Part shown: piece by piece, positions 1 through 64,000 of the stretch
Layout of the letters: the number at the start of each line of letters is the position of its first letter
How positions within the stretch are numbered: the stretch's first letter is position 1
Assembly (NCBI RefSeq): GCF_035594765.1
Contig: NC_085846.1
Span: forward strand, 955,513 to 1,019,512
Source of the DNA: Anolis carolinensis
Taxonomy: Eukaryota
Reading direction: 5' to 3'
DNA length: 64,000 nucleotides
Program-made: the position numbers and the translations under genes
The notes under the pieces: model-generated
Databases searched by the model: none
Seen by the model: only the letters and a program-made list of their open reading frames with translations
What the model was told of the DNA's origin: nothing

Positions 1-22153: not shown

Positions 22154-25100
22154 ATGGTGAGTTTCCAGGGAGACGGAGGGAGGCGCGGGGGGGGGGGCGA
22201 GGGGGCGCTCGGTCCCTCATTCATCCGGTCTCATCCGGGTCTCTCCCGTCCCTCGTTCGCGTTGGCAGGCCTCTTCCGCGGCGTCGGCGGCGCTGACGCA
22301 AGGCCTGGAGCGCGTCCCGGACCAGACCGGGTACCTCGTCATCTGCGACGGAGCCGTGCTGGCGGTGAGGCGGGGGCGGGGCCTGGGAGACGGGGCGGGG
22401 CCTGGGAGAGGGAGTGACCGAGGATTCAGGGGTGGAGAGAAGGGGGCGGGGCCTGGGAGACGGGGGCGGGGCCTGGGAGAGGGAGTGACCGAGGATTCAG
22501 GGGTGGAGAGAAGGGGGCGGAGCCTGGGAGACGGGGGCGGGGCCTGGGAGAGGGAGTGACCGAGGATTCAGGAGTGGAGAGAAGGGGGCGGGGCCTGGGA
22601 GAGGGGGGCGGGGCCTGGGAGAGGGAGTGACCGAGGATTCAGGGGTGGAGAGAAGGGGGCGGGGCCTGGGAGACGGGGGCGGGGCCTGGGAGAGGGAGTG
22701 ACCGAGGATTCAGGGGTGGAGAGAAGGGGGCGGAGCCTGGGAGACGGGGGCGGGGCCTGGGAGAGGGAGTGACCGAGGATTCAGGGGTGGAGAGAAGGGG
22801 GCGGAGCCTGGGAGGGGGGCGGGGCCGGGGAAGGCTGGGAGTGAGGATTGAGAGGGGGCGGGGCCTGGGAGGGGGCGTGGTTGAGGACCGCTTTGAGTCC
22901 CCCTGGGTCAGTGTTTCTCACCCTGGGGGTTGGGACCCCGGGGGGGGGTCGCGAAGGGGGTTTCAGAGAGGTCGCTAAAGACCACCATATTTCTGATGGT
23001 CTTAGGAACCCAAATCCCTCCAGTATTTCCTGCCTGTCATGGGGATTCTTTGGGCCAAGTTTGGTTCAGCTCCATCGTTGGTGGGGTCCAAGGGGCTCTT
23101 TGATTGTAGGTGAACTATAAATCCCAGCAACTACCACTCCCAAATGTCAAGGACGATTTCCCCCAAACTCCACCAGTGCTCCCATTTGGGCATCTTGAGT
23201 ATTGGTGCCAAGTTTGGTCCAGATCCATCATTGTTTGAGTCACTTCACTTCACTTTATTTCTTAATTACTCGCTCTCCACCAGGGTGCTCTGAGCAACTT
23301 ACAATTTAAAATATCATTCCACAATATAAAAAAATACAACATAAAAACATTCAACAGTGACTGTTGTATGTCTTTCGAGCTGTGTGGCCATGTTCCAGAA
23401 GCATTCTCTCCTGACGTTTCGCCCACATCTATGGCAGGCATCCTCTGAGGATGCCTGCCATAGATGTGGGCGAAACGTCAGGAGAGAATGCTTCTGGAAC
23501 ATGGCCACACAGCCCGAAAGACATACAACAACCCTGTGATCCTGGCCATGAAAGCCTTTGACAATTCAACAGTGACTATTTGGCAAATTAGATCTGATTT
23601 ACTTCAATGGACAACCAAACAGCCAAGTCTTGAGTCCACGATGCTCTCTGGATGTAGGTGAACTACAACTCCCAAACTCAAGGTCAGTGCCCACCCACCA
23701 AACCCTTCCAGTGTTTCCTGTGGGTCATGGGAGTTCTGTGTGCCAAGTTTGGTTCAGTTCCAGAATGCTCTTTGATTGTAGGTGAACTCTAAATCCCAGC
23801 AACTACAACTCCAAAATGGCAAAACCAATCCCTTCCTGAACCCACCAGTATTCAAAGCTGGGCGTATTGGGTACTTGTGCCAAATGTGGTCCAGTGAATG
23901 AAAATACATCCTGCATATCAGATATTTACGTGACGATTCATAACAGTTGCTAAAGGACAGTGATGAAGTAGCAACAGAAATAATGTGATGGTTGGGGGGG
24001 GGGGGGTCACCACCACATGAGGAACTGGATTAAGGGGGTGGCGGCATTAGGAGGGTTGAGAACCACTGCCCCAGGTAAAGGTAAAGGTTTTCCCCTGACG
24101 TTAGGTCTTGTTGTGTCTGACTCTGGGGGTTGGGGCTCATCTCCATTCCTAAGCCGAAGAGCTGGCGTTGTCCGTAGACGTCTCCAAGGTCATGTGGCCA
24201 CAGGCATGGCTGCATGGAGCGCCCTAGGAGTGAGAAAAGCAGTCTACAAAATAAATCCTAATACTAGACACAGAGCTGCTTTGAGTCTCCAGGTGGAGAG
24301 AGAAGGTGGGGTATAGATAAACCTAATGCTAATACTAGGAGCCCCGGTGGCAAAGTGTGTTAAAGCGCTGAGCTGCTGAACTTGCAGACCAAAAGGTCCC
24401 AGGTTCAAATCCCGGGAGCGGAATGAGCGCCTGCTGTTAGCTCCAGCTCCTGCCAACCTAGCAGTTCGAAAACATGCCAATGTGAGTAGATCAATAGGTA
24501 CCACCCCGGTGGGAAGGTAACGGTGCTCCATGCAGACATGCCAGTGGCCACATGACCTTGGAGGGGTCTACAGACAACGCCGGCTCTTTGGCTTAGAAAT
24601 GGAGATGAGCACCAGAGTCCCAGAGTCAGACATGACTGGACTTAACGTCAGGGGAAACCTTGACCTTTACCTTAATGCTAGTACTAATTCCCCTCCTTGG
24701 CTGACCCCCTCCCTCCCCCTCCCCTTTGCAGTCAGCGGGTGACCTGGAGAATGACGAGCGCACGGCGGCGGCCCTCTCGGAGCTGGCCAGCACCGCCTGC
24801 GCCTTCCGCCTGCCGCGCTCCACGGACGTGCCCTTCCGGCGCATCTCAGGTGAGAGGAGGGGAAGGGGCCTTCTCTGGGGACACCCCCACCCCCCACTTT
24901 CGTGCTGGGGAAACGGGCAGGGGGCCAGGGTTGGGTTGTTGTGTCACATATCAAGTCAGTGCCCTTTGGCTTTACTCCTGCAGGATTCTGGGAAATGTAG
25001 TCAAAGGCAGGGCCTTTGGGATTCCCAGCCAAGCAGGTCCCGTCTCCCCTGAACTACATTTCCCAGAATTCTGCTGTGATGCAGGGCTTCATCCCACGTC

Positions 25101-25319
25101 ACTGGAGCATCTCTCGCTTCCAACCTTGTGGCTGCCTTGCCTCCTGCAGAGCTATGGGAGTCGTAGTGTCACCCACTTCCGGCCTGTGTCCTCTTCCTCT
25201 TCCTCCCCCTCCCCCTTGCAGTGGTGTTTGGGGAGCACTCCTTCCTGGTGACCGTCTCCGGACAGAAGCTCTTTGTGGTCAAGAGGCAGAACACCGTCCG
25301 GGAGCCGGTCATCGTCTGA
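22154..25319 (+). CDS. LAMTOR4: Ragulator subunit LAMTOR4, 104 aa; exons 22154-22156 (ATG only), 22269-22364, 24732-24849, 25222-25319
   Basis: [25 protein letters not shown]|SAGDLENDE...VPFRRISV|[26 protein letters not shown]|GTGAGT first exon; AATAAA at 25526. Confidence 0.96.
22370..22875. repeat. 71-bp G-rich VNTR, ~6-7 copies, LAMTOR4 intron 2
   Basis: GTGACCGAGGATTCAGG recurs at 22414, 22485, 22556, 22627, 22698 and 22769. Confidence 0.92.
22909..24068. mobile_element. Non-autonomous hAT transposon with nested insertions
   Basis: TIR CAGTGTTTCTCA...TGAGAACCACTG; imperfect 8-bp TSD CCCTGGGT/CCCCAGGT. Confidence 0.7.
23441..23483 (+). ncRNA. Minimal hammerhead ribozyme in palindromic Penelope fragment, LAMTOR4 intron 2
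   Basis: TCCT-CTGAGGA-TGCCTGC catagat GTGGGC-GAAACGTC-AGGA. Confidence 0.7.
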
Positions 25320-27107
25320 GCAGAAACTTAAGCTTCCTCCTCCTTCTGATGATGATGGTGATTTTGTTGGGACCGAGGAAGTGGCAGCAAAAGGGGGAAG
25401 AAGTGGAGCCCCCCCCCCCCCCCTGCACAGCATTGCACACAAGGCACACCAGGGAAGATGGGCCACTCTTGGGTCTGGCCGTCGGGACATGAGGGAAGAG
25501 GGTCACTCCTGGCTGTGTCATAGGGAATAAAAAACCTTTTTAAAAATGAAAACCCCTACAAGTGTGTTTCCATGCTTTTAGCGCAGGCCTGGGCCAACTG
25601 CAGCCCTCCCCACAGGTGTTTGGACTTGACAAGGGGAAATGTAAGATATATACCACACTTGGGCAGAAAGCAATGAAATGCAAAGAGACAGGATGGGAGA
25701 TGCCTGGCTCCACGACATGCGAGAAGGATCTTGGGAGTCTTGGTGCAGAACAAGCTGAACACGAGCCGAGAGAGAGAGAGAGAGAGAGGCAGGAGCTGAA
25801 CAGCCCAGTGGGATGCGTGTCTGCGCCCAAAGGAGTCCAGTGTCCAGATCAAGGCAAGAAGGCAGGTTGGGGTTGGACTAGATGGCCTTTGGGGGTCTCT
25901 TCCTACTCTATTATTCTAGGATGCCATGAGAGCCCTGCTGCCCCCACTGGCTTGCAAAGAGAAAGGCTGGAGGAGGGGGAGGTTTCCAGGACAACAAGCC
26001 CCGCCTCTTCCTGTCTGTGGCTACAAAGAAGCAAGGCTCTGACTGGGGAATTTGCCACACTTCCTTCCTGGCCACGGAATGGGGGGGGGTTGCAGTGCTG
26101 CTCATGTGCCCCCCCCTTAAAGCCCCACCCTCACGCCCTTGGCCTGCAAATGGCCAGTTCCTTGGACATTGATTGATGTGTTTTGCAGGTGGAGGGTTGA
26201 CTATTGTCATTTTCGTTTCTCGTGCATTCCTTTATCTTGCTTGGTAGGTCAATGTCTTCAGCAGAAAACCCTGCCGTTCCCAAAGTTTCTGCAAAGGCTT
26301 TTTTGGAAGAATAGAGCATCATCCTCCACCTGAGGTTCAAAACACAAAGGGAGAGATCCTAGGGCAGCATGCATTTGGGGAGGGGGTGCCTTTGTCCCCC
26401 TGTGTGTGTGTGTGCGCCTGTGTCCCCCCCCCCCCCCTGGATGCAGTTCTTTGGCCACAAATGAAACGGGGTCTGCTTTTCAGGTGGTCAACCAGCGCCA
26501 TTTATTCACAAACGCACAGGTGTTTGGAGCTGCTCAAGAGGCAATTTTTTTTAAAAAAAACACAACATGACAATAACATATAAATAACAGGAAATTAAAT
26601 AAAGTGCAATGGGCGGGCATTCCAGCCTGAGATGATGGATGGGGATGGCACGGAGAGGGTCTGGCTCCTGGGGTGAAGGGGCTCGAAGCAGGAGGGAGGG
26701 AGGGGCAGGACGGAGGGAGGGAGGGAGGGCGGGCGGGAGGGGAGCATAACCCCTGGGGTCCCGGCAGAGTCCACTGCAGGAGGAGGAAGGGCCGGGCTGC
26801 CCTCCACCAGCAGGGGGCAGCACTGGGGCCCAGGATGCGCTGCAGCGTCAGCAGCATCAGCGGCACCAGCTGGGCTTCCTTCTTTCCCTCTTTCGCACCG
26901 GGGTCCCACAGACGGATGGCACAGCGAGGGGTTTTCTGGCAACAGAGAGCGAGGCGCAGGCCCTCCTTGTGCAGCGCGTGGCCATTCCTGGCGGAGAGAG
27001 CCTGTGGCGTGGGGAGGGGGACATACTGGCGGGGGGGGGGGGGAGGCAGGGCGACACGATGGCCGCGGAGAGGGGCCCTCCGGCCCTCCCTTGGGGTCCC
27101 GCCTGCC

Positions 27108-30100
27108 TCACGTCCCGGGCGCAATGACCAGCACCTTGCACTCGCGCTTGGCGATCTTGTCCAGGGAGAGGGCGGCCTTGTCGGGGGGCAGGTAGAGTGG
27201 CCGCCCCACCGGGGAGCCCACCGGGGGGGTGATGGCCCTGCGCTCCATGACGCTGCCGGACCTGTGGGGAGAAAGAGGAAAAGAGGGGGGTGCGTCAGTA
27301 TGGATTGGGGGGGGCAGCATGCGCCCTAAGCCGCTTGTCTGAATGTCCTTCTTTACCCGCTTCCTTCCTCTCAGTTTAATGATACTCCCCATTAACATCT
27401 GCATGGAGCTCTGAGCATCTTCTAGAAAGGCAGTTGTGCTGCACGTCACAGAGGAAATGCCTTTGAAGTTATTCAAGAGGGGTCTCCTCCTTTGTCCCCC
27501 AGTTTAGTCCAGCTTCAGTCCAGTCTGGTCCCAGTTGCTGGTCATGTAGCCTGCGTGGAGCATGGCCTTGTCTCTTGGGCCCATGCTCAAGCGGAGGAGC
27601 CCACCTTTCATTCTCTATCCTTCATGGATTATCCCATTCATCCAGTTGAAAAGCAACTCACTAATGCCTTGAAAGATCTCTCCAGCTACTACAAGGAGAA
27701 CCACCTGAACCTAATCCTTCCAAGACACAAGTGTGTGCTTTCCACCTACGTAACCGCGAAGCCAACAGGAAACTGAAAGTGACTTGGGAAGGCCAAGAGC
27801 TCGAACACTGTTTCCATCCTAAATACCTTGGTGTCACCTTAGACCGAACACTAACATATAGGAAACACTGCATGAACACCAAGCACAAAGTAGCTGCACG
27901 CAATAACATCCTGCGGAAACTGACTGGCAGCGCATGGGGTGCAGACCCACAAGTAGTAAGAACATCAGCCCTGGCCTTGTCTTTCTCAACTGCAGAGTCT
28001 GCCTGTCCTGTCTGGCACAAGTCTGCCCATGCAAAGCAGGTGGACATAGCACTGAACGAAACATGCAGAATCATCACGGGATGCCTTAAACCTACACCTG
28101 ATGATAAACTCTACAAGTTAGCTGGCATTGCCCCTCCTGACGTGCGACGGGAAGTTGCTGCTAACGGTGAGAGAAAGAAGGTCGAACATTGTGAAAGCCA
28201 TCCACTGCATGACTATCACCCTCCTCCCACCAGACTCAAATCAAGGAAGGGCTTCATGAGAACCACCACTCCCTCCTCCTGATGTCCCTCCAGCAACAGC
28301 AAGGGTGTCCCTCTGGGCAGCTAAACCTGGCAATTCCAACTGGATGGCCCCCCAAGAGGGTCTTCCTTCCTCCAGGGCAAACCAAGAATGGGCCACTTGG
28401 AAGTCCCTGAACAGACTCAGAAGTGGAGTGGGCAGATCCAAAGGGAACCTGGCAAGGTGGCACTCCCTGGAGGAATCCTCCACCTTGTGTGACTGTGGAG
28501 CTGAACAAACAACTCCGCACATGTCTGCTTGCCCACAATGCCCTGCCTCATGTACGGAGGAGGAGTTGTTTAAAGCTACAGACAATGCGGTTGCTGTTGC
28601 CCGCTTTTGGTCCAAAACTATTTAGTTGCTTGTGATTTCTTTCTTTTCTATTTTATTTCCATTATTTGAAATGTATTTGCTGTACCAATGCTTTTGACAC
28701 GAAATAAAATAAATGGATCATCCCTTTGATATACTGCAGCGAGGGCACCCAGACCTGTGTGATGCTTTTGCACAAGATTTTGTGAGTAAACTGGTTTTTA
28801 ATTACATCAACCATTTGATGTGGCGTGCTGAATTCCTCTGGCCTCTGTGCCTGCTTTGATAAAAGGGGGGGGGGCTGTGACCACCTATTGTGATGAGCTT
28901 CACTCTGGCCTGTTCCTGCTTAAAAAGCAAGCTCTTGTCGTGTCTTTGGCTCTGCTAATGTGCTCAGGAAAGGTTCAGCTCTTCCAAAGGGATCTGTTTT
29001 GCCCCTGTCCTCACGGCCCGAGGCCTCCCACCACTCATTTAGCACAAGCACCCAACAGCAGGAAGGCCCCTCCCCTCCCCCCGTCCCCCAAGACCCCCGC
29101 CAGCCCCCCCCCCCCGTGCCCCGATGACCCACCGCATGAGGTGTCCCCTGGCCGGCTGCTGGTGGGAGAAGCTCTGGGAGCGCCCGAGGCTGGCCTGGTG
29201 CCGCTCCACCAGCTCCCGCACGGCCGGGCTGCCGGGGCTGCTCTTGCGCGAGACCGGGCGGGCTTCGGGCGGCGGGTTCGAGACGCTGGCCGTGAACTGC
29301 AGCTTCAGCTTCATGTGCTGGGAGAGCTGCAAGCGAGGAGGGCGGACAGGGAAGGGGGTCAAAAGGAAGGGGCGGGAGAGAAAAGGGGGGGTTTGCTAAT
29401 AGAACACCATGGATTTCCACAAGGACAAAGGTAAGATGCTACACTTAGGCAGAAATAAATTTGATCTTAATCGTATGTTTTAACTTTTCATTTGTGCGTT
29501 TTCGGTACAGTAGAGTCTCACTTATCCAACATTCGCTTATCCAACGTTCTGGATTATCCAACGCATTTTTGTAGTCAATGTTTTCAATACATCATGATAT
29601 TTTGGTGCTAAATTCGTAAATACAGTAATTACTACATAGCATTACTGCGCATTGAACTACTTTTTCTGTCAAATTTGTTGTCTAACATGATGTTTGGGTG
29701 CTTAATTTGTAAAATCATAACCTAATTTGATGTTTAATAGGCTTTTTCTTAACCCTTCCTTATTATCCAACATATTCACTTATCCAACATTCTGGCGGCC
29801 CGTTTATGTTGGATAAGTGAGACTTTACTGTATTTGATGTTTTTGTATGTATACTCTTTTGCATTTCTAAGCCACCCTGAGTCCCTGCGGGGGGAGAGAG
29901 GCTGGGTACAAGAATAAAAATTATTATTATTATTATTTAAATAAATGAAATGCAAAGAGACAGGATGGGAGACGCCTGGCTCAACAACAAGTGAAAAAGA
30001 TCTGGGAGTCTTTTATTTATTTATTTATTTATTATTTAAACTTTATATGCCGCCACTCCCCTAGGGCTTTGTGGAGAACAAGTTGGACATGAGCCAAGAG

Positions 30101-31203
30101 TGTGATGCAGCATCTCAAAAGGCCAATGGGATTTTGGGCTGTGTAGTGTCCAGATCGAGGGAAGTCACAGTGCCTTTGTATTCTGCTTTGGTCAGACCTC
30201 TTCACCTGGAACCACACTGCGTCCAATTCTGGGGCCCACAGTTCAAAAGAGCCTCTGTTTAGAAGTTTCTAAGGCAGGAGCTCCCACCACACTCTGAGGC
30301 AGAGAGTTCCACTGCTGAACAACTCTCCTTACGGTCAGGAAGTTCTTCCTCATGTTCAGGTGGAATCAGCTTAGAGTCAAGCTGGAGGGAGTCCAGAGGA
30401 AGAGGGAGGCTCAAAGGCCTGAATCATCCCTCTGAGGAGCGTCTTAAAAAACTGGGTCTGTTGAGCCTCAGAAGAGAAGGTGGGGAGGAGGCATGAGAAG
30501 AGCCATGGATCCATAGGTGAAAGGGTGTCCTAGGGAGGAGGGAGGGGCTCGTTTCCTTCTGTCCTGGAGACTGGGACTCACTGGAGCCAAGGACAGGAAA
30601 GAAAGGAGATGCCACCTGAACATGAGGAAGAACTTCCTGACCGTAAGGAGAGTTGTTCAGCAGTGGAACTCTCTGCCTCAGAGTGTGGTGGAAGCTCCTG
30701 CCTCGGAAACTTTTAAACAGAGGCTGGATGGCCATCTGTCAGGGATACTTTGATTGTGCTTTTCCTGCACGAAGGCAGAAGAGGGTTGGACTGGATGGCC
30801 TTTAAAGATCTCTTCCAAGTCTTAGTTCAGTCGGCTTTGTTGGCTCTCTTGGTTTTTTGGCTGCATAATAATTTAAATAACTATTTTAAGTGAATTTTAA
30901 TTGTGTTTTTTTAATCATTTATGTTTAACGTCTTCAATGTTTCTAGGTTCTATTGCACTTTATCTATTTACGAAATTGTAACTCATAATGTGCACCTTGC
31001 TTATCTGCTATTGCAACCTCATTGTTTTTAATTTGATGTTTTAATACCGCGTTGTGTTTTTTTTGGTTACTGTGTATATATTACTATTGGGTTTTGTTAT
31101 TGTTCTTTGATGTTTCATATTTTATCATTGTTTTGTATCTGATTTTGCTGTTAAGCCGCCCCGAGTCCCCTTCGGGGGAGATGGAGGCGGGATATAAATA
31201 AAC

Positions 31204-31260
<57 letters not shown>

Positions 31261-33708
31261 AGTAGAGTCTCACTTATCCAAGCCTCGCTTATCCAAGCCT
31301 CTGGATAATCCAAGCCATTTTTGTAGTCAATGTTTTCAATATATCATGATATTTTGGTGCTAAATTCGTAAATACGGTAATTACAACATAACATTTCTGC
31401 GTATTGAACTACTTTTTCTGTCAAATTTGTTGTATGACATGAAGTTTTGGTGCTTAATTTGTAAAATCATAACCTAATTTGATGTTGAATAGGCTTTTCC
31501 TTAATCCCTCCTTATTATCCAAGTTATTCGCTTATCCAAGCTTCTGCTGGCCCGTTTAGCTTGGATAAGTGAGACTCTACTGTATTAGATGTTAGGTTAG
31601 GTTTTTCTTTCATTTTGGGGGGTTATAAGTTTGCCTCAGGTGTTGGTTTTGTTGGCTTTTTGGGGGGGAACTGGCTGGCTTGTTATTTGTATTTGTTTTG
31701 ACGAATGTCTTACGGCATTGCACGTTCGCCATGTCCCCTTGGGGAGATAGATAGGGCGGAATACAAATAAAGTTGTGTATGATGTTATAGCGCTGGAAGC
31801 CCTTTGGCAGGCCAGGCCGGGTGGCAGGCCGGGCTGTGCTCCGCTTGAGGGCCACCCAGAGGCCCAGCCGGGAAGCGCCTCCAGAGGCGGGTGGAGTGTC
31901 CTCACCTCGTAGAGTCCGGCGCGCAGGGCCTGGAAGGTGACGCGGAAGGTGCGGGCGCTGCCTTTGCGGGAGAAGCCCAGGTTGTTGAGGGGCGTGTGGC
32001 ACACAATGGCCTCCTGCGTGTCCTGCAGCGCGCGCCGCTCCTCGCGGGACAGCTTCTTGCCTGCAGCCGGGAGTCAGAGGTCAGGGCCGGCCGGCCACCG
32101 GGAGCAGGGCCCCCACCCCTCCCTTCTGCCCCCCCGGGGGTCCTGGCCCCGCCCACCCAGCCCCTCCCTCACCTGCGGCGGCGCTCTCCGGGGTCCAGAC
32201 CAGGCGCACGGCCAGGAAGTCCTGCAGGTTGTTGATGAGCGTGTAGGTGACGGTGAAGCGGCGGTGCAGCGGGACGGGCGAGGGGCATTCCGCCGTCATC
32301 ACGAAGCGCGGCCGCGACAGGCGGATGCTGGGCAGCCTGCGCAAACGGGGTGGGGGTCACACTTCAGAACTGGGAAGGGGGCGTGGCCGAGGAGACCCCA
32401 CCCAGGAAGGTAAGTGCACGCAGAAGACCCCTCCCTCCAACTGCAGGGGTGGGAGAAGTGGGAGAGGCCCATCTCTGCTCTGCACCCTCCAATAGGGATG
32501 GACCCCTGCCCCACACAGAGTCTGTCAACAGCCCCCTTCTTTTGTCCCTGGGCCAACTTGGGCCCTCCCTCCAGGAGTCTTGGACTCCAACTCCCACAAT
32601 TCCTAACAGTTAGAGTCCAAAACGCCTGGAGGGGCAAGGTTTGCAGATGCATCCTTGGTGCTGGAATGACTACTATTGGCAGCTTAGGTAGTTTTACAGG
32701 TGTTCTCCTGAAGCCTGATTAAAATAAAATAATAATAAAAATATAAAATAATAACAGAAACAATAAAGATTAAAATCTAGTATAATAATGTTATCAAATA
32801 ATATAATGAAATATCTATATATATAAATGAGTGATAGCATCACGGTGACCAACAAAACAACAAAACTACAGGCCCCCCAACCTCGAAATTTGACAACACA
32901 ACCCATCATACATGCCTCTAGGTTGATACAACAAAAAGAAAAGAAAAATAAAGTCCTAATTAGAGGGAAAGGAATAATTGTTTTTAGCCAATTGCTGCCA
33001 GTTAGAGGACTAATCTCTGCCCACTTGGTATCCTAGCAACCAACTCAGCCCAGGGGACAGGCAGACTTAGGCTTTAAAGCTGCAAGGCCATTACATCCTA
33101 ATCATTTTCCCTAATTGCAGCATTCATACTTGCCTCCAACAGACAAAAAACAAAAAAAAATCAGAAATATTGTATATTCACAACCTTTAGGAAATAATAT
33201 CCCCTGATGGCGCAGCGTGTTAAAGCGCTGAGCTGCTGAACTTCTGGACCAAAAGACCGCAGGTTTGAATTGGGGGAGCGGAGAGAGCCCTCACTGTTAG
33301 CCCCAGCTTCTGCCAACCCAGAAGTTCAAAAACATGCAAATGTGAGTGCATCAATAGGTACTGCTCCGGCGGGAAGGTAACGCCGCTCCATGCAGTCATC
33401 CCACATGACCTTGGAGGAGTCTACGGACAACGCCGGCTCTTTGGCTTAGAAATGGAGATGAGCACCAACCCGCAAAGTCAGACATGACTGGACTTAATGT
33501 CAGGGGGAAACCTTTACCCTTGACCTTAACTACCACCAATTCCTCAATACTTTATTTCCCAGACCACCAGACTTTGCCACAGCAACGCGTGGCCGGGCAC
33601 AGCTAGTAACAATATAAAACAATAAAATAATAATAAATATTAAAATAATATATTATTATAAAAATAATATAACAGTGATATATAATAATTATATAATAGT
33701 AATAATAG

Positions 33709-33757
<49 letters not shown>

Positions 33758-36700
33758 TCAGCAGTTAGGATTGGTGAGAGTTGGAGTCCAAAACACCTGG
33801 AGGGAGGGCTGAAGTTGGCCCAGGCCTGTTCTAAAGAGATGCAGGGAGGCAGTGGATTGGCAGGGCCTCACCTGTAGTGCGTGTAGATGCTGGCGGTGAA
33901 GGGCAGCTTGGGGGTCGACCACTGGACCACCGCGATGAGAGGGACCTCCAGGCCCTGGGGGGGGGGGGAGAAGAGGCATCGACTTGGCCAGGACATTGGG
34001 GAGGGGGCACGGACTGCAGCCCCTTCCTCCCTCCCTGCCAAGAGCCAGGCTCCCCGCGCTCCCTCCTCACCTCCTTGGCGCTGCTGGGGGGCTGCTCGGG
34101 GGCCTGGAGCTGGAAGAGGAAGTTCTGCTCCTCAAGGGCCCGGAGGGAGCACGAGGCCGAGGAAGAGGAAGAGGAAGAGGAAGAGGAGGAGGAGACGCGG
34201 CAGAAGGAGGCCATGGAGACCTCGCCCGACTGGTGGCTGCAAGAGAAGGAGGAGAATGAAGAAGAGAAGAGGGATCAATAAAGAGAAGATAGAGAATAAG
34301 AAGAAGGAGGAAGAGAAAGAGAAGGAGGAAGAAAAGGAGAAGAAAGAGAAGGAGAATAAGAAGGAGAGGAAGAGAAAGAGAAGACGGAGAAAGAAGAGGA
34401 GAAGAAAGAGAAGGAGAATAAGAAGGAGAGGAAGAGAAAGAGAAGAGGGAGAAAGAAGAGGAGAAGAAAGAGAAGGAGAATAAGAAGGAGAGGAAGAGAA
34501 AGAGAAGAGGGAGAAAGAAGAGGAGAAGAAAGTGAAGGAGAAGCAAGAGAAGACGGAGAATAAGAAGAAGGAGAGGAAGGAGGAGGAGGAAGAGAAAGAG
34601 AAGAGGGATCAATAGAGGAAGAGAAGACAGAGAATAAGAAGGAGGAAGAGAAAGAGAAGGAGAAAGAAAAGAAGAAGAAAGAGAAGGAGAATAAGAAGGA
34701 GAGGAAGAGAAAGAGAAGAGGGAGAAAGAAGAGGAGAAGAAAGTGAAGGAGAAGCAAGAGAAGACGGAGAATAAGAAGAAGGAGGAAGAGAAAGAGAAGG
34801 AGGAAGAAAAGAAGAAGAAAGAGAAGGAGAATAAGAAGGAAAGGAAGAGAAAGAGAAGAGGGAGAAAGAAGAAGAGAAGAAAGAGAAGGAGAATAAGAAG
34901 GAAAGGAAGAGAAAGAGAAGAGGGAGAAAGAAGAGGAGAAGAAAGAGAAGGAGAATAAGAAGGAGAGGAAGAGAAAGAGAAGACGGAGAAAGAAGAGGAG
35001 AAGAAAGAGAAGGAGAATAAGAAGGAGAGGAAGAGAAAGAGAAGGGGGAGAAAGAAAAGGAGAAGAAAGTGAAGGAGAAGCAAGAGAAGACGGAGAATAA
35101 GAAGAAGGAGAGGAAGGAGGAGGAGGAAGAGAAAGAGAAGAGGGATCAATAGAGGAGGAAGAGAAGACAGAGAATAAGAAGGAGGAAGAGAAAGAGAAGG
35201 AGAAAGAAAAGGAGAAGAAAGAGAAGGAGAATAAGGAGAGGAAGAGAAAGAGAAGAGGGAGAAAGAAAAGAAGAAGAAAGAGAAGGAGAATAAGAAGGAG
35301 AGGAAGAGAAAGAGAAGAGGGAGAAAGAAGAGGAGAAGAAAGTGAAGGAGAAGCAAGAGAAGACGGAGAATAAGAAGAAGGAGGAAGAGAAAGAGAAGGA
35401 GGAAGAAAAGAAGAAGAAAGAGAAGGAGAATAAGAAGGAAAGGAAGAGAAAGAGAAGAGGGAGAAAGAAGAAGAGAAGAAAGAGAAGGAGAATAAGAAGG
35501 AAAGGAAGAGAAAGAGAAGAGGGAGAAAGAAGAGGAGAAGAAAGAGAAGGAGAATAAGAAGGAGAGGAAGAGAAAGAGAAGACGGAGAAAGAAGAGGAGA
35601 AGAAAGAGAAGGAGAATAAGAAGGAGAGGAAGAGAAAGAGAAGGGGGAGAAAGAAAAGGAGAAGAAAGTGAAGGAGAAGCAAGAGAAGACGGAGAATAAG
35701 AAGAAGGAGAGGAAGGAGGAGGAGGAAGAGAAAGAGAAGAGGGATCAATAGAGGAGGAAGAGAAGACAGAGAATAAGAAGGAGGAAGAGAAAGAGAAGGA
35801 GAAAGAAAAGGAGAAGAAAGAGAAGGAGAATAAGGAGAGGAAGAGAAAGAGAAGAGGGAGAAAGAAAAGAAGAAGAAAGAGAAGGAGAATAAGAAGGAGA
35901 GGAAGAGAAAGAGAAGAGGGAGAAAGAAGAGGAGAAGAAAGTGAAGGAGAAGCAAGAGAAGACGGAGAATAAGAAGAAGGAGGAAGAGAAAGAGAAGGAG
36001 GAAGAAAAGAAGAAGAAAGAGAAGGAGAATAAGAAGGAAAGGAAGAGAAAGAGAAGAGGGAGAAAGAAGAAGAGAAGAAAGAGAAGGAGAATAAGAAGGA
36101 AAGGAAGAGAAAGAGAAGAGGGAGAAAGAAGAGGAGAAGAAAGAGAAGGAGAATAAGAAGGAGAGGAAGAGAAAGAGAAGACGGAGAAAGAAGAGGAGAA
36201 GAAAGAGAAGGAGAATAAGAAGGAGAGGAAGAGAAAGAGAAGGGGGAGAAAGAAAAGGAGAAGAAAGTGAAGGAGAAGCAAGAGAAGACGGAGAATAAGA
36301 AGAAGGAGAGGAAGGAGGAGGAGGAAGAGAAAGAGAAGAGGGATCAATAGAGGAGGAAGAGAAGACAGAGAATAAGAAGGAGGAAGAGAAAGAGAAGGAG
36401 AAAGAAAAGGAGAAGAAAGAGAAGGAGAATAAGGAGAGGAAGAGAAAGAGAAGAGGGAGAAAGAAAAGAAGAAGAAAGAGAAGGAGAATAAGAAGGAGAG
36501 GAAGAGAAAGAGAAGACGGAGAAAGAAGAGGAGAAGAAAGAGGAGAAGAAAGAGATGACGGAGGAGAATAAGAAGAAGAGGAAGGAGGAGGAGAAAGAGG
36601 AGAAGGGGAAGAAGGGCTTAACGCCTGTCTGAGCCCCCCTGCCCAGGCCTCTCAGGAGGGGCCCTTGGTGGAAGGGGAAGGGGGAAGGGACATGAGCCCC

Positions 36701-39700
36701 CCATAATTCCCCCCCCAATATTCCCCATATCCCCCCCCCCCCCCCGTTTCCTTACCAAACGTCATCAACCAGCAGGACGGACCCGTCGGGCATCATGGGG
36801 AGGTAACTGGCATTGAAGTTGGGCAGGATGCGGACGTCCCAGACGGAGACCTCCTCCTGCGAGGCCGCGTTCAGGACTGGGGAGGGGTCACACAAGGCGG
36901 GGGGAGGTCACAGGTCATAGGGGGGCTGTGTGTGATTCCCAGGAGGGAGGGGCCGGAAGATGGTTTTCCCTCTCCCCCAATTGGGTTGTTGTATGTTTTC
37001 CGGATTGTATGGCCATGTTCTAGAAGCATTCTCTCCTGACGTTTCACCCACATCTATGGCAGGCATCCTCAGAGGTTGTGAGGTATGGAGAAACTAAGCA
37101 AGGAAGGTTTATATATATGTTGTCGAAGGCTTTCATGGCCGGGATCACAGGGTTGTTGTACGTCTTTCGGGCTGTGTGAATACTTCTGGAACATGGCCAC
37201 ACAGCCCCAAAGACATATAACAACCCGGTTTATATATATCTGTGGAAACTCCTGACGTTTTGCCCACATCTATGGCAGGCATCCTCAGAGGTTGTGAGGC
37301 ATGGAGAAACTAAGCAAGGAAGGTTTATACACAGTAGAGTCTCACTTATCCAACATAAACGGGCTGGCAGAATGTTGGATAAGCAAATATGTTGGATAAT
37401 AAGGAGAGATTAAGAAAAAGCCTATTAAACATCAAAATGGGTTATGATTTTACAAATTAAGCACCAAAACATCATGTTATACAACAAATTTGACAGAAAG
37501 AGTAGTTCAATACGCAGTAAAGCTATGTAGTAATTACTGTATTTACGAATTTAGCACCAAAATATCACGATTTATTGAAAACATTGACTACAAAAATGCG
37601 TTGGATAATCCAGAACGTTGGATAAGTGAGACTCTACTGTATATATCTGTGGAAAGTCCAGGGTGAGAGAACTCTTTGTCAGTTGGAGGCCAGTGTGAAT
37701 GTTGTAGTTAATCACCTTAATTAGCACTGAATAGCTTCATCTCCTGGCTTCCTGCCTGGAGGCATCCTTTGTTCAGAGTCATTAGCTGCCCTTGGTCCCC
37801 ATGTCTGGTTATCAGAGTGTTGCTTCTTATTGACTGTTTTGATTTTTGAGTTTTTTAATACTCACCTTTCAGGACCGTCAGGTGCTTCCCGGCCACGTTG
37901 AGCTGCTGGCACTTGACCTCTGGGGGCGGCAGGACGGTCAGCAGGGTGCTCACTGAGGGAGGGGGTGGGGGGGGGAGGGACACATTAAGATTAGTGACCA
38001 CACAGAAGACAGCGAGTTGCAAGCTTTTAGTTTAAGAAAAACAAGAACACAGAGACATTCATTCCCTATAATCTGCTACCAATGACAGTTTCCTCAGGAT
38101 ACAGTGAGTGTCGGGACCCCTTCTGGGACCCCCACCTTTGCCCCCCCCTCCCCCCCGCCAATGCCGACCTTGTGCCTTGAAGGCGCCCTGCTCCTCCTTG
38201 AAGGTCTGGGCGGGGGCCCGGTCCTGCAGGAGGCTCAGGTAGCCCCTCTCCCGCGCCTCCGCCTTCTCCTGGTCCCGCTTCCAGACGGTCACCACGATCT
38301 GTGGGAAGGAGAGACACAGGTGTGAGATTTTGGTTGTGTGAGTATGAAATGCGAATCAAGTGGTTATTGCTGTTTTGCAAGTGTGTGTTTCAGCAATGAA
38401 ACAGTTAACAGCAGGCCAGTTTGACTGACCGCCTGCTGTGGCCTATGCGACATGATTTCCGGCCTTGGAGGACAGGACTTCCTTCCTTCGGACTAAGGAA
38501 TGTGCTTCTTACCAGTTGGACCAGGGGTCCCCAAATTTTTTAAGCAGGGGGCCGGTCCACAATCCTTCAGACTGTGGAGGGGCCGAACTATCATTTGAAA
38601 AAGAAACACAAACAAATCCCTATGCACACTGCACATGTCTTATTTGTAGTGCAAAACAACAACAACAATGAAAGAACAATAAAATATTTTAAAATGAAAA
38701 CAATTTTAACCAACATAAACCTATCAGGCCAATGAGATAGTCAAGTTAATTAGGATTGTTGTTGTTGTTGTTGTTGTTGTGTGCCTTCAAGTCAAGTGGG
38801 CGAGCCTAATTCTAAAATTATTTATTTATTCATTTACTACATTTATTTACTACATTTATATCCCACCCTTCTCACCCCGAAGGGAACTCAGAGCAGCTGT
38901 ATGTACATAGAATATATTATATTATTAGCACAGCACAATATTAGCATTCTATATTACTATATTGAACTATACCACTATACTGTAATATTATATGTAATAT
39001 ATAACAAATAATTAATATTATTATATGGTATTATTATTAGTATTACATTGTACAACATGACAATATTATCAATATATGTATATATAATATATTATATTAT
39101 TAAAACTGATTGATGGTTTTGAAGAAACCCACACCCCTACACACACCCTGGTGACAAGAGGGAGGGGTCATCACAGGGTGGGGTGAGTGACAGATAAACA
39201 TGATCCTAGGTTTGAATGGAATTGTATGAAAGGAGTATGAATATGATGTGTATGTTTATATTGTAAGCTGCCCTGAGTCCCCTGATGGGTGAGAAGGGCG
39301 GGGTAGAAGTGATGCAATAAATAAACAAATAACTGGGCCCAAGATGCAATCCTGACACATCGAGGCCCAGAAAATAATAATAAATAATAAACTTTATTTT
39401 TATATCCCGCCCCATCTCCCCGGAGGGACTCGGGGCGGCTCACAACAGGGACAAGCCCGAAACAACAACACAACATATTTGACATAAACTTAAAACATTC
39501 CAAAGATACACAAAATAAAATAATAAACCATACATTAAAATCCGAGCAGATAAAAACAGAGTAATTAAAAGCAAACCAGCAGGGACAGGTTTCATAAAGT
39601 GCTGTGTCATGGAAATAAGTAACAGTGATAAAGTGCCATACGCTTTTAAAACAGAAAGAAGTATTCGGATGACAGCTCTATTGGGCCCATTGAGGCCCAG

Positions 39701-39794
39701 GGACTGTAATTAAAAGTTTCTGATGAGAACTGTGTTCACAATTAACTAGTGACATGGCTGACTTGATTAACTCTTGGTGGAAACAACTTGTTTA

Positions 39795-39841
<47 letters not shown>

Positions 39842-42811
39842 TAGGCCCGGGCTGTGGTGCAGGCGGGAGAGCAAGCCAGCTGCAATTAGCTGCAATGAAT
39901 CACTCTGACCAGGAGGTCATGAGTTCGAGGCCCCTCGGAGCCTATGTTTGTCTTGTCTTTGTTCTATGTTAAAAGGCATTGAATGTTTGCCTATATGTGT
40001 AATGTGATCCGCCCTGAGTCCCCTTCGGGGTGAGAAAGAAGGGCGGGATATAAATGCTGTAAATAAATAAATAAATAAATAAATAAGTAAATAGTAACTT
40101 TATTTTTATACCCCACCCCATCTCCCCGAAGGGACTCGGGGCGGCTTACATGGGGCCTAGCCCGATAAGACAATCAATATCAATAGCACGACTATAAAAC
40201 AATTATACCAGTAAAACATCAATAGCAATAAAACAATCGTTAAAATCAGCAAAAAGCATACAAAAAACATACAATATTAAAACAGGAGACTAATTCATAA
40301 AATCCAGAACAGAATGTGCCGGTAGGAATGGACAATAAAGTGCAAAATAGCATTGGCAACAACATAGCTTCTTGGCAGGGGGTTGGACTGGATGGCCCAT
40401 GAGGTCTCTTCCAACTCTACTATTCTGTGATTCTATGATTCAAAGACAATGGCTATGTAAGTTAAGGAAACCAATATCCGTTTAAGAAGGAAGTCAACAC
40501 AAGGCTCCTTAATTAAGGAGAGTCAACATCTGTCTGGAACTGATGGGAATGGGGCCGGGCTATGGCGCAGCTGGCTAGTAACCAGCTGCTATAAATCAGT
40601 ACTGACCGAGAGGTCATGAGTTCAAAGCCCGGGTCGGGTTAAGCCTCCGACCATAAAATAATAATAATAATAAAAATAGCCCTGGCTTGCTGTTGACCTA
40701 GCAGCCCCGAAAGACAGTTGCATCTGTCAAGTAGGGAAAATTTAGGTACGCTTTATGCGGGAGGCTAATTTAACCAATCTACAACACCATAAAACTGCTC
40801 ACGAGGAAAAGAAGAGGAAGAACAGCCACCAATGGACGGTGAAGCAACAGCTCCCCCTGTGGCCGGAATCGTGAAGCTGGAAAGATGTTAAAATGCCTCT
40901 GTGTCTGTCTAAAACTGAATGTTGTTTGTCTGTTGGCATTGAATGTTTGCCATATATGTGTTCATTGTAATCCGCCCTGAGTCCCCTGCGGGGTGAGAAA
41001 GAAGGGCGGCATATAAATACTGTAAATAAATAAATAAATAATATAGTTACATTGAATCTGTATGTCTAATGTCATTCTTTGTGCAAATGTTGTTCTGACA
41101 TACCCTCTCACGCTGCAATTGCAATAAAAAGTATTAATGACAGACGTGTCTACGGGGGTCCCTTCCCCCCCTTTTCCCACCTTGGCCTTGAGGGTCGAAG
41201 GGGGCAGCTTGTCCAGGGAGATGGTCAGCGGGAAGATGACCTCGTCGGTGGAGACGATTGGCTCCTCCTAAGCCGGGGAGATAGATAAATACATAAGATA
41301 AATAAACAATAAAGTGCCCGTTAACACCACCCAGACAAAGGATGACTCCAAGCAATAAGAGCCAGGCCACCCCACTGACTAATTTTGCAACTTCATGGAT
41401 TACGAAATTAAATGCCTTCCCCACCACAAAACAACACCCCAAGCACCACTGCACAGCCCTTAATGCCACATCAATGCAAAGCCATGGAGTTCAATGTAGG
41501 CCCCTTCCTCACAGCCACGTAACCCAGAACAGATAACCCAGAAGATCTGCTTTAATTGGGTTGTCTGAGTCCACACTGTCATATAATCCAGTTTAATGTG
41601 GATTGTATACAGTTGTGTGGAAGAGTCCCTAGTTACAGCTCTAGGATAAAAGCGATCTTACAGGTCTATCTCCTTCTATGCAGAGACCCTCACTGGTTGA
41701 CTTTGCAGCTTCATGGCTACTCAATGCTAATCAAGGTTGCCAACTGCAGGTTGGAAGGGAGGGAGGGGGGCAGGTGGGCAGCCAGGATGACCATCCGCTT
41801 ATGACGCCTGAGGCCAAAGCTGGGGAGATGCAGGACAGCATGGCCCACTCAATGCGACCCTGGGATTGGTAATCCCATCCTTCCACATTCCAATGGCTAC
41901 TGCATGGCCCGCAATGCCACATCAGTGTGAAGCCACGGAGTTCAGCACGGCTGCAGGTCAAGGAACAAAGCCTCCTCCCGGTCTGTTTGTCCTTCCCTTT
42001 GCTGCCCTGTACCGCCTGCCAGGGGTCAATCATTCAGGGGTGGGATGGGGTGCCGAAGAATGCCCCGAGCTTCCCAAGGATATAAAAAAGGTCAAGGTTT
42101 CCCCTGACGTTAAGTCCAGTCATGACTGACTCTGGGGGTTGGTGCTCATCTCCATTTCTAAGCCAAAGAGCCGGCGTTGTCCATAGACACCTCCAAGGTC
42201 ATGTGGCCATTGGCATGACTGCATGAAGTGCCATTACCTTCCCGTCGGAGCAGTACCTATAGATCTACTCACATTGGCATGTTTTTGAACTGCTAGGTTG
42301 GCAGAAGCTGGGGCTGACAGTGGCTGCTCACTCCACTCCCGGGATTTGAACCTGCGACCTTTTGATCTGCAAGTTCAGCAGCTCAGCGCTTTAACACACT
42401 TTTCCACTGGGGCTCCAAGGCTATAAGTGGGGCCTATAGAGTTCTCCTAAAGAGGGGAGGGGTCACCCAAAGGGTCTGTCTCTTCTCCCTCTTTTCCTCG
42501 GGAGGGAAGGAGGGGGTGCCGCAGGGAAGGGGAGCCCGGCATTTGTCAGAGGCCATCAAAGCCCTCCTGACAGATGGCCACACAGCCTCAATAATAATAG
42601 TTGGAAGGGACACCCAAAGGCCATGTAGTCAAACCTCTTTCTTTCTACCTTCATGCAGGAAAAAGACCATCAAAGCCCCCCCCCCCCCGCCCAAGCCTCT
42701 GTTTAATACTACTGTAATAGCATAGTATCCTTGAACTGGAAGGGGTCCCAAAGGCCACCTAGTCTAGCCACTTTCTTCTTTGTGCTATGCAGGAGGGCAC
42801 CATGCCTCTGT

Positions 42812-42844
<33 letters not shown>

Positions 42845-44049
42845 TTACAACCCTAGTATCCTAGAGTTGGAAGGGACCCCCAAAGGACACAAAGCCTAGC
42901 CCCCTTCTTTTTGCCACACAATGGGGACACCATGAAAGCCCTCCTGAGAGATGGCCACCCAGACTCTGTTTAATAATAATAATACAGCAACCATAGTATT
43001 TTTTCCTTCATGTCAGGAGCAATCAGAGTTGCTTCTGGAGTGAGAGAATTGGCCGTCTGCAAGGACGTTGCCCAGGGGACATTGCCCGGATGTTTTGATG
43101 TTTTTACCATCCTTGTGGGAGGCTTCTCTCATGTCCCCACATGGAGCTGGAGCTGAGAGAGGGAGCTCATCCGCACTCTCCCCGGGTGGGATTGGAACCT
43201 GGCAGCCTTCAGGTCAGCAGCCCAACCTTCAAGTCACGAGGCTTTTATCCCCTAGGCCACCGGAGGCTCCCTCTGTTTAATTATACTGTAATACAACCAT
43301 AGAGCTGGGAGGGATCCCAAAGGACACGAAGCCTAGCCCCCTTCTTTTTGCCACACAATGGGGACACCATGAAAGCCCTCCTGACAAATGGCCACCCAGA
43401 CTCTGTTTAATAATACTACAACCATAGTATCCTAGTGTTGGAAGGGACCCCCGAAGGCCCCTGGCCCAACCCCCTTGCTCTTTGTGTACAAGCCCTCCCG
43501 GCAGACGGCCAGGCAGCCCTCCCTCCCTCCCCCTTCGAAGCGCGTCCTTACCGCGGAGGCGGGGGCGGGGGTGCCCTTGGCGGGGGCGCCGTGGGTGAGG
43601 AGGGCCCGGCAGTGGCGGAAGGGGGAGGGGGCGGCCCCGGGGGCGGAGGAGGAGGAGGAGGCGGAGGAGGAGGGCGGGGGGGAGTGGCCCCTCCCCTCGG
43701 GCCCCTCCCCCTCCGGGCCCCCGCCCCCGCCGGGGAGCAGCACCAGCCCGGCCCCCCCGCAGGCGCCCCCTCCCCCTCCCCCTCCCCCGGGGCTGACGCT
43801 GGCCAGGGCGGACAGGGACCCGGCCAGTTGTCCCCAGGGGGGGGCTGCCGGGGCGGGGGCGGGGGCGGGGGCGGAGGGGGCGGCGGCGGCGCGGCAGCGC
43901 AGGACGAGGAGGAAGCGGACGGTCTCGCCCAGGTAGAGGTGGTTCCTCCGCGGGAGGGAGCGGTACCGGCCCGGCTCGCCCTCCAGCTCCTCCCGGCCCG
44001 GGAAGGCCGTCGCCGGGAAGTACATGAAGTAGTCGCACTGGGACTCCAT
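27108..44049 (-). CDS. TRAPPC14: TRAPP II subunit TRAPPC14 (C7orf43/MAP11), 612 aa; exons 44049-43552, 41267-41181, 38298-38169, 37952-37866, 36876-36756, 34236-34071, 33954-33872, 32336-32173, 32060-31906, 29326-29133, 27261-27108
   Basis: [12 protein letters not shown]...[72 protein letters not shown] and [15 protein letters not shown]. Eleven exons with consistent phases total 1839 nt. Minus-strand AATAAA at 26501-26506. Confidence 0.96.
27636..28712 (+). mobile_element. 5'-truncated Vingi/Ingi-like LINE in TRAPPC14 intron 10
   Basis: RT C-terminus [25 protein letters not shown]-terminal CDCG..QT..H...C knuckle and (AAAT) tail; TSD ATGGATTATCCC/ATGGATCATCCC. Confidence 0.8.
32814..33606 (+). 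mobile_element. Non-autonomous Helitron containing a Sauria SINE
   Basis: Same termini and same internal SINE junctions as 4750-5314. Confidence 0.8.
34240..36616. repeat. Polypurine/polypyrimidine satellite with 599-bp higher-order period
   Basis: GA-rich; marker GGGATCAATA at ~35142, 35741, 36340; identical ORFs at 34743, 35342 and 35941. Confidence 0.95.
36980..37860 (-). mobile_element. Penelope-like element termini (others ~6712-7080, 15727-15932, 21120-21760, 23360-23565, 45920-46410, 47710-48250, 58630-59415)
   Basis: Tandem and inverted terminal repeats with hammerhead motifs; GIY-YIG C-terminal remnants EILDHSDNHFVKLHREAI (47990-48080) and VRLHKEAIDIHK (59150-59240). Confidence 0.8.
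37035..37075 (-). ncRNA. Minimal type I hammerhead ribozyme (Penelope terminus), sense in TRAPPC14 intron 4
   Basis: Minus strand reads CCT-CTGAGGA-TGCCTGC catagat GTGGGT-GAAA-C-GTC-AGG: intact core, stem II, stem I CCT/AGG and vestigial stem III ACGT. Confidence 0.75.
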
Positions 44050-44509
44050 CCCCGGAGGAGGAACAGGGAGGAAACGGACGGGGAGGAAGGGGAAGGAAGA
44101 GGCGAGGCAGGTGCAGAGGGCGCGCCGCCGGGGAGGCGTCCGGGGAGGGAGGGAGGGAGGGAGGGAGGAGGAGGAGGAAGGAGGAAGGAAGGAGGGAAGA
44201 AAGGAAGGAAGGAAGAAAAGCAAGGAGAAGGCGGCCCTCCTCCTCCCCGAAGGCCCGCCCACTGCCCCTCCCTCCCTCCCTCCCTCCCCCGCTTCCGGTC
44301 AGTGATGCAACCATGCCCCCCCCCCGACACACCGGAAACCAAGGGCGGGGCCTCCCCGGAGAGAAGCGCTTCCGTGACTGTGAGATTTCCAAGCTGCCTG
44401 CGCACGACTTTCCAGCAGCAGCAGCAGCATCCTCTCCTTGCGTTCCGCCTGCACCTGTGCCTCTTGGCATCTTCACAGGCTGTGTCGGAAATGCGGCAAG
44501 TGGCTAGAC

Positions 44510-45914
44510 CAGGGGTCTCCAAACTAAGGCCCGGGGGCCGGATGCGGCCCGCCGAGGTCATTGACCTGGCCCCTGTCTTAAACTTTAGACTTAGGGTTGA
44601 CCTAAGTCTAGCTGGTTTTTGGAGGTCTCTTTGCTTACCTATGGTCTTATGAGATTGTCTAGATAGTCTTTGAAGGTCTCTTTGCTTAGCTACGGCCTTA
44701 TGAGACCATCTAGATGGCTTTTGGAGGTCCCTTTCCTTACCTATGGTTTTATGAGATTCTAGATGGCCTTTGGAGGCTTCTTTCCTTACCTATGGTCTTA
44801 TGAGATCATCTAGATAGTCTTTGGAGGTCTCTTTGCTTACCTATGGTCTTATGAGATCGTCTAGATCAGGGGTCCCCAAACTAAGGCCCATGGGCCGGAT
44901 GCGGCCCTCCAAGGTCATTGACCTGGCCCCTGTCTTAAACTTTAGACTTAGGGTTGACCTAAGTCTAGCTGGTTTTTGGAGGTCTCTTTGCTTACCTATG
45001 GTCTTATGAGATTGTCTAGATAGTCTTTGAAGGTCTCTTTGCTTAGCTACGGCCTTATGAGACCATCTAGATGGCTTTTGGAGGTCCCTTTCCTTACCTA
45101 TGGTTTTATGAGATTCTAGATGGCCTTTGGAGGCTTCTTTCCTTACCTATGGTCTTATGAGATCATCTAGATAGTCTTTGGAGGTCTCTTTGCTTACCTA
45201 TGGTCTTATGAGATCGTCTAGATCAGGGGTCCCCAAACTAAGGCCCATGGGCCGGATGCGGCCCTCCAAGGTCATTGACCTGGCCCCTGTCTTAAACTTT
45301 AGACTTAGGGTTGACCTAAGTCTAGCTGGTTTTTGGAGGTCTCTTTGCTTACCTATGGTCTTATGAGATTGTCTAGATAGTCTTTGAAGGTCTCTTTGCT
45401 TAGCTACGGCCTTATGAGACCATCTAGATGGCTTTTGGAGGTCCCTTTCCTTACCTATGGTTTTATGAGATTCTAGATGGCCTTTGGAGGCTTCTTTCCT
45501 TACCTATGGTCTTATGAAACCATCTAGGTGGTCTTTGAGGTTCCTTTCCTTATCTATGGGCTTCTGATGGTCTGATGAGATCATCTAGATGGGCTTTGAG
45601 GGTCCCTTTCCTTACCGATGGTCTTATGAGATCATCTAGATGGTCTTTGGAGGTCTCTTTGCTTACCTATGGTCTTATGAGATCGTCTAGATCAGGGGTC
45701 CCCAAACTAAGGCCCATGGGCCGGATGCGGCCCTCCAAGGTCATTGACCTGGCCCCTGTCTTAAACTTTAGACTTAGGGTTGACCTACGTCTGAAATGAC
45801 TTGGAAGGCACACAAAAACAATCCTAATTTTGGAGTATTTCATCATAGTCTGGCCCCCCAACACTCGGAGGGACTGTGAATCAGCCCTTCACTTAAAAAG
45901 TTTGAGGACCCCTG
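44510..45914 (+). mobile_element. hAT (Charlie-like) non-autonomous element with 357-bp internal tandem duplications
   Basis: CAGGGGTC..CAAACT left end at 44510, 44867, 45224 and 45693; single right end ...GACCCCTG at 45914; TSD GGCTAGAC/GTCTAGAC. Confidence 0.75.
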
Positions 45915-46155
45915 GTCTAGACTATCCCTGGGGAATGAGGTCCCGGGTGGGGGGAAGAACCCGGTCTGTGTGAAGCGAGTGTGAGTGTTGCCACTGGCAG
46001 GCCTGAATAGCATTGGGTGGTGTGTTGTCGAAGGCTTTCATGGCCGGGATCACAGGGTTGTTGTATGTTTTCTGGGCTGTATGCCCATGTTCCAGAAGTA
46101 TTCTCTCCTGACGTTTCGCCCACATCTATGGCAGGCATCCTCAGATACCTCACAA

Positions 46156-46196
46156 CCTCTGAGGATGCCTGCCATAGATGTGGGCGAAACGTCAGG
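46156..46196 (+). ncRNA. Minimal hammerhead ribozyme (Penelope), with an inverted partner at ~46107-46146
   Basis: CCT-CTGAGGA-TGCCTGC catagat GTGGGC-GAAACGTC-AGG; the mirror copy on the minus strand also keeps CTGAGGA and GAAACGTC. Confidence 0.7.
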
Positions 46197-48366
46197 AGAG
46201 AATACTTCTAGAACATGGCCATACAGCCCGGAAAACATACAACAACCCAGCATTGGGTGGCCCTGCAGCTGCAAAGTCCATCAGGGAGGACTAACCAAGC
46301 TTGCCAATGGCAACATTCACACTTGCTTCCTGGACATCATTCCACAGGGATATATACACACACACTCCACTTGCCTCATTGCCAATGGAACCTTTGAAGA
46401 TGCTCAGACACAGATAATAATAATAATAATATATGGTAATAATATTACAATATAATTAACTATAATATATCAGTAATATATAATTTAACATATATTGCAT
46501 AATAATAAAGTAATACAATATAATAAATCAAGGTAATAATAAAATAATAATAATGGTAACAATCATAATTATAATATAACAATAAAGTGCCAGTTAACAC
46601 CACCCAGGCAAAGGATGACTCCAAGCAATAAGAGCCAGGCCACCCCACTGAATGACTTTGCAACTTCATGGATTCTCAGTTGCTAACCAAGCTTGCTCAT
46701 TGCCACATTCACACTCGCTTCAAACTCACAAGGGTTCTTTCTCCCTCCTTCCCTCCCTGGGCATTATTCCACAGGGATATATAGGCTATGCACCCCAGTT
46801 GCCTCATTTCCAACAGAACCTCTGAAGATGTTCAGACGCAGAAATAATAATAATAACAATATTATAATATAATTAAATATAATATATCAATATATAACAG
46901 AATAGAATAAATTATAGCAATAATAAAAGAATAATAGTAATAACCATCATTATAATATAATGGCATCCTGATAGGATCTGATGTGAGTGGGATAGTGTGC
47001 AGGGTGGGAGGAAGAACCCTCGTCTGTCTGAAGTGAGTGCAAATGCTGCAATTAGCCAGACTGAATGGCATTGAGTAGCCCCGAAGGGAGGGAGGGAGGG
47101 AGGACGGAAGGGAGGCAGACATGCATAGAGCGCGAGGAACCCTTGGGAGGCAGCGCCCCTTGTGGCCGGACGGAGGAATGACTGGCTGGCGCAAAAGCAA
47201 GGCCTCCCTTATGATGATCTCTTTATTACAAAATTATTGCTTTTTCAAAATAGTTAAGAATAAAACCCCCTCCGTGTACAACAGAGCAAGCTTCATGATT
47301 GCTGCAAAGGGGGGGGGACCTCAATGAGAATCCTGGTCGTACCAATAGGAAGGGGCGGGGGGGGGGGTGTTGAAGGGACACCCCCCCCCCCAGTGAAAAC
47401 CCCCAAAAGCAGCTCTTTGGAAAGAAAGCAGGTTATAGAATTATAAACTGAAAGGGACCCCCAGGGGCCATCCAATCGGACCTTCTTTCTTTCTTCCTTT
47501 CTTCCTGCCAGGTAGGAAGATGCAGTGGAATCTCTCCCGACAGATGTCCATCCAGCCTCTGCTTCATATATTGGCTTTAGAGCTTCCTGTTGTTCTTAAA
47601 AGCAGCATGGCATTGCATTGCAGTGCCTGCAATGCCTGCACTCTTGGCTCTATTTCGGGGAAAGGCCCGTGGGACCCCCGCCTTCCCCAGCTCCATCCCA
47701 GTCCCGCTGGGGTGTTGTTGTGTGGTTTCCGGGCTCCGTGGCCAATGTGCTCTGGCAGCATTTGCTCCTTTTTGTGTTTCGCCTGCACCTGTGGCTACGG
47801 GCACCTTCAGAGGATCTGATGGGAGTCAAGCCAGTGGAAGAGAGAGACCTGTGGAATGATGTCCAGGGTGGGCAGACAAGCGCCAATTATGGTGCAATTA
47901 GCAAGCTAGACCTTTATCTGCTGAGTGGGATCCACCCATTAGCATGTGAGCAGCCATGAAGACTGCAGAGTCAATTAGTGAGGGCGTCTGCACAGAGATT
48001 CTGGACCACTCGGACAACCACTTTGTCAAACTACACAGAGAAGCCATTGGAACCCACAAGAAGCCGGTGGACAACGTCAACAGAAACCAAGAAAACGAAC
48101 ACAGTCTGGCTCCCAGTATCCAGAATGCCTGTGGCGGAGTCTCCCTTGTGCTGGAGAGCCCAGTGGAGGGGATCACTTTGCCTTTGGACCACGGCCAGAC
48201 AGACCGGGAAATTCACAGCCATCCAAAGACTCCAGCCATGAAGCCTTCAACAACACTCAGGAGACAATGCTGCCGAACACCTTGGCCATTCAGCGAGGAA
48301 ACCGCACACCGACACCCCGGTGCTTCGGCCACGATAGTCTTCATTGGGGTGCGAAAGGCAGGGTCA

Positions 48367-51300
48367 CTACGCTGGGGCGGGGCGGGTGGCGTTCCCCTTG
48401 GGGGGGAACTGCTTGGCGTCCAGCAGGTCCTTGTACTGCAGCTCGGGGGTGACCAGGCGGCGGCAGCGCTGGCTCCAGGGGGGCCGGAGGCCGGGGCGCA
48501 GGGCGTACCCCAGGATGGGGGCCTGGCCGAACTGGAAGGGCCGCACGGCCTGGTCGGGGATGTGGGTGGGCTCCAGGGGGCCCCCTCCCCGCAGGCAGCG
48601 CCCCTCCCGCTCCGCCCGCAGCGCCCGCAGCCGCCCCACCGCCTCCGCCAGGCGCCCCCGCCCGAAGCGCTCCGCCCGCTCCCAGAAGGAGGCGTTGAAG
48701 TGGACGTACAGCTGCCAGTCCAGGTGGTTCCAGGCCCGGAGGCGGGCCGCGTCCAGGGGGCTCAGGGCGGGGGCCCGGGCCCGCGGGCTGCGCAGGTTGT
48801 GCCGGAAGGCCACCACGTCCTCCAGGGCCCAGCACAGCGCCTCCGCCAGCAGCACCAGAGACTCGTCCATGTGCTCCGTCAGCAGCACCAGGTCGAAGGT
48901 GCGGTCCAGGCCGGCCAGAGCCTCCCGGACGGGGCCCGGGCCGGGGGCCGAGGGGGGGTCCAGCCCGAAGTCGAACCACAGCAGGTTGCGGGCGTAGTGG
49001 TTGCCGCGCTCGCCCGGGCGGAAGAAGCGCTGCGGGGCGGCCAGGAAGGCGGGCAGGGAGGGCGCGCGGCGGAAGGCGGAGGCCACCCCGCGGAAGTAGG
49101 AGAAGGCCGACTCCGCCAGCGAGACCGGGTCCCGCACCACCGAGAAGTAGAAGCTGTCCCCAGGGACCACCTTCCGCACCTGCAAGGAGAACCCGAGGCA
49201 GCACTCAGGCACACCTGCGCGACTGACACACGGCCCCCGGCCCTTCGGAAGAAGAACCAAACCATCAGAGGGAGGCAAGGACAGACCAGGCCTGGGCACA
49301 CTTCGGCCCTCCCTCCCGGTGTTTTGGACCCCAACCTGTAGGCTGTTAGGAATTGTGGGAGTCCAAAACACCTGGAGGATCAAAGTTGGCACAGGCCTGA
49401 GCTAGACAGACGAATGGATGGATAAAAAGGTGGATGGATGGACAGATGGATGGATGGGTAGACAGACAGAAAGGTCAATAGATAGACTGATAAGTAGATT
49501 GGATGGATGGATGAGTAGATAGATAAACAGATGGATAGATGGATACATAGATCAATAGACAGATGGACGGACAGATGAATAGGTAGGTAGGTAGATGAAC
49601 AGACAGACAGGCAGAAAGCTCAATAAATACATCAATAGGTAGACTGTATGGATGGATTAGTAGATAGGTCATTGTAGGCTTTCAATGCCCGGGCAATATA
49701 CAGGTTTGCAATGACAATCAGCCCTTTAAAGGCAACCGTGAGATGAGGCTGATGTGGGCCTCGGTGAAGGGTCATGCTGAGGGAAAGCGAGGGCTCTCTT
49801 GCAAAGAAGGACCTTTGACTCCTTGCTTTGGGAGGGGGGCTGTGTGCTGTTGGCTCCCCTGGAAGCCCCCCCCCACTCTCTTTTCATGCTCTCTGCACAT
49901 GCTCAGATGCGACATTTGCACCCATGCACATGCTCTCTGCACATGCTCAGATGCACCATTTGCACTCATGCCCATGCTCTCTGCACATGCTCAGATGCAC
50001 CATTTGCACCCATGCCCATGCTCTCTGCACATGCTCAGATGCGCCATTTGCACTCATGCCCATGCTCTCTGCACATGCTCAGATGCGCCATTTGCACCCA
50101 TGCCCATGCTCTCTGCACATGCTCAGATGCACCATTTGCACCCATGCCCATGCTCTCTGCACATGCTCAGATGCACCATTTGCACGCATGCCCATGCTCT
50201 CTGCACATGCTCAGATGCGACATTTGCACCCATGCACATGCTCTCTGCACATGCTCAGATGCACCATTTGCACTCATGCACATGCTCTCTGCACATGCTC
50301 AGATGCACCATTTGCACCCATGCCCATGCTCTCTGCACATGCTCAGATGCGCCATTTGCACTCATGCCCATGCTCTCTGCACATGCTCAGATGCGCCATT
50401 TGCACCCATGCCCATGCTCTCTGCACATGCTCAGATGCACCATTTGCACCCATGCCCATGCTCTCTGCACATGCTCAGATGCACCATTTGCACGCATGCC
50501 CATGCTCTCTGCACATGCTCAGATGCGACATTTGCACCCGTGCCCATGCTCTCTGCACATGCTCAGATGCGCCATTTGCACCCATGCCCATGCTCTCTGC
50601 ACATGCTCAGATGCACCATTTGCACGCATGCCCATGCTCTCTGCACATGCTCAGATGCGACATTTGCACCCGTGCCCATGCTCTCTGCACATGCTCAGAT
50701 GCGCCATTTGCACCCGTGCCCATGCTCTCTGCACATGCTCAGATGCACCATTTGCACCCATGCCCATGCTCTATGCACATGCTCAGATGCACCATTTGCA
50801 CACATGCCCATGCTCTCTGCACATGCTCAGATGCACCATTTGCACCCATGCCCATGCTCTCTGCACATGCTCAGATGCACCATTTGCATCCATGCCCATG
50901 CTCTCTGCACATGCTCAGATGCACTCATGCCCATGCTCTGTGCATGCTTGGGTGCACCGTTTGCACCCATGCCATTCTACTGGGGACCTCCAGCTCTGCG
51001 CATGCCCAGACGCATTGTTTGCACCCATGCTATTCTACTGGGAACCTTCGCCAGAGGGGAAACCTATGCTCCCTGCATATGCGCAAGTGCACCATCTGCA
51101 CCCATGCCACCCTACTGGCACACATTCCAACCCTCCTGCCCCCAAGCCCCCCCCCCCCCCCGCACATCCCTTGGGCCACTGACCTCGGGCAGGTTGAAGC
51201 GCATGTGGTGGCAGAGCAGGTCAAAGGGGCGGCCGCGGGGGTGCCAGCCCTTGACCCTCCGCGCCTGGAAGAGGCTGGGGTAGCTGAACTGGTAGCGGGC

Positions 51301-51868
51301 GGGCAGGGCGAAGCGCAGGCCACGCAGGTCCCCAAAGCGGTGCAGGATGTTGACCACGGTGCTGCTGCCCGTCTTGTGCGTCTTCAGGAAGACCACGTGC
51401 TGCCGCGGCCGGCAGGTGGGGCTGGGGGAGGGGGGCAGGGGCTGCAGGAGGGGCTCCCTGTGGGAGGAGGAGGAGGTCATTGACACGTGTGCATGCCGTC
51501 CCATACGCGTGGCCCCCTCCCCTCCCCTCCCTCTTGCCCTGCTCTGCCCTTGGCTTAGGCCAGGCAGGGACCAACTTCGGCCCTCCCTCCAGGTGTTTTG
51601 GACTCCAACTCCCACAATTCCTAGCAGATGGTATATTATTATTATTATTATTTAATGTTATTATGTTTTACTGTTACATTATTTTTATAATTATATTATT
51701 ATTATTATACAGAGATAGGTACGTAGATACATAATAGACATAGATTGTACATAGATAAATAAATAGATAGATACATATATGCAGAGATAGATCGATACAT
51801 ACATGCATACATACCTAGGTAGGTAGATACATAGTTAGATACATACAAATATACATACAGAGATATGA

Positions 51869-51929
<61 letters not shown>

Positions 51930-52293
51930 TGGGCCAGCTCTATCTGCCTAGAAGATCAGGGGGCAGAGGACTCTTACAAGTAAAACAAGCAGTCAAAGAA
52001 GAAGAACATGCCCTGGCAGAATATGTCAAGCAAAGTGAAGAATTTCTTGGATTGAAGTCAAAAACCAGAAACTCCTCAAAGCACAGCAGACAAAAAACCA
52101 GTACAAGAAAACCACACTACAAACTAGAGCTGACAGCTGGGACAACAAAACATTGTATGGAAAGTTCCTTGACAAAATTGAAGGAAAAGCTGATAAGGAG
52201 AAGACCTGGCTCTGGCTCACGAATGGGACCCTGAAGAAGGAGACAGAAGGCCTGATCCTTGCAGCCCAGGAGCAAGACCTCAGGACAAAGGCA

Positions 52294-52330
<37 letters not shown>

Positions 52331-52424
52331 GAAGACCTGGCTCTGGCTCACGAATGGGACCCTGAAGAAGGAGACAGAAGGCCTGATCCTTGCAGCCCAG
52401 GAGCAAGACCTCAGGACAAAGGCA

Positions 52425-52458
<34 letters not shown>

Positions 52459-52552
52459 GAAGACCTGGCTCTGGCTCACGAATGGGACCCTGAAGAAGGA
52501 GACAGAAGGCCTGATCCTTGCAGCCCAGGAGCAAGACCTCAGGACAAAGGCA

Positions 52553-52616
<64 letters not shown>

Positions 52617-52710
52617 GAAGACCTGGCTCTGGCTCACGAATGGGACCCTGAAGAAGGAGACAGAAGGCCTGATCCTTGCAGCCCAAGAGCAAGACATCAG
52701 AACAAAGGCA

Positions 52711-52744
<34 letters not shown>

Positions 52745-52838
52745 GAAGACCTGGCTCTGGCTCACGAATGGGACCCTGAAGAAGGAGACAGAAGGCCTGA
52801 TCCTTGCAGCCCAGGAGCAAGACATCAGGACAAAGGCA

Positions 52839-52884
<46 letters not shown>

Positions 52885-52978
52885 GAAGACCTGGCTCTGG
52901 CTCACGAATGGGACCCTGAAGAAGGAGACAGAAGGCCTGATCCTTGCAGCCCAAGAGCAAGACATCAGAACAAAGGCA

Positions 52979-53012
<34 letters not shown>

Positions 53013-53106
53013 GAAGACCTGGCTCTGGCTCACGAATGGGACCCTGAAGAAGGAGACAGAAGGCCTGATCCTTGCAGCCCAGGAGCAAGACCTCAGGACA
53101 AAGGCA

Positions 53107-53155
<49 letters not shown>

Positions 53156-53253
53156 GAAGACCTGGCTCTGGCTCACGAATGGGACCCTGAAGAAGGAAGG
53201 AGACAGAAGGCCTGATCCTTGCAGCCCAGGAGCAAGCCATCAGGACAAAGGCA

Positions 53254-53302
<49 letters not shown>

Positions 53303-54090
53303 GAAGACCTGGCTCTGGCTCATGAATGGGACCCTGAAGAAGGAGGCAGAAGGCCTGATCCTTGCAGCCCAGGAGCAAGACATCAGGACAAAGGCAATTA
53401 AGGCCAAGATCCAAAAATCAGCTGATGACCCAAAATGCAGACTGTGCAAGGAAACCGATGAAACCATTGATCATATCCTCAGCTGCTGTAAGAAAACTGC
53501 ACAGACTGACTACAAACAGAGGCACAACTATGTGGCCCAAATGATTCATTGGAACTTATGCCTCAAGTACCACCTCCCAGCAGCAAAGAACTGGTGGGAT
53601 CACAAACCTGCAAAAGTCTTGGAAAATGAGCACGCAAAGATACTGTGGGACTTCCGGATCCAGACTGACAAAGTTCTGGAACACCACACACCAGACATCA
53701 CAGTTGTGGAAAAGAAAAAGGTTTGGATCATTGATGTTGCCATCCCAGGTGACAGTCACATTGACGAAAAACAACAGGAAAAATTCAGCCGCTCTCAGGA
53801 CCTCAAGATTGAACTTCAAAGACTCTGGCAGAAACCAGTGCAGGTGGTCCCGGTGGTGATGGGCACACTGGGTGCTGTGCCAAAAGATCTCAGCCACTGG
53901 CATTTGGAAACAATAGACATTGACAAAATCACGATTTGCCAGCTGCAAAAGGCCACCCTGCTGGGATCTGCGCGCATCATCCGAAAATACATCACACAGT
54001 CCAAGACACTTGGGAAGTGTTCGACTTGTGATTTTGTGATAGGAAATCCAGCATTTCTATCTTGTTTGCTGTGTCATACAATAAAATTAA

Positions 54091-54133
<43 letters not shown>

Positions 54134-54354
54134 GGTTGTTAGGAATTGTGGGATTTGGAGTCCGAAACACCTGGAGGAGGGCCCCCGCTGGCCCGTGCCC
54201 GGGAGCAAAGGGAGCAAGGGGAGCGTCACCTCTTCTGGAAGGAGACCCCCAAGAGCTGCAGGGCGAAGCCGATGGTCATGGAGGCGGCCAGGGCGGCCCA
54301 CAGCACTTGCGGGTGGCGGCAGCAGCAGCAGCAGACGCCCAGAAGGGCCTTCAT
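48367..54354 (-). CDS. GAL3ST4: Galactose-3-O-sulfotransferase 4, 403 aa; exons 54354-54230, 51457-51184, 49179-48367
   Basis: Type II TM anchor MTIGFALQLLG, 5'-PSB FLKTHKTGSST, 3'-PB FSVVRDP..LAESAFSY, ARNLLWFDFG and TPELQYKD. Phases are consistent; candidate AATAAA (minus) at 47222-47227. Confidence 0.95.
49885..50938. repeat. 44-bp minisatellite, ~24 copies, last GAL3ST4 intron
   Basis: Unit CATGCTCTCTGCACATGCTCAGATGCACCATTTGCACCCATGCC. Confidence 0.95.
51928..54090 (+). mobile_element. Dong/R4-clade non-LTR retroelement, 5'-truncated, in (AAT)n
   Basis: CRLC....ETIDHILSCC knuckle, RHN, PDITVV...IIDVAIPGD restriction-like endonuclease; flanked by (AAT)n on both sides. Confidence 0.88.
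52199..53396 (+). repeat. Composite array: 9 copies of a ~95-bp Dong segment separated by 8 variable (AAT)n tracts
   Basis: AGAAGACCTGG starts at ~52199, 52330, 52458, 52616, 52744, 52884, 53012, 53155 and 53302. Confidence 0.93.
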
Positions 54355-54369
54355 CCTGTCAAGGGGAAG

Positions 54370-54400
<31 letters not shown>

Positions 54401-55326
54401 CATTTATTTTATTTAAGGCAACACCTAAGGCAAACATTCAATGCCATAACATAGGACAGAGACAGACGCAGGCACGGGCTGGCCTCGAATTCATGACCTT
54501 TTGGTCAGAGTGATTTGTTGCAGCTGGCTGCTAACCAGCCTGCACCACAGCCCCGCATTGTCAGCAGGACCCCCAACACCGGGGCACACGGCCCTGGCAG
54601 ATCCCACGGGTGTGGGTGCATGCCCTGCTCTTCCAGAATTGGACACCGTGCTCCAGGCGAGGTCTGTTTTGTCCAGACCTCTTTACCTGGAATCACACTG
54701 CGTCCAGATCAAGAGAGAGATGGACTCTAAGCTGGAAAGAGTCCAGAGCAAGAAGGCGGCTCCATTAACCAAAGGTCTGGAGACCGTGAATCCTCCTTCT
54801 GAGGAGCGTCTTCAAGAGCTGGGTCTGAGAGAAGGAGACATGAGAGGAGCCATGGACACATCGGTGAAACGGTGTCACAAGGAAGAGGGAGCAGGCCTGT
54901 TTTCATTGGACTCAGTGGAGCCCTGAGTTCGAATGACAGGAAAGGAAATTCCGCCTGAACATGAGGAAGGACTTCCTGACAGTGAGAAGAGCCGTCCAGC
55001 AGTGGAACCCTCTGCCTCTGAGTCCATTGTAAGCTCCTTCCTTGGAAGCTTTTAAACAGAGGCTGGGTGGCCATCTGTCAGTGAGGGGGGGGGGGGGTTT
55101 GATGGTGCTTTTCCTGCACGAAGGCAGAAAGGGGGTGGAATAGATGACCTTTAGAGGCTCCTTCCAACTATATAGAAGCTTTCAATGGGTGAAAAACTCG
55201 GGGCTATATCTGTTTTTATTGTTGTTTTTATTATTTTTATTGTTATTTTAAAGCTAAGTGTATTGTTTTAATCTCTTTCTGTAAACCGCTCCGAGCCAAA
55301 CTGGGAATAGCGGTATACAAGTCTAA

Positions 55327-55361
<35 letters not shown>

Positions 55362-57528
55362 AATCATTATCATTGTTGTTGTTATTATTGTTATTGAGGC
55401 TGGATGGGCACCTGTCCGGGGGGTGGTGGCTTTGATGGTGCTTTTCCTGCACGAAGGCAGAAGGGGGTTGGACTAGATGGCCTTTGGGGGTCCCTTCATC
55501 TATGATTCCTGCCTTCCTGGCTCCTTCTGGCCCAGTCCCTGGGGCACAGCAGGACTCAGCCTCATTGGGGACGGAGGAGGGACCAAGCGCAGCTCTTGCC
55601 CGACTCTCCTCTGCAGATCCCATGTCCTTCTTTTCCTCCAACGAGGAGGCCGGGAGCCTGCGGTGGGAAAGGCAGCCACAGCCACGCAGGCAAGGCCTTG
55701 ATTACAGGTCTGGGGAGCTGAGTGGACGAAATAAAACCTCCAGAGGAAAGAGGTGGAAAACAAGGGAGGGGCTGCAGGGGAGTTTCCTCCTCCCCTTGGC
55801 TGCTGCATAGAGTTGGAAGAGACCCCCAAAGGCCATCCAGCCCAACCCCCTTCTGCCTTCATGCAGGAAAAGCCCCATCAAAGCACCCCCCCCCCCCCAA
55901 CAGTAAGTAAGTAAGTAAGTAAAAGTTTATTTGTATCCCGCCCTCTCTCCCGAAAGGGACTCAGGGCGGTTTCCAATATAAAATCAGCATAAAACACTGT
56001 ACAATAAAACACTGAAAACACTATAAAACGCTATAAGAATTAAAAACAAAACATAACAATTGACTAAAACAATCACATAAGCAGAAGGAATATAATCACT
56101 CAAATAACATATGAATCTGCAAAGAAAAAAGAAAAAAGACCACTGGGATGGTGGAGAGGATGGCCTGGAGGGGCCACTAGAACTAAAATGCAATGTGATA
56201 TTCTCAGATGCTTTGGGGCAGAGGAATATAGTGCAGTGTTTCAAGTCAAAGAGATGGAGCAACTGGAGTTGTTTCTGGAGGGAGAGAATTGGCCGTCTGC
56301 AAGGACGTTGCCCAGGGGACGCCCGGATGTTTTTGATGTTTTTACCATCCTTGTGGGAGGCTTCTCTCATGTCCCCAAATGGAGCTGGAGCTGATAGAGG
56401 GAGCTCATCCACACTCTCCCCGGGTGGGATTCGAACCTGGCAGCTTTCAGGTCAGCAATCCAACCTTCAAGTCACTTAGTCCACTACGCCATCTGGGGGA
56501 AGCCAGGGTGGGTACTTGGAAGCCAGGAAGCCAGGTTTGGTGCCCACCCAAAATCATAGAATCATAGAATAGTAGAGTTGGAAGAGACCTCATGGGCCAT
56601 CCAGTCCAACCCCCCGCTAAGAAGCAGGAAATCACATTCAAAGCACCCCCGACAGATGGCCATATGGCCACCCAGCCTCTGTTTCAAAGCTTCCAAGGAA
56701 GGAGCTTCCAATTGGCCTCTGAGGCAGAGAGTTCCCCTGCTGAACAGCTCTCCTCACAGTCAGGAAGTCCTTCCTAATGTTCAGTGGAATCTCCTCTCCT
56801 GTCCTTGCACGCATTCCTCCGCTGAGTCCCAGTCTGCGGGACAGAAGGAAGCAAGGCCTGCTCCCCCTTCCTTAGGACATCCTTTCACACATTCAATCAT
56901 AACAACCTCTGTGGACTGCAATGTCCAGGTAAAGGTAAAGGTTTCCCATGACAGTAAGTCCAGTCATGTCTGACTCTGGGGGTTGGTGCTCATCTCCATC
57001 TCTAAGCCGAAGAGCCGGTGTTGTCCGTAGACACCTCCAAGGTCACGTGGCCACTGGCATGACGGCATGGAGCACCGTTACCTTCCCGCCGGAGCAGTAC
57101 CTATTGATCTACTCACATTGGCATGTTTTCGAACTGCTAGGTTGGCAGAAGCTGGAGCTAACAGCGGGTGCTCACTCCACTCCCGGGATTTGAACCTGGG
57201 ACCTTTCGGTCTGCAAGTTCCGCAGCTCAATGCTTTAACACACTTCGCCACCGGGGCTCCAATGTCCAGTTACGTAATGTTTATTACAAAATCAACAGTC
57301 ATAGAGTTGGAAGGGACAATCCACCTCCCCTTGGCCTTCATGCAGGGAAAGCACAATCCAAGCCCTCCCAACAGATGGCCATCCATCCTCATAGGCATTA
57401 GCAGGTTCATGGGGAAGTAGGGCTATGGAAGGGATCCCAAAGGCCATCCAGTCCAGCCCACTTCTTCCAGATGGGAAAAGCACAAACAAAGCCCTCACGA
57501 CAGAAGGCCATCCAGCCTCTGCTTAATC

Positions 57529-57573
<45 letters not shown>

Positions 57574-58727
57574 CCTAGAGTTGGAAGAGACCCCCAAAGG
57601 CTATCCAGTCCAACCCCATCTGCCATAAGGCACAATCCAAACCTTCCTGACAGGTGGCCATCCACTCCATCCTCTGTTTAAAAGGCAAAAAACTTGGAAC
57701 CTCTCCTGTTCTCCAAGAATTCTCAGAGATGATTGCCAGTGGTTCTGAAATGACTTCTGCTGGTTCCTTCAATACTCTCGGGTGTAGTTCACCTGACCCT
57801 GGAGACTTGAATCCATTTAGAGCAGCCAGGTCTTCCTGGGCGGCTCCTGTACCTATTTTGGGCTGCATTTCCCCTCTAGCCTCGTCTGCTCCGTATTGTT
57901 CATCTTGAACCTTGATCTCCCTTTGGGAGAAAGAAGACTGAGGCTCAAGAAGGGGTTGAGCAGCTGGGCCTTTTCCCTGTCTGTGCCCTGCCAGCATCCC
58001 ACCATCCTCTCCATGCAGAGGTTATACCAGGCATGGGCAAACTGGTGTTCCTTCCAGGTGTTTTGGACTTCAACTCCCACCATTCCTGGCCTCGGGCCCC
58101 TTCCTTTTCCCCCTCAGCCGCTTAAGCGGAAAAGGAAAGGGAAAAGGAAAGGGAAAAGGAAAGGGCCCGAGGCCAAGAATGGTGGGAGTTGAAGTCCAAA
58201 ACACCTGGAGGGATGGTCAAAGTTTGCTCGTACCTGTGTTATATCATTTCTTTATTCTTCCTACTTCTATTGACATAACCAAAGAACACCTTTTTTATTG
58301 CTTTTAATTTCTCTGGCAAGCTTGAGCTCATTTTATGTCTTTGCCTTTCTGACGTATTTCCTATACACGTTGGTTATTTGTTCAAATTCCTCTTCCATTT
58401 CCTCTCTGAGGTCTCTTCCAACTCTATGAGTCTATGATTCTATACATCTGAGCTCAGCTAAAAGTTCTTTGGGCGTCTGTCCTGGGTTTTTTTTAGATCC
58501 CACCCAGTTCTTCACGGAGGAGACCTCCCACAACTCCTTGTTCCTTTGATTCTTGTTCCCAAGTGCTCTCGGCCTGGTTTCTGGGACTGAAATCCTGCAT
58601 CTCTTCACAGGTGGAAACATCCTTGACGTGGGGTTGCTGTGTGGTTTCCAAGATGCATGGCTATGTTTCTGCAGCATTCTCTCCTGACATTTTGCCCGCA
58701 TCTGCGGCTAATGGCATCTTCAGAGGT

Positions 58728-58859
58728 NNNNNNNNNNNNNNNNNNNNNNNNNNNNNNNNNNNNNNNNNNNNNNNNNNNNNNNNNNNNNNNNNNNNNNNNN
58801 NNNNNNNNNNNNNNNNNNNNNNNNNNNNNNNNNNNNNNNNNNNNNNNNNNNNNNNNNNN
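58728..58859. other. Assembly gap (N run)
   Basis: Run of N. Confidence 1.
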
Positions 58860-60639
58860 CCAGGGTGGAAGAACCCTTTTCTGTATGAATGTTGCAATCA
58901 ACAAGCTTGAATGGCATTGAGTAGCCTTGCAGCTGCAAAGTCAATCGGCGAGGGACTCTGCATAGAGGTAGCCTGACTGCTGTTGCCTGGAGGCACCCTC
59001 TGTTTAGGAGATGTTCACTGGCCCTTGATTGCTTGTTGTCTGGAGTTCCCCTGTTTCTGACTGGTGTTCTTTATATTTACTGTCTTGATTCTGGTGTCTT
59101 TTAATACGGGTGACCTGATTTTGTTCATTTTCATGGTCTCCTCCTTTCTGTTGCAACTGCCCACCTGCTTGTGGATGTCAATGGCTTCCTTGTGCAGTCT
59201 GACATGATGGTGGTCACAGTGGTCCGGCATTTCTGTTCTCAAATAATAATACTCTGTGTCCAGGTTGGTTCCTCAGCTGTTCTGCTACGGCTGACTTCTC
59301 CGGCTGAATCTGTCTGCAGTGCCTTTCCTGTCCTTTGACATATCTCTTTTTGGGAGATTGACAATATAATGCTACTGGGCATATAATGCGACTCCACTTC
59401 TTCTCCTGTTTGATCTATCCCCCCCCATTGCTACATTCCAATGATAGAATCATAGAATAACAGAGTCGGAAGAGACCCCAAGGGCCCCCTGGTCCGACCC
59501 CCTTCTGCCCTGCAGGGAAAGCACAATCAAAGCCCTCCCGACAGACAGCCATCGGCCTCTGCTTCAAAGCTTCCAGGGAAGGATCTTCCACCGGACTCTG
59601 AGGCAGAGAGTTCCACTGCTGAACAGCTTTCCTTGCCATCAACAGGAAGCTCTTCCTAACGTTCAATGGAATCCTGTCATTGGATCCCATGGCTCCATCG
59701 CGTCCATTGACACAACCCCCCCCCCTTCCTCAGGACACCCCTTCACACGTTCATACCTGGCTCTCCTGCCTCCTCCCCGCCTTCTCTTCTGCAGGATGAA
59801 CAGACCAGCTCCTTAAGACTCTCCTCAGAGGGATTCCTCAGGGTCTCCAGACCTTTGCGTCTCCCTCTGTTCACCTTCCAGCTTGGGGTCAATCTCTCTC
59901 TTGAACTGTGGGGCCCAGAATGGGGCACGGTGTGATTCCAGGGGAAGGGGCCTGGCCAAAGCAGACGAGGGAGGCCCCGGGAGGTCTTCCCTCCATCTGG
60001 ACACTTGACTCCTTTGGACGCAGCCCAGAATCCCCTTGGGTTGTTCAGCTCCTGCCCCTCACTCTTGGCTCATGTTCACCGTGTTCCCCACAAAGACCCC
60101 AAGGTCTTCCTCACACAGACTGCCACCCGTCCTGTATCTCTGCATTTCCTTTGTTTCTGCCCAAGTGCAGCATCTTCCAGGTGTCCTTGTTGAGGTTCAT
60201 GGTGAGAGTTGTGGCTGTGGAGGTCCTTTTGCACCCAGGTCCGGTCCTCTGGAGCATTGGCGCTCCCTTCTCATCTGGTCCCGTCTGCACACTTGACACT
60301 CGCACCCTCTCAACTTTCATCCAAGCCATTAATAACGAGGTTGAGCAGACCTGGGCCCAGGACCGGACCCTCTTCAGGACCCCAAGGGGCCACTTCTTCC
60401 CCGATGAAGAGGAGCCAAGGCGCCACTTGCACCCGAAGTGCCTTGTTGTGCTCAGAGTTGCATCGGCCTTGTTGATTGCATAGCTCTGGGCCTTGGAGTC
60501 GAGGCAGGGAAGCCCCTGGGACCTCCCCTCCAGCTGTGCCTGGAAAGGATCCCCCCCCCCCCCTCAATCTCTCTCTGGGCTTGTTTGGAACTTGTTGTGC
60601 TTGTCCGTCCCTCCCTTCAGCCTTTGGGGGCCTCTTGCT

Positions 60640-61855
60640 GGGAGGGGGCTTCCCCGACCCCCTCCCCCTCCCCCTCCCCCTCCCCTTCCTGCGCCTCGGA
60701 GGGATTAAGAGGCCGGCAGATGGAGGGAGGGGGGAGGGGTCGCCTTAGGGTCAGGGAGGAGATCCTCCAGAGGGGCGCCGCTCCCCCTCCTCGCCCCCCT
60801 CCGCCGGCCTCTCCCTCCCCCCTCCCTCCCCCGTCCTCCGCCGGCCAGCTGTCTGTCCTGGCCCGGGCTGACCGCCCTCCGCCCTCCTCCTTGTTTCTTT
60901 CTTTCTTTCTTTCCTTCCCGGAGGGAGAAGGGAGCGGCCGGAGAGATAGCGGAGGGAAGGCAGGGGCCAAGGCCAAGCGCTGCTCCGGGGCATGTGCAGA
61001 GCGCCCCCCCCCGTCTCTCCTCCTTACCTGGATCACTCCTCGCGCTCTTCTCCCCTTTCTTCTCTTCTCTTTCTTCTCTTGTTTCTTCTCCCCTTTCTTC
61101 TCCTCTTTTTGGTCCACAACTTTCCTGCTTCTGCTCCTCCTCCTCCTCCTCCTCCTCCTCTCTAGTATCTCTCTGTTGTGTCTCTGTCTCTCTCTCTNNN
61201 NNNNNNNNNNNNNNNNNNNNNNNNNNNNNNNNNNNNNNNNNNNNNNNNNNNNNNNNNNNNNNNNNNNNNNNNNNNNNNNNNNNNNNNNNNNNNNNNNNNN
61301 NNNNNNNNNNNNNNNNNNNNNNNNNNNNNNNNNNNNNNNNNNNNNNNNNNNNNCCTGCCGGCCCCCTCCCTCCCCCTCCCCCCCTCCCCCCCCCCCGATG
61401 CGGAGGGAAGAGAGGAAGGAGGGGAAGAGGGGAGGGGCCAGGCGGGGAAAGAGAGAGAGAGAAAGAGAGAGAGGGAGGGGAGGGGGAGGAGACCCCGGCC
61501 CCCGCAGGCCCCGCCCCTCCCCGCAGGCCCCGCCCCCTCACCCCGCGCTCTCGCAGCTGGACGGCGCTCTCCTCTTCCTCTTCCTCCTCCTCCTCCCTCT
61601 TCATCTTCTTTAGAGAAACCGAGGGGAGAGGAGCGAGGGAGGAGGAAGAAGGGAAGGAGGAAGGAGAAAGGAAAGAGAGGAAGAGGAGGAGGAAGAAGGA
61701 AAGGGAAAGGAGGAGGAAGGAGATGTGAAGGAAGGGAAAAGGAAGAGGAGGAGGAAGAAGGACAACAACCCGCCGGGGCTGCCAGGACCCACGGGAGACC
61801 GCGCTCGAGGGGCACACGAGGGTCAGAGATGGGAAGACGTCGTTCACTGACCGAG

Positions 61856-61902
<47 letters not shown>

Positions 61903-62330
61903 GAGGAAGGAAGGAGGGGGCTGGGGCCCGCCCTGCCTGCGCCTCCTTCCGAGAGGACCCCTCCCTCCCTCCCCCCCCCCGTGCTCTCCTCCTCCCCTCC
62001 CCCTCCCCAAGGGACCCCCTCCCCCTCCCCCCTGCAGGCAGCCAGCCAGGCCGGGCTCCCTCCCTCCCCCCCCCCTCTCTCTCTCTCTCTCTGCCGGGAG
62101 GGATGGGCTGCCAGTCGCGGCCCCCGCTTGTAGGAGTCCCTTGTTCGTAAAGGCGGAGGGTCCCGGCCTTGGCTCCCCGGGCCCTCCCCCGCCCCCCTCG
62201 TTCCCCCGAAGGAGAGGGAGGGCCCGCCTCGCCCCCCCTCCCCCCCCCCCCCCCCCCGCCCAGGCATCGGGAGGGAGCGCGAGGGCCAGGATCCGCAAGG
62301 CCCTCCGCCGATGGGAGAGATGACTGGGCA
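60640..62330 (-). promoter_or_regulatory. GC/CpG-rich region, probable GAL3ST4 promoter and non-coding first exon (donor CAG|GTAAGG at 61028/61027)
   Basis: CpG-rich low-complexity block with a strong minus-strand donor. The first GAL3ST4 coding exon starts with an acceptor 1 nt before the ATG, so an upstream exon is required. Confidence 0.5.
61198..61353. other. Assembly gap (N run)
   Basis: Run of N. Confidence 1.
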
Positions 62331-64000
62331 GAACTCCGCCGTGAACTCTGCACACGAGGGAAGAGACGCCACCCGGGCAGAAGGAGCGGAAGGCCAAGAA
62401 GCAGGAGGGGGGCGATGCCTGGCTCCACGCGAGAAAAGTCCCGGAGTCCTCGTGGAGAGGAAGGGGAACAGGAGCCAAGGGGTGCCGCAGCAGCCGGGAA
62501 AGCCAATGCGATTCTGGGCTTTTGTGTGTGTGTGTGTCAGGAGCAACTCGTGTCGCTTCTGGAGTGAGAGAATTGGCCGTCTGCAAGGACGTTGCGCAGG
62601 GGACGTTGCCCGGATGTTTTGATGTTTTGGCCATCCTTGTGGGAGGCTTCTCTCATGTCCCCGCATGGAGCTGGAGCTGACAGAGGGAGCTCATCCGCGC
62701 TCTCCCCAGGTGGGATTCGAACCTGGCAGCCTTCAGGTCAGCAGCCCAACCTTCAAGTCACGAGGCTTTAGTCCACTCCGCCACCGGGGGCTGCATCCAG
62801 AGGAGTCCAGTGTCCAGATGGAGGGAAGAAGTCCCGGTGCTTCTCTGTCCAGCTTTGGTCAGGCCTCTCCACCTGGAATCACACGCGTCCCATTCTGGGC
62901 AAAGCAACTTAAAAGAGAGATGGGCTCTAAGCTGGGAGGGTCCAGAGGAAGAGGGCAAAGAGGAGGGTCAAGGGTCTGGAGACCAGGAATAATCCCCATG
63001 GGGAGCATCTTAAAGAGGAGGCGTGGAAGCCATGCATACATATGTGAAGGGATGTCACGAGGAAGAGGAAGCCTGTCCTTTCAGCTGCCCTGGAAACTAG
63101 GACTCAATGCAGCCATGGGTTCCCATGACAGGAAAGGAGATCCGATTGAACATTAGGAAGAACTTCTCAGAGCTGCTCAACAGTGGAACTCTCCGCCTCG
63201 GAGTCCGGTGGAATCTCCTTCCTTGGAGGCTTTGAAACAGAGGCTGAGTGGACATCTGTCAGGGATGCTTGGATTGTGCTGCACGGCAGAGGTTGGACTA
63301 GATGGCCCATGGGGGTCTCTTCCAACTCTATGATTCTATGATGTCCTTCTCTCTCTCAAATCCAGCCTTTGGTCCCTTCCGCTCTGGCTTTGTCTCCCAA
63401 ACGCGGCCCCGAGGAGCGGTCTCTGCTGAGACCCCTGGCCAGGATTTATTGAAAGGAAGAGACTGGGACCCTTCCTCTCTGTCGGGGGGCTTTGCTCGGC
63501 CTGTGCTGCTGTGGGCTCAGCCTTCTCTTGAGAGGATAGGCCAAGGCCCACGGGGGTTGAAGGGACCACGTACATCTTTATTGTTTGGGATACAGGAGTC
63601 TTGCACTACATACAGCCCATCCATACAGAGTGGGCTTTGCCTAACAATGGGAGCCCCGGTGGCGAAGTGTGTTAAAGGGCTGAGCTGCTGAACTTACAGA
63701 CCGAAAGGTCACAGGTTCAAATCCCGGGAACGGATTGAGCGCCCACTGTTAGCTCCAGCTTCTGCCAACCTAGCAGTTCGAAAACATGCCAAATGTGAGT
63801 AGATTAATAGATACCGCTCCGGCGGGAAGGTAACGGTGCTCCATGCAGTCATGCCAATGGCCACATGACCTTGGAGGTGTCTACGGTCTAAGCTCTTTGG
63901 CTTAGAAATGGAGATGAGCACCAACCCCCAGAGTCGGACACGACTGGACTTAATGTCAGGGGAAAACCTTGACCTTTACCTTTACTTGCCTTACTTACTT

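What the first reader, a model, noticed from the sequence alone, without database searches (positions are those of the whole stretch)
37035..37291. Tandem pair of minimal hammerhead ribozymes in sense orientation inside TRAPPC14 intron 4
Seen: two direct-repeat copies on the transcribed (minus) strand, 216 nt apart. Copy 37035-37075 has an intact core, CUGAGGA...GAAA-C-GUC, with stems I and II. Copy 37251-37291 has GAAA changed to AAAA. Stem III is only the palindrome ACGU. Established: Penelope-like elements carry such minimal type I hammerheads, proposed to cleave as dimers through the palindromic stem III. Inference: the pre-mRNA of this housekeeping gene could fold a dimer with one live site and cleave ~160 nt upstream of the exon 5 acceptor, or the mutation may have been selected to defuse it.
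Basis: partly seen in the sequence, partly recalled or inferred. Interest (0 to 1): 0.8.

Follow-up and report, generated by a model that had tools for sequence, protein, structure and literature searches.

The report
Decayed Penelope-element hammerheads in TRAPPC14 intron
The two hammerhead-ribozyme motifs are real, but they are the standard ribozyme motif of two truncated copies of a very abundant lizard retrotransposon (Poseidon_Ac, a Penelope-like element) that fill this intron, both are damaged by ordinary CpG decay, and nothing indicates that they cut the TRAPPC14 transcript.

Summary
Two direct repeats, 81 nt long and 96% identical, lie 216 nt apart on the minus strand. That strand carries TRAPPC14 exons (Pfam TRAPP14_N).

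The motif is not a chance look-alike. It matches, base for base, the pLTR/ORF junction of the published Poseidon_Ac (PAc) consensus from Anolis. The hammerhead at that junction has been tested: it cleaves in vitro only when PAc protein is added, and no RNA-seq ends were found at the site in vivo (PMC11167929).

About 89% of the 989-nt intron is transposon. It holds a 5'-truncated PAc copy split by a MITE, then a second truncated copy that carries a nested mini-PAc insertion with a 13-nt target-site duplication.

Both core changes hit one CpG, C11.1-G12. It reads CA in copy A, which removes G12, and TG in copy B, which leaves a G.U pair. This is neutral decay and needs no selection.

In a double hammerhead each core cuts the other copy's site. 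Only copy A's site, about 378 nt upstream of the acceptor, could still be cut, and only by copy B's weakened core.

Predicted folds put the active form 14-36 kcal/mol above the minimum. Earlier follow-ups in this scan reached the same verdict for the HOXB6 and HOXB8 introns. Interest is low.

The parts
37866..37952 (-). TRAPPC14 exon upstream of the intron
   Evidence: Pfam TRAPP14_N profile 217-245, E 8.9e-11. The splice sites were read.
36877..37865 (-). Intron of 989 nt (GT..AG). About 89% of it (36983-37861) is transposon-derived.
   Evidence: the flanking exons are consecutive in the Pfam profile.
37646..37861 (-). PAc copy 1, 5'-truncated: end of the ORF (consensus about nt 2401-2541) plus the first part of the pLTR. 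It starts 4 nt after the 5' splice site.
   Evidence: The translation [14 protein letters not shown]... matches the C-terminus of Poseidon_Ac_1p. The DNA was read against the consensus.
37330..37645 (.). MITE inserted at a TA in the pLTR of copy 1. TIR CAGTAGAGTCTCACTTATCCAAC; inverted arms of 29 nt, 97% complementary.
   Evidence: (I3). Contigs of other genomic PLE copies join 37326-37330 directly to 37640-37643.
37283..37329 (-). 3' end of the pLTR of copy 1, up to ...CCTCACAACCTCTGAGG
37251..37291 (-). Hammerhead motif A: C3 = 37288, C11.1 = 37262, A instead of G12 at 37261, C17 = 37254. PAc ORF nt 1-34 = 37282-37249, then an abrupt junction to pLTR sequence.
37227..37248 (-). Start of PAc copy 2, 5'-truncated inside the pLTR (TTTCCACAGATATATATAAACC). 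Its last 13 nt are the left copy of the target-site duplication.
37119..37226 (-). Nested head-to-head mini-PAc insertion without a hammerhead. Antisense arm = ORF nt about 84-36 (37226-37178); sense arm = nt 57-116 (37177-37119). It forms a long hairpin.
   Evidence: Inverted repeat I2; generic miRNA-hairpin hits on both strands. The 13-nt duplication ATATATATAAACC is at 37239-37227 and 37118-37106. The arms end at the published RT start sites.
37067..37118 (-). Right copy of the target-site duplication plus the rest of the pLTR of copy 2
37035..37075 (-). Hammerhead motif B: C3 = 37072, U instead of C11.1 at 37046, G12 = 37045, C17 = 37038
36983..37066 (-). PAc ORF nt 1-84 of copy 2. It ends at ...ACAACAACCC, the first published RT initiation site, so there is no 'tail'.
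   Evidence: The translation [15 protein letters not shown]... matches the Poseidon_Ac_1p N-terminus. The tail is described as spanning nt 85-119.
36877..36982 (-). Native 3' part of the intron: C-rich tract and the AG acceptor
   Evidence: This is the only low-depth (single-copy) part of the stretch.
36756..36876 (-). TRAPPC14 exon downstream. The start is firm; the 3' end was not checked.
   Evidence: Pfam TRAPP14_N profile 247-285, E 1.2e-20

Best explanation
The two motifs are the minimal hammerheads that sit at the pLTR/ORF junction of the Penelope-like retrotransposon Poseidon_Ac (PAc). Two dead, 5'-truncated PAc copies lie head-to-tail in the TRAPPC14 intron, in the sense orientation.

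How the pair arose: this element reverse-transcribes from internal start sites about 85 and 111-118 nt into its ORF. It also prefers AT-rich targets, including the TATATA tract of its own pLTR, so partial tandems are normal for it. Copy 1 runs from the ORF 3' end through the pLTR and hammerhead A to ORF nt 34. Copy 2 runs from the last 62 nt of the pLTR through hammerhead B to ORF nt 84.

The 216-nt spacing comes from a later event. A 108-nt head-to-head mini-PAc inserted into copy 2's pLTR with a 13-nt target-site duplication. A MITE also landed in copy 1's pLTR.

Since insertion the copies have decayed neutrally. The CpG formed by C11.1 and G12 became CA in copy A, which loses G12, a base I know as the general base of catalysis. 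It became TG in copy B, which leaves a G.U closing pair on helix II.

Shown here: the identity with PAc, the anatomy, the target-site duplication, the CpG changes and the gene context. Inferred: that the pair is catalytically inert or nearly so in the pre-mRNA, and that it has no role for TRAPPC14.
For: - The published Poseidon_Ac consensus ends ...CCTCACAACCTCTGAGG and restarts ATGCCTGCCATAGATGTGGGCGAAACGTCAGGAG.... The window motif is identical. Three copies match all 40 nt, and copies A and B differ by 1 nt each.
- The paper places C3 and G8 before the ATG and the cut 26 nt after the start codon. That is exactly the geometry here.
- Translations match both termini of the PAc protein.
- Copy ends fall at nt 84 and nt 116, the published RT start sites.
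- Target-site duplications flank the nested element (13 nt) and the sister mini-elements at 46021-46249 (11 nt) and 23363-23563 (14 nt).
- The family is present at about 9 loci in this 64-kb window. Between 31,000 and 65,000 contig pieces per run lie on the stretch.
- CpG decay: the same CpG is CA in A, TG in B and CA in 15816+, and the second CpG is also lost in 15816+.
- The PAc hammerhead does not cleave without PAc protein, and no RNA-seq reads start or end at the site. S. mansoni min-HHR dimers cleave poorly.
- The double-hammerhead fold lies 26.5-35.6 kcal/mol above the minimum free energy, and the half-dimers 14-26 kcal/mol above it. Pair probabilities for helices I and III are at most 0.005.
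Against: - No cleavage assay or end-mapping exists for this locus. All runs on offer are contigs, which cannot show RNA ends.
- The tandem arrangement that the dimer model requires is present here.
- Copy B's core keeps all 11 invariant core bases, and G.U at 10.1-11.1 may still allow some activity.
- PAc is expressed in anole tissues, so the assisting protein could be available.
- Nearest-neighbour energies ignore tertiary contacts and co-transcriptional folding.
- How ORF nt 34 of copy 1 came to be joined to the pLTR of copy 2 (37249/37248) is unresolved. It could be a template switch or a deletion.
Confidence: 0.9

Rival explanations
1. The tandem pair folds into an intramolecular double hammerhead in TRAPPC14 pre-mRNA. 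Copy B's core then cuts after C17 of copy A (37254), possibly helped by PAc protein, and lowers or modulates TRAPPC14 output.
For: The copies are in tandem and in the sense orientation. The ACGU palindrome is intact in both, and copy B keeps every invariant core base. Tandem layout is the stated requirement for dimeric cleavage. The PAc hammerhead does cleave when PAc protein is added.
Against: One of the two active sites is dead (G12 to A). The other has G.U instead of the highly conserved G10.1-C11.1 pair. Min-HHR dimers cleave poorly even in vitro. No in vivo ends were found for the whole family. The half-dimer lies 14-26 kcal/mol above the minimum, and copy B's flank is locked in a 49-nt inverted repeat, 82% complementary. 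Even if the intron were cut, the effect on the mRNA would depend on how fast cleavage is relative to splicing, which is unknown.
Confidence: 0.05
2. The G12-to-A change in copy A was fixed by selection, to stop a harmful ribozyme in a housekeeping gene.
For: The change hits a catalytically essential base, and the insertion lies in a broadly needed gene.
Against: G12 is the G of a CpG. Copy B lost the same CpG on the other strand, and the unrelated copy 15816+ shows the identical CA change. Perfect copies sit elsewhere in the window on both strands without apparent cost. The ancestral ribozyme is barely active on its own.
Confidence: 0.03
3. The 216-nt unit between the two hammerheads is a retrozyme-like element that is excised and circularised.
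For: The spacing falls in the 170-400 nt range of animal non-LTR retrozymes, which are thought to derive from PLE pLTRs. The unit contains a long hairpin.
Against: The unit is not a repeated monomer. It is the sum of a truncated pLTR and a nested insertion with its own target-site duplication. Excision needs two live sites and at most one exists.
Confidence: 0.01
4. The motif is a chance look-alike and not a hammerhead at all.
For: Rfam hammerhead models give no hit at the gathering threshold or at E up to 10.
Against: Rfam also misses the perfect-consensus copies, so the negative result says nothing about these copies. The exact sequence was shown to cleave, with C3G and G8C knockouts and a compensatory rescue. 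It has every hallmark of the min-HHR class.
Confidence: 0.01

Closest known systems
PAc (Poseidon_Ac) hammerhead at the pLTR/ORF junction, Anolis carolinensis (PMC11167929)
   Same: The 40-nt motif and its flanks are the same sequence. The ATG is at A9 and the cut is after ORF nt 29. The copies end at the published RT start sites and sit in AT-rich targets.
   Different: These are dead, 5'-truncated copies without an RT/EN ORF. Copy A has A at position 12 and copy B has U at 11.1. They lie inside a host intron.
Minimal hammerheads (min-HHR) of metazoan Penelope-like elements (Cervera & de la Pena 2014, PMC4209133)
   Same: No helix III loop, a palindromic 15.1-16.1 stretch, an unpaired base between 9 and 10.1, a long helix II (6 bp), a short helix I, and a location in the pLTR.
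   Different: Helix I has 3 bp here, against the 4-5 bp described for the S. mansoni families.
Double hammerheads of ASBVd and newt satellite 2 (Forster et al. 1988; cited, not read here)
   Same: Two adjacent motifs with an unstable helix III can merge their helices III. Each site is then built from both copies.
   Different: Here one core is dead and the other weakened, and the merged helix III would have only 4 bp.
Animal non-LTR retrozymes (PMC7229834; bioRxiv 10.64898/2026.07.22.740005)
   Same: Type I hammerheads a few hundred nt apart, related to PLE pLTRs.
   Different: This is not a homogeneous tandem monomer, two live sites are lacking, and there is no evidence of circular RNA.
Conserved intronic hammerheads of amniotes (HH9/HH10; De la Pena & Garcia-Robles 2010, cited)
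   Same: A hammerhead in the sense orientation inside an intron.
   Different: Those are canonical, efficient, single-copy and deeply conserved. This one is a young, high-copy transposon relic that the Rfam models do not detect.

Membership tests
PLE minimal hammerhead (min-HHR) | Core box C3-U4-G5-A6-N7-G8-A9 | tested here: met
   CUGAGGA is present in both copies.
PLE minimal hammerhead (min-HHR) | Core box G12-A13-A14 followed by A15.1 | tested here: inconclusive
   Met in copy B (GAAA). Not met in copy A (AAAA, A at 37261).
PLE minimal hammerhead (min-HHR) | Unpaired nucleotide between A9 and G10.1 | tested here: met
   There is a U at 37065 and at 37281. The feature is listed.
PLE minimal hammerhead (min-HHR) | Conserved G10.1-C11.1 pair closing a long helix II | tested here: inconclusive
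   Helix II has 6 bp in both copies. The closing pair is G-C in copy A and G.U in copy B (U at 37046).
PLE minimal hammerhead (min-HHR) | No helix III loop; palindromic 15.1-16.1; H17 | tested here: met
   A-C-G-U followed by C17 in both copies.
PLE minimal hammerhead (min-HHR) | Short helix I able to close the junction | tested here: met
   CCU/AGG, 3 bp. This is the same helix I that the paper draws for PAc nt -9 to +44.
PLE minimal hammerhead (min-HHR) | Self-cleavage | not testable with these tools
   Published only for the family consensus, and only with PAc protein. The runs on offer are contigs.
Poseidon_Ac (PAc) Penelope-like element | Sequence match to the consensus pLTR, ORF start and ORF end | tested here: met
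Poseidon_Ac (PAc) Penelope-like element | 3' ends at the internal RT start sites (about nt 85 and nt 111-118), with or without the 34-nt tail | tested here: met
   Copy 2 ends at nt 84 and the nested element at nt 116.
Poseidon_Ac (PAc) Penelope-like element | Intact RT plus GIY-YIG ORF (autonomous copy) | tested here: not met
   Only consensus nt about 2401-2667 and nt 1-84 are present. These are dead fragments.
Animal non-LTR retrozyme | Tandem array of homogeneous monomers of 170-400 nt, each with a working hammerhead | tested here: not met
   The 216-nt spacing is a truncated pLTR plus a nested insertion with its own target-site duplication. One core is dead.
Rfam hammerhead families (types I, II, III, HH9, HH10) | Score at or near the family's gathering threshold | tested here: not met
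   No hammerhead hit, even for the perfect copies. The models do not cover this minimal variant.

The most novel reading that the evidence does not exclude
In tissues that express PAc protein, the sense tandem pair forms an intramolecular double hammerhead. Copy B's weakened core then cuts the TRAPPC14 pre-mRNA after 37254. A retrotransposon's protein-assisted ribozyme would thus tune a host housekeeping transcript.
Probability: 0.04. Interest if true: 0.55.

Novelty: already known. Interest (0 to 1): 0.1.

Why it matters
It matters little for TRAPPC14. The result is mainly useful as calibration for the scan.

- In this lizard genome the PAc hammerhead motif is everywhere. There are 8 recognisable copies in this 64-kb window, and each palindromic mini-element puts one on each strand. 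A sense hammerhead inside an intron is therefore the expected background.
- Tandem pairs arise automatically, because the element targets its own pLTR.
- The motif carries two CpGs in its catalytic 3' half, C11.1-G12 and C15.2-G16.2. In a CpG-depleting vertebrate genome the ribozyme is therefore among the first things to decay.
- For any future tandem pair of this kind, a core mutation in one copy disables the cleavage site of the other copy.

Tried and rejected
- Rfam at the gathering threshold over the whole window, and at E up to 10 over 1 kb. Neither gave a hammerhead hit. The same was true over the perfect copies at 46100-46260, so the negative result is uninformative.
- The miRNA-family hits lie far below their gathering scores and occur on both strands. 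I read them as generic matches to the long palindromes and rejected them.
- RNA evidence. The one run search returned only runs kept as contigs, and none is on record as RNA. Laying four of them showed only that 36983-37861 is very high-copy repeat. No starts or ends can be read, and the many 'joints' come from other genomic copies.
- Lunse et al. 2017 is not held in the library. A viroid review gave no description of which copy cuts which site. That point rests on strand connectivity, on the fact that only the swapped pairing gave a nested three-way junction, and on my recollection of Forster et al. 1988.
- I looked for a target-site duplication around the whole composite insertion (flanks at 37862-37865 and 36982 downward) and saw none.
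- I did not count upstream exons, so the intron number is unverified.
The N runs at 58728-58859 and 61198-61353 were left alone.
Full report
**1. What is in the sequence**

On the minus strand, 37329-37249 and 37113-37033 are a direct repeat of 81 nt, 96% identical, with a start-to-start distance of 216. Each copy contains CCU-CUGAGGA-U-GCCUGC-CAUAGAU-GUGGG(C/U)-(G/A)AAA-CGUC-AGG.

In hammerhead numbering, copy B has C3 at 37072, G12 at 37045 and C17 at 37038. Copy A has C3 at 37288, position 12 at 37261 and C17 at 37254. Helix II has 6 bp (G-C, C-G, C-G, U.G, G.U, C-G) with a 7-nt loop. An unpaired U sits between A9 and G10.1, helix I is CCU/AGG, and there is no helix III loop, only A-C-G-U.

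Three qualifications apply:
- Copy B has U at 11.1, which gives a G.U closing pair.
- Helix I has only 3 bp.

**2. Is it more than chance?**

The 26-nt core word has 8 matches in the window with up to 3 mismatches, and none in 100 shuffles. A relaxed min-HHR descriptor that I wrote finds three complete motifs, at 23445+, 46159+ and copy B, and none in 100 shuffles.

Rfam gives no hammerhead hit at all. It also misses the perfect copies, so that negative result says only that the curated models do not cover this minimal variant.

**3. What it is**

Other copies in the window sit in palindromic elements of about 230 bp. A paper on the Penelope-like element PAc (Poseidon of Anolis carolinensis) gives the Repbase consensus in its supplement (PMC11167929). 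The consensus ends ...TTTCCACAGATATATATTAACC...CCTCACAACCTCTGAGG. In the tandem arrangement it continues ATGCCTGCCATAGATGTGGGCGAAACGTCAGGAGAGAATG...ACATACAACAACCC...

The window motif is this junction, base for base. The paper states that C3 and G8 lie before the start codon and that the cut is 26 nt after it, which is exactly the geometry here. Translations of 37066-36980 ([15 protein letters not shown]...) and of 37861-37730 ([14 protein letters not shown]...) match the two ends of the PAc protein.

The motif also has every hallmark that Cervera and de la Pena list for PLE minimal hammerheads:
- a base between positions 9 and 10.1
- the G10.1-C11.1 pair
- a long helix II and a short helix I
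- palindromic 15.2-16.2
- a location in the pLTR

**4. Gene context**

Minus-strand exons give Pfam TRAPP14_N in collinear order.

| Exon (window coordinates) | TRAPP14_N profile positions |
|---|---|
| 38170-38295 | 175-216 |
| 37866-37952 | 217-245 |
| 36756-36876 | 247-285 |
| 33871-33966 | 335-363 |

The intron is 37865..36877, 989 nt, GT..AG. The gene and the sense orientation are confirmed. I did not check the number 'intron 4'.

**5. Anatomy of the intron (minus strand, 5' to 3')**

| Window coordinates | Content |
|---|---|
| 37865-37862 | Native intron, 4 nt |
| 37861-37646 | PAc consensus about nt 2401-2622: end of the ORF, the stop codon, and the first part of the pLTR |
| 37645-37330 | MITE with 23-29-nt TIRs, inserted at a TA of the pLTR's TATATA tract |
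| 37329-37283 | Rest of the pLTR |
| 37282-37249 | ORF nt 1-34, carrying hammerhead A |
| 37248-37227 | Abrupt junction to pLTR sequence (TTTCCACAGATATATATAAACC), the start of copy 2 |
| 37226-37119 | 108-nt head-to-head mini-PAc: antisense ORF nt about 84-36 joined to sense nt 57-116 |
| 37239-37227 and 37118-37106 | 13-nt target-site duplication ATATATATAAACC flanking the mini-PAc |
| 37105-37067 | Rest of the pLTR of copy 2 |
| 37066-36983 | ORF nt 1-84, carrying hammerhead B |
| 36982-36877 | Native intron, 106 nt, with the acceptor |

The copy ends at nt 84 and nt 116 coincide with the two internal reverse-transcription start sites that the paper maps. The tail spans nt 85-119, with starts in an AC-rich stem-loop at 111-118. 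Sister mini-elements in the window have target-site duplications of 11 and 14 nt.

The paper also shows that PAc nicks AT-rich DNA, including its own pLTR, which explains why partial tandems and nested copies are common. About 89% of the intron (36983-37861) is transposon. Without the nested element and its duplication the two hammerheads would be 95 nt apart.

How ORF nt 34 of copy 1 became joined to the pLTR of copy 2 is not resolved. It could be an RT template switch or a deletion. The junction lies 5 nt past the ribozyme cut site, not at it.

**6. The two core changes**

The consensus reads GGG-CG-AAA-CG-UC, so C11.1-G12 is a CpG and C15.2-G16.2 is another. Copy A has CA at the first CpG and copy B has TG at the same CpG. 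These are the two products of methyl-CpG deamination on the two strands.

An unrelated copy at 15816+ has CA at both CpGs. Three of the eight copies in the window have lost the first CpG. Nothing here calls for selection.

**7. Would the pair work?**

Both published views hold that such minimal motifs cannot cleave as monomers and need a second copy to build helix III. Strand connectivity fixes how that works.
- In the 4-bp ACGU/ACGU helix, A15.1 of one copy pairs with U16.1 of the other.
- G12-A13-A14 and helix II of one copy therefore face C17 and the 3' strand of helix I of the other.
- Only this swapped pairing gives a nested three-way junction. It is the pairing ViennaRNA accepted. Keeping helix I within one copy would cross helix III.

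From memory, this is also what the mutational test in Forster et al. 1988 showed; I could not read that paper here.

The only site left is C17 of copy A (37254), 378 nt upstream of the acceptor. It would be served by copy B's core, which has G.U in place of the highly conserved G10.1-C11.1 pair.

Predicted energies also argue against it.
- In RNAs of 283 to 989 nt, the double hammerhead lies 26.5-35.6 kcal/mol above the minimum free energy.
- The half with B as enzyme and A as substrate lies 14-26 kcal/mol above it.
- Pair probabilities for helices I and III are at most 0.005.
- Part of the reason is that the tail of copy B pairs with the antisense arm of the nested element over 49 nt at 82% complementarity.

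These energies ignore tertiary contacts and folding during transcription, so they are indicative only.

Experimentally, the consensus PAc hammerhead showed no cleavage without PAc protein. C3G and G8C abolished the protein-assisted cleavage and the double mutant partly restored it. No RNA-seq reads began or ended at the site in vivo. S. mansoni min-HHR dimers and trimers cleaved weakly.

**8. Reads**

The single run search returned only runs stored as contigs, and none is on record as RNA. Laying four of them put 31,590 to 65,305 contig pieces on the 991 nt. Only 36876-36977 behaved as single-copy sequence.

This confirms that the PAc pieces and the MITE are very abundant repeats.

**9. Verdict**

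This is a known ribozyme motif in dead copies of a known, very abundant retrotransposon. The tandem layout is explained by the element's own insertion habits, and the core changes by CpG decay.

Two earlier follow-ups in this scan reached the same verdict for single copies in the HOXB8 and HOXB6 introns of the same genome. Several first-reader notes describe the palindromic mini-elements.

The one feature that sets this locus apart is the sense tandem, which formally meets the dimer requirement. One active site is dead and the other weakened, so I give a real effect on TRAPPC14 RNA about 5%.

Noticed in passing
window 34241-36615: A 2.4-kb purine-rich (GAA/GAG-type) complex tandem array lies between TRAPPC14 exons, apparently in an intron downstream of the one studied. 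TRF reports periods of 15, 62, 264 and 335. ORF-like repeats recur every 599 nt (34743, 35342, 35941).
   Followed up: partly
window 37330-37645: A 316-bp MITE with TIR CAGTAGAGTCTCACTTATCCAAC (29-nt arms, 97% complementary) is inserted at a TA inside the PAc pLTR. The contig pile-up shows that it too is very high-copy in this genome.
   Followed up: partly
window 46021-46249, 23363-23563 and 15724-15939: These are palindromic head-to-head mini-PAc elements, each with a hammerhead motif on both strands. The first two are flanked by target-site duplications of 11 nt (GCATTGGGTGG) and 14 nt (ATTCAACAGTGACT). The copies at 46144- and 46159+ match the published 40-nt consensus motif perfectly.
   Followed up: partly
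window 37858-37866: The truncated PAc copy starts only 4 nt after the exon/intron junction. Positions +5 and +6 of the GTGAGT donor site may therefore be supplied by transposon sequence.
   Followed up: no
window 37249/37248: PAc ORF nt 34 is joined directly to pLTR sequence. This junction is specific to the locus, lies 5 nt downstream of the hammerhead cut site, and has no clear origin (RT template switch or internal deletion).
   Followed up: no
window 37151-37225 and 46100-46218: Rfam miRNA models (mir-4672, MIR8565, mir-4433 and others) match on both strands, far below their gathering scores. They look like generic responses to the PAc palindromes and not like miRNA genes.
   Followed up: partly
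window 6711-6815, 21671-21753, 47714-47819, 58631-58727: Further PAc tail fragments, older and more diverged (70-81% identity). The last one abuts an N run (58728-58859), which was left untouched.
   Followed up: no

Follow-up and report, generated by a model that had tools for sequence, protein, structure and literature searches.

Dong elements belong to the R4 clade and are of the RLE type. Dispersed LINE copies are usually taken as independent fossils, and their trees and divergence are used to date bursts of activity. Subtelomeric GC-rich minisatellites mutate by conversion-like transfer, and non-allelic conversion occurs among Alu and LTR copies.

According to the accessible text of PMC3812793, Dong elements target TAA, and PMC5389967 places the R4 clade in Anolis in its accessible part. 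Minisatellites derived from transposable elements (TEs) are already known. Those described in the accessible part of PMC9659126 include the MaLR-derived Ms6-hm/Hm-2, Alu minisatellites, the CR1 ORF2-derived HinfI and the LINE ORF2-derived PROsat. Remodelling of a VNTR at the DNA level is also known (PMC4432496, accessible text). In anoles, ~90% of crossovers are reported from the distal 20% of macrochromosome arms, and gBGC is reported to leave little trace in GC content (both from the accessible part of PMC5599703).

We analysed a window of 64,000 nucleotides from Anolis carolinensis (C6:0.96-1.02 Mb; genome 1.85 Gb) that contains a repeat array inside a truncated retroelement. This array is one of ~558 copies of a minisatellite (a 98-bp ORF piece plus an AAT spacer) that reside in dead Dong-like elements near chromosome ends. 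The copies probably descend from one chimeric junction, spread by ectopic conversion into already inserted elements and expanded as a VNTR.

Sequence inspection and blastn confirmed nine units of 95-102 bp each that alternate with eight (AAT)10-21 spacers, in agreement with an earlier sequence-only reading of nine ~95-bp copies between AAT tracts. All parts of the insertion lie on the plus strand. An (AAT)20 upstream target tract forms the 5' junction of the insertion (51869..51928). The left arm that follows (51929..52198, 270 bp; blastn) is a 5'-truncated, frameshifted piece of the element ORF from the post-RT region upstream of the unit, and it is 94.6% identical to a full-length copy. Unit 1 (52199..52293) is continuous with the left arm and covers ORF codons ~909-941, just before the CCHC knuckle. 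The array body (52294..53301) holds the eight spacers, with 12, 11, 21, 10, 14, 10, 16 and 15 AAT units in order, and units 2-8 (52330-52424, 52458-52552, 52616-52713, 52744-52841, 52884-52981, 53012-53106 and 53155-53256). Unit 9 opens the right arm (53302..54090), which includes the CCHC knuckle, motifs of a restriction-like endonuclease and the 3' UTR and extends to the normal 3' end. Its zf-RVT match (E=1e-4) falls under the curated cut-off. The 3' (AAT)n tail and the downstream target tract occupy 54080..54133.

Comparison with a full-length copy by blastn also upheld the reading's claim that the element's normal sequence resumes on the left of unit 1 and on the right of unit 9. The unit variants that it listed are present as well: units 1-3 and 7 have two changes in common and join AAT directly, and unit 8 carries an additional GAAG, a variant that recurs in 9 arrays. 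Two additional changes are common to units 4 and 6. The 3' break lies, as proposed, at an AAT-like microhomology. A CRISPR-like repeat-spacer array was considered and rejected; every spacer is (AAT)n, and none is a unique acquired sequence.

Downstream of the insertion, we identified a minus-strand host exon of the galactose-3-O-sulfotransferase family (51184..51459; PF06990, E=2e-25). A translation with a hydrophobic N-terminus at 54231..54357 on the minus strand is likely the gene's first coding exon. This putative upstream exon would place the element antisense within a sulfotransferase intron. Other repeats in the window include minisatellites at 49885-50924 (44 bp x 23.6) and 22372-22831 (71 bp x 6.5), a 357 bp x 3 repeat at 44504-45692 and a long GA-rich array at 34241-36615. 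The other minisatellites are in keeping with a subtelomeric VNTR-rich region.

We identified four full-length relatives of the host element. They are ~3.74 kb long, 96-98% alike and bordered by AAT tracts on both sides in 4/4 cases, and such tracts also border most truncated copies on both sides. One copy (L241) retains an open single ORF of 1141 aa with a reverse transcriptase domain (RVT_1, E=2e-29), and the best PDB matches of the element protein are R2 proteins. Translations contain a C-terminal knuckle and PD-(D/E)xK-type motifs, which we take to be a CCHC knuckle and an RLE-type endonuclease; the zf-RVT match is weak and below cut-off. These features support the earlier reading in that the element is an AAT-flanked retroelement with RT, CCHC and RLE. 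Judged by structure and target, the element appears Dong-like, that is, a candidate member of Dong in the R4 clade. PMC3812793 (accessible part) classes Dong as APE-type, which differs from the element here; none of the 4 Pfam matches of its ORF is an APE domain.

We identified 3469 genome-wide matches to the exact 5' junction and 2123 to one form of the 3' junction. Reversed-pattern controls for both junctions gave 0 genome matches, so the array structure is not due to chance. A last-unit pattern, which approximates the number of loci with arrays, has 558 matches, at least one of which (L200) is a plain 5'-truncated copy. The plain element context without an array has 5343. Forward-strand counts of left starts (293 first-unit matches) and right ends (273 last-unit matches) are alike; most reverse matches to the first-unit pattern were counted twice, and it also matches a few internal units. 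A search for other copies with the same breakpoints, which the sequence-only reading had suggested, thus found ~558 loci that share both. Its alternative of a unique locus with an ordinary VNTR is wrong, and the occurrence of the junction patterns at hundreds of loci rules it out.

We fetched 92 regions for arrays and tabulated 91 arrays with the 5' end in view, the window included; L206, L227, L234, L235 and L239 were cut off or nested and were omitted. The architecture is constant over the 91 arrays: a truncated left arm, 1-50 junctions (median 2) and a right arm. Spacers average 12.6 AAT units (621 spacers), and ~3469 AAT tracts have been multiplied inside elements.

Placement is based on the first 100 of the 558 matches, which cover C1-C4 wholly; the loci beyond those 100 listed matches likely sit on smaller chromosomes. 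On C1-C4, 74 of 76 last-unit matches are no more than 13.1 Mb from a contig end. The two exceptions are the plain copy L200 and L101, a true one-junction array. Plain copies, unlike arrays, extend into chromosome interiors. The first 1.25 Mb of C1 holds 12 arrays and 12 plain copies, and the stretch from 1.25 to 25.5 Mb holds 0 and 88 (p=6e-10). A rarer variant pattern has 21 matches. Twelve are on C1-C6, none more than 4.6 Mb from an end; the other 9 are on smaller contigs, in part away from the contig ends. L101 (C1:183.16 Mb), the sole true array in the C1-C4 interior, has end-type alleles and also the second junction described below; it may be a retrocopy, or an end that was relocated. No first-type array is among the matches listed for the other extremity of C1 (358-368 Mb), although the end-type point variant is frequent in that stretch and second-type arrays occur in it. 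L101 and this gap both weigh against the link with chromosome ends.

The second junction, in which AAT precedes the element's last 108 bp, has 4673 exact matches genome-wide. Its arrays have the element's last 108-113 bp as the unit (for example L091:6353-6866, L106, L118, L122, L233 and L237). At 20 interior C1 loci we found 11 single short AAT-flanked (SINE-like) insertions, and the rest had at most 4 pieces, as opposed to runs of 4-10 near chromosome ends. This pattern indicates that target-primed reverse transcription (TPRT) supplies AAT-separated direct repeats everywhere, while long arrays are seen mainly near ends.

Three further repeats were observed. L233:4800-5000 and public run X8 have one of ~37 bp, the third type of tandem repeat inside the element; it belongs to the left-arm region and lacks AAT. 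Contigs of other runs often have joints and loose ends that match it, mostly in organism B. L094:5200-6340 contains locus-specific ~175-bp units that combine an 80-bp element piece, unique sequence and (AAAT)n. The first 1.3 kb of L293 (minus strand) holds unrelated 113-116 bp units with AAT tracts between them and no match to the Dong-like element.

The best-surviving rival explanation, although an unlikely one, is that a non-autonomous one-junction subfamily was retrotransposed in trans, in the manner of SVA, with later array growth and with arms scrambled by conversion. As in TPRT products, the 5' truncation is particular to each locus and AAT flanks are usual, one junction alone is present in 26 of the 91 arrays, and the interior L101 with its end-type alleles could be such a retrocopy. 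However, TPRT products of this family reach the interior and arrays do not. A tree of 111 right arms, 57 of them array-bearing, requires 28 label changes, at least 9 of which are forced by strong branches, and a single clade of array-bearing arms is rejected (AU test, p-AU 0.0027). The array label is still weakly clustered on this tree (1/500 shuffles as low), on which many branches are weak; this clustering favours the subfamily. We found no diagnostic arm variant that separates arrays from plain end copies, which the array arms resemble.

Arrays also occur on both 3'-end types and in several subfamilies with both arms matching. Both arms of L218 and L094 are nearest to the array-free interior subfamily L186/L187/L191, and both arms of L228 and L114 to the array-free subfamily L190/L198. 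Differences between these four arrays and their subfamilies are scattered and are mostly alleles common in the pool. L103 has a clear subfamily match on the right arm only. The correlation between left and right arms is uninformative overall and is low in interior copies as well, so the argument from arms uses the named loci alone. A single array-bearing (SVA-like) subfamily was rejected as a candidate: the arrays form no clade, have no diagnostic variants and are not dispersed like products of the same enzyme.

Between 95 copies from chromosome ends (75 with arrays and 20 plain) and 27 from the interior of C1, we identified 18 end-enriched variants (p<0.05, uncorrected). Sixteen are AT>GC, 1 is GC>AT and 1 is neutral; the AT>GC excess (16 of 17) has a binomial p=6e-4. 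In older relatives (73-81%), the interior allele predominates at 10 sites and the end allele at 3, and 5 are uninformative; with polarity taken from one or two outgroup copies at most sites, the ancestral state is thus mostly the interior allele. Nine end-enriched alleles that we tested are nearly unlinked and thus do not mark an old subfamily; in 60 array arms, mean r2 is 0.02 beyond 100 bp. Interior copies have r2 of 0.06-0.075 beyond 20 bp versus 0.05 when shuffled, and arrays at equal n have 0.05-0.06. The mosaicism is only weakly end-specific, and part of it may reflect homoplasy or mosaic source elements; this weak linkage contrast is not one of the main arguments for exchange.

Plain copies near chromosome ends share in these alleles. 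For one end-enriched allele in plain copies, 35 of 37 C1 matches lie near ends. The arrays' typical unit alleles have frequencies of 70-85% in plain end copies versus 17-39% in the interior set, as expected if plain end copies acquired these alleles from arrays or are themselves arrays that collapsed. Copies near chromosome ends thus resemble a single pool that exchanges sequence with a GC bias. The small trace of gBGC in anole GC content argued for in PMC5599703 speaks against such a bias.

Several observations implicate local amplification in array growth. Among 764 units from 72 arrays, 18 variants are private to one array yet present in at least two of its units. The mean unit distance is 2.30 within arrays and 2.82 between arrays, and the permuted value is 2.56 (minimum 2.35 of 200). 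Private multi-unit variants and a within-array distance below 200/200 permutations thus point to local amplification, and the private variants fit the amplification of a chimeric junction that the earlier reading had offered as one of two routes. L231 has periodic spacer lengths, which together with the private variants show local duplication. The arrays are minisatellites and putative VNTRs, with head-to-tail units and signs of local amplification. L221 and L222 are 99% segmental duplicates of the same insertion with 2 and 1 junctions, a direct sign of post-insertion change. L123 and L124 are likewise 99% segmental duplicates that carry the same insertion.

Other observations concern exchange and new insertion. 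Common unit variants are mixed inside 16-35 of 42 arrays; this mixing and the recurrence of the GAAG variant suggest exchange between loci. Rare alternative unit starts (765, 782, 785, 797) recur as internal units that are 23, 6 or 3 bases longer or 9 shorter (L095, L203, L118, L227), and these units were possibly captured from other loci. L105 contains a clear new 5'-truncated insertion within a spacer. The proposal that each spacer is a fresh target is therefore possible, but such use is rare, with this one case among 91 arrays.

Transfer events, as read from one assembly, would proceed in three steps. The junction would have a single origin. One copy, broken at the AAT-like site, would have come to lie before the AAT tract of another copy whose 5' truncation was 98 bp further upstream, and a direct repeat around AAT would result. 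A break in a plain copy in a recombination-rich region would then be repaired on an array elsewhere; synthesis would cross the spacer and re-anneal by unit homology, and the plain copy would gain a unit and a spacer. The two-unit repeat would finally act as a VNTR, through unequal exchange or slippage, and would still swap units between loci. GC-biased traffic would spread AT>GC point variants over chromosome-end copies with or without arrays. A bolder version, which we consider possible but doubtful, is that the array is a self-spreading minisatellite that is parasitic on a LINE family and is not reverse transcribed. Arrays with more units would be more frequent repair donors, and spacer nicks by the endonuclease that Dong still encodes would drive turnover. 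Dead LINE copies at chromosome ends would be invaded in this way, and GC-biased conversion would pool thousands of dispersed copies.

We consider it somewhat less likely than trans mobilization of a subfamily that the duplication forms afresh at many loci, directed by sequence (a nick or slippage hotspot) and active where recombination is high. Polyphyly and end restriction fit such recurrence equally well, and the first two units of L218 are identical to the resident subfamily's unit. However, a plain copy contains nothing that could serve as template for the spacer, and nearly all units share a base-identical 5' breakpoint. Alternative starts partly match the 5' junctions of other loci, as capture predicts, and array-typical alleles are common to different chromosomes.

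Array construction during insertion, by an RT that re-primes or jumps between RNAs at AAT spacers, was the other route of the sequence-only reading and now appears improbable. Template jumping by R2-group RTs is known, the 3' break has its AAT-like microhomology, and unit diversity within an array is nearly that between arrays. End restriction is unexplained by this process, and location largely refutes it: arrays on C1-C4 are confined to ends, and plain TPRT products are not. Left arms are retained in 83/91 arrays and in 15/16 arrays with at least 10 junctions, for which the chance of copying through is at most 0.08 each under a crude exponential model with the plain-copy truncation rate. Left arms have a median length of 164 bp in arrays versus 178.5 bp in plain end copies (n=20; p=0.63), and this length is unrelated to that of the array (rho -0.16, p=0.16). 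We found no stand-alone unit or internally primed copy in C1-C3 interiors among the matches listed. The private variants and the L231 periodicity also argue for local duplication instead.

AAT-spaced repeats are difficult to assemble, but an assembly artefact is highly improbable, as hundreds of loci have distinct unit haplotypes, spacer lengths and private variants, and AAT loose ends lie at most 6 bases from the unit start in 3/4 independent runs among the matches listed (plain 5'-truncated copies can also give such ends). The right arm is present in 20/24 listed public runs under two organism labels; no RNA run is among the matches listed, which has no bearing on expression. Public contigs compared with a plain copy have mixed loose ends near both breakpoints, and the junction itself is masked as repeat.

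Spread by ectopic conversion, the reading that we prefer, has several consequences. An exchanging GC-biased pool would distort the ages of LINE copies and their assignment to subfamilies. Because the array marks conversion to the base, ectopic events could be counted with it, and it is expected to be present or absent at fixed orthologous insertions. It offers a test of gBGC in anoles, where the trace of gBGC is disputed. It would also be a route for a LINE to multiply its own target microsatellite.

In the literature covered, as far as its accessible text goes (PMC7140322, PMC4640811 and PMC12776774 included), we found no description of this array and no case in which dispersed LINE copies acquired an array ectopically. 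The element here resembles Dong and R4 elements in its single ORF with RT, CCHC and RLE-type motifs and in its AAT tracts on both sides. The accessible parts of PMC3812793 and PMC5389967 mention no unit-plus-AAT array, which is also absent here from the 5343 plain and four full-length copies. SVA and LAVA elements (PMC4432496, accessible text) similarly contain a VNTR inside a dispersed retroelement that is remodelled at the DNA level after insertion. The SVA VNTR is described there as part of the mobilised RNA and follows subfamilies, whereas the array here crosses subfamilies, is restricted to chromosome ends and has the element's own target as its spacer.

TE-derived satellites are also tandem repeats built from retroelement parts, ORF pieces included. 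Each of those described in the accessible part of PMC9659126 occupies a single locus or a large block; here, the same junction is found at hundreds of dispersed loci, each inside its own insertion. Microsatellite seeding by squamate LINEs (PMC6050309, accessible text) similarly multiplies A-rich microsatellites in association with LINEs. Seeding is described there for 3' tails during insertion, whereas AAT tracts here multiply inside elements, likely after insertion.

Subtelomeric minisatellites and Alu/LTR conversion share with these arrays a clustering at chromosome ends, recombination-linked turnover and a patchwork of variants. To our knowledge, transfers in those systems are mostly allelic or point-variant changes. 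In the system described here, by contrast, copies without an array would acquire a complete one by ectopic transfer.
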